Assembly (NCBI GenBank): GCA_005791875.1
Contig: SXTU01000174.1
Coordinates: 9-64,008, forward strand
DNA: 64,000 bases
Reading direction: 5' to 3'
Source of the DNA: Verrucomicrobiales bacterium
GTDB taxonomy: Bacteria > Verrucomicrobiota > Verrucomicrobiia > Limisphaerales > SXTU01
Positions within the stretch are counted from its first letter, which is position 1. Every line of letters begins with the position of its first letter. The notes beneath the pieces were generated by a model, which ran no database searches, was not told where the DNA came from, and saw only the letters and a program-made list of their open reading frames with translations. Positions 1 through 64,000 of the stretch are shown here, piece after piece. The position numbers were made by a program, and so were the translations under genes.

Positions 1-130
1 AGAGGGCCGGGGTGAGGGAGAACGGCCTCGCCGATCCAGAGCGTTTAAACAGGTTCTATCCGTATTTGGTATAATACCAATCCGGAATGAAACCCGGTGG
101 ATTGGCTGGTGGGCCGCGCAGCGCTTTGGC

Positions 131-182
131 TCCTTCTCCCTCTCCCCTCCTCGGAGGAGGGGAGAGGGCCGGGGTGAGGGGT
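131..182. repeat. REP-like palindromic element, family A (CCCTCTCCCC-N4-GGGGAGAGGG plus CCGGGGTGAGGGG tail)
   Basis: Hairpin ccctctcccctcc-tcgg-aggaggggagaggg read directly. The same unit recurs in either orientation at 1-20 (cut by the window edge), 15357-15407, 16401-16445, 16538-16583, 18855-18889 and 18981-19024. Confidence 0.85.
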
Positions 183-313
183 GACGTGCGTGTGCGTGTG
201 TGTCCGCACCCCTCATCCGGCCCTCGGCTCTTGCGTTCCGCCGATTCACGCCGGGACTTGGTATAACGCACCGCGCATTCCAGCCCGCTCTGCGTTACGA
301 CCGGGGCAGTGCT

Positions 314-3300
314 TCAGCGTGCCACCGAGAAGCTCCGCTCGATGCGGGTGAGATTGCCTTGCTTGTCCTTCACGGCGACGACGAGCTGGGCGAGGGGGAG
401 GTTCTTCGCGGGAGAGGTCAGCTTCAGTTCCCACACGCCTTGAGTGAGCGACTGGAATTTCGGTGCGAGGTTTTCGCCGGGGGCGAGGCCGTTCACTGCG
501 AAGTCGGCGGTGATGGTGAGGCTCGCGGGGTCCAGGCCGGTGTCGTAGTCGTGCGCGCCGAGGAGGATGCGGTCGAAGGGCGCGTTCGCACCGACGCGCG
601 GCGTGGTGAGCGTGAGCGTCGGGCGCTGGTCGTCGAGGAACCAGCCGTAGCCGCGCTGGCCGGCGGGCGCGCGGTCGAGGTCAATCGGACAGCCAAGGTC
701 AATCCAGCGCACGAGTGTGAGCCGGTCTTCGTCGGTCAGCGGCGCGACCTTCACCACGCGGCCGTCGGGCAGCTTGTGACCGCCGGCAATGGCATCAGGC
801 GGCGGCATCTGGCTGCCAAGGAAATCGAGGTCGTAGCGGTGGCGGGCCTTGTCGGTCGGCGCGCGCTCGCCCTTCTGCGCGAAGTAGCCCGCGCCCGGCT
901 CCGGCTCGGAGGGATGCGTGTCGTTGGAGAAACCGTCGAGGCGCTCGCCGAAGATTTTCCAGACGAGGAGCGAGCGGCGTGACGCCAGCTTGCGGATGTA
1001 ACGCGAGGCGTTCGGATAACCCCACGAGTCGTAGCCGATGGGCTTGTGGCCGAACTGCGCCTTCTCATCGAGCGCGAGGCGGTAGTAGGTGCCGGGGAAC
1101 TTGCCGCTGTTCTCGCGCGGGACGAGCTGGTCGTCGGCGTCGAGGTCGAGCTTGCCGGCGGGCGTCGTGCCGGACTTGGCGGAGTGGCAGGCGATGCAAC
1201 TGCGTTGGAGAATGGGCTGCACATCGCGCCAATACTCCACGTTGTGCGGGCCGCCGGAGACTTGGCGCAAGCCGGTCTGGTGCGCGGTGTCCCACTTCGG
1301 CTGCGCGGCGTCGGTGCGCTTCGCGGCGAGCAGCGGCGTGGTGTTGACGAGGTCCCACACCTTGTAATCCGGCCGCGCGGCGGCGGTGAGGGCGAAGTCC
1401 GTCGGCTTCTGGCTGTGCGCGTGGCAGCCGCCGCAGTCGTTGCGCAGCTCACCGGGGCGAAGTTGATGCCACGTCTGCGAGGTGTTCAACACCATGCCGC
1501 GCCGGTCGAGCGTCTGGAAGGTGAAGGCGGTGTCGGCGGGAATTTTTGCGAGGAAGCTGGTGTCGGAATTGCCGTCGGGATCACGCGGCTGCTCCGCGTT
1601 CGCACCGCTGAATTTGCGGACGGGAATCTCGCCGAGGATGCGGAGGCGTTCGTTCGCGTGGTTGGAAAAGCGGCGTCCGCTGTCCGCCCCGCGCTGCCGG
1701 TCCGTGGTCGGCTCCATCACGAGGATGCGCAGCGCGTGAATGTCGCTGTTCTCGTAGAGGCCGATGTCGCCGCCTTGATTATGGAGGTTGAGCGGCATGC
1801 CGTTGCCGTGGCTGGTGAAGGCGTCGAGTCCGCGCCACGGGTCTTTGCCGCCCGCGTAGGTGGACGTGACTTGGCCCGGCGGCACGATACCGTTGGGATA
1901 GCTCTCGCGCTTGTAGAGACTCGACGAGCCGATGAGGCCGAACGGCGTGCCCGCCGGTAGATGCTTCGAGAGCGCGCCGTCGTTCGCAAGCGACGCGAGG
2001 CGCTTCGGCTCCTTCACGCCGTAGATGCGCTCGTAGGTCACGACCGCGCGCGGCCAGCCTTCGTTGAAGCTCGGGTCGTTCTTGATGAGCCGCAGTTGCG
2101 CCGGCTCGTCAATCGCCACGCCGCCCTTGAGCAGGTAAAGCCCGCCGTCAATCTGCGGCAGGTGCTTGTATTGGTGGTTCGCCGGGCCGGGCGAATAGAC
2201 GGTGAGCAAGTGATTGTCCGGCGCTCCGGAGGGATGCGTGAACTTGCCGACGGCGGGAGAATTCTTGTCGCCGAGCGTGGACGGTCCGGCGGGGCCGTCG
2301 TCCACGCGGGCGAAGCGCGTGAGCGACTCCGAGCCCGTGGGCATGAACGGTATGCGATACCAAACGCCCTTGCCATTGTAGTGACGGCCGAAACGCCACG
2401 GCGCGTTGCTCGCCATGTGCGCGGGGCCGAATTGCGCCGCGCCCGCCGGCGGCTGCGGCGGCAGCTTGATGAACGCACCGAAGCCGGAGTTGTTCTGGTT
2501 GTAGTATTCCTCGACGACGACCGCGCCCTCCGAGAGCTGCGTCTGGAAGTGAAAGCCGTTCGGAGCGCCGCCGGTGTCGAACGCGCTGACGAGCGGTGCC
2601 CAGCCCGTGCCGTCGGGGTTGATGGTCCACACGCCCCAGAGGATGTCGCCGCGAATGCCTTGCGACTCGAGCGAGCTGAACATGATGCGGCCGTCGGTGA
2701 GCGCGACGGGATGCAGCGCGCCGGCGATGTTGAGATGGCCGATTTTTTCCACGTTGCGCCCGAGGCCGTCATCGGAGTCGTCCATCACGAAGAGCTGGAG
2801 CGCGACCGTGGGATAACCCTTCGAGGGCCGGAACCCGTCGCGGTTGCTGGTGAACGCGAGGCGTCCGCCGGGCAGCGGGCACGGGCCGAGATTGAACACG
2901 CCGTAGTCGAAGTGCGTGCGGCCCGGCTGCGGCTTGCGAAAGTCGTCCGACCATTTCGCCGCGCCGGTGTTGGGCGTGAAGGTCTGGTCCGTGAGCTTCA
3001 CCACGCGCCGGGTCTGGAGGTGGATTTTGAAAATGTCCGCGCCCGACTTGGGCGGCGACCACTGGTTCGCCTTCTGCAAGTTGTAGAGGTGCACGAAGTA
3101 AACCCACTGCGCGTCGAACGACACCACCGGGTCCGTGATGGAGCCGTCGCCGCCCGCGACGAGCAGTTCTTCGCGCCCATCGGGATGCAGCAGCATGAGG
3201 TCCGCGCCTGGCTCCATCGTGACCGGCTGCGAGAAGTCCGTGTAGAAGCGCTTGTGCAGCTCGTCGCCCGCCCGACCCGCGCGGACATAGACGATGTCGT

Positions 3301-3499
3301 AGTCGTAGCGGATGGACTTGTCGGTGGCGATGGCCGGAATGGCGAGGCTGAGGTCGTTGGTGAAAAGGGGTTCACCGGCGACGGCCGGGCGGGGCACCAG
3401 CGGAGTCAGCAGCGACAACAGACCCATGAGCGAGGCCAGGACCGGCAAAAATTTGCGGTGCATCAACCGCATACTGGCGAGGCGCGGGAGTGAGTTCAA
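314..3499 (-). CDS. Large secreted protein (about 1061 aa) with a signal peptide and two CXXCH haem-c-type motifs; function unknown
   Basis: Dominant ORF; every overlapping ORF is a GC shadow frame. The N-terminus MRLMHRKFLPVLASLMGLLSLLTPLVP looks like a signal peptide. Motifs CGGCHAHS and SCIACHSAKSG..GKLDLD are present; the latter resembles the planctomycete cytochrome c motif. Start could be 3499, 3472 or 3463. Confidence 0.8.
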   Translation of the reverse strand: MNSLPRLASMRLMHRKFLPVLASLMGLLSLLTPLVPRPAVAGEPLFTNDLSLAIPAIATDKSIRYDYDIVYVRAGRAGDELHKRFYTDFSQPVTMEPGADLMLLHPDGREELLVAGGDGSITDPVVSFDAQWVYFVHLYNLQKANQWSPPKSGADIFKIHLQTRRVVKLTDQTFTPNTGAAKWSDDFRKPQPGRTHFDYGVFNLGPCPLPGGRLAFTSNRDGFRPSKGYPTVALQLFVMDDSDDGLGRNVEKIGHLNIAGALHPVALTDGRIMFSSLESQGIRGDILWGVWTINPDGTGWAPLVSAFDTGGAPNGFHFQTQLSEGAVVVEEYYNQNNSGFGAFIKLPPQPPAGAAQFGPAHMASNAPWRFGRHYNGKGVWYRIPFMPTGSESLTRFARVDDGPAGPSTLGDKNSPAVGKFTHPSGAPDNHLLTVYSPGPANHQYKHLPQIDGGLYLLKGGVAIDEPAQLRLIKNDPSFNEGWPRAVVTYERIYGVKEPKRLASLANDGALSKHLPAGTPFGLIGSSSLYKRESYPNGIVPPGQVTSTYAGGKDPWRGLDAFTSHGNGMPLNLHNQGGDIGLYENSDIHALRILVMEPTTDRQRGADSGRRFSNHANERLRILGEIPVRKFSGANAEQPRDPDGNSDTSFLAKIPADTAFTFQTLDRRGMVLNTSQTWHQLRPGELRNDCGGCHAHSQKPTDFALTAAARPDYKVWDLVNTTPLLAAKRTDAAQPKWDTAHQTGLRQVSGGPHNVEYWRDVQPILQRSCIACHSAKSGTTPAGKLDLDADDQLVPRENSGKFPGTYYRLALDEKAQFGHKPIGYDSWGYPNASRYIRKLASRRSLLVWKIFGERLDGFSNDTHPSEPEPGAGYFAQKGERAPTDKARHRYDLDFLGSQMPPPDAIAGGHKLPDGRVVKVAPLTDEDRLTLVRWIDLGCPIDLDRAPAGQRGYGWFLDDQRPTLTLTTPRVGANAPFDRILLGAHDYDTGLDPASLTITADFAVNGLAPGENLAPKFQSLTQGVWELKLTSPAKNLPLAQLVVAVKDKQGNLTRIERSFSVAR

Positions 3500-3848
3500 G
3501 CGGCTAGTCGCAGAGTGTCCTCAGGACAGCCGCGGAGCGGCGACAGAAAGTAGTCCACGGCGTAAGCCGTGGGAGAGCGGGGTGGCTTTGGCGAGCCGCA
3601 GCGCGGTGGAAGACCATCCGCCCAGCATGCTCTGGCTGCGGGAATCGGCCGCCCCGCTGGGGCTCACGCTTCGGCGCAGCTACCTCGGGGCTTACGCCCC
3701 GGGCTACTTTCTGCCGCTGCTCCGCAGCCGCGAATTCCGCCTTGTCCAGAGGTCGCCTGCAAGAAACCGAGATGCGCCCAGCCAGAGAGTTTGCCAGAGA
3801 GTTTGCTTGAGGCGAGGGCGCTTCAGTCTATGATTCGGCCAACACATC

Positions 3849-5228
3849 ATGAACACGAAAAAACCTTCCACCCTCATGGCCCCCGTCACCCGCCGCACCT
3901 TCCTCCGCACCGGCGCGGTGCTCACCACCGCCGTCGCCGCACTCTCGCCGGCCGCACGCGCCCAGACCAATGCCAACAGCAAGCTCCGCATTTACCAAAT
4001 CGGCGTCGGCGGCATCGGCGGGATGCAACGCAACGGCTTAAAAGACCACCCACAGGTCGAGTGGGCCGGCTTCTGCGACGTGGACTCCCGTGAGTTGGAC
4101 AAAATCAAGAAGCAGCACCCCAACGCGTGGGCGGTGAAGGATTACCGCGAAGGCTTCGCCAAGCACGTCGCCAACTTCGACGCCGTCATTGTGGACACGC
4201 CCGACTTCCACCACGCGCCGATGATGCTCACCGCGCTTCAGCAGAAGAAACATCTCTACGGCCAAAAGCCGCTGGTGCATCAGCTCTCGGAGCTGCGGAT
4301 GATGCGCGACGCCCTCGCCGCCCGGCCCGGGCTAGTCACGCAAATGGGCAACCAGCGCGCGTGCAACACCGGCCGCATGCAGGCCGTCGAGTTGCTGCGC
4401 AAAGGCCAGCTCGGCAAACCCGTCGAGGCGTGGGTCTGGACCGGCAGCGTCGCGCGCGGCACTTACTTCGCCGACCCGTGGGCGGACTACACGCCCGCCA
4501 AGCCCGTGCCCGATTACCTCGACTGGGACCTCTGGAACGGCCCGCTCGCCAAACCGCTTCCCTACAGCGACGACCTCGCGCCGCGCCGCTGGCGTTCCTT
4601 CTGGGAGACCGGCGGCGGCCAGCTCGCCGACTGGGGCTGTCACTTGCTGGACTTGCTCTACTTCGCCTACGACCTCCCGTCGCCCGAGGCCGTCATCACG
4701 CACACGCCCAAGCCCTCGAAAGTCAGCCACACCTCGCACAACCAGAGCACCATCACCTACCCGGGTCGCGGCCAGTTCGCGCGAGACAAGTTCGTCGTCC
4801 ACTACAACGACGACGCGCTGCTCCCGTCCTTCGCCGCGCTTGGCCTGCCGCCCACGAAGCCCAACGCAAACCACACGATGGTCGTCTGCACCGAAGGCAC
4901 GCTGTTGCTCCAGGCCGACGGCAAAATCACCGTGTTCCGCAAAGGTGAGGTCGTCGCCAACGAGCCGATGCCCGAGACCACGCCGCACCATCACTGGAAG
5001 GACTGGGCCGACAACTGCCTCGGCGCGAAGAAGCATCTCTGGGCCCCGTTGACCATCGGCTGGCGCATCACCGAGCCGGCGTTGCTGGCGGTGAAGGCCA
5101 CGCGCTTCCCCGGTCAGGAACTCCGCTGGGACGGAGCGAATTTCCGGTTCACCAACCACGAGCAGGCCAACCAGGAAATTGTCTCGCGCACCTACCGCGA
5201 GGGCTTTGCGCCACCGACGGTGGCGTGA
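3849..5228 (+). CDS. Gfo/Idh/MocA-family oxidoreductase with a twin-arginine (Tat) signal
   Basis: ATG at 3849. TRRTFLRTGAVLTTAVAALSPAARA is a Tat-type leader. IYQIGVGGIGG is a Rossmann dinucleotide motif. Length 459 aa. Confidence 0.85.
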   Translation: MNTKKPSTLMAPVTRRTFLRTGAVLTTAVAALSPAARAQTNANSKLRIYQIGVGGIGGMQRNGLKDHPQVEWAGFCDVDSRELDKIKKQHPNAWAVKDYREGFAKHVANFDAVIVDTPDFHHAPMMLTALQQKKHLYGQKPLVHQLSELRMMRDALAARPGLVTQMGNQRACNTGRMQAVELLRKGQLGKPVEAWVWTGSVARGTYFADPWADYTPAKPVPDYLDWDLWNGPLAKPLPYSDDLAPRRWRSFWETGGGQLADWGCHLLDLLYFAYDLPSPEAVITHTPKPSKVSHTSHNQSTITYPGRGQFARDKFVVHYNDDALLPSFAALGLPPTKPNANHTMVVCTEGTLLLQADGKITVFRKGEVVANEPMPETTPHHHWKDWADNCLGAKKHLWAPLTIGWRITEPALLAVKATRFPGQELRWDGANFRFTNHEQANQEIVSRTYREGFAPPTVA

Positions 5229-5293
5229 CGCTTTGCGGCACTGCGGCGGCCTGGAACGGAAAAACGTAAAGCCGGCACTGCACGCCTGGCTGG

Positions 5294-6313
5294 CTAGTTC
5301 TTCGCTACGGGTGTCGGCAAGCCCAGCCGCGCGGCAACCCACTGCACCAGCTCCGCAGCGTCGGCGGGGTCGCGCCACTCCTCCAACCGCTCGCGTCGCG
5401 AGTCCGCCAACAGCAGCGCCGCCGCATATGTCGTCCGCGGCACGCCGTCTTCGAGCGTGACGACGACGTCCTCGACTTCCACGGCTTTGATCTTCGCGAA
5501 CGGAATCCGCTTCGGAGCCTTGCGTTCAAACCCGACCGGCAACGTGAGCGTCTGGTTTTGCGTGTCCACCGTCAGGTCGCCCCAGCCCTCGCGCAGCTTG
5601 CTTTTCGCATAGCCCAGCGCCCCGCCGGCCACCACCAGTCCGGCGCTCACGCTGCTAGCAATAAGGCCCGGCTCCATTCCGGTCACAACGCCCACTCCCA
5701 GCGACAGCATGAATCCGATGACCCCCGCCACGGCCGCGCCCACCACCACCGGAGGACACGCCGACAGCGGCAGCACAATCCGCCCGCCGCGCGCAGACGG
5801 CTCCGCCCCGAGGGGCATTGCAAACACGCGCCTTCTCCAGCGGCGATGAAGAGCAACGCCCCAGAACGCCACCATCACGGCGTTGCACGGCGCAAGGAAC
5901 ACGAGCAGGAACAATTCCCCGCCATCAAACCCGCGATGCAGCACCGCCCGCGTCGGGTCCTCGGGGTGGTAATAGACTGTGACCTGCTTGCCGACGGGGT
6001 ATTGCTTGACGAGCCGCCGCGCCTTCTTGCTGCCGCCGGTGAAGCCCCCGCCGAACTGGTAGTCCTTGCTCTCAAACGTCCGCTCCCCCAACGAAAAACG
6101 AAACTGCAGCTCAGCGTTGTAGTGCATTTGCCCTCCCTCATCAGGCCTAGATTCTCTTAGCTGGCTGTATGTCACCGTCCCCGGCGCAGCGCTGAAGCCC
6201 ATCGCCAAAAGTCGCATCGCCATCGTGTGCCCGAGAAAACCATCCGCGGCCAAGGTCAACATCGTCCAGAACACGCCGAAGCAGACGACGGAGAGGTTGA
6301 ATTTGAGCTTCAT
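5294..6313 (-). CDS. DUF3592-like membrane protein
   Basis: Internal ATG at 6313 (MKLKFNLSVVCFGVFWTMLTLAA, a TM helix). The beta-rich segment ends QVTVYYHPEDPTRAVL and is followed by further TM helices, which is the DUF3592 pattern. The ORF-track start at 6439 adds an unlikely Arg-rich leader. Confidence 0.7.
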   Translation of the reverse strand: MKLKFNLSVVCFGVFWTMLTLAADGFLGHTMAMRLLAMGFSAAPGTVTYSQLRESRPDEGGQMHYNAELQFRFSLGERTFESKDYQFGGGFTGGSKKARRLVKQYPVGKQVTVYYHPEDPTRAVLHRGFDGGELFLLVFLAPCNAVMVAFWGVALHRRWRRRVFAMPLGAEPSARGGRIVLPLSACPPVVVGAAVAGVIGFMLSLGVGVVTGMEPGLIASSVSAGLVVAGGALGYAKSKLREGWGDLTVDTQNQTLTLPVGFERKAPKRIPFAKIKAVEVEDVVVTLEDGVPRTTYAAALLLADSRRERLEEWRDPADAAELVQWVAARLGLPTPVAKN

Positions 6314-6471
6314 CACGCCGTTACATATCAGCAGCCGCCAGTTTCTGGAAGGTCGATTCGCCAGCAAACCGTCTAACTCGACATCGGAATGTCGAGCTAC
6401 AGCGGCAGGGTTTCTCCTGCGTTGACCGCTTTCGCCCACTCCGCTTCAATCTCAGATCGATTATTTCGCGC

Positions 6472-9693
<3,222 letters not shown>

Positions 9694-9723
9694 CGCATTC
9701 GGAGTCCTATAAACTTGGCAGGG

Positions 9724-9745
9724 CCGACCTGCTGGTCGGCCGACG
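9724..9745. terminator. GC-rich hairpin between convergent genes (REP-like, possible bidirectional terminator)
   Basis: ggccgacc-tgct-ggtcggcc, a perfect 8-bp stem between the stop at 9693 (+) and the stop at 9796 (-). There is no clear U-tract. Confidence 0.35.
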
Positions 9746-9795
9746 GGCGAAGTGAGGGCAGGCCACGTCCGCGCAGCAGCGCGGCCCTATCGAGT

Positions 9796-10272
9796 TCAGC
9801 GCTTGAGATCGCAAGCCTTGCCGGCTCCTGCACTCCCTCCCTTGGCGAGCGACAGCTTCGGCGCGTTCTCAGGAGTGAGTGGGTTGTGGGTGAAGTTGAC
9901 TGACTGCAATCGCTCGCGCCAGTCGGCGATGAGCGCGCGGACGGTCTCCAAGTCCAGTCGCTCGTGCAGCGCGGGATATGCACGGAAGTTTTCTTCAGCG
10001 AGGCTGAACAGCGCGGCGGCGGGGCGGAGGCGCGGGTATTTCGGGCAGTCCTTTTGCAGGTGAACGAACGCGCCGGCGAGTTGGATGAGGCCCTTGTAGA
10101 AGTTGCCGTTCGGCCCGGGGCGGTCAGTGAGCCAGAGTTCCTCCAGCACGTCGTGCGCTTCATAGAACTGGCCGCGATTGAAGCACGCGAACCAGCCGAG
10201 GTAGTGCGCGTCGAGATCGCAGCCTTGCAGGTCGGCGATGAGGGCGGTGATTTTGGGGGACTTGTGGCTCAC
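9796..10272 (-). CDS. DUF309 domain protein
   Basis: CFNRGQFYEAHDVLEELW is the characteristic DUF309 motif. 158 aa, clean ORF. Confidence 0.75.
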   Translation of the reverse strand: MSHKSPKITALIADLQGCDLDAHYLGWFACFNRGQFYEAHDVLEELWLTDRPGPNGNFYKGLIQLAGAFVHLQKDCPKYPRLRPAAALFSLAEENFRAYPALHERLDLETVRALIADWRERLQSVNFTHNPLTPENAPKLSLAKGGSAGAGKACDLKR

Positions 10273-10281
10273 GCTTCGTGA

Positions 10282-10362
10282 GTAGCAGCCGACGTAAGGA
10301 GGCTCACTTCAAACCGGAGCAACGGAGGCAGCAAATCAGAGCCTCCTCACGTCGGCTGCTAC
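10282..10362. repeat. REP-like long hairpin, family F
   Basis: Arm gtagcagccgacgtaaggaggctc (10282-10305) pairs with arm gagcctcctcacgtcggctgctac (10339-10362) with one mismatch. The right arm overlaps the stop codon of the NIL gene. Confidence 0.8.
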
Positions 10363-10694
10363 GATTCCAGCACGCTGATTTCCACCGGCTCCACCTCGAC
10401 ACCGAGACCTTCCAGCCAGTTGATTGCCACGCGGATCTCCGAGCGCGCGCCTTCGAGTTCGAGGCAGACGATGCCGATGTCCTTGCCCACGCTGACCTGG
10501 CGCAGGTTGAAGATGACCTTGAACTTCTGCCCCAGTTCCCAGATCACCGGGCGCGTGATGAGCGGCGCGGGGAAGGTGAGCCACAGCCGTGACTTGGACT
10601 GGCGCGGATCGGGCGGAAGCTTCGGCTCGGACTTGGCGTCGGGTTTCTTCTTCGTGGCAGGCATTCGTCGCTCCTTCAGTTTAGCCCCCCGCAA
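10359..10694 (-). CDS. NIL-domain protein
   Basis: The WLTFPAPLITRPVIWELGQKFKVIFNLRQVSV..IVCLELEGARSEIRVAINWLEGLGVEVEPV pattern matches the NIL (MetN C-terminal-like) domain. A start at 10664 (MPATKKK) would avoid overlap with the upstream gene. Confidence 0.7.
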   Translation of the reverse strand: MRGAKLKERRMPATKKKPDAKSEPKLPPDPRQSKSRLWLTFPAPLITRPVIWELGQKFKVIFNLRQVSVGKDIGIVCLELEGARSEIRVAINWLEGLGVEVEPVEISVLES

Positions 10695-10956
10695 TCGCCG
10701 GGATGATGCTGATTTCGTCGCCGTCCTTGAGGGGCGTGGCCTGGCTCTGGAGGAAGCGGATGTCCTCCTCGTTCACATACACGTTCACGAAGCGGCGGAC
10801 CTCGCCCTTGTCGTCGAGCAGGCGGTCCTTGATGCCGGGATACTTGGCCTGCATTTCAGCGATGGCCGCGCCGACATTCGCGGCGGTGACGGTGACGAGT
10901 TCCTCGCCGCCAGTGAGCTGGCGGAGCGGGGTGGGGATGCGGACGTTGATGGGCAT
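10681..10956 (-). CDS. MoaD/ThiS-family sulfur-carrier protein ending in Gly-Gly
   Basis: 91 aa, a ubiquitin-like carrier pattern. The C-terminus is ..DGDEISIIPAIAGG followed directly by the stop codon. Confidence 0.85.
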   Translation of the reverse strand: MPINVRIPTPLRQLTGGEELVTVTAANVGAAIAEMQAKYPGIKDRLLDDKGEVRRFVNVYVNEEDIRFLQSQATPLKDGDEISIIPAIAGG

Positions 10957-10959
10957 GGG

Positions 10960-11047
10960 GGAGTGGAGTGTTGAAGTGTTGGAGTGTTGGAGTGTTGTAG
11001 CGGTGGATGAAGATCATAACTTCATCACTCCACTACTCCAACACTCC
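10960..11047. repeat. REP-like imperfect hairpin (GGAGTGTTGGAGTG type)
   Basis: ggagtgttggagtgttg..//..cactccactactccaacactcc lies between the carrier gene and the ThrC-like gene. Confidence 0.6.
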
Positions 11048-11055
11048 GTTTGGTT

Positions 11056-12318
11056 TCAGGCAGTCACAAGTTGTTTTTCCTCGTCCTTCAGCATCGCCTC
11101 GAACTCGCGGAGGCTGGGGCGGATTTCGCGGGTCTGGCCCACGTGGCCGGTCATCGCTTCGAGCGTCTTCAGGCCGTTGCCGGTGATGCAGAGGACGGCG
11201 GAGTCGGTCGCGGGAATCTTGCCGGAAGCGATGAGTTTCTTCGCCACGCCCACGGTCACGCCGCCGGCGGTCTCGGCAAAGATGCCTTCGCACTCGGCCA
11301 GCAGACGGATGCCTTCGCGCACCTCGTCGTCGGTCACGTCTTCGGCGTGGCCGCCGGTCTCCTTCATCACCTTGAGCGCATAGAATCCGTCGGCGGGCGT
11401 GCCGATGGCGAGGCTCTTGGCGATGGTGTTCGGCTTCACGGGCTTGAAGAAGTCGAGGCCCGCCTTCTCCGCCGCGCTGATCGGATTGCAGCCCGTGGCC
11501 TGTGCGCCGTGGATGTGCCAGTTGCCCTCGGACACGAGGCCGAGCTTGGCGAATTCCTGATAACTCTTGTGAATCTTGGTCAGCAGCGAGCCGCTCGCCA
11601 TCGGCACGACGGTGTGCTGCGGTGTGCGCCAGCCGAGTTGCTCGCAAATCTCGAAGCCCATGCTCTTGCTGCCCTCGGCGTAGTAGGGCCGCATGTTCAC
11701 GTTCACGAAGGCCCAGCCGAACTTGCCGGCGATTTCCGCACACAGGCGGTTCACCTCGTCGTAGTGGCCCTTGATGCTGATGACGTTCGCGCCATAGACG
11801 AGCGAGTTGACCACCTTGCCCAGCTCGAGGTCGGACGGGATGAAGACGTAGCTCTTGAGGCCGGCGGCGGCGGCGTTCGCGGCGACGGAGTTTGCGAGGT
11901 TGCCGGTGGAGGCGCAGGCGACTGTCTTGAAGCCCAGTTCCTTCGAGCGGCTGAGGGCGACGCTCACGACGCGGTCCTTGAAGGAAAGGGTCGGGTAATT
12001 GACGGCGTCATTCTTCACCCACAGCTCGCGGATGCCGAGGCGCTTCGCCAAGCGATCCGCCTTCACGAGCGGCGTGTAGCCGACTTGAGTTCCCACGGTC
12101 GGCTCGCCCGCGATGGGCAGCAGCTCGCGGTAACGCCACATCGTGTGCGGGCGTGACTCGATGGCAGCGCGGGTCAGCGACTTCTTGATGCGGTCGTAGT
12201 CGTAGGCGACTTCGAGCGGGCCGAAGTCGAACTCGCAGACGTGCGTGGCGCTGAGGGGATACTCCTTGCCGCACTCGCGGCACTTGAGCGCCTTCATGAA
12301 ACCTTCGTGCTTGTCCAT
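11056..12318 (-). CDS. Threonine-synthase-family PLP enzyme with an N-terminal zinc ribbon (possible homocysteine-forming MetM-like enzyme)
   Basis: 420 aa. CRECGKEY..HVCEF is a zinc ribbon. LSFKDR carries the PLP lysine and there is a glycine-rich PLP loop. It is the first gene behind a SAM-I riboswitch and is followed by a GG-ended sulfur carrier. Confidence 0.85.
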   Translation of the reverse strand: MDKHEGFMKALKCRECGKEYPLSATHVCEFDFGPLEVAYDYDRIKKSLTRAAIESRPHTMWRYRELLPIAGEPTVGTQVGYTPLVKADRLAKRLGIRELWVKNDAVNYPTLSFKDRVVSVALSRSKELGFKTVACASTGNLANSVAANAAAAGLKSYVFIPSDLELGKVVNSLVYGANVISIKGHYDEVNRLCAEIAGKFGWAFVNVNMRPYYAEGSKSMGFEICEQLGWRTPQHTVVPMASGSLLTKIHKSYQEFAKLGLVSEGNWHIHGAQATGCNPISAAEKAGLDFFKPVKPNTIAKSLAIGTPADGFYALKVMKETGGHAEDVTDDEVREGIRLLAECEGIFAETAGGVTVGVAKKLIASGKIPATDSAVLCITGNGLKTLEAMTGHVGQTREIRPSLREFEAMLKDEEKQLVTA

Positions 12319-12410
12319 AACTGTTCTTCTGTGGCGGCAGTCTGCGACCGCCGGTTCCGCGTGCCAGGCCTGCGGCGGTCACAGACCAGCCGCTACAGCC
12401 GCCGCATCGG

Positions 12411-12450
12411 GGCAAAACAAAAGCCCCGACTCATCTGGATGAGAAGGGGC
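12411..12450 (-). terminator. Intrinsic terminator, the expression platform of the SAM-I riboswitch
   Basis: Minus strand reads GCCCCUUCUCAUCCAGAUGAGUCGGGGCUUUUGUUUUGCC, a GC stem followed by a U-run. Its CUCAUC segment competes with the P1 helix of the aptamer. Confidence 0.75.
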
Positions 12451-12470
12451 CGCAAAGACTGCACGCGCTC

Positions 12471-12592
12471 GCTTCTCATCTTTCCCCCGGCCTTGCGGCT
12501 GGAGCTGGAATTAGCACCTGGTCACTGCGGACGCGCCGCAATCGGTTGCCGTGACTTCATCGGGCCAGTCCCTCAGTCACTCTGGATGAGTG
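12471..12592 (-). promoter_or_regulatory. SAM-I (S-box) riboswitch aptamer
   Basis: Minus strand reads CUCAUCCAGAGUGACUGAGGGACUGGCCCGAUGAAGUCACGGCAACC...CAGGUGCUAAUUCCAGC...GGAAAGAUGAG. This matches the conserved S-box core (P1 CUCAUC/GAUGAG, GAGGGA, GGCCCGAUGAA, GCAACC, GUGCUAAUUCC). Confidence 0.9.
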
Positions 12593-12730
12593 TCCGCCTC
12601 GCGGCGAACGGGTGGGAAAGTGGCAGCTACCCGCCGGAAGTGTCAAAGGCTTTTTCATCCGTTCCCGCCGTGAAAGCCTGGCGCGGGAACAGCGCGTGAC
12701 GGCAGGAGAGTCCGCCCACTGCACAGTCCT

Positions 12731-13564
12731 TCATGGCAATCGGCGGAGCGCGTCTCGCTTCACCCAGCCCGCACGCTGGCCGCTGTCGCGCACTTGCAGC
12801 CAGTCGTCCTTCGCGTCGAGCACCACAAGCTCCGTGCCGTCGCGCAGCGTGAACGCGGCCTTGGACTCCGCAAGTGGTCCGGGCCGCACGGACACCTCCG
12901 GCACCACCACCACCGCCAGCCCTGCCGTGCTCCGCTCCGAGTGCGCGGCGGCAAGCAGCGCGGCGGACACGATGGCGATCGCGCCGAAAGCCTTCGTGAG
13001 CCACGCGAAGGCGGTGCGCTTCGCCGGCAACGCCTCGCCCAGCGCGAGCAGCAGGAAGCACGCACCCAACCCAGCGCCCGCGAGCCAAGCCCACTCGTCG
13101 AGCGTGTGCAAGCGGAGCAGATGACGGGCGAGCGGTTGCTCCACCGTCACGCCGAGACTGCGGCGAGTGAACTGCAAGTTGCCGCGCGTGTCTGGGTCGC
13201 GCGGCGCGAGGCGGAGCGCCTGATGATAGTGGTAAATCGCCTTGCCCGCCTGTCCGCTCTTGAAGCGCGCGTTGCCGAGGTTGAAGTGGAGCGCCGCAGA
13301 CGGGCCGTTCGTGAGCAGCGTCTCGTAGCCGGCCGCGGCGGCGGTGAACTTGCCCTGCTCGAAGAGTTTGTTTGCCGCTTCAAACTCCGCTGCTGGCTGG
13401 GCGCTCATCGGCCACCCCGACGCGACCAGCAGCCACAGCAGGAGGAGATTTCTTGAGCCACAGATGAAACACAGATGAAACACGGATAGGGCATGAAGTG
13501 CCTTCTGCTGCAAATCCCATCTGTGTTCCATCTGTGTTTCATCTGTGGCCGAAAAGATATTCAT
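12731..13564 (-). CDS. batE: BatE-like TPR + SH3b protein
   Basis: TPR repeats (FEQGKFTAAAAGYETLL.., NLGNARFKSGQAGKAIYHYHQALRLAP) and a C-terminal SH3b-like segment DGTELVVLDAKDDWLQVRDSGQRAGWVKRDAL. The ATG at 13564 overlaps the batD stop (ATGA). Confidence 0.8.
   Translation of the reverse strand: MNIFSATDETQMEHRWDLQQKALHALSVFHLCFICGSRNLLLLWLLVASGWPMSAQPAAEFEAANKLFEQGKFTAAAAGYETLLTNGPSAALHFNLGNARFKSGQAGKAIYHYHQALRLAPRDPDTRGNLQFTRRSLGVTVEQPLARHLLRLHTLDEWAWLAGAGLGACFLLLALGEALPAKRTAFAWLTKAFGAIAIVSAALLAAAHSERSTAGLAVVVVPEVSVRPGPLAESKAAFTLRDGTELVVLDAKDDWLQVRDSGQRAGWVKRDALRRLP
13457..13549. repeat. REP-like hairpin, family C (GCCACAGATGAAACAC type)
   Basis: gccacagatgaaacacagatgaaacacggat // atcccatctgtgttccatctgtgtttcatctgtggc. 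Relatives lie at 25428-25484 and 19722-19803. This copy lies inside the 5' coding region of batE. Confidence 0.85.
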
Positions 13565-15465
13565 CGGCTCCCCTCCAGCTTTCGCAGTTCGGTCACGGCG
13601 GCGGCGAACTGCTCCGTCAGTTTCGCCAGTTCGCTTGTCTCCCGCACCGGCGCGTAGCGCGCAGCGTTGCAGACTTGGAAGAGCGCGTGGAGTGACTGGC
13701 GCGTCGAGTCGTCCGCGCCGAGCGGCTTCACGCGCTCCTCGATCACATCCTCCGTGATCGCGCTGGCCGGCAGGTCGAGCCTCTCGCCGAGCTGCTCCTG
13801 CAACAGCCGGAACAGGTTCGCGAAGAACGGCTCTGTTTGCGCTGCGGCGGCCTGCTGACGAAGTTCGGCCAGGCCCGCGTTGACCAGCTTCTCCACCTCG
13901 CGACGGCGGCGCAGGCGCGGGTTGTTCGCCAGCCGCTCCGCCTGCTTGCGGCGGGTGAGCAACGTGAGCCACAACACGAACGGCACGCCGCACAACGCCC
14001 ACCATGTCGGCTGCCGCAGCGCTCCCGCGCCTGGCACCGCGAGCACTCCGAGATGCGGCTTGATGTGGACGAGTTCCGTCGCGGCAGCGGCAGCGGTGGC
14101 GGCGTTTGTCGTAGTCATCACGATCGTCGGGGCCTGGGCGGCGGGGGCGGCGCGCACGCGCAATGGCGTGGCGGGCTGCTTGAGCGTGCGATAGGCGCGG
14201 GCGTCGGGATCGAAAAAGCTGAACGAGATTGCGGGCAAAGCCCTCACCTCCCCGCTTTGTGGCTGCACCACCTGCTCGAACTTCCGCGTGCCCGTCATGG
14301 AGAGCGGGTCGGGCATCTCGGTCGTCACGCTCGCCGGATAGGATTTGAACGCCTCGCCGAATTCGAGCGACGGCATCCGCACGCCGTCGAGCGCGCCGCG
14401 CCCGCTGACTTGCACGCGAACGGTGACGGGGTCGCCGACGGCCACGTCCACCGGCGACGCGCTCACGCTCATCTGAAAGTTGCCGACGGCTCCGTTGAAG
14501 TCAGCGGGTCGGCCCTCGGTGGGGAGCGGCTGCACGTCTATGGCCAGCGGGTCGCTTAGAATCGTTACCGCCTGCGCGCGGACGCCACGGTTGAAGAGGT
14601 CGAACGCGTCGCCACCGCTGGTGCGGACGTGCAGGTTGAACGCGCACTGCGCCGGGCCAAGCGCGAGTTTCCCGGCCTTCACCGGTGTCGCGACCGTGCG
14701 GAAGACAATGACGCGGTAGATGACATTGCCAACCTGTTCCTGCCCCTGCTGATGTTGGAATGGCGTCAGCGTGAAGCCATCGCCGCGCAGGCTGGGCATC
14801 TGGATTTCGCCGCCGAGGGTGTAGTAGAGCCGCACCTCCAGCGCGAAGGGTTCACCGACGAATGCGTTCGTCTTGCCCGCGCGCAGCTTGACGAATGTGA
14901 GCTGCCGAAACGCTTCGGTGTCGGGCAGCTTCGCGGCGGCGGGGTGGACTTTCAGAGCGAGCGGCTGGCTGGGAAGCGGCGCGCCGGCGATGGGGACGTT
15001 GAAGGCGGGGATCGTGTAATCACCCGGCTGCGAGGCGGCGACTGCGTAGTTCAGCAGCAGGCTGGCTGTGCGCTGGCCGTTGACGATGGAGATTTGCTGG
15101 CTCTGGCCGGCGAACTGAATCTGGAGATTCGGCACGTCTGGCAGGCGCGGCACGCCGCTGGGCTGGCCACCATCAAAGCGCAGCGTCAGCACTGCCTGCT
15201 CGCCGACGCGGATGGTGTTGCGGTCCAGCGCGGCGCTGAAGGTGACGGCGTGGGCGGAGGAAAGGAGCAGGAGACAGCCGACGACACCAAGCAGCCGTGT
15301 GAAGAAAATGCGCGCAGGCCGGATGAGGGGTGCGGCCACTTGCGCCGACACACGCAACCCCTCACCCCAGCCCTCTCCCCTTGCTCCGCAAAGGGAGAGG
15401 GAGAAGAAGTCGCGATCTGCTCCGCCGCGCTCGGCTCTTTGCTCACGTCCCTCCGTCGTCTTCAT
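13561..15465 (-). CDS. batD: BatD-like oxygen-tolerance protein
   Basis: Signal/TM segment IFFTRLLGVVGCLLLLSSAHA, then a BatD-like repeated beta-rich body and a C-terminal TM plus helical tail. The ATG at 15465 shares its A with the batC stop (TGATG). The GTG at 15468 is an alternative start. Confidence 0.8.
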   Translation of the reverse strand: MKTTEGREQRAERGGADRDFFSLSLCGARGEGWGEGLRVSAQVAAPLIRPARIFFTRLLGVVGCLLLLSSAHAVTFSAALDRNTIRVGEQAVLTLRFDGGQPSGVPRLPDVPNLQIQFAGQSQQISIVNGQRTASLLLNYAVAASQPGDYTIPAFNVPIAGAPLPSQPLALKVHPAAAKLPDTEAFRQLTFVKLRAGKTNAFVGEPFALEVRLYYTLGGEIQMPSLRGDGFTLTPFQHQQGQEQVGNVIYRVIVFRTVATPVKAGKLALGPAQCAFNLHVRTSGGDAFDLFNRGVRAQAVTILSDPLAIDVQPLPTEGRPADFNGAVGNFQMSVSASPVDVAVGDPVTVRVQVSGRGALDGVRMPSLEFGEAFKSYPASVTTEMPDPLSMTGTRKFEQVVQPQSGEVRALPAISFSFFDPDARAYRTLKQPATPLRVRAAPAAQAPTIVMTTTNAATAAAAATELVHIKPHLGVLAVPGAGALRQPTWWALCGVPFVLWLTLLTRRKQAERLANNPRLRRRREVEKLVNAGLAELRQQAAAAQTEPFFANLFRLLQEQLGERLDLPASAITEDVIEERVKPLGADDSTRQSLHALFQVCNAARYAPVRETSELAKLTEQFAAAVTELRKLEGSR

Positions 15466-16520
15466 CACCAGTTCTTCAACACGCGGTTGTTCGCCTTCTG
15501 CGTGGCGTTGGTGGGGAGGAAGATAAGCGCGCGCTCCTCGGTGCGCTGGGAGTCGAGCAACTGCATCGCCTGCTGCGCGGTCATCTGGCCGAGCGCGGCG
15601 GCCTGGGCGGAATCCTTATCGCCCTTCTCCCCCTGCTTCCCCTGGTTCTGCTCGCCCTTCTTCTCCTCGGGCTTCTTCTGCTCCGGCTGCTTTTCGTCGC
15701 CGGGTTGGTCGGGCTTGGGCTGGTTCTCCTGTTTCTTCTGGTCGTCCTGCTTGGAGCCGTCGGGCTTCTCCGGTTTCTGGTCCTCGGACTTTTTGTCGTC
15801 CTTTTTCTTGTCAGACTTATCCTGCTTCTGATCGTCCTTCTTCTGCTGATCCTTCTTCTGGTCATCCTTCTTGTCGTCTTTCTTGTCGTCCTGCTTCTGG
15901 TCGTCTTTGGGCTGCTTCTCCTGCTGCTGTTTAATCTCCTTCAGCTTGCGCTGCACGAAGTCGCGGTTGTGTTTTGCGTCGGCGTCGGCGGAGTTCAGCT
16001 TGAGCGCGGTGTCGTAGAAGCCGATGGCGCTCTCCCAGGCCTCCTGCTTCTGCGCGGCCTCGGCGGCGGTGTCGCCGGCTTGGAAATATGCGTTGCCGAG
16101 ATTGTAGAACGCGCTCTGAGCCAGCTTCGGATCGCGCGCGCCGGTCGCGCCGCTGAAGTGGCGCGCGGCGTCCTCGAACTGCTTGGCCTGATACGCGGCG
16201 GCCCCGGCGTTGAAGGCGAGGCGGGCGTCCTCCGGGCGTTCGCGGCGGAGGCGGTCGTATTCCTTGAGGGAGGCTTCGTATTTGCCGGACTCGTAGTTTT
16301 TGAGCGCGGTGGCGGAGGAGGCGTGAGCGGGGAGAGGATAGAGGATGGAGAGGAGAAGATAGAGGAGAACACTCGGCAGAGCGCCAAGCGGCGGCGGGCT
16401 GGTTCCCTCTCCCCCATCGGGGGAGAGGGTTAGGGTGAGGGGGTCGCTTACGAACTCAGAACGAAGGCGAATGGCTTGAAAGGCTGCGAGATGGGCTGGA
16501 TTGCTTTCCTGCGCACGCAT
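15465..16520 (-). CDS. batC: BatC-like TPR protein with a long Lys/Asp/Gln-rich low-complexity region
   Basis: TPR block (YESGKYEASLKEY.., FNAGAAAYQAKQFEDAARHF, YNLGNAYFQAGD) followed by a KDDQKQDDKKDDKK.. tract. Start is uncertain: ATG at 16520, or ATG at 16622 which overlaps batB by 20 nt. Confidence 0.75.
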   Translation of the reverse strand: MRAQESNPAHLAAFQAIRLRSEFVSDPLTLTLSPDGGEGTSPPPLGALPSVLLYLLLSILYPLPAHASSATALKNYESGKYEASLKEYDRLRRERPEDARLAFNAGAAAYQAKQFEDAARHFSGATGARDPKLAQSAFYNLGNAYFQAGDTAAEAAQKQEAWESAIGFYDTALKLNSADADAKHNRDFVQRKLKEIKQQQEKQPKDDQKQDDKKDDKKDDQKKDQQKKDDQKQDKSDKKKDDKKSEDQKPEKPDGSKQDDQKKQENQPKPDQPGDEKQPEQKKPEEKKGEQNQGKQGEKGDKDSAQAAALGQMTAQQAMQLLDSQRTEERALIFLPTNATQKANNRVLKNW

Positions 16521-16602
16521 TGCCGCAGCACGCGTAACCCCCTCACCCCGGCCCTCTCCCCCGGTGGGGGCGAGGGAGAAGAGCCGGCAGGCGGTCAGAA
16601 GA

Positions 16603-17670
16603 TTATTTCGCAGCGGTTGCATCAGCGTTCGCAGGAACAGACACATTCGCGCCCGGCGCGTCCACGGCGGGGCGGCGGACTTTCTGTCGCTCGGGCATAA
16701 ACATTTCGATGACCAGCAAAACGATGGCGATGCCCAGCGGCCAGTAAAATCGCTCGTGGTGGCGCTGCATGAGCTTGGCGTTGAACTCGGACTTCGGCAG
16801 CGGGGCGAGGCCGCGTTCGTAGAGCAGGTCCATCGTGTTCGCGCCCCGCAACGGCAGGTAGAAGCCGCCCGCCGCTCCGGCAATTTTCTGGAGGAGCGTT
16901 TCGTTCAGGCGAGACTTCACCACGTTGCCGCTGTCGTCCTTGAGGAAGTCTAGTTTGCCCTTCGCGTCCGGCACGCGGATGAGTTCGCCCACCGCGCTGC
17001 CGATGCCGATGGTGAAGATGCGCAGACCCTTGGCGCTCGCGGCTTGCGCGCCTTCCACCACGCCGTCTTCGTGGTCCTCGCCGTCGGTGAAGAGGACGAG
17101 GATTTTGTGGTTGTCGCCGTCCTTGAACGCCGAGAGCGCGGTCTGGATCGTCTCGGCGATGGCGGTGCCGCCTTGCGGGATGATGTTCACGTCGAGCGCG
17201 GCGACGCCCTGCCGGAACGCCTCTTCGTCGAGCGTGAGCGGACATTGGAGAAAGGAACTGCCGGCGAACGCGACTAGGCCGAGGCGATCGTTCCGCGCGA
17301 GCTTCATCAAGTCCATCGCGGCGAGCTTGGCGCGTTCGAGGCGGTTGGGTGGAATGTCCGCCGCGAGCATCGAGCGCGAGGTGTCAATCGCCACGACGAT
17401 GTCCAAACCCTTCTGCGAAACTTCCTCCCACGAGAAGCCCCACTGCGGTCGCGCCAGCGCGAGCACGGCGAGAGCGACGGCGGAGACGAGCAATGCCAGC
17501 CGTGCTTTCTGCCGCGTCTTCGACACGCCGACGGTGAGCTGTGCGAGCAGCCGCGACTGCACGAACTGCGCAATGAGCCGCTCCTTCGCGCGCCACGCCC
17601 AGATGAGGAAGACGGCGAGCAGCGGCACGAGGAGCAGAACCCAGAGGAGTTGGGGGAGGGCGAAGCGCAT
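16603..17670 (-). CDS. batB: BatB, VWA-domain protein
   Basis: MRFALPQLLWVLLLVPLL.. followed by the VWA MIDAS motif VVAIDTSRSM. 355 aa. Confidence 0.9.
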   Translation of the reverse strand: MRFALPQLLWVLLLVPLLAVFLIWAWRAKERLIAQFVQSRLLAQLTVGVSKTRQKARLALLVSAVALAVLALARPQWGFSWEEVSQKGLDIVVAIDTSRSMLAADIPPNRLERAKLAAMDLMKLARNDRLGLVAFAGSSFLQCPLTLDEEAFRQGVAALDVNIIPQGGTAIAETIQTALSAFKDGDNHKILVLFTDGEDHEDGVVEGAQAASAKGLRIFTIGIGSAVGELIRVPDAKGKLDFLKDDSGNVVKSRLNETLLQKIAGAAGGFYLPLRGANTMDLLYERGLAPLPKSEFNAKLMQRHHERFYWPLGIAIVLLVIEMFMPERQKVRRPAVDAPGANVSVPANADATAAK

Positions 17671-17680
17671 GGCGGGGAAA

Positions 17681-17753
17681 GTGATTAGTGATTAGTTATT
17701 AGTGAGGGGTTCATGCGCTCGGTTTGGTGACTAATTACTAAGCACTAATTACT
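17681..17753. repeat. REP-like hairpin, family B (GTGATTAGT / ACTAATCAC type)
   Basis: gtgattagtgattagttattagtgag // gtgactaattactaagcactaattac. Relatives lie at 19641-19664 (half element) and 54838-54906. Confidence 0.8.
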
Positions 17754-17758
17754 CTTCT

Positions 17759-18763
17759 TCAGGGCAGCTTTCGGAGCAGCGTGTTCGCCAGCACCAGCTC
17801 TGCCACCAGCACGACCAGCCCGAGGGCGATGAGCCAGTGGGCGAACTCGCGGTAGCGCTGGAACTTCTTCACCTCGACGGTGCTTTTCTCCAGCCGGTCA
17901 ATCTCGGCGAAGATGCGGCGCAGCGTCTCGGAGCTGTCGGCGCGGAAGTATTTGCCGCCGGTCTTGTCGGCGACCTTGGTCAGCGCCTCTTCGTCAATGT
18001 CCACCGGCACGAGCACATATCTCTTGCGGTTGAAGTCGTCTATCCGAGGCACCGGTGCCTCGCCGCGCGTGCCGACGCCGATGGTGTAGCACTTGATGTT
18101 CAGCGCCTGCGCGGCGTCGGCCGCAGTGAGCGGCGGGACTTTGCCGGCGTTGTTCACGCCATCGGTGAGCAGGATGATGATTTTGCTTTTGGACTGGAGG
18201 TCGCGCAGGCGGTTGACGCCCGCGATGAGGCCGGAACCAATCGCGGTGCCGTCCTCGATGCCGCCGAAGTTGAGGCGCTCCAGGTTCGTGAGCAGGAACT
18301 CGTGGTCGAGCGTCAGCGGCCCGGCGAGATACGCGCGCCCCGCGAATGCGACCAGCCCGATGCGGTCGCCGGGGCGCTTGAGGACGAACTTTTGCACCGT
18401 GTCCTTGGCGAGTGCGAGGCGGTTGATGCGCTGGCCGCGCGCGTCGGTGAAGTCCTCGGCCTCCATGCTGCGCGAGAGGTCCACGGCGATGACGATGTCA
18501 ATGCCGCTGGCGCTCACCTTCGTCTCGCCCTCCCCGAGTTGGGGTCGCGCGAGCGCGATGAAAAAGGCGGCGAGCGCGAGCCAGCGCAGCGCCCGGAGGA
18601 AGGCACCAGCGCGGGATTGCACTTGACCGGTCAGCCCGCGCACGAGCTGGACGGACGAGTAGAGGAACGCGGGTTGGAAGTCGCGCTTGCCCTTGAGCCA
18701 CGCAAGCAGCGGCAGCAGGAGCAGCAGGAGCAGCAGCCAGGGATGGGCGAAGGAGAAGGTCAC
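17759..18763 (-). CDS. batA: BatA, VWA-domain protein
   Basis: The GTG at 18763 gives VTFSFAHPWLLLLLLLLPLLAWL.., a typical BatA N-terminus. MIDAS motif VIAVDLSRSM. The 70 codons upstream of this start in the ORF track run through REP elements and are unlikely to be translated. Confidence 0.85.
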   Translation of the reverse strand: MTFSFAHPWLLLLLLLLPLLAWLKGKRDFQPAFLYSSVQLVRGLTGQVQSRAGAFLRALRWLALAAFFIALARPQLGEGETKVSASGIDIVIAVDLSRSMEAEDFTDARGQRINRLALAKDTVQKFVLKRPGDRIGLVAFAGRAYLAGPLTLDHEFLLTNLERLNFGGIEDGTAIGSGLIAGVNRLRDLQSKSKIIILLTDGVNNAGKVPPLTAADAAQALNIKCYTIGVGTRGEAPVPRIDDFNRKRYVLVPVDIDEEALTKVADKTGGKYFRADSSETLRRIFAEIDRLEKSTVEVKKFQRYREFAHWLIALGLVVLVAELVLANTLLRKLP

Positions 18764-19055
18764 GGAAGTGCGGAATGCGGAATGCGGAGTGCGGAACGCA
18801 GGAGAATGGCGGGTGCGTGCGGCGGGTTTGGGCGCAACGTGGTCGTTGCGCGAGTTCCCTCTCCCGCATCGGAGGAGAGGGTGAGGGGGCGGGCGGCGGA
18901 GCGACTGGAGCGCTTGGCGATGCTTTGGCAAAAGCGCGTGATGACTTCGGATACACGGATGCCTGCTGTGCACGTTGCCCGCTCACCCCAGCCCTCTCCC
19001 CCGGTCGGGGAGAGGGAGAAGAGGCGCGTCGTGGAAGCAAGGCTCTCAAACGCGT

Positions 19056-19634
19056 TCATGCCGCCGCTCCTTTCTCCACCGTCTGCAAATTGTAGGCGGT
19101 TTCTTCCACAAGGTTCAGTGCGGCGCTGTGGAGGCTGCGGAGTTCGGCCTCGCTTGGCTCGTGCTTGGCGAACTTAACCACGTCGCAGCGGGAGAGGAAG
19201 TCGGCGAGAAATTCTTTTTGCGAGTCGTTCAACTGGTCGGCGCGTTGCAGCTCAACGAGGAACTCTTCCGTCGTCCGGTCCGGCGCGCGGAACTCGAAGC
19301 GCTCTTCGAGGTAGAGGCGCAGCGCGTCGGAGACGGCGGTGCAGAAGGGCTTGGGCTGCGTGAGCAGCGCAAGGGCGTCGGCGAGCCGGTGCTTGGCACG
19401 CTGGTGCGGCGGAATGGAAGGCTCGACTGGCTTGGCGGGGGCGTGGCGGAACCACTTGTTCCAGATCAGCACGGCGAGCAACCCGCCGAGCGCCGCGCCC
19501 ATAGCGATCCACAGCCAGAGCAGCTCCGGCGGGAGCGGCACGGGGCCGCGGATGTCGCGGAGGACGGCGTTCGTGGCCGCCGCAGAGTTTGTCGGCGGGG
19601 AGACGATGACGGCGTGTTGGTTGGTCGCGGCCAA
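19056..19634 (-). CDS. DUF4381-like membrane protein, first gene of the bat cluster here
   Basis: 192 aa with a single TM (LLWLWIAMGAALGGLLAVLIW). The position directly upstream of batA is what is seen in bat operons. Confidence 0.65.
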   Translation of the reverse strand: MAATNQHAVIVSPPTNSAAATNAVLRDIRGPVPLPPELLWLWIAMGAALGGLLAVLIWNKWFRHAPAKPVEPSIPPHQRAKHRLADALALLTQPKPFCTAVSDALRLYLEERFEFRAPDRTTEEFLVELQRADQLNDSQKEFLADFLSRCDVVKFAKHEPSEAELRSLHSAALNLVEETAYNLQTVEKGAAA

Positions 19635-19721
19635 GGGAAAGTGATTAGTAATTAGTGCTGAGTCGGCACGCGCGGTTGGACAGGCGGGAGGGGAGGGTGT
19701 TCGGAGTGCGATCCAAGGTTT

Positions 19722-19803
19722 GCCCGCAGATAACGCGAAACACGCGGATGGAAGCGACCTATTCTCATCCGCGTCATCCGCGTCATTCGCGTTATCCGTG
19801 GGC
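19722..19803. repeat. REP-like hairpin, family C variant
   Basis: cccgcagataacgcgaaacacgcggatgg // catccgcgtcattcgcgttatccgtggg. Confidence 0.7.
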
Positions 19804-19811
19804 AGCTCATT

Positions 19812-20375
19812 TCATCCGGCTGCGAGGGCGGACTCGAAGGCGTGGAGGCGGGCTTGGAAAACACTTTCGGCCAGCACGGGTTGCGCGGTGTCGGTCTGGA
19901 TTTCCACAGCCAGCTCGATCCAAGACTTGCAGCCGCCGTAGCTGGGGAGCATGGGCAGTTCGATGCGTTGCGGCAGCCGCGAGACTCGCACGGCCAGGGC
20001 GAAAAGGTTTTGCTCCTTGCCCCAGTCGAAACGCTGCACCAGCACTTCGTCGCGCCAGATGTGCTGGCCCCGCAGACGCTCGACGGCGGCGAGGGAATCC
20101 AGCTTCCGCCACGCGACGACTTCGGCGCAGGACTCGATCCGGAGCAAGTCAGGGGTCGGCAGGTGTGGCGCAATCTCGTCGTAGCGTGTCTGAGCGGCGG
20201 GCAGCACCGACTCGCGTTGCTGGTGGTAGAGCGTCGGGAAGAAGAGGAAGCGCGGATGCTCTACTTGGAAGCCGCCGCGCCCCTCGGCGATGCCGCCCTT
20301 GCGCAGGAGGAGGATTTGCCCCCCGCGCCCCAGCGCATCCACAACGATGGCCCATTCTTTGAACGCCGTTCGCAT
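19812..20375 (-). CDS. DUF1802-like protein
   Basis: The ATG at 20375 gives MRTAFKEWAIVVDALGRGGQILLLRKGGIAEGRGGF.., which matches my memory of the DUF1802 N-terminal signature. Confidence 0.6.
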   Translation of the reverse strand: MRTAFKEWAIVVDALGRGGQILLLRKGGIAEGRGGFQVEHPRFLFFPTLYHQQRESVLPAAQTRYDEIAPHLPTPDLLRIESCAEVVAWRKLDSLAAVERLRGQHIWRDEVLVQRFDWGKEQNLFALAVRVSRLPQRIELPMLPSYGGCKSWIELAVEIQTDTAQPVLAESVFQARLHAFESALAAG

Positions 20376-20473
20376 GGCGCGAGTGTAGGAGGTCGCCTGC
20401 CCGGGGCCAAATCCGTTTATGAATTTGACAGTTGGCGACCCCCTCCCTAGCGTCACACGCCGAAACACTAGCT

Positions 20474-21247
20474 ATGGCCGACAACTTGAAACTGCCCGCA
20501 GGCGCAGCCCCCCCACCCGCCGCGGGTTCCAAGGTTCAGCCCAAAAAGGAGACTGTCCGCATCAGTCTTCCCCCGAAGCCTTCCTCGAAGGAAACGGTCC
20601 GGCTCGAGCTGCCACCGCGCACTGGCGGGGCTGCCCCGGCCCCTGCGCCCGCCGTCCCCCGTCCCGCCGCGCCATCCGCACCGGCCGCACCGGCCGTTTC
20701 TTCCGCCGCCGCAGGTGGCGCAAAGCAGACCGTCCGCCTTTCTCTCCCGCCCAAGCCCTCCGCCGCGAAGGAAACCGTCCGGCTCGAACTTCCGCCCAAG
20801 CCCGCAGCAGGTGCCGCCAAGGCGGGCGCCGCCGCCGGTGGCAAGGAAATCAAGCTCTTGGTCCCCCAGACGGATGAGTCTGCGGCCAGCGCCAAGATTC
20901 CCGAAACCAGCGAGGCCGAGATGCCGACGATGGATTCGTCTCAGGCTGCGCCACCAGTGAAGCCCGCTGGCGGCTTGAAAGGCGGCCCGCCCGGCAGCAA
21001 GCCCGGTGGCATGCCCGGCAAAGTGGCCCAGGCTCCCGCGTCCGCGTTGCCAGACTCGACTCCCTCCGCGATGGCCCTGCCGGCGAAGAAGGCGCTGCCC
21101 AAGCCGGAGATGGCTGGCCTGCCGGTTGCTGTCGGCGGTGCAGTTGTCCGCCGGGCTGGCTGGCCGGACTACACATTGTCCATCATCGCATTGCTCACTG
21201 GCATTGCCGCTGTCATGCGGCTGCTGATGAACCTCGGCGTCTTCTGA
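20474..21247 (+). CDS. Pro/Ala-rich membrane-anchored protein with a duplicated KETVR(I/L)xLPPKP motif
   Basis: ATG at 20474. KKETVRISLPPKPSSKETVRLELPPR and AKQTVRLSLPPKPSAAKETVRLELPPKP are separated by a PA-rich linker. C-terminal TM YTLSIIALLTGIAAVMRLLMNLGVF. Confidence 0.6.
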   Translation: MADNLKLPAGAAPPPAAGSKVQPKKETVRISLPPKPSSKETVRLELPPRTGGAAPAPAPAVPRPAAPSAPAAPAVSSAAAGGAKQTVRLSLPPKPSAAKETVRLELPPKPAAGAAKAGAAAGGKEIKLLVPQTDESAASAKIPETSEAEMPTMDSSQAAPPVKPAGGLKGGPPGSKPGGMPGKVAQAPASALPDSTPSAMALPAKKALPKPEMAGLPVAVGGAVVRRAGWPDYTLSIIALLTGIAAVMRLLMNLGVF

Positions 21248-21286
21248 CCAGCGGAAGCCGCCACAACCACCGAACCGACTCCTCCC

Positions 21287-21616
21287 ATGGCTGAAGGCAA
21301 CATCGTCAACGTCACCGAAGCTTCGTTTGAGGCCGACGTCCTGAAATCCACCACTCCCGTCCTCGTGGACTTTTGGGCCGAGTGGTGCGGTCCGTGCAAG
21401 ATGCTCCTGCCCGTGCTCAACGAGCTGGCCACCGAATACGCCGGCAAGGTGAAGATCGCGAAGGTCAACGTGGACCAGGCAGGCATGCTCGCCTCGCAGT
21501 ATGGCGTCCAGAGCATCCCGGCGCTGTTCTTCTTCAAGGGCGGGCAGGTCGTCGCTCAAGTCGTCGGCGTGCGCTCCAAAAAAGACTTGAAGGCGCAGCT
21601 CGACCAGATCGTGTGA
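21287..21616 (+). CDS. trxA: Thioredoxin
   Basis: 109 aa with the WCGPC active site (VDFWAEWCGPCKMLLP). Confidence 0.95.
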   Translation: MAEGNIVNVTEASFEADVLKSTTPVLVDFWAEWCGPCKMLLPVLNELATEYAGKVKIAKVNVDQAGMLASQYGVQSIPALFFFKGGQVVAQVVGVRSKKDLKAQLDQIV

Positions 21617-21634
21617 TGCGCATGGGGAGGTAAC

Positions 21635-22648
21635 ATGGCCCTCCTACTCACGCCCCGCGCACTCGCCCAACGCGGCGAGTTTTACTACCAGCTCGCCTCG
21701 ATGATTCGCGCGGGCCTGCCGCTCATCGGCGCGCTTCAGACGCTGGAAAAAAGTCCGCCTTCCTCCTCCTACCGCGGGCCCATCGCACGCATGCTTGCGG
21801 AGCTCAAGGGCCGCAGCAGCTTCACCGGCGCGCTCGCCACCATTGGTGACTGGCTGCCCATCTTCGACAAGGCGCTGCTCGAAGCCGGGGAACAGTCCGG
21901 CCGCCTTGACGAATGCTTCCGCCTCCTCGCCAACTACTACGAGGAGCGCGCCAAGCTCGCCCGCGAGGTCATCGGCCAGATGATTTACCCGATGTGCATC
22001 CTGCACTTCGCGCTGCTCGTGTTCCCGGTGAGCCTCCTCGTCGAAGCGGTCTTGCGCGACCAATGGGCGCCACTCCTGATCGAGAAGGTGATCGCCTTCG
22101 GAACCCTCTACGGCGTCGCCATCGCCCTCGTCCTCGCCAACAGCGGCTCGCGAGCCGAGTGGTGGCGCGCGACGACCGAGCAGATATTGAGCCTCGTTCC
22201 CGTGCTTGGCAGCGCCCGCCGCAACCTAGCCCTCGCGCGCCTCACCGCCGCGCTGGAGGCGCTCTTCTCCGCCGGCGTGGGCATCGTGGACTCGTGGGAG
22301 CTTGCCGCCCGCGCCAGCGGCTCGCCCGCCCTCGCCCGCGAGGTGATGAAGTGGCGTCCCCAAATCGAGATCGAGCAGAAGGCCCCGGGCGAAATCCTCG
22401 CGGACAAGAGCGTCTTCCCCGCCATGTTCACCAGCCTCTACCGCACCGGCGAAGTCAGCGGCCAGCTCGACGACACCCTTAAGCGCCTCCACGAATACAG
22501 CCGCATCGAAGGCCATCGGCAGATGCAGATGTTCACCAAGGGCCTGACCATCGCCATCATCCTGACCATCATGCTCGCCATCGGCTACCAGGTGGTGATG
22601 TTCTGGGTCGGCTACTTCAACAACATCAACAACGTGTTGTCGCAATGA
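21635..22648 (+). CDS. GspF/PilC-family platform protein (two T2SS-F domains, short form)
   Basis: Two repeats of the T2SSF pattern are present (FYYQLASMIRAGLPLIGALQTL..LLEAGEQSGRLDECF and LEALFSAGVGIVDSWELAA..LYRTGEVSGQLDDTL), plus 3-4 TM helices. Confidence 0.7.
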   Translation: MALLLTPRALAQRGEFYYQLASMIRAGLPLIGALQTLEKSPPSSSYRGPIARMLAELKGRSSFTGALATIGDWLPIFDKALLEAGEQSGRLDECFRLLANYYEERAKLAREVIGQMIYPMCILHFALLVFPVSLLVEAVLRDQWAPLLIEKVIAFGTLYGVAIALVLANSGSRAEWWRATTEQILSLVPVLGSARRNLALARLTAALEALFSAGVGIVDSWELAARASGSPALAREVMKWRPQIEIEQKAPGEILADKSVFPAMFTSLYRTGEVSGQLDDTLKRLHEYSRIEGHRQMQMFTKGLTIAIILTIMLAIGYQVVMFWVGYFNNINNVLSQ

Positions 22649-22655
22649 CGGAGGA

Positions 22656-22790
22656 AATGCCCAAGGCCCAATGACGCAATGCCCAATGAATGACCAATTC
22701 TCAAGGACCAATGCCCTGCCGATGCGCAGCCGGCGGTCATCAGGCATTGGGAATTGATTGGTCATTGGACAATGCGTCGTTGGTCATTCA
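22656..22790. repeat. REP-like element, family D (CAATGCCCAATG / CATTGGGCATTG type)
   Basis: atgcccaaggcccaatgacgcaatgcccaatgaatgaccaat ... cattgggaattgattggtcattggacaatg. A relative lies at 51460-51598. Confidence 0.75.
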
Positions 22791-22800
22791 CGATCCGCAC

Positions 22801-23952
22801 ATGACCGTTTCCGAAATTCTCTCGGACGAGCGCCTCCGCCAGGACGAATTTCCCGTCTGCCGCAGCAGGGCCTACCTCGCCCACGCCGGCGTCGCACCCC
22901 TTGCGCGCTGTGCTGCCGACGCCATCGGGCACTACAGCTTTATGGCCGCGCAGGATGACCAGGAAACGTGGCTCCCGAAGCTCCACCGCGCCGCGCGCGT
23001 GTCCGCCACCAAGCTCCTCGTCGGCGCGCAGCCAGACGAAATCGCCTTCGTGGGCCCCACCTCGCTCGCTTTGAGCATGGTCGCCGGGGGACTCACCTTT
23101 CGCCGCACCGACAACATCGTCATCTACCACGATGACTTTCCTTCGAACGTGTATCCGTGGATGGCCCTCGCCGCCCAAGGCGTGAAAGTCCGCTACCTCA
23201 ATACCCGTGAGTTGGGCCGCATCCGCCCCGTGGACGTGCTCGGGCAGGTGGACGAAAGCACGCGCCTGGTCGCGCTCGGCTCCGCGCACTTCATCGCGGG
23301 CTGGCGCGTGGATCTCGACGCCATCGGCAAGGCCCTCCGCCAGCGCGGCATCCTCTTCTGCGTGGACGCCATGCAAACCCTCGGCGCGTTTCCCATCTCC
23401 GTCGCGAACGTGGATTTCCTCGCTGCCGACGGCCACAAGTGGCTCCTCTCGCCCTGCGCCGCCGGCGTCTTCTACGTGCGCAAGGAAGTCCAGGACAAGC
23501 TCCGCCCCATCGCGCTCGGCTGGAACAACGTCCGCTGCCCGAACTACGCCGCGCAGGACTCGCTCGACTACCAAACCGGCGCGCGCCGTTTCGAGGCTGG
23601 CACGCACAACTGCGTCGGCCTCGTCGGGCTGAAGGCCGCGATGGACATGCTCGCCGACGTGGGCGTGGAGAACATCGCCGCCGAACTCCTCCGCAAACGC
23701 GCGTGGCTCGTCCCTGAGTTGCAGGCCAAAGGCTGGACCGTCCTCAACGCCGCCGCCCCGCCCCAGAACTGCGCCGGCATCATCAGCATCACGCGAGAAG
23801 CCGCGGACCTGCCCGCCATTCACCAGCGTCTCACCGACGGTGGCGTCGTGACCTCGCTGCGCGCTGACCGCACGGGCAAGCAATACATCCGCCTCTCCCC
23901 GCACTTCTACAACACGGACGCGGAGCTGGCCCGGGCGGGGCAGCTGCTCTGA
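22801..23952 (+). CDS. Class V aminotransferase / cysteine-desulfurase-like PLP enzyme
   Basis: ATG at 22801 (MTVSEILSDERL). LAADGHKWLLSPCAAG carries the PLP lysine. Length is about 383 aa. Confidence 0.8.
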   Translation: MTVSEILSDERLRQDEFPVCRSRAYLAHAGVAPLARCAADAIGHYSFMAAQDDQETWLPKLHRAARVSATKLLVGAQPDEIAFVGPTSLALSMVAGGLTFRRTDNIVIYHDDFPSNVYPWMALAAQGVKVRYLNTRELGRIRPVDVLGQVDESTRLVALGSAHFIAGWRVDLDAIGKALRQRGILFCVDAMQTLGAFPISVANVDFLAADGHKWLLSPCAAGVFYVRKEVQDKLRPIALGWNNVRCPNYAAQDSLDYQTGARRFEAGTHNCVGLVGLKAAMDMLADVGVENIAAELLRKRAWLVPELQAKGWTVLNAAAPPQNCAGIISITREAADLPAIHQRLTDGGVVTSLRADRTGKQYIRLSPHFYNTDAELARAGQLL

Positions 23953-24101
23953 AGGCGAGCGTGTTGCGTGCTGCGTGTTAATCGCGGGACTTGGCAGCTC
24001 GTGGCTTCCTCCCCTTCCTTCGCGAAGCCGGCTGCGAGCCGACACGCTGCCGCTTGCGCTTGGCTCACCGCTATCCTAGGCTCCGCCCAACTCATCCAGC
24101 C

Positions 24102-25427
24102 ATGAAACTTCTCACGTCATTGCTCGCCCTCGCCTGCTCCGCCGCGCTGCAACTCTCCGCCGCCGACGCCCAGCCCGCCGTCCGCGCCCGCGTGGATGCC
24201 GAATACCCGCGCCTCCTTGACCTCTACAAACACCTCCACGCCAACCCGGAAATTTCCTTCCAAGAAGTGAAGACCGCCGCGCGCATCGCGGACGAATTGA
24301 AGCAGGCCGGCTTCGACGTGACCACCAAGGTCGGCGGCCACGGCGTTGTCGGCGTGCTCAAGAACGGCCCCGGCCCCACCGTCCTCGTCCGCACCGACCT
24401 CGACGGCTTGCCCGTGCTGGAAGAAACCGGCCTGCCCTACGCGAGCAAGGCGCGCACGAAGGACGACCAGGGCAACGACGTGCCCACCATGCACGCCTGC
24501 GCGCACGACATTCACATGACCTCGTTCATCGGCACCGCGCGTGTGTTGGCCACCGTGCGGGATAAGTGGAGCGGCACGCTCGTCTTCATCGGCCAGCCCG
24601 CCGAGGAACGCGTCGGTGGCGCTAAGAAGATGTTGGCCGATGGCCTTTACACGCGCTTCCCGCGCCCCGACTTCTGCCTCGCGCTGCACGCCGCGAGCGA
24701 CTTGCCCGCCGGCACCGTGGGCCACACCGAGGGCTTCGCGCTCGCAAACGCCGACACCGTGGACATCCTCGTGCGTGGCGTCAGCGGCCACGGCGCGTGG
24801 CCGCACCTGACCAAGGACCCCATCGTCCTCTCCGCCCAAATCATCCTCGGCCTCCAGACCATCGTCAGCCGCGAGACTTCACCGACAGACCCGGCGGTCG
24901 TCACCGTCGGCTCCATCCACGGCGGCACCAAGCACAACATCATCCCCGAAGAAGTCCGCCTCCAACTCACGCTTCGCAGCTACTCCGACGAAGTGCGCGA
25001 GAACTCCATCGCCGCGCTCAAGCGCATCGTGCGCGGCCAGGCGCTCGCCGCCGGCATCCCGGAGAAGTTGATGCCCGGCGTCGAAGTTTCCGACGAAGGC
25101 GCGAAGTCCACTTACAACGACCCCGCGCTCACGAAGCGCGTCATGGCCGGCATTAGCCGCTGGCTCGGCGACGGCAACATCGTCGCGAAGAAGCCCGTCA
25201 TGGGCGCGGAAGACTTCGGCCTCTTCGGCCGCACCGAGCCGAAAATTCCCATCTGCATCTTCTGGCTCGGCACCATCACGAAGGAATCCGTCACCGAGAG
25301 CATCAAGACCGGCAAGACCCTCCCCTCGCTCCACTCCAGCAAGTTCGCCCCCGTCCCCGAGCCCACGCTCAAGACCGGGGTCACCGCGATGACGGCGGCG
25401 GTGCTGGAACTGGTCGGTAAGAAATGA
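24102..25427 (+). CDS. Secreted M20-family amidohydrolase (aminoacylase/hippurate-hydrolase type)
   Basis: ATG at 24102 with signal peptide MKLLTSLLALACSAALQLSAADA. Motifs HACAHDIH, FIGQPAEE and GSIHGGTKHNIIP are typical of M20D. Confidence 0.85.
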   Translation: MKLLTSLLALACSAALQLSAADAQPAVRARVDAEYPRLLDLYKHLHANPEISFQEVKTAARIADELKQAGFDVTTKVGGHGVVGVLKNGPGPTVLVRTDLDGLPVLEETGLPYASKARTKDDQGNDVPTMHACAHDIHMTSFIGTARVLATVRDKWSGTLVFIGQPAEERVGGAKKMLADGLYTRFPRPDFCLALHAASDLPAGTVGHTEGFALANADTVDILVRGVSGHGAWPHLTKDPIVLSAQIILGLQTIVSRETSPTDPAVVTVGSIHGGTKHNIIPEEVRLQLTLRSYSDEVRENSIAALKRIVRGQALAAGIPEKLMPGVEVSDEGAKSTYNDPALTKRVMAGISRWLGDGNIVAKKPVMGAEDFGLFGRTEPKIPICIFWLGTITKESVTESIKTGKTLPSLHSSKFAPVPEPTLKTGVTAMTAAVLELVGKK

Positions 25428-25484
25428 GCCACGGATGAAACACGGAAATCTGAGGCCGTTTTTCATCCGTGTTCAATCCGTGGC
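25428..25484. repeat. REP-like hairpin, family C, between convergent genes
   Basis: gccacggatgaaacacggaaa // tttcatccgtgttcaatccgtggc. The right arm supplies the last codons and the stop of the gene ending at 25473. Confidence 0.8.
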
Positions 25485-27065
25485 TAAAGATTCCGGCGGG
25501 TTCCACCACACCCGCTTCCCCGCATCCGCCGCCAGCAAGCGCGCCGCGTTGTAGCCGCAGAGGCCGGTGACGTTGCCGCCGGGATGCGTCGAGCCGCCGC
25601 AGAGGTAGAGGCCGGGCAGTGGCGTGCGATAGCTGCCCGCGCCGGGGAACGGGCGGTTCCAGCCGACCTGTCCGTTCGCAAAGGAACCGACGAGCAAATC
25701 GCCAGCGGTCATGTTCGGCAGCGTGCGCTCGGTGTCGAGGGCCGAGCGTGTGAAGGAGTCGAGCACACTGCCCGCGAGGTTCGGCGCGAACTCGGTCCAC
25801 GTCGCCAGCAGGTCGCGACCGTGCGCGGCTTGGGCGGCGTCCCAGTTCCGCGCGTCGCCGCGCAGGGCGTAGGGAAGTTTCTCCCACAAAAAGGCGGTGT
25901 GCTGGCCGGGCGGCGCTTGCGTGGGGTCGAAGAGCGTCGGGCACGCGCCCCACGCGACGGGCGCGGGAATCTCGCCGCGCTCGTGCGCCGCGACGATGTC
26001 GTGGAACTGCCCGAAGCGTTCCAGCCCGACGATGAACATGAACGCGCGGTCCAGTTCCGGTCGTTGCGCGGCGGCGGCCCAGTGTGGCGGTTCGCGGAGC
26101 GCGACGTTCAGCGCGAAGAGCGGGGCGAGCAGGTTGTATTGGAAACCAGCGGCGCGGGCGCGGACCGCGGCAGGCACCGCATCAGGCGGGAGCAAGTCGA
26201 GGAAGGTCTGCTGCGGGTTCAGGCCGGACGCGATGAAGTCAGCGGTGGGCTGTTCGCCGGTGCTGAGTTCGACCCCGGCGGCGCGACCGTTGCGGACGAG
26301 GATACGCTTCAGCTCGATGCCGCAGCGGATTTCGCCGCCGTGCTCCGTGATGTCCGCGACGAGGCCGCGCGCGAGGTGGCCCGAGCCGCCCACGCACATC
26401 TGCGCCTTCGCCGGCGAGGCGAGCAGCGCGGGGATGGCGTGGCCGAAGCCCGGCTGGCGCAGGTCCACTTCGCGCAGGCCGTTGAAGAAAAGCAACCCGG
26501 CGCGGATGGCGTCGTGCTCGAAGTTCTGCGTGACGAACTCCAGCGGCGAGAGTGCCGAGACTTCCAGCAGGCGGCGGCCCAGCTTGCTTTGCGACAGCAG
26601 TTGCCGACGGCGCTCCGGCTCCACCGGCGGCGACTGCGCCTCGGGCACGAGGATTTGCTCGACGATGGGGCGGAACTCCTCGGTCCAGCGACGCAGGGCG
26701 TCAGCGTCCTTGCGCGAGAACTGGGCGAACGACGCGGCGGTGCGCTCGAAGTCCGTCCACCACTCCAGCGCGCGGCCATCGCGGAGCAGCATGGCGACGT
26801 TCAGCTCCGGTTCGAGGTAGCGCACCCCGTGGCGCGCGAGTTCGAGGTCGCGGAACCACGGCATCCGCGTGATGGCACGGTGGAAGAACGAGTGCGGATG
26901 GTGAGTGAAGCCGGGCAGATTCGGATTCTCCATCGTGCATAGGCCGCCGCCCGGCTCCGGTGCGCGGTCGAGCGCCAGCGTGCGCAGGCCGCAGCGGGCG
27001 AGGTAGGCTTGCAGCACAAGCGCGTTATGCCCGGTGCCGAGCAGGAGCACGTCGTGGTGGGACAT
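25473..27065 (-). CDS. FAD/NAD(P)-dependent oxidoreductase, phytoene-desaturase (CrtI-like) family
   Basis: The ATG at 27065 gives MSHHDVLLLGTGHNALVLQAYLARCGLRTLALDRAPEPGGG, a Rossmann GXGXXA/G fold. C-terminal GLYLCGGSTHPGGNVTG. Confidence 0.8.
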   Translation of the reverse strand: MSHHDVLLLGTGHNALVLQAYLARCGLRTLALDRAPEPGGGLCTMENPNLPGFTHHPHSFFHRAITRMPWFRDLELARHGVRYLEPELNVAMLLRDGRALEWWTDFERTAASFAQFSRKDADALRRWTEEFRPIVEQILVPEAQSPPVEPERRRQLLSQSKLGRRLLEVSALSPLEFVTQNFEHDAIRAGLLFFNGLREVDLRQPGFGHAIPALLASPAKAQMCVGGSGHLARGLVADITEHGGEIRCGIELKRILVRNGRAAGVELSTGEQPTADFIASGLNPQQTFLDLLPPDAVPAAVRARAAGFQYNLLAPLFALNVALREPPHWAAAAQRPELDRAFMFIVGLERFGQFHDIVAAHERGEIPAPVAWGACPTLFDPTQAPPGQHTAFLWEKLPYALRGDARNWDAAQAAHGRDLLATWTEFAPNLAGSVLDSFTRSALDTERTLPNMTAGDLLVGSFANGQVGWNRPFPGAGSYRTPLPGLYLCGGSTHPGGNVTGLCGYNAARLLAADAGKRVWWNPPESLATD

Positions 27066-27143
27066 GGAGAGATTAGCCGCGAAAGGGCGCCGAGAACGCA
27101 AAGAGATTTTTGAGTTGGGTGTTGCTCGCACCAAAGCCAAAGC

Positions 27144-27233
27144 GGTGCTGAAGCCACCGCAGTCCAGACGCTTCGCGAGGCCGAGGGCAATGATAGGTCG
27201 CGCCAGCGTTTGGACTGCGGCGACTTCAGCGCC
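27144..27233. repeat. REP-like long hairpin, family G
   Basis: ggtgctgaagccaccgcagtccagacgc (27144-27171) pairs imperfectly with gcgtttggactgcggcgacttcagcgc (27205-27233). Confidence 0.75.
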
Positions 27234-27245
27234 GCTCTTTCACGG

Positions 27246-28103
27246 CTACCCAATCTCCGGGCCGGCGAGGGCGAAGATGCGCTGCGGGTCGCCGGGCCAT
27301 TTGTTCTCGCCGAGGAACATACGAATGAGCGGGCGTTGCGGTTGGAAGCCGAGGCGCTGGGCGAGTTCCACTGCGCCGGTATTGGCGTCGGGGATGTCCC
27401 AGAAGATGCGTTCGTTAGGAAGCGCGAGGACGAGTGATTTGATGAGCGGACCTGCGGCGGCGATGGAGTTGGCCACGACCGGGCCGAGGTAGTGCGCTCG
27501 TGCGCCCTTGCGGACGACGCCGAAGGCACTTACGCGTTGCTTGGGCGTCAGGTGGATAAGCGCGCGTGAGGGCTGCCACGTCAGGCGGTGCATCATGGGC
27601 CAGCGCAAGACGCCGAACGCATCGGCGTCGAGCACTTGAATCGCTTCATGGTCCCCCTCCTGCCAGCGGCGAACACGATACTGCATCGGCGTGGCGGGCA
27701 GTTCTGCGTGGTCGGTCCCCCAGCGCTTCAGGGTCCACTCGTCCCTGAAACCCAGCGTGTCGTAAAGCGCTTTTCCCAACGGCGTAGCGTCGAGTTTGAT
27801 GCAGGCGACGCGCGGCTTCAGGAAGGCGATGCAGTGCTCCAGCAGCGCGCGCCCGATGCCGCGCCGCTGCGCGTTGGGATGCACAAGCACCATCCCAATC
27901 CACGCGACCTTGTCTTCGTAGATCGTTGTGGTCGCCGTGCCCACGGGCTGGCCGTCCCACTCGGCGATGAAGCAACCGTCAGGCTGGTGAGCGAGAAACC
28001 GCATCCAGTCGTTCTTGGTCTGGTTCCAGCCCACCAGCGCCCGCAGCGAGTCGGCGAACACAAAGTCCGTCTTCTGAAACAGCCGGATGCGCAGGGATCT
28101 CAC
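27246..28103 (-). CDS. GNAT-family N-acetyltransferase (two-domain)
   Basis: WIGMVLVHPNAQRRGIGRALLEHCIAF is the acetyl-CoA binding motif A (Q/RxxGxG/A). 285 aa. Confidence 0.8.
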   Translation of the reverse strand: MRSLRIRLFQKTDFVFADSLRALVGWNQTKNDWMRFLAHQPDGCFIAEWDGQPVGTATTTIYEDKVAWIGMVLVHPNAQRRGIGRALLEHCIAFLKPRVACIKLDATPLGKALYDTLGFRDEWTLKRWGTDHAELPATPMQYRVRRWQEGDHEAIQVLDADAFGVLRWPMMHRLTWQPSRALIHLTPKQRVSAFGVVRKGARAHYLGPVVANSIAAAGPLIKSLVLALPNERIFWDIPDANTGAVELAQRLGFQPQRPLIRMFLGENKWPGDPQRIFALAGPEIG

Positions 28104-28170
28104 GCAGCGAGGCTAGCCATCGTCCCGGCAAAAGCAAACCGCGCGACCGAGCGCCTCCCGTGCTGAAGCC

Positions 28171-30804
28171 GTGCCCCGCAGCCACCGTCCGACGCAACCA
28201 CGCGCACACATTAGCCGCCTGTTGCTTCCCGCTTTCGCCGCCCTGTTGGGGCTGGCTTCGCCCGTCTTTTCCGCGCCAAGCGCCCCGGCCTCCGCGAAGG
28301 TGGACTCCGCCCGCGACATCGCGCCGATTCTCTCCGCCAAGTGCTTCGCCTGCCACGGACCCGACGACACGCATCGCAAGGCCAAGCTCCGTCTCGACGT
28401 GCGTGACGCCGCCGTCAAGCCGCGCGACGGCAAACCCGCCATCGTGCCCGGCAGCCTCGCCAAGTCCGAGCTGTGGCGGCGCATCAACGCGAAGAACGAC
28501 GACGTGATGCCGCCGCGCAAGGAAGGCAAGCCGCTCACGGCGCAGGAACTCGCGCTCATCAAGAAGTGGCTGGAGCAAAGCGCGCCGTATGCGGAGCACT
28601 GGGCGTTCGTTCCTCCGGTGCGGCCGGCCGTTCCCAAAGTCAGTAATCAGTATTCAGTGTCCAGTGTTCAGTCGGGGAACGGACGCGCCGGGAGTTCCAA
28701 ACTGAATACTGACTTGCTGAAAACTGAACACTCGAACCCCATCGACGCCTTCCTCTCCGCCAAGCTCGCCGCCGAAAAACTCCGCCCCTCCCCGCCCGCC
28801 GACAAACCCACGCTCCTCCGCCGCCTTTCGCTCGACCTCACCGGTCTGCCGCCCACACCGGAGGAACTCGACGCCTTCCTCGCCGACAAATCGCCTGACG
28901 CGTGGTCGAAACAAGTCGAGCGGCTCCTTGCTTCGCCGCACTACGGTGAACGCTGGGGCCGGCTGTGGCTCGATGCCGCGCGTTACGCCGACTCCGACGG
29001 CTACGAAAAAGACAAGGGCCGCCTCGTTCACTTCTACCGCGACTGGGTCATCGCCGCCTTCAACCGCGACCTGCCTTACGACCGCTTCATCATCGAGCAG
29101 CTTGCCGGCGACCAGCTGCCCGGCGCGACGCAGGACCAGTTCGTCGCCACCGGCTTCCTCCGCAACTCAATGCTCAACGAAGAAGGCGGCATCCACCCCG
29201 AGCAGTTCCGCATGGAGGCGATGTTCGACCGCATGGATGCCGTCGGGAAGGGCATCCTCGGCCTCACCACCGCGTGCGCGCAGTGCCACAACCACAAATA
29301 CGACCCGCTCACGCAGGAGGAGTATTACCGGATGTTCGCGTTCCTGAACAACGACCACGAGGCGATGCCGCGCGTCTTCACCCCGCCCGAGCAGGAGAAA
29401 ATCGCATCGCTCCGCAAACAGATGGGCGAGGTCGAGTCCGCGATGAAGGCGCAACTGTCCGACTGGCGTGCGCGCATGGCGAAGTGGGAAACTGAAGTCG
29501 CCGGCAAGCAACCGTCGTGGACCGTGCTGCGCGACATGGAGCTAATCACAGACAACAATCAGCGCTACTACCCGCAGTCCGACGGCTCGCTGCTCGCCTC
29601 CGGCTGGGCACCGACGAAGTTCACGGCGACCTTTCAAGTCACCAACTCGCTGCCAGACATCTCTGCGTTTCGCCTCGAACTCTTCACCGACCCGAACCTG
29701 CCCGCGAACGGCCCGGGCCGCAGTTACAAAGGCCTGTTCGCGCTGACCGAGCTCAGCGTCGAGGCCGCGCCGTTGAGCGACCCGAAGCAGAAGACGAAGG
29801 TGAAAATCAGCGGCGCGACTGCCGATTTCGACCAGCCGGTGCAGCCGCTGGAACCCGGCTTTCACGACGGCAGCACGAACAAGCGCGTCACCGGCCCCAT
29901 CAGCTTTGCGATAGACGGCGACAAGAAGACTGCGTGGGGCGGCGACTCCGGCCCCGGCCGCCGCAACACCGACCGCGCGGCCGTCTTCCAACTCGCGACG
30001 AACATCGCGTTCCCGGCTGGCACCGTGCTAACGATTCACCTTTCGCAGGAGCACGGCAGCGCGAACGCAAACGACTTCGGGACGCAGAACCTGGGGCGGT
30101 TCCGACTGTCCGTAGTTGGTTCCACTGCACCGGTAAGCGCGGACAAAGTTCCGAAGAAAGTCCGCGATATTCTCACGATTTCCGCACGCCGCATGCCCGA
30201 GCAAGTCGCCGCTGTCTTCGACTACTGGCGCACGACAGTCCCCGAGTTCTCCGCCGCGAATGCCCAACTCGAAGCGCTCTGGTCGCAGTGGCCCCAAGGC
30301 ACCACCGCCTACGCGCTCGCCGCCCGCACCGAGGAACGCATGACCTCCGTGCTCACCCTCGAGGTGACCGCCGCGGGCTTAACTCCCTTGTTCAAACACC
30401 AGTGGTTGTTCAATGGCAACCCCATCCCGAACGCGACCAATGCCAGTTATGCGCTGGGCCCGCTGAGCCGCACGAACAGCGGCCTCTACACTGTGACGAT
30501 CACCAACGACTTTGGCAGCGTGACCTCCAGCAATGCGGAGGTCTGGGTTCAGGTGCCGCAGTTGTTGCAGTCTCCGCAACGCCTGTCCGATGGCCGGGTG
30601 CGACTCTACTTCAGTGACCCGGACGGAACCCTCTCCTCCAATCCCGGCCGGTTCGAAGTCCACCACACGTTCAATCCGAGCGGTCCCACCACCGTCTGGG
30701 TTACGAATGTCGGCGGGGTCACCATCAGCGGCGGTCTGCTCCGCTACGAAGACCAAACCAGCGGAGGGGCCACCCGCCGCACCTACCGGATCATCGAGAA
30801 GTAA
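28171..30804 (+). CDS. PSCyt1 + DUF1549 (PSCyt2) protein lacking the DUF1553 end; the C-terminus is replaced by an Ig-like/beta-sandwich tail (chimeric ORF)
   Basis: GTG start. CFACHGPDD..KLRLD is PSCyt1. NPIDAF..LLRRLSLDLTGLPPTPEE..HYGERWGRLWLDAARYADSDGYEKD is DUF1549. After ..ARTEERMTS (about 30,350) the sequence switches to KHQWLFNGNPIPNATNASY..SGLYTVTITNDFGSVTS, an Ig I-set-like pattern. Confidence 0.75.
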   Translation: MPRSHRPTQPRAHISRLLLPAFAALLGLASPVFSAPSAPASAKVDSARDIAPILSAKCFACHGPDDTHRKAKLRLDVRDAAVKPRDGKPAIVPGSLAKSELWRRINAKNDDVMPPRKEGKPLTAQELALIKKWLEQSAPYAEHWAFVPPVRPAVPKVSNQYSVSSVQSGNGRAGSSKLNTDLLKTEHSNPIDAFLSAKLAAEKLRPSPPADKPTLLRRLSLDLTGLPPTPEELDAFLADKSPDAWSKQVERLLASPHYGERWGRLWLDAARYADSDGYEKDKGRLVHFYRDWVIAAFNRDLPYDRFIIEQLAGDQLPGATQDQFVATGFLRNSMLNEEGGIHPEQFRMEAMFDRMDAVGKGILGLTTACAQCHNHKYDPLTQEEYYRMFAFLNNDHEAMPRVFTPPEQEKIASLRKQMGEVESAMKAQLSDWRARMAKWETEVAGKQPSWTVLRDMELITDNNQRYYPQSDGSLLASGWAPTKFTATFQVTNSLPDISAFRLELFTDPNLPANGPGRSYKGLFALTELSVEAAPLSDPKQKTKVKISGATADFDQPVQPLEPGFHDGSTNKRVTGPISFAIDGDKKTAWGGDSGPGRRNTDRAAVFQLATNIAFPAGTVLTIHLSQEHGSANANDFGTQNLGRFRLSVVGSTAPVSADKVPKKVRDILTISARRMPEQVAAVFDYWRTTVPEFSAANAQLEALWSQWPQGTTAYALAARTEERMTSVLTLEVTAAGLTPLFKHQWLFNGNPIPNATNASYALGPLSRTNSGLYTVTITNDFGSVTSSNAEVWVQVPQLLQSPQRLSDGRVRLYFSDPDGTLSSNPGRFEVHHTFNPSGPTTVWVTNVGGVTISGGLLRYEDQTSGGATRRTYRIIEK
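28639..28734. repeat. REP-like hairpin (CAGTATTCAGTG / ACTGAATACTG type) embedded in frame in the DUF1549 gene
   Basis: gtcagtaatcagtattcagtgtccagtgttcagtc ... aaactgaatactgacttgctgaaaactgaacactcg. It encodes VSNQYSVSSVQSG..KLNTDLLKTEHS in the linker between PSCyt1 and DUF1549. Confidence 0.75.
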
Positions 30805-31072
30805 ACTTTTGCTTGTCCATGATGCGGACGAGCCACGGGTGGCTGCGCCGGCCGCAGCGGATGTGGAGCATCGTGTAGTAGGCGATGTTGCCCGGTGTCA
30901 CGGTTTTGCCGTTGGCCCGGGCGCGGGCGAGCAGGCGGGCGGCCATCAGGGTCGCGTCTTACAGGACTTCCTCGGCATCCTCGGCACCAACAAAGGAAAC
31001 CTTGTGTGGGATCATGGCGCGTAAACGGGGGACAATTTCATCGACGAGGACAGTATCGGCGTGGGAACTCAT
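30795..31072 (-). pseudogene. MGE-associated regulator-like gene (possible sigma/HTH-type) interrupted by an in-frame TAA
   Basis: My own translation of the minus strand gives MSSHADTVLVDEIVPRLRAMIPHKVSFVGAEDAEEVL*DATLMAARLLARARANGKTVTPGNIAYYTMLHIRCGRRSHPW.. The stop is TAA at 30961-30959. This reading is absent from the ORF track because of the stop. Confidence 0.4.
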
Positions 31073-31288
31073 TGGGGGATCTCCGGTGGACCAGCGTGGA
31101 CCCGTGTGAAGCCGCTCCCGCCAGCGGCAGGAGATCACGGCCGTGGCGGGGAAGGGGCAGCGAGGCTTACCTTCAAAGGTTTATAGCGCTGAAGGAGGGG
31201 GCTGTTGCTGGGCGGGGAGTGCTGTCCGGGCCGGCGACCGGAAGCCGCGAACTGCCCCTCACCTTACGAGATGCCGGAGGACAAGCGC

Positions 31289-32629
31289 TCAGGCTGCTGC
31301 GGAATGAGCGTTCATCGGGACGATCTTACTGGCTCCCGGCGGGACGATTGCGAACCACGCTTTCGCGGCGGTTGGGGTCACGAGTTGTCGGTAGTTGCTG
31401 AAAATCATTTGAGGCGAGTTGCCGGCCTCCAACGCGACTTGCGCAACGTTTTGCGTGTCCGCGACCCGGTAGGAAATGAACGAATGCCGTAAAGCGTTGT
31501 GCTTCCATGCAAACTTGGGCAGGTCGCCGCGTTTCTCTCGCAACTGATTCACGCGTGCCGAGAGCTTCGTGAAGTGATGCCACCAACTCGTATAGTCCAT
31601 CACCTTGCCGGACGCCTGTGCGTAAAGCGCTAGCCAGGCCGCCAGATTGTCGGTGATGGGGGCGAGGCGCCGCGCCGCTGTCTTGGCATTGCTGGCTTTG
31701 ATTTCAATGTGGCGTTGCGCCAGGCTCACCTCGCTCCAATCCAGCCGTTGAATCTCCGCGGTGCGGAGTCCAGCGAAGGCGGCAATGGCAAGCCAGGAGA
31801 TCATCTCCGGGTGCGCGGCGGCCAGGATTTCCTGCATCGCCTCGGGCGTGAAAATCTCAATCTCGCAGCTGTCCTTCTTCACCTGTTGGACTGCTTCGAT
31901 TTCCTCTAGGGCGTCCTTGGGCAGATATTTCCGCTTGATGGCGAACCGAAACAAAGCAGCGATCACACGCAGATAATTGCGCTTCGTCCGTCCGCTGCCC
32001 TTCATGGCGTCGAGCCATGCTTGGATCAAGCTCCCGGACACGCCGGCGATGTTCATTTGGAAGGCGTCGGCAAAGCGCTTCAACCGGCACTCCAGGTCCT
32101 TCAAATGAACCGCGGACAAGTTCGCCGTGCGCTTGGCGGCCAGCAGATCGTCAACGGCTTGACTCACCGTCCGCTTTTGAAGCATGGCAGGATTGCGACG
32201 GCGGATAAGATCCACGGCTTCCCGGAGTGTCACGCCTTCGGGGAGCTGCTTCAGCGCGGACACATATTCGAGCACGGCGACGTTGAGCGGGAGTTTGAAG
32301 GGGCGCAGCTGTTCAAGCGCCTGGAGGTAGATGCCGCGGTCGGTTGAAGTCAGGCGGAGAACTTCATGTTCCCCGCTGGCGAACTTCGTGGCGCACAGCA
32401 CTCCTTCGCGTTTCGCCTTCTTCAAGCTGCCGAAATTCTTCTTCCTGCGCTGCGCCCCGTCGTAATAGACGAGCGTGTATTGGGTGTAAGAAACGCCGTT
32501 GGCCCGGTTCTTCCCGGTGTAAATTTTCACGGTGACGTTGCCGCGCTTGATTTCGATGGGCTTCCTCGACGAAGGGCCAGCCTGAGGTTTTATTACGGGG
32601 ATTCTCCCCAAATCGTCCCCAAAAATCAA
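31289..32629 (-). CDS. Tyrosine recombinase / phage-type integrase
   Basis: C-terminal catalytic region AFAGLRTAEIQRL.., WKHNALRHSFISYRVA, NSPQMIFSNYRQLV (the R..HxxR..Y pattern). Non-ATG start (TTG at 32629), so the start is uncertain. Confidence 0.85.
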   Translation of the reverse strand: MIFGDDLGRIPVIKPQAGPSSRKPIEIKRGNVTVKIYTGKNRANGVSYTQYTLVYYDGAQRRKKNFGSLKKAKREGVLCATKFASGEHEVLRLTSTDRGIYLQALEQLRPFKLPLNVAVLEYVSALKQLPEGVTLREAVDLIRRRNPAMLQKRTVSQAVDDLLAAKRTANLSAVHLKDLECRLKRFADAFQMNIAGVSGSLIQAWLDAMKGSGRTKRNYLRVIAALFRFAIKRKYLPKDALEEIEAVQQVKKDSCEIEIFTPEAMQEILAAAHPEMISWLAIAAFAGLRTAEIQRLDWSEVSLAQRHIEIKASNAKTAARRLAPITDNLAAWLALYAQASGKVMDYTSWWHHFTKLSARVNQLREKRGDLPKFAWKHNALRHSFISYRVADTQNVAQVALEAGNSPQMIFSNYRQLVTPTAAKAWFAIVPPGASKIVPMNAHSAAA

Positions 32630-32655
32630 TGGCTACTAAAATCACCATAAAATAG

Positions 32656-32692
32656 TGGTGCCGGTGGCGGGACTCGAACCCACACGACGTTT
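32656..32692 (-). repeat. Displaced 3' end of tRNA-Leu (att direct repeat, distal copy)
   Basis: tggtgccggtggcgggactcgaacccacacgacgttt matches 43221-43257 at 35 of 37 positions. The 5' half of a tRNA does not follow it. Confidence 0.85.
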
Positions 32693-32770
32693 CGCACGCT
32701 TGGAGTTTGCAGAAACCTCATAAAAACCAACGTTTACAGGCATTGAAAACATGCTAGACATCAGCAACAC

Positions 32771-32790
32771 GTTATGCGATGACGTTATGC
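32771..32790 (+). promoter_or_regulatory. Candidate integrase arm-type sites (GTTATGC x2, 13-bp spacing), left end
   Basis: GTTATGCgatgacGTTATGC lies immediately before the integrase ATG (32792). The same pair, with the same spacing and orientation, lies at 43138-43157. Confidence 0.5.
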
Positions 32791-32791
32791 C

Positions 32792-34006
32792 ATGTCTAGC
32801 ATCCACCAACAACCGGGCAAGCCCTGCTATTTTTGCGCCTACTACGACCCCGAGGGCTACCGCCGTTTCCGCTCCACGGGCACCGGCAACCGCGCCGTCG
32901 CCGGCATCATTTGCACCGCCGTCGAGCGCGCATCCCAGCTCGCGCGTCAGGGCAAGCTGTCCGAGCAGAAGGCGCAAAGCCTCGTTCGGGAGACAAAGGC
33001 CACCGTTGCCGAGAATCCCAAACACGGGCCGCTGATGGCGGACATGGCGGACAAGACGCTCCGCCCCATCGTCGAGGAGTTCGTCAGGATGGCCGGCGGT
33101 GAGCTTACGAGCTTCACGGTGAAGCTCTGGCTCGAAACGTGGCTCGCGGGCAAGACGGACGCCAGCAAGGCCACCCGCATCGAATACAAGCGCATCGTGG
33201 ACCTGTTCGTGAAGTTCCTTGGGGCTCGAGCGGAGCGACCGCTGGCGACGGTGCAGGCGGTCCACGTCGAGCAGTTCAAGGCGCACCTGGCTGGCCGCGT
33301 GGGCGCTTCGACGATCAACAAGTCCTTGAAGGTCTTGAAGGGCGCGTTCGGCAGCGCCGTCGCCAAGCGGCAACTGGAGTTCAGCCCGGCGGAACACGTC
33401 GAGTTCAACGAGGCGGCGTCATCCCAGCGCCGTGCCTTCACGCTCGCGGAAATCAAGAAGCTGCTGGCGGTCGCGGAGAGCGACTGGCGCACGATGATTT
33501 TGCTGGCGCTATACAGCGGTCAGAGAATGCAGGATTGCGCGCGGCTGACGTGGCGCGAGGTGGACCTACTGCAAGGCACCATCAGCCTCGAAACGGAGAA
33601 GACCGGGCGCAAACAGGCGATTCCCATTGCCGAGCCGCTGGCAAAGCATCTGGCAACACTGGCCGGCGATGACCCCGACGCGCCGCTCTGCCCAAACTTT
33701 CGGGGGAAGCCATCGGGCAGGCTGTCGGCTAAATTCTACGATCTGATGGTCAAGGCCGGGCTGGTGCCGCCCCGCAATCACGAGAGCAAGGGCACCGGGC
33801 GCGACGGCGCGCGGGAGATGAGCAAGGTGAGCTTCCACAGCCTCAGGCACACCGCCACGAGCCTCTTGAAGTCCGCCGGGGTGAGCGACTCCGTGGCTAT
33901 GGACATCATCGGGCACGAGACGGCGGCGGTGTCCCGCAGCTACACGCACATCGCGGACGACGCCAAGCGCGCGGCGGTCAACAAACTGCCCGATGTCACC
34001 GGCTGA
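32792..34006 (+). CDS. Tyrosine recombinase / site-specific integrase
   Basis: 404 aa. LALYSGQRMQDCARLTW, SFHSLRHTATSLLKSAGV and IIGHETAAVSRSYTH form the R..HxxR..H..Y catalytic pattern. Confidence 0.9.
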   Translation: MSSIHQQPGKPCYFCAYYDPEGYRRFRSTGTGNRAVAGIICTAVERASQLARQGKLSEQKAQSLVRETKATVAENPKHGPLMADMADKTLRPIVEEFVRMAGGELTSFTVKLWLETWLAGKTDASKATRIEYKRIVDLFVKFLGARAERPLATVQAVHVEQFKAHLAGRVGASTINKSLKVLKGAFGSAVAKRQLEFSPAEHVEFNEAASSQRRAFTLAEIKKLLAVAESDWRTMILLALYSGQRMQDCARLTWREVDLLQGTISLETEKTGRKQAIPIAEPLAKHLATLAGDDPDAPLCPNFRGKPSGRLSAKFYDLMVKAGLVPPRNHESKGTGRDGAREMSKVSFHSLRHTATSLLKSAGVSDSVAMDIIGHETAAVSRSYTHIADDAKRAAVNKLPDVTG

Positions 34007-34334
34007 CGGATTGGCGGCCGGCGCGCTGCCCGAACTGCTCGGGGTGCCGACGCTCCAGAATCCAGCGATAGCCCGCGCTCCCGGTTCCGTCCGCTTGGAT
34101 GACTTTCAGCGCCTTGAACAGGAACTCCGCCTGCGCCTGCTCGATGACCAGCCTGAGCTGTGGGTTCCGCCGTTTGGCCGCGCGGAAAGACTCGTAGTTG
34201 ACCGGTGGAGTCATCAGGTGGCAGGCCGAGCGCTCCGGCATCCCTCGCGCCACGTGCTGCGCGATGGCCTCGACCACGGCCAGCGTGATCTGCGCCGGGC
34301 GTCCACCGCGCCGCTGCTTTCGTGGGGTGCTCAT
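33996..34334 (-). CDS. Small HTH DNA-binding protein (terminase-small-subunit/transposase-HTH-like)
   Basis: The ATG at 34334 gives MSTPRKQRRGGRPAQITLAVVEAIAQHVARGMPERSACHL... It is the last gene of the minus-strand rep operon. Its 3' end overlaps the integrase stop by about 10 nt. Confidence 0.5.
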   Translation of the reverse strand: MSTPRKQRRGGRPAQITLAVVEAIAQHVARGMPERSACHLMTPPVNYESFRAAKRRNPQLRLVIEQAQAEFLFKALKVIQADGTGSAGYRWILERRHPEQFGQRAGRQSVSR

Positions 34335-34346
34335 GGCTTCTCTTCT

Positions 34347-34372
34347 CGCGCGCACGCGCGCGCGTGCGCGCG
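34347..34372. repeat. 26-bp perfect palindrome of alternating purine-pyrimidine sequence
   Basis: cgcgcgcacgcgcgcgcgtgcgcgcg equals its own reverse complement. It lies 13 nt upstream of the HTH gene start and downstream of the DnaC-like stop. Confidence 0.85.
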
Positions 34373-34408
34373 TTGCTGGTGCAAACTGCGTGGCTGGGGC
34401 ATGGGGTT

Positions 34409-35149
34409 TCAGACGCCGAGTGTTGTCTTCGTCAGCGGAAACTGCACGGGCTCGCAGAACTCGCGCAGCCGACGAATGAGAGCGTCTGCAACGTGGCCGG
34501 TGTAGCGCTCAGCCAGCTCATCGGGCGCAAGTTGCGTCGTGACGATGATCGGGCGGAACTGCGCCGTGCGCCGTTCCACCAGGCCGAAAAGTTCTGTCTG
34601 CACGCGTTCTGTGGCCGGCTCCTTGCCCAAATCATCGAAGAGCAGCGCCTCGGCGCGCTCATACCGCTTCAGCCAGGCCGTTCCCTCGAAGCGGGAAAAC
34701 CGGGTAGCAATCTCGTCTCCGAAAGCGACAGCGTGGATGGCCTCGCACCGCACTCCGGCGTCCACAAGCTGGCGGAGCAGCAGGCAGGCACTCCGAGTCT
34801 TCCCCTGGCCGGAGTCGCCGTAGAGAATCAGCCCGCGCGGGCCGCGCGGCCATGCCAGCACTCGGCGCAACGGCTCTTGCGGCATCCGAGCAGGGTCGCT
34901 CTCACGATATAGCGGTGGGCAGACTCGCTGCCACTCCAGCGCCCGCCGCCGAGCAGCCTCGGCAGTCCGAGCAGCTTCCTCCGCCACCCGCTGCGCTTCC
35001 GCCGCTGCTGCGGAACAGCCTGGACAGGCATGTCGGGTAAAGACCTCGCGGCCTTCAAACAGAAGCGGGGTGTAGGTGAAGGGTTCGCGGCAGACGGTGC
35101 AAATCGCCGTCCGGCTACCAGGCTGATGGGTGTCGTGTGTGGTTTCCAT
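34409..35149 (-). CDS. DnaC/IstB-like AAA+ ATPase (helicase-loader-like) with an N-terminal Cys4 zinc ribbon
   Basis: ATG at 35149. CTVCREPF..HACPGC is a zinc ribbon. Walker A is LILYGDSGQGKTRSA and Walker B is ALLFDDLGKE. Confidence 0.8.
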   Translation of the reverse strand: METTHDTHQPGSRTAICTVCREPFTYTPLLFEGREVFTRHACPGCSAAAAEAQRVAEEAARTAEAARRRALEWQRVCPPLYRESDPARMPQEPLRRVLAWPRGPRGLILYGDSGQGKTRSACLLLRQLVDAGVRCEAIHAVAFGDEIATRFSRFEGTAWLKRYERAEALLFDDLGKEPATERVQTELFGLVERRTAQFRPIIVTTQLAPDELAERYTGHVADALIRRLREFCEPVQFPLTKTTLGV

Positions 35150-35650
35150 TTCGTTTGTCCTTCGTTTTGCCCTTCGGCTCGAACAGCCCTTGCCATCCGT
35201 TGCGAATTGAAGCGGCGAGAATCTCCGTGGCGGTCGGTTCATCAAACTGCGCCAGCCAGTCGAGTTGCTCCTGAAAGAGCCCACGCCACTCCTTCACCTT
35301 GCGCAACCCGCGCCTGTGCTTCATCCAGTCGCCCCACTTGCTCAGGAACGGGACGGTGTTCAGATGCCCCGGAAGCTTGAGCTCGGAGAGGTCGTCACAA
35401 CCGCGCGCGGAGCCGCGCGTCTCCTTCCCAAGGAGAACCTTCAAGGGAGAACCTTTGTCCCCCTCCGTTTCGGGTGGGTGGTTGGGCATCCGTTTCGCGT
35501 GGGTGTCCCCCGGTTTGAATACCTGCCCCTCCGTTTCGGGTGGGCATTCCTTTCGGGTAGGCAGACCACCGGGCAGGGGATTCAGCACCACGCGGAAGAT
35601 GCTGGTCCTGCCTGGGCGGACTTCCTTGGTGATGAAGCCGCGCGCCAGCA
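35115..35650 (-). pseudogene. C-terminal part of a winged-helix replication-initiator-like gene, separated from its 5' part by the inversion
   Basis: The frame continues ..LLARGFITKEVRPGRTSIFRVVLNPLPGG.. into ORF 35115..35591 (..LKLPGHLNTVPFLSKWGDWMKHRRGLRKVKEW..IRNGWQGLFEPK). No start codon of its own precedes the wing segment. Confidence 0.7.
35460..35562. repeat. Iteron-like direct repeats inside the rep coding region
   Basis: CCCCTCCGTTTCGGGTGGG occurs perfectly at 35460-35478 and 35526-35544. Degenerate copies are tccgtttcgcgtggg (about 35489-35503) and cctttcgggtagg (about 35549-35561). Confidence 0.7.
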
Positions 35651-35660
35651 GGAGCCGCAG
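35651..35660. repeat. Left copy of the 10-nt inverted repeat at the inversion junction
   Basis: GGAGCCGCAG is the reverse complement of CTGCGGCTCC at 40528-40537. Confidence 0.9.
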
Positions 35661-36949
35661 GCGGGGTCCAGCACGGTCACGCGGCAGAGCCGTTCGTGGA
35701 AGGCGTTGACCTCGGCGCGGGCTTTCTTCAGGTCACCCGCGCGGGCGTGCGTGACGGCGGCGACGCGGACGCTGGCCCACTCGGCGCGGAGCGGCTCGAT
35801 GACGGTGGGGAGGACGAGGCGCTCGACATAGGCGCGGGGCGTGTAGTGCGCGCCGAGTTGGTGGCGCTCGTCCGGATTTAAGGCGCGTTCCAGCAGCGTG
35901 CCGAAGATGGCCGGCTCGACGCTGCCCCAGTGCTGCCGGGCGGCGTTTTTCAGCAGGCCCAGTTGCAGGCCGTTGATGGGGAGGACGGTGTCGTCGGCGA
36001 AGAGGCCGCCGTTGAACTGGAGCAGCTTCTTGCGGAGGACGACGGAGATGCCCTTGCCCGTGCCAGCGTTCATCTCGCGGAAGAGCTGCCGCAGCACGTC
36101 CTCGAAGCCTTCGCCGCTGGCCGGAAGCAAGTCGAGCAGCTCGGTGAAGCTGTGCTTGGGCAGCAGCTCGACATCCTCCGCGAACATGCAGAAGAGGCAG
36201 CGGGTGAGAAACTCGGCGACGACCTTGGGCGAATGGCCGGACTGCTCGAAAGACTTGGCCAGCGCGGCGAGGTGCCCGGCGACTTCGCGGGTGACTTCGG
36301 CGGAGCGCTTGGCGGGGTCGAGCGCGGCGGGGTCCGTCCAGATGAGTCGGAGGCGCGCGCGGATGGCGTCGTCCGCCAGTTCCGCGAGCCGGATGCGGAA
36401 GGCGCGGGGATTGGGGAAGGGCAGGTAGGCTTTGCCCGCCTGCGTGAAGTCGGCGAACACCTCGAAGGAGTGGCCGACATCCAAGACGATGATGAAGGGC
36501 GGGTTCTCGTCACCGGGCAACGCGCGGACGTAGCGCTCGGCCTGGCCGCGTGCCTTGAGCATCGCCTCGCCCCAGGCGTCGGTGCCGCGCACGGGCTGGG
36601 AGGATTTCTTGCTGGTGGTGATGCCGGCTTCCACAGCGACGAGTTCGAGCTGCGAGAGTTCGGCGCGGGTCTCCTGAAACTGCTTCGATTCGAGGACGAA
36701 GCAGCCGCGCTTGTAGAGGTCAATGCGGCCGTTGGTGGTCGTGCCGTCGGCGTGGTGCTCGGTGACGGGGAACTCAAAGAAGTAACCGGCGTGCGGGTGG
36801 TTGTCCGGGCGTGGGACTTGGAGCAGGTCGCAGAGTTCAGCGAGGAAAAGCTGGCTGTTGGCGCGCTCGGACGGCGCGGCATTCGACCAGTGGTTAATGA
36901 AGCCAGCGACATCGGACGGGGATGCGTTGGCTGGCTTTGGCTCGCTCAT
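35651..36949 (-). pseudogene. MmeI-family type IIG/IIL restriction-modification enzyme, N-terminal fragment (endonuclease + spacer + start of the MTase)
   Basis: ATG at 36949 (MSEPKPANASPSDVAGFINHW..). GRIDLYKRGCFVLESK carries the D-X9-E-X-K nuclease motif. GAHYTPRAYV is present. The homologous part ends ..VLDPACGS in the middle of SAM motif I and is then followed by 23 unrelated codons. Confidence 0.8.
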
Positions 36950-37029
36950 GTCGGTGCAAGACGGTGGCAAGGGCGTGGGTGGGCGGCAAGTTCTTACGTG
37001 GTTGTCCGATGGCTGTTTCGCATTCACGG

Positions 37030-37620
37030 GCTTGCCGCCAGCGTGACCCACGCCTACGGTGGCGGCGGTTGGACCCGGAACTGCCACTGCGGGCACTGCC
37101 TTAACAGGCACCCAAGCGGAGGGAAAAGCCTCCACCAGTTTGAAACCGGAACCCCCGGAGCAGACTGGCGCAGCGGATCCAAGTGCGAGTCTTGGGCGCA
37201 GTCCAACCACGCATTCCCTGCCTGTTCGGAGCGCGGGCAGGGTGTGGCCTGCCGCGCGCGGAACCCTCCTTGGGCAATTGAAGCCCTCTGGACTGGAACC
37301 GCGCGCGGCCTTTGCCTTGCTTGACGCTTTGCGACTCCTACACTGGCTCCGCTGCGGAAGCCGCGCCAGGAACTATCACCGCCCGAGACGAGCGACAAGG
37401 CTCTGGGATGGCGGCGGAGCCGGGTGCAAGTCCCGGTCTGAGCGCGCCCGCCGCAGCATTTCCTCTCCTCGCGCGAACTTGGTCCCGCTTGCCACCGCCC
37501 TCGCGCGTGCCTACGGTCGCTCCGGCTGCGGGGCCGGTAGCGGAAACTATCACCGGCTCCGATGAGCGAACAGGCTCTGAAATGCCGGCGGAGGCGGAAG
37601 TGCGTGCAAGCGCGCCCGCC
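37030..37620. repeat. Three degenerate direct repeats (about 130-170 bp each) in a 1-kb non-coding gap
   Basis: Shared motifs, same order: GCTTGCC(G/A)CC; CCTAC(GG/AC)T at 37053, 37337 and 37510; GGAA(A)CT(G/A)(C/T)CAC at 37077, 37369 and 37542; GTGC(A/G)AG at 37183, 37424 and 37604; GCGCGCCCGCC at 37442 and 37610. Confidence 0.65.
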
Positions 37621-37946
37621 CTAACCCCAGCCCCGCAGTCATCCCTCGCGCTCGTCCGCTGCTCCTTCGTGCGAGCGGCGGGGTGCGCCGTATCTCGGCG
37701 ATCCGTCTCTCCAGGCCAAGATGGTGCCGTCCGGGGCCTCCAGCACCGCGCTGTTGTCCTCTGGAAATTCCCTCCACTTCGCAGCCGCCCACAACTGCCC
37801 TGCTGGCGTCAATGTCTCTCTAGGCGCGCCGGCCGGCTTCAAGTTGTCTGGCTCGTTCGGCATTGCACCCCACTCTTTCCCTGCCGTCGGGGAAGTCAAC
37901 GACATCGTTGACATTCTTAACCATGTGAGACATTGTTTGTAGCACG

Positions 37947-38204
37947 ATGAAGACCGCCACCGTCAGAGACTTGCGGAACCAGTTCCCCCGCGTCGCCGCG
38001 TGGATCGAGAACGGCGAGGAAGTTGGCATCACCAAGGCCGGCAAGCTCTTTGCCCGCCTCGTGCCCGCCAAGCCCGCCAAGCCGCCCAAGCTCGTGAAGC
38101 CCGACATCATGGCCCGGCTCAAGGAGACGTGGGGCGACCGCGTGTTTTCCGCCAAGGAAGTCGCCGCCATGCGCGCGGACGAGCTGGAGGGCGAGGAGGG
38201 ATGA
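37947..38204 (+). CDS. Phd/YefM-type antitoxin
   Basis: 85 aa. MKTATVRDLRNQFPRVAAWIENGEEVGITKAGKLFARLVP is a typical Phd/YefM N-terminus. Its stop overlaps the toxin ATG (ATGA). Confidence 0.8.
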   Translation: MKTATVRDLRNQFPRVAAWIENGEEVGITKAGKLFARLVPAKPAKPPKLVKPDIMARLKETWGDRVFSAKEVAAMRADELEGEEG

Positions 38205-38653
38205 TCGCCTTCCCGGACACCTCCTTCCTGTGCGCCATCTACCGCCGGCAGGACAATTCCCCGGCTGCTGCCGCTCACTTCAAGGCCATGAAGGAGGCCC
38301 TGCACGTCTCCACCCTGCTGCTCTACGAGTTCCGCCAGAGCGTGCGCTTCCAAGTCTGGCTGAACGCGCGGGACAAGACCCGCGGCTACCCGCAGGCGGA
38401 CGGCGACCAGGCGTTGGCTGACTTGCAAACCGATCTGGACACCGGCGCGGTGGTGCTGGTGGCGGCGGAATGGCCGGACGTGCATAGCCGCGCGGAAACG
38501 CTCTCCCGGCAGCACACGACGGCGGGCGGGCACCGTAGTCTCGATGTGCTCCACGTCGCCACGGCGCTGCATCTGGAGGTCGAGGAATTCCTCACGTTCG
38601 ACGCGAACCAGCGCAAGCTCGCCGCCGCCGCAGGGTTGAAGGTGAAGCCATGA
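38201..38653 (+). CDS. vapC: PIN-domain toxin (VapC-like)
   Basis: The ATG at 38201 gives MIAFPDTSFLCAIY.. (first acidic residue). LLLYEF, LDVLHVATAL and LTFDANQ supply the remaining PIN acidic residues. Confidence 0.8.
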   Translation: MIAFPDTSFLCAIYRRQDNSPAAAAHFKAMKEALHVSTLLLYEFRQSVRFQVWLNARDKTRGYPQADGDQALADLQTDLDTGAVVLVAAEWPDVHSRAETLSRQHTTAGGHRSLDVLHVATALHLEVEEFLTFDANQRKLAAAAGLKVKP

Positions 38654-39684
38654 AGCGCGGGAGCAAGCCGGGCAAGAAGAGCGGCGGGAAGGCCAACAGC
38701 ACGAAGGCAGAGCTAGCGGTCGCTGCGGTTCCAACCGCATCGGACTGGATGGATGCAAAGTGGCAAGCACGGCTCGACCGGGAACAAAAGGCCCGCGAGC
38801 AAGAGGCGCGACGGCTCGGCATGACCGTCGCCCATCTTGATGCGATACAAGAGTCCTGGCTGCGCAACTCAGAGTTAAAGCAGCTCCGGGCGAAGTATGA
38901 CGACCCGGACATGGCAGGAAGAAACTGCTTGGAGTTGCTCGACCTTGTCCCGCACGGCACTTCGTCACCTTGGCCGTCTGATGAGCTGCGAGAGATTGTC
39001 ATCAAGGCAGCCGACAAGCTGCTGGAAGTTTCGACCTCGCAGCAGAGAAGTGAGCGAGCGAGAGGCATCGCCAATATGACGCTCGCCTACCTCGTCGAGG
39101 TCGTTGCCAAGCGAGCCTTCGCAGCCATCCGCAATTCGCTCAAGGCTGAACCCAACGACGCCACGCAATACCTCGTTGATGCACTGGTGAACTGCTGTGT
39201 GGAGTTCCGTGAGCTGGTGCAGGAGGGACCGAAGCGATTCAAACCTTGGACCCGCCAACGGATTTTTCTTCCGTCTCTCAGGGCCTACACGGACGCTTTC
39301 GATGATGACTTTGAGCGGACCAGGATGGACGCTGAACTTGCGCGAGACACAGGTGTCAATCTGAGTGGCAAAAGCAAGCCACGCCTACAGGGAGCAACTC
39401 TCGAAGTGGCCGAGGCGTTGCAGATAACTCGATGGCCGGAACTCACGAATGACGGGAAGGAATGGCCGGAACTCACGAAGGATACGGCGTCACTTTTGGT
39501 ATGGTGGAATTCGCGGATCGAACCGTGGCTGCTGATCCAGCGGGAGCGGCTCTTGAAGTCGAGTCGTTTCACCAACATCGTCGGAAAGACAAAATACAAG
39601 AGCGATGACGCGCGCTTGAAGGCAGTGCTCCGCGCGTGCAAGCAGTCCCTCAGAACCCTCGCCCGCCCTCGTGCAATAAAATAG
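38650..39684 (+). CDS. Hypothetical 344-aa protein, translationally coupled to vapC
   Basis: The ATG at 38650 overlaps the vapC stop (ATGA). It has a Lys/Gly-rich N-terminus and a predicted helical body; I recognise no motif. A tandem WPELT(N/K)D..WPELTKD duplication is present. G+C is visibly lower than in the flanks. Confidence 0.65.
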   Translation: MKRGSKPGKKSGGKANSTKAELAVAAVPTASDWMDAKWQARLDREQKAREQEARRLGMTVAHLDAIQESWLRNSELKQLRAKYDDPDMAGRNCLELLDLVPHGTSSPWPSDELREIVIKAADKLLEVSTSQQRSERARGIANMTLAYLVEVVAKRAFAAIRNSLKAEPNDATQYLVDALVNCCVEFRELVQEGPKRFKPWTRQRIFLPSLRAYTDAFDDDFERTRMDAELARDTGVNLSGKSKPRLQGATLEVAEALQITRWPELTNDGKEWPELTKDTASLLVWWNSRIEPWLLIQRERLLKSSRFTNIVGKTKYKSDDARLKAVLRACKQSLRTLARPRAIK

Positions 39685-39742
39685 CCCTTATTACGGAAGC
39701 AGACTCTTTGCATCTGCCCGCGACTTCCGCGACATAGGCGGC

Positions 39743-40210
39743 GTGAAACAGGCTACACGCAAACAAGCCGCCGGACGGAACGGCTCTACAGATTCCGCCA
39801 CTGCGCTCGCGCCCGCTGCCATCAGCGGCGCAACTCCTCCGCCACCTGCTGACACCGGCTTCGAGAAAAGGCTGGAGGAAATGCTGCGCGGCGTGCCGCC
39901 CTTCCTGAGGCTGCCAAGGCCCCGCGAGCGGTGTGCGTTCACGTCAATGTCGCGCGGCGCGATGTATGAACTCATCGCGCCATCGGAACGCAACGGGTGG
40001 CGTCCGCCGGTGCGAGCGTCCTACCGAAAGAGCCGGCGCGGCGCGCGGCGCGGCACCTGGTCCATCCCCGCCCGCGAACTGTTCACCCACCTGCTTTCGC
40101 TGGAGGCCGATTCCGTCGAGCGCTTCGTGGTGGACTCGCAGGCGCGCGCGGTGAGGGTGGCGGAGAAGCGCGGCGGGCGTGTCGAGCAGTCGGCGGGAGG
40201 AGAGCAGTGA
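39743..40210 (+). CDS. AlpA/excisionase-like HTH protein
   Basis: FLRLPRPRERCAFTSMSRGAMYELI....ASYRKSRRGARRGTWSIPARELFTHL resembles the MGE excisionase-type HTH (target in, sugar-phosphate clamp RG..R). GTG start, so the start is uncertain. Confidence 0.45.
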   Translation: MKQATRKQAAGRNGSTDSATALAPAAISGATPPPPADTGFEKRLEEMLRGVPPFLRLPRPRERCAFTSMSRGAMYELIAPSERNGWRPPVRASYRKSRRGARRGTWSIPARELFTHLLSLEADSVERFVVDSQARAVRVAEKRGGRVEQSAGGEQ

Positions 40211-40314
40211 GCCAGCGCGCGGATTCGCAAGCCGGCCATCCGACCGCGCCCGAGTGAAATGAAATGCCCGCCGGTCTTTGGCGAGACGCACGGCGGGCAA
40301 GAACACTGACACCG

Positions 40315-40537
40315 ATGGATTTACTCGAAACAGCAGCGGCGGGCAAGCCGGGCGAACGCAACTCCCCTCGCGCGGCCCTGTTCATCGGCGCTTGGATAGA
40401 CGACGCGGACCTTTCCCCAGCGCAATTCCGGGTGCTCTGCCGCATCGCGCGGCGTGGCGATTGCACGGAGTCAGTCCCCAACATCGCCAAGGGATGCCAT
40501 CTGCATCCCGACACAGTGGAGAGCGCGCTGCGGCTCC
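40315..40537 (+). pseudogene. N-terminal part of the winged-helix replication-initiator-like gene (5' fragment)
   Basis: The ATG at 40315 gives MDLLETAAAGKPGERNSPRAALFIGAWIDDADLSPAQFRVLCRIARRGDCTESVPNIAKGCHLHPDTVESALRL. The HTH is cut before its wing. The continuation is found at 35650 on the minus strand. Confidence 0.7.
40528..40537. repeat. Right copy of the 10-nt inverted repeat at the inversion junction
   Basis: CTGCGGCTCC is the reverse complement of 35651-35660. Confidence 0.9.
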
Positions 40538-41482
40538 GGCAACTTCCTCTACGTCGCCCTGCAACACCTGAAGATTCTGGAGGGCGAGGTGCTGGACGCC
40601 GCCGCGCAGTTCGGCGAGAACTTCAAGCTGGAGCTGGAGACGCACACCATTGACCCGCACCAGTTCCTGGGCATCGAGCTGAATCCCCGCGCCGCGTCCG
40701 TCGCCGAGCTGGTGCTGTGGATTGGCTACCTGCAATGGCATTTCAAGCTCCACGGCACGCGCACGCCGCCCGAGCCGATTCTGCGCGCCTTCAAAAACAT
40801 CGAGTGCCGCGACGCCGTGCTGGCCTACGATGGCGAGCCGCAACCCGCGAAGGACGAGCACGGCCAGCCCATCACCGCATGGGACCGCCAGAGTAACAAG
40901 ACCGACATGGTGACGGGCCGCGCCGTGCCGGACGAAACCAAGCGCGTCCCGCTGCTCACCTACAAGAACCCACGCCCGGCACAGTGGCCTGCCGCCGACT
41001 ACATTGTTGGCAATCCGCCGTTCTTGGGCAAAGGGAAGCTGCGCGAATCGCTTGGAGACGGATACGTTCAAACATTGCGAGCTGCTTACCCTTCTGTGCC
41101 GGAGTCCGCCGACTTTGTTATGTATTGGTGGCACAAGGCAGCAGAACTGGCCCGCGCCGACAAGGTGAAGCGCTTCGGCCTCATCACCACCAACAGCGTG
41201 TCGCAAACTTTCAACCGCCGAGTAGTCGAAACTCAGCTGTCCTCACAACCGCCGCTGTCGCTTCTCTTCGCCATTCCCGACCACCCGTGGGTGGACACTG
41301 TAGATGGGGCGGCAGTGCGGATTGCGATGACCGTGGGGGCCTCAGGAGTCCACGGAGGAGAACTGCTGGAGTCCGCGAAAGAGGAGCCGCATGAAGATGG
41401 TTCTGTGAAAGTTACTTTCAGCGCTCGGGCTGGACGTATTTCCGCAGATGTCACTCTCGGGCCGAGTGCTTCGGATATCTGA
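40538..41482 (+). pseudogene. MmeI-family RM enzyme, middle fragment (gamma-class N6-adenine methyltransferase core)
   Basis: It continues motif I (GNFLYVALQHL), then FLGIELNPRAASVAELVLWIGYLQW and motif IV VGNPPFLGKGKL, then DHPWVDTVDGAAVRIAMTV. It stops at 41482 where low-GC DNA begins. Confidence 0.8.
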
Positions 41483-41554
41483 GGCGCAGCCGACGAACAG
41501 CAGACTAGAGGCGGCGACGGCTAGCCGATCTGGAATGTAGCGAGTAATTTTCAT
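41480..41554 (-). pseudogene. Truncated lipoprotein gene (signal peptide and lipobox only)
   Basis: MKITRYIPDRLAVAASSLLFVGC(AS), with lipobox LFVGC. Beyond about 41,480 the frame runs antisense through the RM fragment and is meaningless. Confidence 0.4.
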
Positions 41555-41588
41555 GGCTTGTTCCTATTCGTTGATCTTGACCGGACGG

Positions 41589-42461
41589 CTACTTCGTCGC
41601 CACTCTGATCTGAAGGGCAGTGATCACGTTTATCATCAGGTGAGGTTCGAGCGGCAAAGATCGCACATCTATGCCTCTGTGGTCTGAAAGCAGTTTTGCA
41701 TAGTCAGAGATAAGCAGTTTGATGTAATTGGCATCTCCAACAAGCGGGGCAAACCAGCCTTCTGGAACTAGTTTGTCAACGCCTGGTAGAAAGGCAACAT
41801 CCACTCCAAAAGTTTTTACAAACGCGGCCAAAGTTGAGAATTTTTGGATCTGTTTTCCGGAGTCGTCAAACCATACGAAATGTTCAGGCACTGTCAAAAG
41901 GTAGAATGTCCCGGTTTGCTGCCCTGGAAACAGTGCAACAGGGTCACCGACCAAATGGATGTTGGTAATGGATGCGATTTTCCAATTGAGTGTAGTCACT
42001 GAAGTTAACGCACCACTGCTGCCAACGGGCCTACTTTCTGTAAGCAGGTCATCATCCAAGCCCGCTGAATTGAAAACTATCGCTGATACCAATGGATTGG
42101 CGAGTTTTATGGTCGCATAGGATGCAAGTCCACCCCCGAGTGAATGGCCGGTCAGTATGATTTTGTATCCCAGACCGGGCTGGGTGAATCGCTCAACGAA
42201 AGGACGCGCAAGTTCTACGGCTTCCGGGTATTGTTTGGCTATCACCCCTTTCAGATAGGCGTTCGCGACATCAGTAAGCAGATCCTTTATCAATCTCCAT
42301 CCGTGTTCCGTTCCAGCAAATGCAATCACAAGAGGCTTGGTGTTTACATTGATGTAAACGTGTAAATGCAATCCTGATTTCTTCTCTTGTATGCTTTTGA
42401 GTCCTTTTAGACTAACCCCGTCAGGGCAATTGGATAAGTCCAGAGTTTCCCAGTTTCGCAC
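41589..42461 (-). CDS. Alpha/beta-hydrolase, class-3-lipase/DUF2974-like (GHSLGG serine nucleophile)
   Basis: PLVIAFAGTEH..KIILTGHSLGGGLASYA is the lipase_3-type nucleophile elbow. No signal peptide. The only start is the GTG at the cassette edge, so the gene may be 5'-truncated. G+C is far lower than in the flanks: one hand-counted 60-nt line gave about 43 % against about 62 % in the RM fragment. Confidence 0.7.
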   Translation of the reverse strand: MRNWETLDLSNCPDGVSLKGLKSIQEKKSGLHLHVYINVNTKPLVIAFAGTEHGWRLIKDLLTDVANAYLKGVIAKQYPEAVELARPFVERFTQPGLGYKIILTGHSLGGGLASYATIKLANPLVSAIVFNSAGLDDDLLTESRPVGSSGALTSVTTLNWKIASITNIHLVGDPVALFPGQQTGTFYLLTVPEHFVWFDDSGKQIQKFSTLAAFVKTFGVDVAFLPGVDKLVPEGWFAPLVGDANYIKLLISDYAKLLSDHRGIDVRSLPLEPHLMINVITALQIRVATK

Positions 42462-42479
42462 GGACTGAGAGTCGTCATA

Positions 42480-43087
42480 GGCTGGACGCCCACCGCAAGC
42501 GCGCCCAAGCCCAGCACGGCCTGACCTTGACCGGCCTTTACAACGTCCTCGAAAAACTCCGCGCCAACGAACCGCTCACGCCCAAGGAAAAGTTGGTTCA
42601 CGACGCGGGCCTCGTCTCCGTCCTCAAGCAGCTCCACGACGACCTCGACCGCGCCGTGGCGGACGCCTACGGCTGGCCTTGGCCGTTGAGCGACGAGGAA
42701 ATCCTGACGCGCCTCGTGGCCTTGAACGCCGAGCGCGCCGCCGAGGAAGCGCGCGGCCTCATCCGCTGGCTGCGCCCGGATTACCAGCTCCGCGCCGTCG
42801 CCGGAGCCAAGGAAGCCAGCCCCACCCTCGCTCTGACCGAAGGCACCGCGAAGCCCGGCAAGCAGCCCAAAGCCAAGCCCGCCAAACTCCCGTGGCCCAA
42901 AACCCTCGCCGCCCGCGCCCGCGCCGTGGAAACCGTCCTCCGCACCCTCGCCCAGCCCGCCACACCAGAGACGCTCGCCAAGCACTTCCTCCGCGCGAAA
43001 CCCGCCGACGTGCAGGAGATTCTCGAAACCCTCGTCGCCCTCGGCAAAGCCCGGGCGGGGAAGCGTGAAGGGACGTTCTCGGCGTAG
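42480..43087 (+). pseudogene. MmeI-family/type IIG RM enzyme, C-terminal fragment
   Basis: ..LDAHRKRAQAQHGLTLTGLYNVLEKLRANEPLTPKEKLVHDAGLVSVLKQLHDDLDRAVADAYGW..LIRWLRPDYQ is the conserved C-terminal tail of large type IIG methyltransferase-endonucleases as I recall it. It has no start codon of its own. Confidence 0.65.
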
Positions 43088-43137
43088 GCCAATGCTGGGT
43101 GCATCGAGCAAAACAGGCACCTTGGAGACATGCCTCA

Positions 43138-43157
43138 GTTATGCCACAGCGTTATGC
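43138..43157 (+). promoter_or_regulatory. Candidate integrase arm-type sites (GTTATGC x2, 13-bp spacing), right end
   Basis: GTTATGCcacagcGTTATGC lies 64 nt inside the tRNA-proximal att repeat. It mirrors 32771-32790. Confidence 0.5.
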
Positions 43158-43220
43158 CGATGGTGGCTAGCAGGGAGCCGGAGGCGCAAAAACAGCACAT
43201 TTGCTCAACGAAATGTGAAT

Positions 43221-43308
<88 letters not shown>

Positions 43309-43602
43309 AATCAACTGGCCCCCGACACTTGCGGTTTTTCCGGCCACCGAGAACTTAGCGCGGCCCACTCTTTCTGCCGCTTCGGCACCGTGCAACTCGC
43401 AGCGGATCGCAATCCTCAGGCCCCTTCTGAAATCACGGTAGTGGACGCTACAGAGAGTCCAAGGAGGGCACAAGCGCCAGTGCGGGCCACTGCTCGTTGG
43501 CCGCGTGCTCAATCGAAGATTTGTTGCCGGATGGGGTGATCCAACCCATCTACCACCAAGAGATACCACTGCTGCACCACCTCGCGCCTGCTGGCAATAC
43601 GG

Positions 43603-44352
43603 TCAGCGATAGGGTTGGTGCAAGGCCACCTTCGTCGCCTGCTTGCTGCGCATCTTCACGTTCAACATCTCCACCCCGACGCTGAAAGCCATCGCGAAGT
43701 AGATGTAGCCCTTGTTCACGTGCTGGTGGCAGCCCTCCGCCACCAGCATCGTGCCGATCAGGATGAGGAACGACAGCGCCAGCATCTTGATCGTCGGGTG
43801 CCGTTCCACAAAGCCGCTGATCTGCTCCACGAACATCACCATCACAATCATCGCGATCACCACCGCGGCGATCATCACGCCAAGATTGCTCACCATGCCC
43901 ACCGCCGTGATCACCGAGTCGAGGGAGAACACGATGTCGATCAGCAAGATTTGCACGATCACGCTCGCGAACGTCGGCGCGAGGTGGTTCGTCACCGAGC
44001 CGTCCTCGCCCTCGAGCTTCTCATGGATTTCCTTTGTGCTCTTGGCGATGAGGAACAGTCCGCCAAGGATTAGGATCAAGTCCTTGCCCGACACCGCGAG
44101 ATCCCAACTGAAAATCCGCGCCTGCCAGAACGGCCTGTCCAGCTTCACGATCCACGCCAACGAGCACAGCAGCAGGATGCGCGTGATGAGCGCCAGCGAG
44201 AGGCCGAGCTTGCGCGCCCGCGCCTGCTGTCCTACCGGCAGCTTGCTGCTCAGGATCGAGATGAAGATTAGGTTGTCTATCCCCAGCACAATCTCCAGCA
44301 ACGTCAGCGTCAGCAGGCTGATCCAGATTTGCGGCTCAGAAATCCATTCCAT
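43603..44352 (-). CDS. TerC-family integral membrane protein
   Basis: ATG at 44352 (MEWISEPQIWISLLTLTLLEIVLGIDNLIFISIL). A second DSVITAVGM half-repeat is present. This is the typical TerC architecture. Confidence 0.85.
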   Translation of the reverse strand: MEWISEPQIWISLLTLTLLEIVLGIDNLIFISILSSKLPVGQQARARKLGLSLALITRILLLCSLAWIVKLDRPFWQARIFSWDLAVSGKDLILILGGLFLIAKSTKEIHEKLEGEDGSVTNHLAPTFASVIVQILLIDIVFSLDSVITAVGMVSNLGVMIAAVVIAMIVMVMFVEQISGFVERHPTIKMLALSFLILIGTMLVAEGCHQHVNKGYIYFAMAFSVGVEMLNVKMRSKQATKVALHQPYR

Positions 44353-44477
44353 AATGCGGCGCAGCGTAGGGGGCGGAGAAATTTTTGCCAGCACGGAACG
44401 AGGCGAATCACCACGCCCCGCAACGCTCGCGTGAAATCTCCTTCCTTCACCAGCCCTTTCCCCTAATTATCCCCGCC

Positions 44478-45158
44478 ATGCTCATGGCTAGACTCTGGAT
44501 GGACATCTCGGTGGAAATGCGCGACGGCATGGTGCACTGGCCCGGCGACCCCGAGTGCCACGTCGGACTCCACGTGAAGCTCGGCGACCCCGTCCCCGGC
44601 CAGCCCGGCAAGACCATCCCCTGCAACCTCACCAAGCTCTCCCTCAGCGCGCACACCGGCACGCACATGGACGCCCCGCGCCACTTCGTCGCCAAGGGCA
44701 CCACCATGGAGACCATGCCCCTCGACGCCGTCCTTGGCCCGTGTCGCGTGATTGAACTCAAGCACAAGACCGCCATCACCGTGGACGAGCTGAAGCCCCA
44801 CAAGCTCAAGCGCGGCGAACGCGTCCTCTTCAAGACGCGCAACTCCACCAAGAGTTGGCGCATGGCCAAGACCTCGACCTTCGACGTGGACTTCATCCAC
44901 ATCCCCGCCGCCACCGCGCAATATCTCGTGGACACCGGCGTGATGACCGTGGGCGTGGACTACCTCAGCGTCGGCGGCTACATGAAAGACGGCGTCGAGT
45001 GCCACCAGATCATGCTTGGGGCGAGCAAGCCCATCTGGATCATCGAGGGTCTGAACCTCGCCAAGATCAAACCCGGCAAATACGAACTCGCATGCCTCCC
45101 GTTGAAGATAGTTGGAGCCGACGGTGCCCCCTGCCGTGCGGTGCTACGGACACTCTGA
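44478..45158 (+). CDS. Cyclase-family protein (kynurenine-formamidase-like)
   Basis: WPGDP.. and LSAHTGTHMDAPRHF (the HxGTHxDxPxH metal motif). About 226 aa. Confidence 0.85.
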   Translation: MLMARLWMDISVEMRDGMVHWPGDPECHVGLHVKLGDPVPGQPGKTIPCNLTKLSLSAHTGTHMDAPRHFVAKGTTMETMPLDAVLGPCRVIELKHKTAITVDELKPHKLKRGERVLFKTRNSTKSWRMAKTSTFDVDFIHIPAATAQYLVDTGVMTVGVDYLSVGGYMKDGVECHQIMLGASKPIWIIEGLNLAKIKPGKYELACLPLKIVGADGAPCRAVLRTL

Positions 45159-45569
45159 TCGAACCCCCGCATCTGTTGGAAAGTGGAGCGAGCGAAGAGA
45201 TTCGAAACCGCCCCAGCAATTTCACCGACTTCTTTGAGTAGCGCACAGTGGCATCCCACGGAGGCGCGGAGCTTGAGTAAACCGGTAGCGTTTCCGAACG
45301 GAGCGTCGGCTTGGGACCAAAACGAGTTTAGGGCTATTTACATTGTTCCCCCGACCACCGCTGGTAGTGTTTTGGCATGGCCGACTATCCCGTGTCAGCG
45401 GCGGAATGAAAGTGTGGTAATTCTGGCGGTTTGAAATTCCGTTTTCTTCCCGGTGGTTTTCTTCAGCCTTCAGCCGAAGATTTTTTCTTCCTTCTTCCTC
45501 TGTTCTTCGCGGCGGCGAGAGATTTTTTGATTGCCCGGCGCGGCGCGTTTTCTTCCGGCTTGGGGCACG

Positions 45570-46385
45570 ATGAATTTCCCGCCCAGCCGCCGCAAGTGCC
45601 GGTGCTGCAGTCTTTTCTTCACGCCTGACCCCCACAACCGGGGACGCCAGCTTTACTGTTGCGCACCGGACTGCCGCCGCGCCAGCAAGGCCGCCAGCCA
45701 GCGGCGCTGGCTGGGCCAGGCGGCCAATCGCAATTACTTCCGGGACGCGGCCAACGTGGAGCGGGTCCGGCAGTGGCGCAAAGCCCATCCCGGTTACTGG
45801 AAGCGATCCAAGTCGCGTTCAAAACCGGGTCAACCCGTTGAACCCGCGGCGCTTGACCCGGTAACGGTCTCTTGTAACGCAAGCCCACGAGATCTCGTTT
45901 CGTTACAAGATTTCGTTCTGACGGATCACCCTGCTTTTGTGGGCCTGATCTCCATGGTGACGGGCTCTACGTTACAAGAGGACATCGCCGCCGTCGGGCG
46001 CAATTTGCTACTTCAGGGGAGAACCATCCTGGGTTTTGAAAGCCCGGAAAAACCGACTGCCGACCATGATTCAAAAACGATTGCTCCGGCCCGACCGCCT
46101 CCGCCAGGTGCCGCCCAGTTTCAACTGGGTGGATCACCGGGCGCTTCCGCCATCACTTCCCGCAGCCGCGCGAAGCCTTCTTGGAAATCCTTCTCCATCG
46201 CGTCGCGCACGCAGGCGTTCCACGGGTCCACGATGAAGAGGTTGGGCGCGAAGTCCCGAACCTCCGCCTTCAGCTCGCGCCGGAAATCCGCGCTGTGCAA
46301 CGCCAGCCCCGCCGGCGGCACCTACGCGGCCGGCAGCACGGTCTCGGGTTCGCCGACCTGCACCATCAGCGGTCACACGCTCTGA
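45570..46385 (+). CDS. Cys-rich hypothetical protein (MGE-associated type); 3' part probably not native
   Basis: The ATG at 45570 gives MNFPPSRRKCRCCSLFFTPDPHNRGRQLYCCAPDCRRASKAASQRRWL..RQWRKAHPGYWKR. From about 46,120 the frame is antisense to a RecA-like ATPase fragment. Confidence 0.5.
   Translation: MNFPPSRRKCRCCSLFFTPDPHNRGRQLYCCAPDCRRASKAASQRRWLGQAANRNYFRDAANVERVRQWRKAHPGYWKRSKSRSKPGQPVEPAALDPVTVSCNASPRDLVSLQDFVLTDHPAFVGLISMVTGSTLQEDIAAVGRNLLLQGRTILGFESPEKPTADHDSKTIAPARPPPPGAAQFQLGGSPGASAITSRSRAKPSWKSFSIASRTQAFHGSTMKRLGAKSRTSAFSSRRKSALCNASPAGGTYAAGSTVSGSPTCTISGHTL
46121..46321 (-). pseudogene. Fragment of an AAA_25/RepA-like (RecA-fold) ATPase
   Basis: ..FAPNLFIVDPWNACVRDAMEKDFQEGFARLREV resembles the Walker B and downstream segment of MGE primase-helicase-associated ATPases. 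No Walker A lies upstream. Confidence 0.3.
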
Positions 46386-46404
46386 ACTGAGGCATCCTTG
46401 CGAA

Positions 46405-46440
46405 AAGGCTTGGAGCGCACAGCTCCAAGCCTTTTTTCTT
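46405..46440 (+). terminator. Rho-independent terminator (potentially bidirectional)
   Basis: aaggcttggagc-gcaca-gctccaagcctt is a 12-bp perfect stem. It is followed by ttttctt and preceded by cgaaa. Confidence 0.75.
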
Positions 46441-46473
46441 GCCCTCGAAGGAGATTTGCCCCCCCATCTAGAT

Positions 46474-46827
46474 ATGCGCCTTGGAACCGCTCGGCGGGGA
46501 TTCACGTTGGTCGAGATCATGATTGTGATTGCCATCACCGGCCTGCTGGCTGCGGTCGCGGTCCCAAATTTCCTCAAGGCCCGCGTCAACGCCCAGAAAA
46601 ACTCTTGTGTGGCCAACCTGCGGATGATTAACAGCACGGTTCAGCAGTGGGCCCTGGAGATCGAGAAGCAGTCCACGGACACCTACTCTTTGTCCGACAC
46701 CACACTGCTAGGCTACTTCAAGGGTTCCTATATGCCCTATTGTCCGGGCGGAGGCACCTACTCGCCTGCCGCTGCGGTCGCCTTGGCCCCAACCTGCAGC
46801 TTGTCCGCGCTCGGTCACACCTACTGA
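46474..46827 (+). CDS. Prepilin-type N-terminal cleavage/methylation domain protein (pseudopilin/GspG-like)
   Basis: MRLGTARRGFTLVEIMIVIAITGLLAAVAVPNF is the class III signal (G/FTLxE). Confidence 0.85.
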   Translation: MRLGTARRGFTLVEIMIVIAITGLLAAVAVPNFLKARVNAQKNSCVANLRMINSTVQQWALEIEKQSTDTYSLSDTTLLGYFKGSYMPYCPGGGTYSPAAAVALAPTCSLSALGHTY

Positions 46828-46882
46828 TCCACCACCGACTCCGCTGGCGCAGTTATCAGCCATTCTTCGTCGGTGCGGGGTG

Positions 46883-47680
46883 ATGATTTGGGCCGGTGCT
46901 TTTCCTTCTCCCCTCTGTCCGAAACCAACGGTGGAAACCACCCTCTCAATTGAAAACCTGCGCGTCGAATACCGCAGTCGTGACCTCGGCGAAACGACAA
47001 AAATCGCCGTCCATGACCTGAACCTCAAGGTCGGCCTGGGCGAGGTTTTCGGCTTTCTCGGCCCCAACGGCGCGGGCAAGACCTCCACCATGAACGTCTT
47101 GTTGGGTTTCGTGCCACCCACCAGCGGGACAGCCCGGATTTTCGGTGTGGACGTGCGCGAACCCATCGCGCGCCAGCGCATCGGCTACCTCCCCGAGCAA
47201 ACTTACTACTACAAGTTCCTCACCGCGGAGGAACTGCTCCGCTTCTACGCCGGCATATTCCAAATTCCCAGCAAGGAGACCGAGCAGCGCATTGATGGCG
47301 TGCTGAAGCTCGTCGAATTGGACCACGCGCGAAAACGCCAGATCAAGACCTACTCCAAGGGCATGCAGCAGCGCGTCGGCCTGGCTCAGGCTCTCATCAA
47401 CAACCCCGACCTCCTCATCCTCGACGAGCCAACCAGCGGCCTCGACCCCATCGGCCGCATGAAGGTCCGCGAGATCATCCAGCGCCTTAAGGGCGAGGGC
47501 AAAACCGTCTTCTTCTCCTCCCATGAACTCGGCGAGGTCGAGACCGTCTGCGACCGCGTCGCCATTCTCCACCAGGGCGAACTGAAGACCGAAGGCAGCG
47601 TCAACGACCTGCTGAAAGAACACTCCTCCAACCTGGAGCAAATCTTCCTCAAGCTCATCGGCTACTCGCCGCAGCCATGA
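46883..47680 (+). CDS. ABC transporter ATP-binding protein
   Basis: Walker A GPNGAGKTS, signature YSKGMQQRV and Walker B LLILDEPTSGLD. Start is uncertain: ATG at 46883 or GTG at 46931. Confidence 0.9.
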   Translation: MIWAGAFPSPLCPKPTVETTLSIENLRVEYRSRDLGETTKIAVHDLNLKVGLGEVFGFLGPNGAGKTSTMNVLLGFVPPTSGTARIFGVDVREPIARQRIGYLPEQTYYYKFLTAEELLRFYAGIFQIPSKETEQRIDGVLKLVELDHARKRQIKTYSKGMQQRVGLAQALINNPDLLILDEPTSGLDPIGRMKVREIIQRLKGEGKTVFFSSHELGEVETVCDRVAILHQGELKTEGSVNDLLKEHSSNLEQIFLKLIGYSPQP

Positions 47681-48453
47681 ACACCATCTGGGCGCTCGCC
47701 AAAGTCGTCGTGCTGGAAATGGTCCGGCGGAAGGACTTCTACGTGCTCTTCATCCTCACCGTGCTGCTCACCGCCACGGCGGGCAGCGTCAACCTCTTCA
47801 ACGACCGCAGCATCGTCCGCTACCTCAAGGAAATCTGCCTCCTGCTCATCTGGGCCTGCGGCCTCGTCATCGCCATCACCTGCACAGCCCGGCAAATCCC
47901 CGCCGAGCGCGAGAGCCGCACCATCTTCCCGCTCCTCGCCAAGCCCGTCACGCGCGGTCAGTTCCTGCTCGGAAAATTCTTCGGCTGCTGGCTGGCGACC
48001 GGCCTGGCACTCCTCCTGTTCTACATCTTCTTCGGCTTGGTGAGCGCCTCGCGAGACCATGAATGGCCCGTGCTGAACTATCTCCAAGCCGCGTGGCTCC
48101 ACTGGCTCATGCTCGGCATCGTCGTCGCCTTCACACTGCTCGGCTCCATCGTCTTCGCCGCGCCGTCCTCCAACGGCACCATCTGCTTCGTCAGCGCGGC
48201 CGGCATCCTGGTGCTGGGCCGCCACCTGAACAAAGTCGCCCTGAGCCTCGCCGAACCGCTCCAGTCGCTGCTCTACGCCTTCTACTTCGCCCTCCCGCAC
48301 CTCGAACTCTTCGACGCTCGCGGTCTCATCATCCACGGCTCTGAACTGATTCGATGGGACATGATCGCGCTCGCCACGCTCTACGCCGCCGCCTACGCCG
48401 CGTTCTTCCTCTTCGCCGCATGGCTCGTCTTCCGCCGACGCCCGCTGAACTGA
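47677..48453 (+). CDS. ABC-2-type transporter permease
   Basis: Six predicted TM helices. The ATG overlaps the ATPase stop (ATGA). Confidence 0.75.
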   Translation: MNTIWALAKVVVLEMVRRKDFYVLFILTVLLTATAGSVNLFNDRSIVRYLKEICLLLIWACGLVIAITCTARQIPAERESRTIFPLLAKPVTRGQFLLGKFFGCWLATGLALLLFYIFFGLVSASRDHEWPVLNYLQAAWLHWLMLGIVVAFTLLGSIVFAAPSSNGTICFVSAAGILVLGRHLNKVALSLAEPLQSLLYAFYFALPHLELFDARGLIIHGSELIRWDMIALATLYAAAYAAFFLFAAWLVFRRRPLN

Positions 48454-48454
48454 C

Positions 48455-49279
48455 ATGCACCCTGCCCTGCCAATCGCCCTTGCCCTCGCCACCGCGCTGG
48501 CCGCAGGCGGGCGCTTGCTGCTCTGGCAACAAAGTCGCACGCAGGACACCGGCTCCGTCTTCGCCCTGTTGCTGGGCGAAAGCCGCCGCGCCTTCGCCGC
48601 CCAGGTATTTCTCAAGGCCGACGCCTACTTCCACCGGGGCTTCTACCCCTCCGTCTTCGACCTCGCCCTCCCCGACGGAAAGACGCACATGGCAAAGGAA
48701 ACCGAGAGCCACAACCCTCACGAGCACACCCAGCCGCAGCACCCCAACCGCGACTGGATCGAAACCTTTGGCCGCAACTTTTACCCTTCGGAACACCGCC
48801 ACATTGAACGCCTCGGCGAGGCCCGCGAGATTCTCCCATGGCTCCGGCTCGCCGCCGAGTTGGACCCTCACCGCGTGGACCCCTACACCGTCGCCGCCTA
48901 CTGGCTGCGCGAGCGCTTGAACAAGGTCAACGAAGCCGAGGCCTTCCTGCGCGAAGGCCTGCGGGCCAACCCCGATAGCTACGAAATCCTCGGCGAACTG
49001 GGCCGTCTCTACGCCGAGAACCAGCGCGATGTCCCTCGCGCCCGCGCCGTCCAGGAACTCGCCATCGCCAAGTGGATCCGCCAGGAAGCCAGCAAACCGA
49101 GTCCCGACGTGCTCGCCTACGCCCAAATCCTCGGCCAACTCGCCGCCTTGGAGGAGAGCACAGGCAACCTTGATCGCGCCCTCGCCCACTTCACCCGCCT
49201 CAAGCGCGTCTCCCCGGCCCCCGACACCGTTCAGAAGCGAATTGACGAACTGCAGGCGAAACTGGGCCAGCCACGGTGA
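48455..49279 (+). CDS. Membrane-anchored TPR-like protein
   Basis: N-terminal TM, then helical repeats (YEILGELGRLYAENQRD.., NLDRALAHFTRLKRVSP). It starts 1 nt after the permease stop. Confidence 0.6.
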   Translation: MHPALPIALALATALAAGGRLLLWQQSRTQDTGSVFALLLGESRRAFAAQVFLKADAYFHRGFYPSVFDLALPDGKTHMAKETESHNPHEHTQPQHPNRDWIETFGRNFYPSEHRHIERLGEAREILPWLRLAAELDPHRVDPYTVAAYWLRERLNKVNEAEAFLREGLRANPDSYEILGELGRLYAENQRDVPRARAVQELAIAKWIRQEASKPSPDVLAYAQILGQLAALEESTGNLDRALAHFTRLKRVSPAPDTVQKRIDELQAKLGQPR

Positions 49280-49399
49280 GCCTTCGAGTGGGCTGGGACA
49301 CCCCACTTCAGATTTCCTCCCGAAATTCTCATGGAGTTCCGACGCCGTGAATACTGAACACTTTCCCTGCCCTCCGCGCGCGGGCACACTACTCGCCAC

Positions 49400-50572
49400 A
49401 TGCGCGAGACGCTCCGCAACTGGACGGAAACCGCCGAGACCTTCGTGCTCGAAGTCATCTTCGAGCAGCGCAAGGGCAAGCGCGCCGCCATGCTGCGCAC
49501 CGCGCTGCTCGGCCTCTCCAAGGTCTTCACGGTCCTCGTGAAGCTCCGCCTCTTCCTCTACAACGTCCGCATCCTCCGCGACGCCACGCTCGGCGTGCAG
49601 GTCATCGCTGTCGGCAACGTCACCGTCGGTGGCACGGGCAAGACACCGGTCGTCGAGAAGTTCGCGCGCGAGCTGACCGACGCCGGGCGCAAAGTCGCCA
49701 TTCTCTCTCGCGGCTATCGCTCCAACCCCGGCCCGCTCGGCCCGCGCCTCTTAAACAAGCTCCTTCTCCGCGAGGACACCACACCGCCGCGTATCGTCTC
49801 GGATGGCAAGAACCTGCTCCTCAACTCCGAGACCGCCGGCGACGAGCCTTACATGCTCGCGAGCAACTTGAAGGACGTCGTCGTGCTGGTGGACAAGGAC
49901 CGCGTGAAGGCGGGCCGCTACGCCATCGCGAAGTTCGGTTGCGACACGCTGCTGCTCGACGATGGCTACCAGTATTGGAACCTGCGCGGTCGCCGGAAGG
50001 ACATCGTGCTCGTGGACTGCCAACAGCCCTTCGGCAACGAGCACCTGCTCCCACGCGGCACGTTGCGCGAGCCGCTGTCGCACCTCGACCGCGCCGGCGT
50101 CATCTTCCTCACCAAGAGCGACGGCGACACCGCGCGCCTCCGCGCGCGCATCGCCAAGCACAACCCGAAGGCCAGCGTCGTTGAGTGCGTCCACCACCCG
50201 CTCTACTTCGAGGACGTGTTCACCGGCGAGCGGATGGACCTCAGCTTCATCAAGGGAAAGAAAGTCGCGAGCTTCAGCGGCATCGCGCAGCCGGAGAGCT
50301 TCGAGAGCAGCCTCGTGAAGCAGGGCGGGGAACTCGTCTATTCCAAGCGCTTCGCCGACCACCACCGCTTCACGCAGCAGGAAGTCCTCAACGCCATCAA
50401 CCGCGCCAAGAAGCGCCAGGCCGAAATCATCGTCACCACGCAGAAGGACGCCGTGCGCTTCCCGAAGATTGACCGGCGCGACCTCCCCATCTGCTTCATG
50501 CGGGTGGAAATCAAAATCCTCTCCGGCGCGAAGGACTTTCAGGACTGCGTCCGGCAGATTTGTTTCAAGTGA
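49400..50572 (+). CDS. lpxK: Tetraacyldisaccharide 4'-kinase
   Basis: VIAVGNVTVGGTGKTPVVEKFAREL is the P-loop, followed by ILSRGY, LLLDDGYQ and VTTQKDAVR. Confidence 0.9.
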   Translation: MRETLRNWTETAETFVLEVIFEQRKGKRAAMLRTALLGLSKVFTVLVKLRLFLYNVRILRDATLGVQVIAVGNVTVGGTGKTPVVEKFARELTDAGRKVAILSRGYRSNPGPLGPRLLNKLLLREDTTPPRIVSDGKNLLLNSETAGDEPYMLASNLKDVVVLVDKDRVKAGRYAIAKFGCDTLLLDDGYQYWNLRGRRKDIVLVDCQQPFGNEHLLPRGTLREPLSHLDRAGVIFLTKSDGDTARLRARIAKHNPKASVVECVHHPLYFEDVFTGERMDLSFIKGKKVASFSGIAQPESFESSLVKQGGELVYSKRFADHHRFTQQEVLNAINRAKKRQAEIIVTTQKDAVRFPKIDRRDLPICFMRVEIKILSGAKDFQDCVRQICFK

Positions 50573-51486
50573 TGAACGTGGGGCTCACCATCCTCGCTCG
50601 CGTCGTGGTCGCGTTCTTGCAGGCGCTGCCCCTTGAAGCCGTGGCGTGGTTGGGGCGGACGTTTGGCGCGGTGGCGTATGTGCTAGATGGGCGGCATCGC
50701 AAGGTTGCCCAGCGGAACATTGGAGAATCTTTTCCAGAGAAGTCCGCTGCCGGGGTCCGCGCGCTGGCGCGCGAGAATTTTCAGCGCATCGGCGAGAGCT
50801 TCGCCTGCGCGGTGAAGACTGCGAGCTTCGATGCCAGCGGCATCCGCGCGGTGACGGAGTTTGTGGGCGCGGAGAAGTTTCCCAAGGCGGCGGCGGGCGA
50901 GCGGCCGCGCACTGTCGTGTGTGCGGTCGGGCACTTCGCGAACTTCGAGCTGCTGGGGCGCTCGGCGTTGTGGGTGCCGGGCTACCAAGTGGCGACCACG
51001 TATCGCGGGCTGAAGCAGGCGGGGCTGACGCGCGTGATGCAGGAGTTGCGCGAGAAGTCCGGCAGCCTCTTCTTCGAGCGCCGCAAGGACGCCGACGCGC
51101 TCAAGACCGCGATGAACCGGCCCGGCATGATGCTGGGCCTCTTCACCGACCAGCACGCGGGCGACCGCGGCGTGCGGCTGCCGTTCTTCGGGCGCGACTG
51201 CTCCACGAGCGTCGCGCCGGGCGTGTTGGCACTGCGTTATGGCTGCCCGCTCTTCACGGTCATCTGCTACCGCACCGCGCCGGGCCGCTGGCGCATCGAG
51301 GTGGGGGACGAAATTCCCACGCACGCCAACGGCCAGCCGCGTTCCACCGAGGACATGGCGCGCGACATGAACCGCGCCTTCGAGGCCGCCATCCGCCGAG
51401 ACCCGGCGAACTGGTTCTGGGTGCACAACCGCTGGAAGGAAGGGAAGTGGCGCAAGGAAATGACCAATGAATCAATGAACCAATGA
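50572..51486 (+). CDS. Lipid A biosynthesis (Kdo2-lipid IVA) acyltransferase family protein, LpxL/HtrB-like
   Basis: The ATG at 50572 shares its A with the lpxK stop (TGATG). VCAVGHFANFEL carries the HX4(D/E)-type motif. The last 8 codons (..TNESMNQ) lie in a family D REP element. Confidence 0.75.
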   Translation: MNVGLTILARVVVAFLQALPLEAVAWLGRTFGAVAYVLDGRHRKVAQRNIGESFPEKSAAGVRALARENFQRIGESFACAVKTASFDASGIRAVTEFVGAEKFPKAAAGERPRTVVCAVGHFANFELLGRSALWVPGYQVATTYRGLKQAGLTRVMQELREKSGSLFFERRKDADALKTAMNRPGMMLGLFTDQHAGDRGVRLPFFGRDCSTSVAPGVLALRYGCPLFTVICYRTAPGRWRIEVGDEIPTHANGQPRSTEDMARDMNRAFEAAIRRDPANWFWVHNRWKEGKWRKEMTNESMNQ

Positions 51487-51598
51487 CCAATCAATGCCCA
51501 ATGCCCAATGGCACGCAGTCGCCAACCGTCCGGTGCGGACGCCGTTGGACATTGGGACTTGGGGATTCATTGGGCATTGGTTCATTGGGCATTGGACA
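51460..51598. repeat. REP-like element, family D
   Basis: tgaccaatgaatcaatgaaccaatgaccaatcaatgcccaatgcccaatgg ... cattgggacttggggattcattgggcattggttcattgggcattgg. Confidence 0.8.
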
Positions 51599-51614
51599 TT
51601 AACCTCCCCTTCCG

Positions 51615-52823
51615 ATGCGCTCCGCTCCACCTGCCGCTCCTCGCCGCCTCCTGGTGCGCGGCGTGAACTGGATCGGCGACGCCGTGATGACCACGCCCGC
51701 GCTGCTCCGGCTCCGCGAGGCGCTGCCGGAGACGCACATCACGCTCCTCACGCATGAGAAACTGGCGGGGTTGTGGGCGGGACACCCGGCGGTGAATGAA
51801 GTTATCACGTTCTCGCGGAAGGAAGGTGTGTTCAGCGTCGCGCGGCGGTTGCGACGTGCCGGCGACTTCCAGTCGCCGAGGGTGTCGGGTGTGAACGACG
51901 GCGACTGGAAGTCGCCGGCACGGGGTTTCGATGCCGCGCTGGTGCTCCCGAACTCCATTCGCACGGGACTGGAAGTGCGGCTCGCGGGAGTTCCACGTCG
52001 CATTGGCTACGCCGCAAGCTGGCGGAACTGGCTACTTACGGAGGCAGTGCCGTGGCGCACGGATGTGGTGAAGATGCGGAAGCGGACGGCGGAGGAAGTG
52101 CGGCGGCTCGTGGCGTCAGGTCAGGACGCGCAGCAGCGCGTCCCTGCCACGCCAAGCTCTTCGCACCACATCCTCCACTACCTCCACCTCGCCGCTGCGC
52201 TGGGTGCGAAGCCGGAGCCGCTCGCGCCGCACATCGCCGTCACGGATGCCGAGGTCGCAGCGGTGAAGGAGAAGTTTAACCTGCCCGACGGACTGTTCAT
52301 CGGGCTGAACGCCGGCGCGGAATACGGCCCGGCCAAGCGCTGGCCTGCCGATCGCTTCATCGCCACGGCGAAGGAGCTGCGTGCGCGGCTCGACTGCTCC
52401 TTCGTCATCTTCGGCGGGCCGGCTGATAACGCGCTGGCATCCGAAGTCGCCGCTGCGTTGGCCGAGCAAGCGGTCAGCGGTCAGCAGTCAGCGGTCAGCG
52501 TTACGAACCTCGCCGCCCAAACTTCACTCCGCGAATTGTGCGCCGCTCTCCGCGCGTGTCGCGTCGTGCTCACCAACGACACCGGGCCGATGCACCTCGC
52601 CGCCGCTGTCGGCACGCGCGTCGTCGCGCTATTCGGCAGCACGTCGCCCGAGCTGACCGGACCCGGCTTGCCGGGTGACTCGCGGCACATTCTGCTGCGC
52701 GGTGAAGCGGCTTGCTCGCCCTGCTTCCTGCGCGAGTGCCCGCTTGATTTCCGCTGCATGATGGGACTGTCGGTCGAGCAGGTCGTCGTTGCGGTTCAAC
52801 GGTCGGCAGCTCATCCCGCTTGA
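51615..52823 (+). CDS. Glycosyltransferase family 9 (ADP-heptose:LPS heptosyltransferase, WaaF/WaaC-like) carrying two in-frame repeat insertions
   Basis: RRLLVRGVNWIGDAVMTTPALLRLRE, LVLPNSIRTGL..AGVPRRIGY, LNAGAEYGPAKRWP and VVLTNDTGPMHLAAAVGTRVVALFGSTSP. Confidence 0.85.
   Translation: MRSAPPAAPRRLLVRGVNWIGDAVMTTPALLRLREALPETHITLLTHEKLAGLWAGHPAVNEVITFSRKEGVFSVARRLRRAGDFQSPRVSGVNDGDWKSPARGFDAALVLPNSIRTGLEVRLAGVPRRIGYAASWRNWLLTEAVPWRTDVVKMRKRTAEEVRRLVASGQDAQQRVPATPSSSHHILHYLHLAAALGAKPEPLAPHIAVTDAEVAAVKEKFNLPDGLFIGLNAGAEYGPAKRWPADRFIATAKELRARLDCSFVIFGGPADNALASEVAAALAEQAVSGQQSAVSVTNLAAQTSLRELCAALRACRVVLTNDTGPMHLAAAVGTRVVALFGSTSPELTGPGLPGDSRHILLRGEAACSPCFLRECPLDFRCMMGLSVEQVVVAVQRSAAHPA
51857..51918. 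repeat. Perfect 21-bp inverted repeat (REP-like) inside the heptosyltransferase CDS
   Basis: gccggcgacttccagtcgccg (51857-51877) and cggcgactggaagtcgccggc (51898-51918) are exact reverse complements. They encode AGDFQSP..GDWKSPA. Confidence 0.9.
52470..52500. repeat. Tandem heptanucleotide repeat, (G/A)GTCAGC x4, inside the heptosyltransferase CDS
   Basis: gcGGTCAGCGGTCAGCAGTCAGCGGTCAGCg encodes AVSGQQSAVS. Confidence 0.85.
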
Positions 52824-52862
52824 AACTGCAGGTCCGCCGTGGTCGTCTGCGTTGCGACAGCC

Positions 52863-53966
52863 ATGAAAACGATCTCCTGTTCCTTGCCCCTGATCCTTGC
52901 CCTGTCCGCACTCTCGCTGCCTAAGCCGGACGCGCCTATTGATTGGAACCGCGCAGGGCAGCTTCACCAGCGCGCGCAGCGTGGCGAGAAGCTCACGGCG
53001 GAGGAGCAGGCTTACTACGAGCGCGCCAAGGCCGCGCGAGCCAAGGGCGGCCAGTCATCTCCCAGCACGCAGGCCAAGTGGACCGGGCACATCACTCCGC
53101 TCACGGAGCTGGGCGCGGAAAAATAGAGGGGAGCGGACGGCGGGCTTTACGGTGGCGGGAAGAACGAACCACCTCCTGAGCACCTCGCAGCAGCGCAGCG
53201 CGAAGCCGCCAGGGTTCAGCCGCTCAATGCTGACGGCAAGCCGGCCAAGGACGGAAAGATCGTGCTCTTGAGCGTCGGCATGTCCAACACGACGCTGTCC
53301 TTCTCCCGCTTCAGGCAGCAGGCCGACCGCGACCCGGCGAAGTCGCCGCAGCTCATCATCGTTGACGGCGCACAGGGCGGGCAGACCGGGATGCGCTGGG
53401 CGGACTTGAAAACTCGGCTCTGGGCTGAGGTGGAGAACCGACTCCAGCGCGCAGGCGTCTCCGCCCAGCAGGTGCAGGTGATCTGGATGAAGCAGGCCGA
53501 GGCCGGGCCGGCGAACCTCGGCGAGTTTCCGCGTCACGCGCTGGTGCTCAAGACCAACCTCGCCACGAGCCTACACAACTTGAAGGCGAAGTTCCCGAAC
53601 CTCCGCATCGCCTATCTCTCCAGCCGCACTTACGGCGGCTACGCGACGACGCAACTGAACCCGGAGCCGTTTGCCTTCGGGACCGCGTTCGCGCCGCGCT
53701 GGCTGATCTAGGACCAGATCGCCGGGAAACCGGAGCTGAAATTCGACGCGGCGCGTGGACCGGTGAAATCACCGCTGCTGCTGTGTGGGGCGTATCTCTG
53801 GGCTGACGGTGCGACGCCGCGCAAGGCCGATGGCTTCCTCTACCAGAAGGATGACTTTGGCGGCGACGGCACGCATCCGACCAGCGCCGGCCAGGAAAAA
53901 TTCGCGGGCCTGCTGCTGAAATTTCTCAAGGGCGAGGCGACGGCGAAGTGGTTTCGGAAGGAATAA
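52863..53966 (+). pseudogene. Secreted SGNH/GDSL-like hydrolase gene kept in one frame but interrupted by two in-frame TAG codons
   Basis: ORFs 52839..53126, 53262..53711 and 53763..53966 share one frame. I translated the gaps (..ELGAEK*RGADGGLYGGGKNEPP..GKIVLLSVGMSNT.. and ..APRWLI*DQIAGKPELKFD..) and the only interruptions are TAG at 53124-53126 and TAG at 53709-53711. GMSNT and DGTHP fit SGNH blocks I and V. Confidence 0.7.
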
Positions 53967-54071
53967 GGAAGTGAGCCGGACACCCCTGTCCTCCGTGGCT
54001 CACGTTCGTCGCTCGTGAGTCGCGCAAAGTCCGCCGAAGGAGTGCAGGAACCGGGGACAGGAGTGTCCCCG

Positions 54072-54803
54072 CTACTTCAGCGCGGCCCAGACGCGTTGCA
54101 CGTCATCATGCGCGTCCAGTTCGTGGAGGAACTCGCCCACTTCGGCCCGCTGCGCGTCGCTGAGTTCGGGGAAACTCTTCGGCACGTAGCCCATCTCGCT
54201 CGTCACCACGGACCAGCCGTTCTTCACCAACCACTGCGAGACGGCGTGGATGGCGGTGCGGTCGGTGATGAATCGCGCGCCGGTCGCGCCCTCGCAGATG
54301 TCGTCGTTCTGCGCGGAAGAGAGCGGCTCAACCTCGTTCGCGCCGGCCTCGATGGCGGCGGCTTCGATGTCAGCACCGGGCGTTGGGTGATGCGCTTCGA
54401 CAAGACCGACGTGGTCGAAAAGGAACCTGTTGCTGCCCGTGGTGCCGAGCTGGCCCTTCTTGAAGAGCACGCGGACCTCGGGCGCGGTGCGGTTCACGTT
54501 GTCGGTCATCACCTCGACGATGACGGGCACCTTGTGCGGCGCGTAGCCCTCGAAAGCGATGTGGTCGAGGACGATCTTTTCGTCGCCGGTGCCGGAGCCT
54601 TTCTTGATGGCGCGCTCGATGACGTCGCGGTTGACGCTTTCCTTGCGCGCCTTCTCGCAGGCGGCGAAGAGGCGCGCGTTGGCGCCGGGGTCCGGCCCGC
54701 CGAGCTTGGCGGCGACCATGATTTCGCGGACGAGTTTGCCGGTCGTCATGCCCTTCTTCAGGTTGTTGACGAGGCGTTTGGCGTGTAACCACTGGCGACC
54801 CAT
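54072..54803 (-). CDS. yebC: YebC/PmpR-family transcriptional regulator
   Basis: MGRQWLHAKRLVNNLKKGMTTGKLVREIMVAAKLGGPDPGANARL is the classical YebC N-terminus. 243 aa. Confidence 0.9.
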   Translation of the reverse strand: MGRQWLHAKRLVNNLKKGMTTGKLVREIMVAAKLGGPDPGANARLFAACEKARKESVNRDVIERAIKKGSGTGDEKIVLDHIAFEGYAPHKVPVIVEVMTDNVNRTAPEVRVLFKKGQLGTTGSNRFLFDHVGLVEAHHPTPGADIEAAAIEAGANEVEPLSSAQNDDICEGATGARFITDRTAIHAVSQWLVKNGWSVVTSEMGYVPKSFPELSDAQRAEVGEFLHELDAHDDVQRVWAALK

Positions 54804-54837
54804 GCGCGGAGAATACCGGTCGGGAGGAGGGGAGGGA

Positions 54838-54906
54838 AAGTGATTAGTAATTAGTCCGAGCCGACGGTGGTGTAGCGCTGCCTTTCGGACTGAGCACTAA
54901 TCACTT
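54838..54906. repeat. REP-like hairpin, family B
   Basis: aagtgattagtaattagtccga // tcggactgagcactaatcactt. Confidence 0.8.
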
Positions 54907-54919
54907 TCCCACAGCCCGC

Positions 54920-55726
54920 TCACAGCCCGCTGAACATCCGCAGATACTTCAAGGTCACGCGAAAATCCTTTGGCCACTCGGCGGTCAGGAAGAGGGGCAG
55001 GCCCGTCGTCGGGTGCGTGATCTCGATGCGCTCGGAGTGCAAGGCGACGCGGCCCATGAGCGGGCGCTCGGTCTCGTTGAATTTGGCCCGGTAGCTGGAC
55101 TTGAGCTGAGAGAGGAAAAGCGGGCTGCCGGCGTAGGCCTCATCGCCGACGATGTGCAGACCGACGGAGCGGAGGTGGACGCGGATCTGGTGCGTGCGGT
55201 CGGTGAGCGGCCGACATTGCAACAGGGTGAAGCCACGGAACTGCTCGAGGACCTTGAACTCCGTAAGGGCCTTCTTCCCGCCCTGCGTGTCTATCCGCAT
55301 CAGGCCGGGCTGCCGCGTCTGCGGGCCGATGGGCGCGTCCACGGTGAACTCCGACTGCTCAGGCATCCCGCGCGTGAGGGTCACGTAGGCTCTCGTGACC
55401 TGGTTCGCTCCGAGTTGATTCGTGACCGCCACGAGCGCGGGCTTGGTCTTGGCCAGGAAAAGCACCCCACTGGTCTCGAAGTCCAGCCTGTGGGCGTTGG
55501 CGACATAGGCCAGACTGCGCTGCTTCGCCCAGGTCGCGCCTTGCGCTATGCTGTCGTGCAGCATCCGCATAAGGTCCGGGCGCTGCGGGTCGTTGAGGTC
55601 GGGGGAAACGAGCAGCCGCGCGGGCTTGTCAAACGCAAGCAGTTGCTCGTCCTCGAAGAGAACCGAAAGTTCCCAAGACTCCTGAGTGGCCGGGCTGGAG
55701 AGTCTGATGACAGAGCCGGCGGGCAT
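54920..55726 (-). CDS. RluA-family pseudouridine synthase
   Basis: ATG at 55726. HRLDFETSGVLFLAK is the catalytic-Asp motif, and LTDRTHQIRVHL is present. Confidence 0.85.
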   Translation of the reverse strand: MPAGSVIRLSSPATQESWELSVLFEDEQLLAFDKPARLLVSPDLNDPQRPDLMRMLHDSIAQGATWAKQRSLAYVANAHRLDFETSGVLFLAKTKPALVAVTNQLGANQVTRAYVTLTRGMPEQSEFTVDAPIGPQTRQPGLMRIDTQGGKKALTEFKVLEQFRGFTLLQCRPLTDRTHQIRVHLRSVGLHIVGDEAYAGSPLFLSQLKSSYRAKFNETERPLMGRVALHSERIEITHPTTGLPLFLTAEWPKDFRVTLKYLRMFSGL

Positions 55727-55728
55727 GG

Positions 55729-57411
55729 CTATTCGCCGACGACTGCCTTCTTGGTCTGCGTCTGGAGCGGGGCCATGACACCGGAGCGTTCGACCTCGCG
55801 GCTCAACCACTCGCGGAAGGCGTAGTTGGCGCGATTGTCGCGGAGCGACTCGGTGTATTTGGGCAGCTCAAGTTTCACCTGAAGGTCTGGCACGGGCTGG
55901 AAGCCCTTCACGTGGGCGATGAAGCCGCCACCGCTCGTCGGACGGAAGCTGCTGACCTTGCCGGCGGCCAGTGTGAAGACAAGATCGCGAAACTCCTCGG
56001 CCATCAGCCCGCGGCTCTCGACGATCTCAATGCTCTTCGCGTTACGGCTGAAGGGCGGCACTTCCAGCGCGACGTGGCCGAGCGCCTCGCAGGCGTCCTT
56101 GAAGGACTTGCCCTTCGCGAGCGCGTCGTTGGCGGCCTGCACGAGCTTGGTGCCTTCCTGTAGCGTGAGTTCGGTGGACTGCGCGCGGCGATAATCTTCA
56201 GTGACCTTGGCCTTCACTTGCTCGAAGGGCGGGTCCACCGGCTTGAGGCGATCCTTAAACGCCATCAGATACACGCCGTCAATGCCGCCGATGGGCAGGC
56301 CCAGCGCCTCGTCGGCGGACAGGCCGAAGGCGGTGCGGGCGAAGTTCGCCGGGGCGTTCGTCAGCGCGGGGCCATCCATCTCGGTGAACGGCTCGGTGGC
56401 CTTGGCCACAAATCCCTTTTCGGCGGCGTGCTTCAGCAGGCTGGCTGCCTGGTTCGGGAGCTTGAACAACTCGTTGGCAAACTCGCCGGCCTTCTGGCCG
56501 CCCAGACGTGCAGCTGTCTGGTCGAGGAACTCCGAGCGGATTTTGGTCTTCGCCTGGTCGAAGGTCAGGGCCGTGCCGTTCGTGTCACGGTAGCGGAAGG
56601 TGTTGGTCGCGTGGTGCGCCTGCAGCAGCGCCGTGAGGTTGGTGTTCGCCGCGAGGAGCTTGTCCGCCTCGGCGGTGAAGTTCGTGTAGGGGAAATAGAC
56701 GTAGTGGACCGACACGCGCTCGGAGATGCGGTAAGCGGTGAGGTTGTTCGTGTGGTAGGCGCGGAGCTGGGCGTCGTCGAGCTTCACCTTGGCGAGGTTG
56801 TTCGAACTGGCGAGGAAGACGAACTCGGTCGCTGCCGACTCGTTCTCGCGGCGATAGAAGCCTTCGGCTGCACGGTCGGTGATGAGCTTGCCGGAGGCCC
56901 CGAACAACCGCGCAAGCTGCTGCCGGCCCAAGTCGTTCTTGAGAAAACGCTCGAAGCTCGCCTCGGCCACGCCGCCCAAGGCGAGGCGCTGCTTCACGAA
57001 CGCGTCATACTGCTGCGGGTTGAACGCGCCGGTCTCCGACGTGGTGAAGATGTTGATGATCTCCTGCGCCACTGCCTTGTCGCCCACGTCAATGCCATGC
57101 TGCTTGGCCAGATGGTTCATCAAAAGCCTCTGCCGGGCCTCGCTGTCGAGGTTGAAGCCGAACATCCGCGCGCGTTCGTCGCGTTCCGGCCACTGGCCAC
57201 CGCTCATGAAAAAGTAGCCAATGCGGGCGTCCGTGTAGGCCTGGGCGAGGTCATCGCGCTTGATGGTCTGGCCGTAGATGGTGCCGAAGTTCTCTTCGAC
57301 ATTGCCGCGACCGCCACCGGGATTGGTGTCCCAGAAGACGAAGGTGACAATCACCACGAAGATGACGATGCCCCAGAGCCACTTTGAATGCTTGCGTATC
57401 GTTCCAATCAT
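55729..57411 (-). CDS. PpiD/SurA-like periplasmic chaperone / peptidyl-prolyl isomerase
   Basis: MIGTIRKHSKWLWGIVIFVVIVTFVFW is the N-terminal anchor typical of PpiD. 560 aa with a SurA-N-like helical body. Confidence 0.7.
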   Translation of the reverse strand: MIGTIRKHSKWLWGIVIFVVIVTFVFWDTNPGGGRGNVEENFGTIYGQTIKRDDLAQAYTDARIGYFFMSGGQWPERDERARMFGFNLDSEARQRLLMNHLAKQHGIDVGDKAVAQEIINIFTTSETGAFNPQQYDAFVKQRLALGGVAEASFERFLKNDLGRQQLARLFGASGKLITDRAAEGFYRRENESAATEFVFLASSNNLAKVKLDDAQLRAYHTNNLTAYRISERVSVHYVYFPYTNFTAEADKLLAANTNLTALLQAHHATNTFRYRDTNGTALTFDQAKTKIRSEFLDQTAARLGGQKAGEFANELFKLPNQAASLLKHAAEKGFVAKATEPFTEMDGPALTNAPANFARTAFGLSADEALGLPIGGIDGVYLMAFKDRLKPVDPPFEQVKAKVTEDYRRAQSTELTLQEGTKLVQAANDALAKGKSFKDACEALGHVALEVPPFSRNAKSIEIVESRGLMAEEFRDLVFTLAAGKVSSFRPTSGGGFIAHVKGFQPVPDLQVKLELPKYTESLRDNRANYAFREWLSREVERSGVMAPLQTQTKKAVVGE

Positions 57412-57803
57412 AATAGGGCCGAAAAATTCAGGGCGGAAACCTAGCCGCGCGTTCGCAGGCCGGTCAAACCTTAAAGCGGACGAACGGCTGCCCTGCGGTG
57501 GTGTTCACGAAGCGATGGCAAAGGGATGGGGGCATGGGAATGAATCCCTCGGGGATGGATTCCTCTGCCCCCATTCCTCTGCCAACACTCGGACGGGATC
57601 AGCCCATCGCGCTGGGGTGAAAGCGGGTAAAGTTTCCAGAGAGAAATCGCTCCCACGTCCGAATCGCTTGCGCTCACGGTGGTTTTCAACGGCGGTGAAT
57701 TGGCCTTGGCTGCCCTGCGGACACACATCGATTCCGCCGACCGACATCACTGAGAATACCCGGACGCCAAGCCGCGTCTGAGACTGCAACTAACTTTTCT
57801 GCC

Positions 57804-59180
57804 ATGCTCAACCTCTTCGGACAACGGATCGCCGGCAACGCCCACTGCGATGGCATCGCGCGCCGCGAGTTCCTCAAGATCGGCGGCATGGCGGCGGGCG
57901 GCCTCTCACTCGCGCAACTCCTGAAGCTGGAGGCGCAGGCCGACACGGGCCGCTCCCACAAGGCGGTCATCAACATCTACCTCCCGGGCGGGCCGTCGCA
58001 CATTGACATGTTCGACCTGAAGCCCAACTCGCCCCGCGAGATTCGCGGCGAGTTCCGGCCCATCGCCACCAACGTCCCCGGCATGGAGATTTGCGAGTTG
58101 TTCCCGCGCCTGGCCAAGATGGGCGATCAGTTCGCGCTCATACGCTCGCTGGCGGACTCCGACGGCGCGCACGACTGCTTCCAGTGCATGACCGGCCGCA
58201 CGCAGAAGGAGAAGCGCACCGCGCCCGCAGGCGGTTGGCCGAGCTTCGGCGCGTGTGTCTCGAAGGCTCAAGGCTCCGTGGCCGGCACGCCCGCGCATCT
58301 CTCGATAATGTATCCCACCGGCAATCGCACTTGGGGCGAGCCCGGCGATGGCGGCTTCCTGGGTCACTCCCACGCGCCGATGCAACTCGTCGCCAAAGAC
58401 CCCCATGCGCGCGTGCAGAATCTCACCCTCCAAGGCATCACGCTCGACCGCCTGCAAGACCGCGAGCGCCTTCGCACGGCCGTGGACCAGTTCCGTCGCG
58501 ATGCCGATGCCGCCGGCCAGATGGATGGCCTCGACAGTTACAACCAGCAGGCGCTGGGCATCCTCTGCGACTCCAAGCTCACCGCCGCGCTCGACTTGTC
58601 GAAGGAACATCCCGAAGTCGCCGCGCGTTACGGCCTGAACGACGACCGCTATATGCGCGACGGCGCGCCGCGCATGATCCGCAACTTCCTCGTCGCCCGC
58701 CGCCTCGTGGAAGCGGGCGCGCGCGTGGTGTCGCTGAACTACAGCCGCTGGGACTGGCACGGCGGCGACGGCATGAACTTCCCCAGCTCGCGCGAGGAGT
58801 TCCCGCTGCTCGATCAGGGCCTCTCCGCGCTGCTCACGGACTTGAAGGAGCGCGGCCTGAGCCGTGACGTGGCCGTGGTGATGTGGGGCGAGTTCGGTCG
58901 CACGCCCAAGATCAACAACATGAACAGCCGCGACCACTGGCCGCGCGCGAACTTCGCCTTCCTCGCCGGCGGCGGCATGAAGACCGGCCAGGTCATCGGC
59001 TCGACCGACCGCAACGGCGCAGACGTGGCCGACCGGCCCGTGAAGTTCCAGGAAGTCTTCGCGACGCTTTACCACTGCCTCGGCATTGACACTTCCACGG
59101 CGACCATGACGGACACGTCTGGTCGCCCGCAGTATCTTGTGGACTCCGGCATCACGCCGATCCGCGAGCTGGTCGGCTGA
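57804..59180 (+). CDS. DUF1501 (sulfatase-like) protein with a Tat-type leader
   Basis: ARREFLKIGGMAAGGLSLAQLL, then INIYLPGGPSHIDMFDLKP and a C-terminal SRDHWPRANFAFLAGGGMKTGQVIGSTD, the canonical DUF1501 pattern. Confidence 0.9.
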   Translation: MLNLFGQRIAGNAHCDGIARREFLKIGGMAAGGLSLAQLLKLEAQADTGRSHKAVINIYLPGGPSHIDMFDLKPNSPREIRGEFRPIATNVPGMEICELFPRLAKMGDQFALIRSLADSDGAHDCFQCMTGRTQKEKRTAPAGGWPSFGACVSKAQGSVAGTPAHLSIMYPTGNRTWGEPGDGGFLGHSHAPMQLVAKDPHARVQNLTLQGITLDRLQDRERLRTAVDQFRRDADAAGQMDGLDSYNQQALGILCDSKLTAALDLSKEHPEVAARYGLNDDRYMRDGAPRMIRNFLVARRLVEAGARVVSLNYSRWDWHGGDGMNFPSSREEFPLLDQGLSALLTDLKERGLSRDVAVVMWGEFGRTPKINNMNSRDHWPRANFAFLAGGGMKTGQVIGSTDRNGADVADRPVKFQEVFATLYHCLGIDTSTATMTDTSGRPQYLVDSGITPIRELVG

Positions 59181-59280
59181 AGATTCTCCAGTCGAACGCC
59201 TGCCCCCTACATCCTGCTGCGTTGGGTCGCCGGCAAAATTTTCTTCTGTGGACGCGGAGGTTCCGCCACTCTCCGCCACC

Positions 59281-61011
59281 ATGAATCTGCTGCCATTCTC
59301 GAATCTTCCCACCCACGCGCCGCGCCGCTTTGTGCCCGCGCAGATTGACCTAGGCGACTGGACGCAAATCGCCCCGCTCTTCGACCGGCTCGATGCTCGC
59401 GCCGCACTGTGCCGGTCGCTCGCCGAGTTCGAGCAGTGGATTCTCGATCAGGGCGAACTCGCCGCCGCGCTCGACCAGGAGGGAAGCCAGCGCTACATCG
59501 CGATGACCTGCCACACGGACAGCCCGGAGGCGGAGGCGGCTTACCTGCACTTCGTCGAAAAGGTCGATCCGGAGCTGAAGCCGCGGCAATTCAACTTGGC
59601 GAAGCTGTTTCTCGCGCACTCGCTTCGCGCGCAACTCGACAAGCGTCGCTACGAAGTCTTCGACCGTGACACCGCGCTGCTCGTCGAGCTGTTCCGCGAG
59701 GAGAACGTCCCGTTGCAGACGGAGGAGGCCAAGCTCGGCCAGCAGTATCAGAAGCTCTCCGGCTCGCTCACGGTAAACTTCCGCGACGAGGAGAAGACGC
59801 TCGTCCAGATGGGCCGCCACTTGGAGGAACCAGACCGCGCGCTCCGCGAGGAAGCCTGGACCCTCGTCGCGCAGCGGCGCTTGCAGGAGGCGGACAAGAT
59901 CGAGGAGCAGTTCGAGGCGATGCTGCAGGTCCGCGAGCAGATCGCCCGCAACGCCGGATTCGCGAACTACCTCGATTACGCCTTCCGCGCGAAGGGCCGC
60001 TTCGACTACACGGCTGCGGACTGCGTCAAGTTCCACTCCGCCGTGGACACGGAGTTCATGCCCGTCGTGCGCTTGTTGCAGGCAGAGCGCAAACGCCAGC
60101 TCGGCGTGGACGCGCTGCGTCCGTGGGACACCGCCGTTGACCCGCTCAACCGCGCGCCGCTGCGTCCCTTCACGGACGTGGACGAGATGGTCACGCGCAC
60201 GCAGCGCGTCTTCGACCAGGTGGATGCCGAGCTCGCTGGTGGCTTCGCCCAGATGCGTGACCTGAAACTCCTCGACCTCGCGAACCGCAAGGGCAAGGCC
60301 CCCGGCGGCTACCAGTCCACGCTCGCCGAGGCGCGGCTGCCCTTCATCTTCATGAACTCCGTCGGTGTGCAACGCGACGTGGACACGATGCTCCACGAAG
60401 CCGGCCACGCCTTCCACACGCTCGCGGCGAAAGGCGAGGACCTCTACGCATATCGCGGCGCGCCGATTGAGTTCTGCGAAGTCGCGAGCATGGCGATGGA
60501 GCTCCTCGGCAACAAACACCTGGAAGAATTCTACGCCCCCGCCGAGGCGAACCGCGCGCGCAAGACGCACCTCGAAGGCATCATCGGCTTCTTCCCGTGG
60601 ATGGCGACCGTGGATGCGTTCCAGCACTGGATCTACTCGCACCCCGGCCACACGCGCGCCGAGCGCACCGCCGCGTGGCTCGCGCTGATGGACCGCTTCG
60701 GCGGCGACGTGGGCTGGACCGGCCACGAGTCCGCGCGGGCGAACCTCTGGCACCGCCAACTCCACATTTTCCTCCACCCGTTCTACTATGTGGAATACGG
60801 AATCGCGCAGCTCGGCGCGCTGCAAGTCTGGGCGAACTCCCACCGCGACCCGGTGAAGGCACTTCGTGATTACAAAGCCGGCCTTGCCCTCGGTGGCTCC
60901 CGTCCGTTGCCGGAACTCTTCGCCGCCGCCGGCTGCCGCTTCGACTTCAGCGCTGAGACGGTGCGGCCGCTCGTGGCGCTGACGCGGAGCGAACTTGCGA
61001 AGTTGAACTAG
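59281..61011 (+). CDS. pepF: M3B-family oligoendopeptidase F
   Basis: ATG at 59281. The zinc motif is HEAGHAFH with a downstream E (EVASMAMEL). About 576 aa. Confidence 0.85.
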   Translation: MNLLPFSNLPTHAPRRFVPAQIDLGDWTQIAPLFDRLDARAALCRSLAEFEQWILDQGELAAALDQEGSQRYIAMTCHTDSPEAEAAYLHFVEKVDPELKPRQFNLAKLFLAHSLRAQLDKRRYEVFDRDTALLVELFREENVPLQTEEAKLGQQYQKLSGSLTVNFRDEEKTLVQMGRHLEEPDRALREEAWTLVAQRRLQEADKIEEQFEAMLQVREQIARNAGFANYLDYAFRAKGRFDYTAADCVKFHSAVDTEFMPVVRLLQAERKRQLGVDALRPWDTAVDPLNRAPLRPFTDVDEMVTRTQRVFDQVDAELAGGFAQMRDLKLLDLANRKGKAPGGYQSTLAEARLPFIFMNSVGVQRDVDTMLHEAGHAFHTLAAKGEDLYAYRGAPIEFCEVASMAMELLGNKHLEEFYAPAEANRARKTHLEGIIGFFPWMATVDAFQHWIYSHPGHTRAERTAAWLALMDRFGGDVGWTGHESARANLWHRQLHIFLHPFYYVEYGIAQLGALQVWANSHRDPVKALRDYKAGLALGGSRPLPELFAAAGCRFDFSAETVRPLVALTRSELAKLN

Positions 61012-61042
61012 CGCCTCTCGCGGCAGGAACCAGCTTTGCGGT

Positions 61043-62125
61043 TCACTTCTCCACCGGCTTGCCCGCCGCTTTCCAACCGTTGAAGCCGGGCGCGAGGTCC
61101 ACCACGGACTTGAAGCCCAGCGCCTTCATCTGCTCCGCCGCGTTCGCGCTGCGGCGTCCGGCGGCGCAGTGGACGAGGTAGGTCTTGGACTTGTCCAGCG
61201 CGGTCACCTGCTTCTCGAAGCCCGCGTCCAGCACGTCCAGGTTCACCGCGCCGGGGATGTGCCCGTCCTTGAACTCATCCGCCGTCCGCACGTCGAGCAC
61301 GGTGAGCTTCCGCTCCTGCCAGAGCTTATCGAAGTCATCAACGCCCACGCGGCGGAAGCCCGTGGGCCTCGCCGCCGCCGCCGGTTCGGGCTGCGCGAGC
61401 GCCCACTGCACCGCGTTCAAGATTAGCCGGTCGAACGACTCGGTCCCAAATTCCTGCGGATGGCCGAGCGACGTGTAGAACACGGGCGCGCCTTGGTAGC
61501 TGTGCGTCCAAGCCACCGGCTCGGCGGGCTTGCCCTCAACGGAACCCATGAGCAAAACCTTCGACCCCTCGGGCAGCGGGCTGTTCCGGTAGAGCGAGCC
61601 GGGGCTGGCGAACTCCTTCGCCACGCCCGCGAGAATCGGATGCGCCGCCGCCTCGGGCAGCACACGGACGGTCGTCGCGAGCTTGTTGTTGTGATGGTTC
61701 TGGTAATTGCCGCCGAGCACCTCGCGGTCCCACTCCTTCCAGTTCTGGAACGCGTGGCTCGCTGTGCGCAGGCCGATGATTGGCTTGCCCGACGCGGCGA
61801 ACTTCTTGAAGTGCGCGAGCTGTTCGTCAGGCAGCGTCATGCGCCGGATGTAAATGATTGCGAGGTCCGCCGTGTCGAGCGCTTCGAGTCCGGGGATGTC
61901 GTTCACGTTCGTCCCCGGCTTGCGTTCGAAGTAAATGCACTTTGCGCCGAGCTTGGCTTCGAGCCGCGTCTTGAGCACAGGCAACGTCACGGCGGACTTG
62001 TATTCCAGCTCGCCGCTGATGAGAACGATGGTGGGCTTCCTGGCCGGGGCGGCGGCTTGGGCGGAAGCGCAAACCAGCGTCAGGACGACCATGCACAAGG
62101 CGGAGCGGACAAACGATTGCATCAT
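61043..62125 (-). CDS. Secreted ThuA-like domain fused to a C-terminal rhodanese domain
   Basis: ATG at 62125 with signal peptide MMQSFVRSALCMVVLTLVCASAQA. ThuA-like segments: TIVLISGELEYKS.., WTHSYQGAPVFYTSLGHPQEF. Rhodanese segments: LDVRTADEFKDGHIPGAVNL, active-site loop HCAAGRRS. Confidence 0.75.
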   Translation of the reverse strand: MMQSFVRSALCMVVLTLVCASAQAAAPARKPTIVLISGELEYKSAVTLPVLKTRLEAKLGAKCIYFERKPGTNVNDIPGLEALDTADLAIIYIRRMTLPDEQLAHFKKFAASGKPIIGLRTASHAFQNWKEWDREVLGGNYQNHHNNKLATTVRVLPEAAAHPILAGVAKEFASPGSLYRNSPLPEGSKVLLMGSVEGKPAEPVAWTHSYQGAPVFYTSLGHPQEFGTESFDRLILNAVQWALAQPEPAAAARPTGFRRVGVDDFDKLWQERKLTVLDVRTADEFKDGHIPGAVNLDVLDAGFEKQVTALDKSKTYLVHCAAGRRSANAAEQMKALGFKSVVDLAPGFNGWKAAGKPVEK

Positions 62126-62189
62126 GGGCAAGTCATAGGCGCGGGCGTGGGACGTGTCCAGCCGCAAGCGGAACGCGCCAGCACTGACA

Positions 62190-62255
62190 TCTGTAGCGGC
62201 GGTCTGTGACCGCCGGGGTTCATCCGTTCGGCGCTCACAGAGCGCCGCTACAGTT
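62190..62255. repeat. REP-like hairpin, family E (CTGTAGCGGCG / CGCCGCTACAG type)
   Basis: ctgtagcggcggtctgtgaccgccgg ... ggcgctcacagagcgccgctacag. A relative lies at about 12335-12412 in the riboswitch-to-start spacer. Confidence 0.7.
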
Positions 62256-62321
62256 TCAAACATGGAACATCACTTCGCCTGCCCGCTTGCGGGTCAGGTT
62301 TGCCTGCGATACGCTCCGACC

Positions 62322-63728
62322 ATGAAAAAGTGGTTGATCCTCACGGCGGCGGTGTTGACGGGACTGGTCGCGCCCGTTGGTTTACGCGGAGCCGATGCGC
62401 CTGTGGTTGCGGCGAAGAAAGTTTACGTCCTCCCCATCCGCGACGACATCATGCCGCCGCTGGTTTACGTGGTGCGACGCGGTGTGAAGGAGGCGATGGA
62501 GGCCAAGGCCGACGTGCTCGTGCTCGACATGGAGACCAACGGCGGCCGCGTGGACGTGACCGAGGAGATCATCAGCATCATAAGCAAGTTCCCCGGCAAG
62601 ACCGCGACGTTCGTGAACAAGAAGGCGTTCAGCGCCGGCGCCTTCATCGCCTTCGCCACGCAGAAGATTTACATGGCCCCGCAAAGCGTCATCGGCGCGG
62701 CGGCCCCGGTGATGGCCGCGCCGGGCGGTGGAGTGCAGGACATCGGCGGCACGATGGAGATCAAGGCTTCCTCCGCCATCAGCGCCCTGGTCCGAGCCAA
62801 TGCCGAGAAGAACGGCCATAACCCCGCCGTCGCTGACGCGATGGTGAAGAAGACGACGAAGCTGGTCATTGACGATCAGGTCATCAACAAGGAGGGCGAA
62901 ATCCTGACGCTCACCAACAAGGAGGCGGAGCGCGAGTTCGGCACCCCGGCCAAGACGCTGCTCTCCGCCGGCACAGTCGAGTCCCTCGACGCACTGCTCA
63001 AGCAGCTTGGACCCTTTGAGGCAAAGTTCGTGCGCATCGAGTCGAGCGGCATGGAGAAGCTCGCGTCCTGGGTCAACACCATCAGTCCGCTGCTGCTCAT
63101 CATCGGCATCGCGGGAATTTACATCGAGTTCAAGACGCCGGGCTTCGGCCTGCCCGGCATCATCGGCATCTGCGCCTTCGCGATTTACTTCTTCGGCGGC
63201 TACGTTGCGGGGCTGACCGGTCTGGAGTGGGTGGCGGTGTTCATCGTGGGCGTCGCGCTCGTCGTGCTGGAGCTATTTTTCTTTCCGGGAACGCTCGTGC
63301 TCGGACTCGCCGGCTTCGGCCTCATCCTCGCGTCGCTCGTGATGGCGATGGTGGACATCTATCCGGGCGCGCCCAGCCTGCCGACGCTGCCGCAGTTGAC
63401 CGTGCCGCTGAACGACCTCGTGCTGGCGGCAGTGGGCGCGGCCGTGCTGATCCAGATCCTCAGCCGGGTGCTGCCCCGCACCAGCCTTTATCCCGCGCTG
63501 GTCTCGCAAGGCGCGAGCGGCGTGCAGACCGAGGCGGCCATCGCCACGGCCCAGCAACAGCACATCGGCATGGTCGGCGTCGCCATCTCGACGCTCCGGC
63601 CCGGCGGCAAGGCGCAGTTCGGCGACGAGATTCTGGACGTTGTCACCGAGGGCGACCTCATCGAGACAGGCCGCAAGGTCCGCGTCATCGGCAGCAGCGG
63701 ACACGAGGCGGTGGTCGAGGTGGTCTGA
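62322..63728 (+). CDS. NfeD-like membrane-bound ClpP-class serine protease
   Basis: ATG at 62322 with a signal peptide. ClpP-like N-domain (VLVLDMETNGGRVD..KKAFSAGAFIAFA), four TM helices and a C-terminal NfeD OB-fold (GKAQFGDEILDVVTEGDLIETGRKVRVIG). Confidence 0.8.
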   Translation: MKKWLILTAAVLTGLVAPVGLRGADAPVVAAKKVYVLPIRDDIMPPLVYVVRRGVKEAMEAKADVLVLDMETNGGRVDVTEEIISIISKFPGKTATFVNKKAFSAGAFIAFATQKIYMAPQSVIGAAAPVMAAPGGGVQDIGGTMEIKASSAISALVRANAEKNGHNPAVADAMVKKTTKLVIDDQVINKEGEILTLTNKEAEREFGTPAKTLLSAGTVESLDALLKQLGPFEAKFVRIESSGMEKLASWVNTISPLLLIIGIAGIYIEFKTPGFGLPGIIGICAFAIYFFGGYVAGLTGLEWVAVFIVGVALVVLELFFFPGTLVLGLAGFGLILASLVMAMVDIYPGAPSLPTLPQLTVPLNDLVLAAVGAAVLIQILSRVLPRTSLYPALVSQGASGVQTEAAIATAQQQHIGMVGVAISTLRPGGKAQFGDEILDVVTEGDLIETGRKVRVIGSSGHEAVVEVV

Positions 63729-64000
63729 CGGAGCGCCGGTCTCCGTGCCGGCTTTGCGCGTTCCACCGGGCGAGGAGTGCGAATGGAACGCCGTCTCCAA
63801 GCCATCCCGAACTCCGAAGTTGGCGCTCCGATGGAGGATCACAAACCAGCCCGGGGCAACGCCCCGGGTTACCCGGCAAGGAGATTACAAGAACGGGCGA
63901 CACAAAATGTTCCGCCCCTTCAGGGCTGCGATCCTTCTATTCCGCTACCCGGGGCGTTGCCGCGGGCTGTCATGTCTGAGGCTTTCAGCCTCGACTTCGG

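Follow-up and report, generated by a model that had tools for sequence, protein, structure and literature searches.

The locus described here raises the question of how two divergently transcribed genes of one chromosomal island came to be broken at the same time. In a 64-kb stretch of DNA from an uncultured Limisphaerales-type (Verrucomicrobiota) genome (64,000 nucleotides, hereafter the window), an MmeI-family restriction-modification (RM) gene and a replication-initiator (rep) gene are each scattered over both strands. An earlier reading of the letters by themselves (the sequence-only reading) attributed both breaks to a single recombination at a chance 10-bp inverted repeat and offered an invertible segment or a chimeric assembly as alternatives. 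The comparisons presented here make it very probable that the cause was a single inversion, spontaneous and at short homology, on a satellite-like tRNA-Leu island in decay. The features on which the argument depends are collected in Table 1.

Table 1. Features of the island and of the inverted segment (positions in the window)
Feature	Position	Strand	Evidence or remark
Island end: 37-nt copy of the tRNA-Leu 3' part (att remnant)	32656..32692		direct repeat of 43221-43257, 35/37 identical
Island tyrosine integrase, 404 aa	32792..34006	+	Pfam Phage_integrase, E 7e-19
119-aa small-terminase-like/HTH protein, last backbone operon gene	33996..34355	-	PHROG 4102 'terminase small subunit', E 2.5e-9
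DnaC/IstB-like helicase loader	34409..35284	-	Pfam IstB_IS21; PHROG 50 'DnaC-like helicase loader', E 4e-28
rep 3' fragment (O-like, wHTH), codons 75-252	35115..35650	-	tblastn P0121
Left repeat copy GGAGCCGCAG	35651..35660		left inversion junction
RM 5' fragment, aa 1-433 (nuclease domain, helical spacer, methyltransferase to motif I ..DPACGS)	35651..36949	-	Pfam MmeI_N, MmeI_hel
~1 kb non-coding region between divergent gene sets	36950..37946		presumed divergent promoters
phd-like antitoxin (37947-38204) and PIN/VapC toxin (38201-38653)	37947..38653	+	PhdYeFM_antitox weak, below cut-off; PIN E 6e-10 (Pfam)
orf344, conserved backbone gene	38650..39684	+	conserved position in related islands
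Small ORF upstream of rep	39743..40210	+	similar-size gene at same position in L011
rep 5' fragment, codons 1-74 + 1 nt, cut inside winged helix	40315..40537	+	tblastn P0121
Right repeat copy CTGCGGCTCC	40528..40537		right inversion junction; same 10-mer there in intact L007 RM gene
RM middle fragment (motif I ..GNF, NPPF, to methyltransferase domain end)	40538..41482	+	tblastn P0001; Pfam MmeI_Mtase
Low-GC (48%) foreign cassette replacing whole RM TRD	41474..42460	-	class-3 lipase ORF 41589-42461; 5' end of lipoprotein-like ORF from 41554
RM C-terminal fragment	42461..43087	+	tblastn P0001 aa 976-1186 to 42461..43084, 91% identity
tRNA-Leu(UAA), integration site, other island end	43221..43308	-	ARAGORN; Rfam tRNA

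The island is ~10.5 kb long, is integrated at tRNA-Leu, and is framed by a 37-nt att direct repeat of which no instance is expected by chance. Its integrase gene has the same position and orientation in three related islands (L011, L012, and L013) and stands at the same place in relatives without the RM gene. A second, weak integrase-like gene is found at 31289-32611. Within the non-coding region between the divergent gene sets lies a 73-nt direct repeat (37351-37423 and 37525-37597), conserved also in the related L011; searches of this region returned no Rfam family and no sigma-70 consensus match.

The inverted repeat is present exactly as the sequence-only reading had it: GGAGCCGCAG at 35651-35660 is the reverse complement of CTGCGGCTCC at 40528-40537, and the two bound an inverted segment of 4,887 bp (35651-40537). 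Because the flanking bases are unpaired, the repeat is exactly 10 nt long and cannot be extended. One copy occupies rep codons 72-75 (A-L-R-L) and the other falls on the RM codons for SAM motif I (A-C-G-S). The fragment coordinates and codon phases given by the same reading check out as well, with 433 codons (36949->35651) and 314 codons plus stop (40538->41482) for the RM gene, and 252 codons plus stop for the two rep fragments together (40315->40537 and 35650->35115). In-silico re-inversion yields ..GCC TGC GGC TCC GGC AAC.. (ACGSGN) at the RM junction and ..GCG CTG CGG CTC CTG CTG GCG.. (ALRLLLA) at the rep junction, and open frames then cross both, giving an RM product of 747 aa, made up of the N-terminal and middle parts, and a rep product of 252 aa counted from M at 40315.

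Comparison of the re-inverted proteins with databases, a check proposed by the earlier reading, gave collinear, full-length matches to single intact homologues. For rep, tblastn with the intact 252-aa homologue P0121 placed residues 1-71 at 40315..40527 on the plus strand (96% identity) and residues 72-252 at 35660..35118 on the minus strand (88% identity). The restored protein is collinear with P0121 (90% identity) and with the intact P0122 (256 aa, 78% identity), both of which read ..DTVE(R/S)..R.LL.RGFITKE.. unbroken across the junction. PHROG 678 'replication initiation O-like' matches the re-inverted rep in one stretch (35-249) and MarR/HTH_36 matches it at 49-104, and both matches cross the rep junction only after re-inversion. 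The same is true of the Lambda-O-like layout, in which an N-terminal winged helix and a C-terminal domain are followed immediately downstream by a DnaC-like gene.

The RM gene behaves in the same way at its junction. Residues 1-459 of the MmeI-family homologue P0001 align to 37027..35651 on the minus strand (91% identity) and residues 447-771 to 40499..41473 on the plus strand; the split in this alignment, like that in the P0121 alignment, falls exactly at the repeat. The re-inverted 747-aa protein is collinear with more than 100 intact homologues (up to 89% identity); the 120 homologues listed (629-1295 aa, most ~1150) span 70-100% of it (most 97-100%) at 66-89% identity. It carries Pfam MmeI_Mtase as one stretch (409-701) through junction residue 433/434, and it aligns with crystallised MmeI (5HR4) in a single alignment (query 227-504) through the same residues. 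Only after re-inversion are MmeI_N, MmeI_hel, and the gamma-class MmeI_Mtase (motif I DPACGxGNF, motif IV NPPF) found in one polypeptide.

Re-inversion restores rep but not the RM gene. Residues 772-975 of P0001, which include its target-recognition domain (TRD; Pfam MmeI_TRD 780-969), have no counterpart in the window, and 987 nt of 48%-GC DNA stand where the TRD belongs, between the methyltransferase and the C-terminal region, leaving an RM pseudogene in three pieces. The TRD replacement is a second, irreversible lesion of the RM gene, separate from the inversion, and because the lipase cassette takes the place of the TRD, re-inversion alone would not yield a working RM enzyme. The proposal that the inversion inactivated both genes is supported; the RM gene suffered this other event in addition.

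Related loci give the same answer at the DNA level. When aligned to the window, L011 and L013 (backbone) and L007 (RM) are each split in two, with one part on each strand; when aligned to the re-inverted sequence, each gives a single uninterrupted match, of 3322, 3278, and 2242 nt, respectively. The re-inverted junction alignments are gap-free, with no bases gained or lost at either junction, and the L011 and L013 alignments to the window end at 35660 and 35659. In L011, L012, and L013, the gene order is TA-orf345-small ORF-rep-IstB/DnaC-112 aa with int convergent, so the minus-strand operon that had been reconstructed by re-inversion (TA-orf344-small ORF-rep-dnaC-HTH) exists intact in these islands. 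A homologue of orf344 (65% identical) occupies the same position in L014, on the same contig as L012, and the 345-aa gene of L011 matches this place in DNA alignments; orf344 itself has no match in Pfam, PHROG, or PADLOC. The 112-aa gene is the counterpart of the 119-aa protein, which had been labeled HTH; the family match of this backbone gene is to small terminases. The label 'xis' for the small ORF found no support in Pfam, PHROGs, or PADLOC. Our comparisons did not find an un-inverted allele of the same element, the best intact relatives being 89-90% identical. The segment has been inverted conservatively and at these exact endpoints, and its present orientation is the derived one.

The repeat by itself is within chance expectation: the 10-mer occurs twice in the window, both times at the junctions, and shuffled sequences contain at least two copies in 16% of cases. 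About 224 exact inverted 10-mer pairs exist within the 10.5-kb island, and an island so GC-rich and so rich in inverted 10-mers therefore offers ample substrate for a chance event. Chance does not explain the position of the two copies, both of which coincide with the alignment breaks, found independently in protein and DNA, against intact relatives. The RM-side 10-mer is ordinary conserved motif-I coding sequence of the RM family. Related rep genes carry CTGCGGTCCC and GTGCGGTTCC, each matching the 10-mer at 8/10 positions, so the full 10-nt identity is presumed to have preceded the event.

These observations suggest an original layout in which int converged on an oppositely transcribed operon (from int outward: TerS-like, dnaC-like, O-like rep, small ORF, orf344, vapC, and phd), followed by the ~1 kb control region and the MmeI-family RM gene reading toward the tRNA. 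One reciprocal and conservative recombination at two 10-nt sequences, placed by chance in inverted orientation, would have flipped the 4,887 bp that hold the two promoter regions and the 5' parts of both genes, cutting the RM gene inside its methyltransferase and rep inside its winged helix. Each 5' part is now joined to what is left of the other gene, in antisense or out of frame, and both genes are dead. As the molecular route we favor recombinase-independent short-homology recombination or replication template switching, either of which may have acted here.

A chimeric join or a mis-oriented segment would be the simplest artefactual explanation, as the window is metagenomic sequence, which is prone to mis-assembly, and several short contigs of this element terminate within it. 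Those contigs end at 36980, 37976, 40266, and 40377, however, and none ends at a junction. The left junction is crossed by L001/L016 (ENA ERZ27257035, k141) and by L017 (GenBank SXGS01241629, 100% over 32552-37120), and the right junction by L001 and L002 (Logan SRR8894379, 100% over 37976-43311). Separately named assemblies thus cross one or both junctions (MEGAHIT k141, as taken from contig names, Logan, and two GenBank metagenomes), although their accession numbers are neighboring and they probably represent one study and one population. The Logan assembly was presumably built at k=31, and a 10-nt repeat, being shorter than any assembler k-mer used, lies far below the sizes that allow de Bruijn mis-joins. 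The ENA, Logan, and GenBank sequences, from different samples and assemblers, run straight through at 100% identity and in the inverted orientation only, and a mis-join made at random would not show such precision to the base, such reciprocity, and a preserved frame at each end. The suggestion of a chimeric assembly is contradicted by these data, and we regard an artefact as extremely unlikely. The assembly and protein comparisons revealed no contig or protein of the alternative orientation, and the inverted state appears to be fixed in the sampled population.

A real inversion could nevertheless have been made by an enzyme. A programmed, reversible inverton that toggles the RM gene and island replication together, sampled in its OFF state, would fit repeats that flank the segment precisely and keep both genes in frame, a recombinase gene close by, and the frequency with which RM systems are inverton targets (PMC7672463; bioRxiv 10.1101/2023.03.11.532203). 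We consider it very unlikely. Only one orientation is seen, and contigs are unbroken at the junctions in every assembly reaching them. A population of mixed orientation would tend to break de Bruijn contigs at the junctions. The repeat is 10 nt, non-extendable, and matched at only 8/10 positions in related rep genes, related islands have the intact arrangement, and with the lipase cassette in place even the ON state would leave the RM gene without its TRD. With only the broken orientation found, the 10-mer unconserved in the rep relatives, and the RM TRD irreversibly lost, the invertible segment raised by the sequence-only reading is unlikely to be a reversible switch. A one-off exchange catalyzed by the island tyrosine integrase or another host recombinase, at pseudo-att sites sharing a 10-nt overlap, is also improbable, though some points favor it: only 1.6 kb separates the integrase gene from the left junction, the weak second integrase-like gene is near, and the exchange is as perfectly conservative as site-specific recombination. 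Against it, the junctions match the island att core at 12/15 and 10/15 positions, which is no better than random island 40-mers (mode 10-11); the flanking sequence has no dyad-symmetric arms around the 10-mer; and the 10-mer is ordinary RM-family coding sequence. No serine invertase was detected, the tyrosine integrase being the island's own; no IS copy lies at either junction, and the island ORFs and their family matches include no transposase gene.

A spontaneous inversion at a chance repeat, the reading we prefer, has precedent. Inversions in E. coli lac at repeats of 12 to 23 bp were reportedly described by Schofield, Agbunag, and Miller in Genetics in 1992. As in spontaneous inversions of this type, both breakpoints here fall in a very short sequence that is repeated identically in inverse orientation, the exchange is reciprocal and neither adds nor removes bases, there is no mobile-element copy or dedicated site, relatives are un-inverted, and the outcome is rare and effectively irreversible. 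Unlike the selected lac laboratory inversions, this is a natural event in an uncultured Verrucomicrobia population, its 10-nt repeat is at or under the lower limit of reported repeat lengths, and two divergently transcribed genes were cut at once. Invertons are invertase-driven phase variation, including the Type I hsdS 'epigenetic invertons' (PMC7672463) and intragenic or partial-intergenic forms (bioRxiv 10.1101/2023.03.11.532203). The island shares with them a repeat-bounded segment whose orientation decides whether the RM gene is intact and a recombinase gene in the neighborhood, but it differs in its single orientation, in repeats that are chance identities in two unrelated genes rather than conserved recombination sites or homologous TRD modules, and in an 'ON' state that is a TRD-less pseudogene.

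After re-inversion, the RM protein resembles MmeI (Type IIL, single-polypeptide, PDB 5HR4) in having MmeI_N, MmeI_hel, MmeI_Mtase with DPACGSGNF and NPPF, and a conserved C-terminal region; it departs from the family, whose intact relatives are ~1150-1190 aa long, as a three-piece pseudogene that has lost its TRD. The island as a whole recalls phage satellites, phage-inducible chromosomal islands, and other small tRNA-integrated islands with defense cargo in its ~10.5-kb size at a tRNA gene with int, its O-like initiator and DnaC-like loader, its small-terminase-like gene, its TA module, and its variable defense cargo slot, a likeness purely of gene content in an island whose replication module is broken.

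The inversion has left a clean scar, yet one that is ordinary in gene decay, a known type of event and not a new system. For the element itself, the consequences would be that it has lost the ability to initiate its own replication and that its dnaC and TerS-like genes now lie downstream of the RM promoter.

The decamers bounding the flipped segment, GGAGCCGCAG at 35651-35660 and CTGCGGCTCC at 40528-40537, are exact reverse complements of each other. The repeat is exactly 10 nt long because the flanking bases do not pair, and the 10-mer has no further copy anywhere in the 64-kb window. When 35651-40537 is flipped back in silico, a single open frame runs through each junction: the MmeI-family restriction-modification (RM) gene begins with MSEPK.. 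at window position 36949 and reaches a stop at 41482 (747 aa), and rep, the O-like replication-initiator gene, reads from MDLLE.. (40315) to a stop at 35115 (252 aa). The junction codons expected by the sequence-only reading, ACGSGN for RM and ALRLLLA for rep, come out the same on re-inversion. A 10-nt repeat alone is unremarkable (at least two copies of the 10-mer occur in 16% of shuffles, and the 10.5-kb island holds ~224 exact inverted 10-mer pairs); what counts is the position of its two copies.

The re-inverted RM protein has more than 100 homologues, mostly of 1150-1190 aa and, where named, mainly from Verrucomicrobiota, and most of them give one local alignment over 97-100% of the 747 residues at 66-89% identity. 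Its Pfam matches are MmeI_N, MmeI_hel, and an unbroken MmeI_Mtase (409-701) that spans junction residue 433/434; crystallized MmeI (5HR4) likewise gives a single aligned stretch (query 227-504) that passes through ..LDPACGSGNFL... In tblastn searches with the closest intact homologue, P0001, aa 1-459 fall on 37027..35651 (minus) and aa 447-771 on 40499..41473 (plus), and the RM break therefore falls at the repeat. In RM, the 10-mer is ancestral coding sequence, identical in one related RM locus (L007) and matching at 9/10 positions in another (L008).

For the re-inverted rep product, the intact homologues are P0121 (252 aa, 90% identity) and P0122 (256 aa, 78%), both continuous across the rep junction. 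By tblastn, aa 1-71 of P0121 fall on 40315..40527 (+) and aa 72-252 on 35660..35118 (-). PHROG 678 (replication initiation O-like) covers residues 35-249 as a single stretch, MarR/HTH_36 matches extend over the cut point, and the 10-mer site in related rep genes matches at 8 of 10 positions. Within the rep 3' fragment, a 19-nt unit, CCCCTCCGTTTCGGGTGGG, is present three times at 35460-35544 and encodes a repeated PPETEG peptide motif, which is also found in P0121 and P0122.

The loci of these two homologues are three related islands (L011, L012, and L013), each of which carries on one strand a toxin-antitoxin (TA) pair, an orf344 homologue of 340-345 aa, a small ORF, rep, an IstB/DnaC-like gene, and a gene of 112-127 aa, with the integrase convergent to this backbone operon. 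The operon that re-inversion had been said to recreate thus has the same gene order in all three. Its individual labels fared less evenly: the "xis" at 39743-40210 is without family support in Pfam, PHROGs, and PADLOC, where orf344 also matched nothing, and the HTH gene does stand last in the operon but resembles small terminase subunits.

The same conclusion can be read at the DNA level. Against the window, the backbones of L011 and L013 and the intact RM gene of L007 each align as two opposite-strand pieces meeting at the 10-mer; with the re-inverted sequence as target, each aligns as one piece (3322, 3278, and 2242 nt for L011, L013, and L007, respectively). The alignments of relatives around the junctions are gap-free, and the exchange was therefore reciprocal and conservative. 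With intact genes in many independent relatives and both frames broken in the window, it is the window arrangement that is derived.

The same element was located in other assemblies by exact-protein look-up of orf344 and the DnaC-like gene, and it is present in several besides the window. A 178-kb k141 contig (ENA ERZ27257035; L001/L016) has both junctions, GenBank SXGS01241629 (L017; 100% over 32552-37120) spans the left one, and a contig of the Logan assembly of SRR8894379 (L002; 100% over 37976-43311) spans the right one. These assemblers use k-mers much longer than the 10-nt repeat, and none of the contigs of the element ends at a junction. The accession numbers of these assemblies are neighbors, and the assemblies probably represent one study and one population; a literature search on the sample accessions turned up nothing. 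The contig ends at 36980, 37976, 40266, and 40377 were considered as a mark of orientation mixture and rejected, none lying at a junction; a 4.5-kb indel polymorphism accounts for the recurrent end at 36980.

Only the broken orientation of the element was found. No un-inverted allele of it occurs in the 90% cluster to which the rep homologue belongs, where the members are the L011-type allele or fragments. A scan of JGI metagenome contigs for the exact pattern of left outer flank plus 10-mer, which would match either orientation, gave one unrelated chance match (L015), and a genome-contig scan with orf344 returned only a single contig, from a Limisphaerales MAG and identical to L012, so neither orientation of the element is present in those collections.

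The RM gene bears a second lesion. Residues 772-975 of P0001, which include the whole MmeI_TRD (Pfam 780-969), have no counterpart in the window; in place of this target-recognition domain (TRD) lie 987 nt of 48% GC at 41474-42460, after which the RM C-terminal region picks up again at 42461 (tblastn). This cassette is foreign DNA. Its lipase ORF has no match in PADLOC or PHROGs, the Pfam family being the sole one, and only the first ~25 codons of the lipobox-bearing ORF lie within the cassette, followed by antisense RM sequence. The layout of the two is reminiscent of a lipase effector/lipoprotein immunity pair.

Features of the cassette that replaces the RM target-recognition domain
Feature	Position	Strand	Family or motif
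Class-3 lipase ORF, intact	41589-42461	minus, opposite to RM	Pfam Lipase_3
Lipoprotein-like ORF start, 3' of lipase ORF	from 41554	minus	lipobox-bearing, MKITRYIPDRLAVAASSLLFVGC..

As to how the inversion arose, the restored frames, collinear homologues, and DNA alignments support the earlier proposal that one recombination between a chance 10-bp inverted repeat killed both genes. By our arithmetic from base composition, 10-nt inverted identity exactly at both homology-fixed breakpoints has a chance of about 0.27^10 (~2e-6); the crossover therefore took place at the 10-mer, whose position is no coincidence. Short-homology inversions and template switches of this kind are familiar from E. coli genetics, and we favor a reading in which the chance inverted 10-mers underwent one short-homology (illegitimate) recombination event or a template switch during replication. 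There are no signs of a dedicated site, as the repeat is not extendable and neither junction has an IS element. A minor rival, in which the integrase would have catalyzed the inversion at secondary sites, is unlikely, as the junctions resemble the island att core no better than random island 40-mers do.

It is also conceivable, though very improbable, that the segment is an inverton that reversibly switches two genes, with a recombinase acting via the 10-nt core, rep ON/OFF coupled to the state of the defense cargo, and all sampled populations locked OFF. If true, the mobility of a satellite-like island in Verrucomicrobia would be under the control of a phase switch. Against it stand the recovery of the broken orientation only and the state of the RM gene: because the cassette has replaced the TRD, flipping the segment back would not give back an RM enzyme. 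With a single short-homology event as the favored origin, the case is a fresh instance of a familiar event: neat, well resolved, and yet ordinary.

The island (~32693-43220) runs from a tRNA-Leu 3' fragment to the tRNA-Leu(UAA) gene, and its backbone is common to a Limisphaerales MAG contig; L011-L013 combine the same backbone with other TA and cargo genes. Its gene set is phage-satellite-like, comprising an integrase, a 119-aa small-terminase-like protein, an O-like initiator, a DnaC-like loader, a TA pair, and a variable cargo slot beside tRNA-Leu(UAA). Adjoining the att remnant (32656-32692) on the outside is a weak second integrase-like gene of 440 aa (31289-32611, minus), whose Phage_integrase match covers just half of the profile and which may be left over from another island, neighboring or in tandem, at this tRNA site.

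On the cargo side, decay takes several forms: the inversion, the TRD replacement, and an extra segment in the variant L001. That segment (L001 3825-8330; 4,506 bp, 62% GC) is inserted at window 36980/36981, 31 nt upstream of the RM start codon, with 3-4 nt of microhomology at its edges. Within it lie fragments of Type I HsdR (T1R_D3-like and T1RH-like_C, on opposite strands), a helicase motif-VI-like fragment, and 489-aa and 164-aa ORFs of no assigned function; its ORFs drew nothing from PADLOC, PHROGs, or Pfam. L017 confirms the shorter version of the window, and another contig of the element (L003; GenBank SXGR01073425) has 36980 as its exact starting point; the population is therefore polymorphic at this site, with the inversion present both with and without the segment. 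L003 also has 15 differences from the window clustered in 37281-38024 (upstream and start of phd) and is identical elsewhere, a pattern that points to either a strain variant in co-existence or a small patch of recombination. Between the RM start and phd, the ~1-kb non-coding region holds a 73-nt direct repeat (37351-37423/37525-37597; 73% identical, 174-nt spacing), a stretch conserved in L011 (4400-4568). This region has no Rfam family (tRNA being the only Rfam match) and no sigma-70 or terminator consensus match; the repeat could be a regulatory or origin element.

The flipped piece holds this ~1-kb control region and the 5' parts of both genes. After the flip, the RM 5' part (433 aa) enters antisense rep and stops after 22 codons, and the rep 5' part (74 aa) continues into RM sequence in the wrong frame, meeting a stop after 38 codons. 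We infer that the RM promoter side now has the rep 3' part and the dnaC-like and TerS-like genes downstream of it and that the island, while retaining int, both att ends (37-nt repeat), and the TA pair, has lost its initiator. For annotation there is a warning, in that four called "genes" (455, 158, 342, and 186 aa) are fragments of two. Events of this type, the two gene families, and decaying defense cargo on islands are already well known and raise no new question. In sum, this is a clean natural example of how, in one step, a very short chance inverted repeat can leave two divergent genes dead and a mobile island immobilized.
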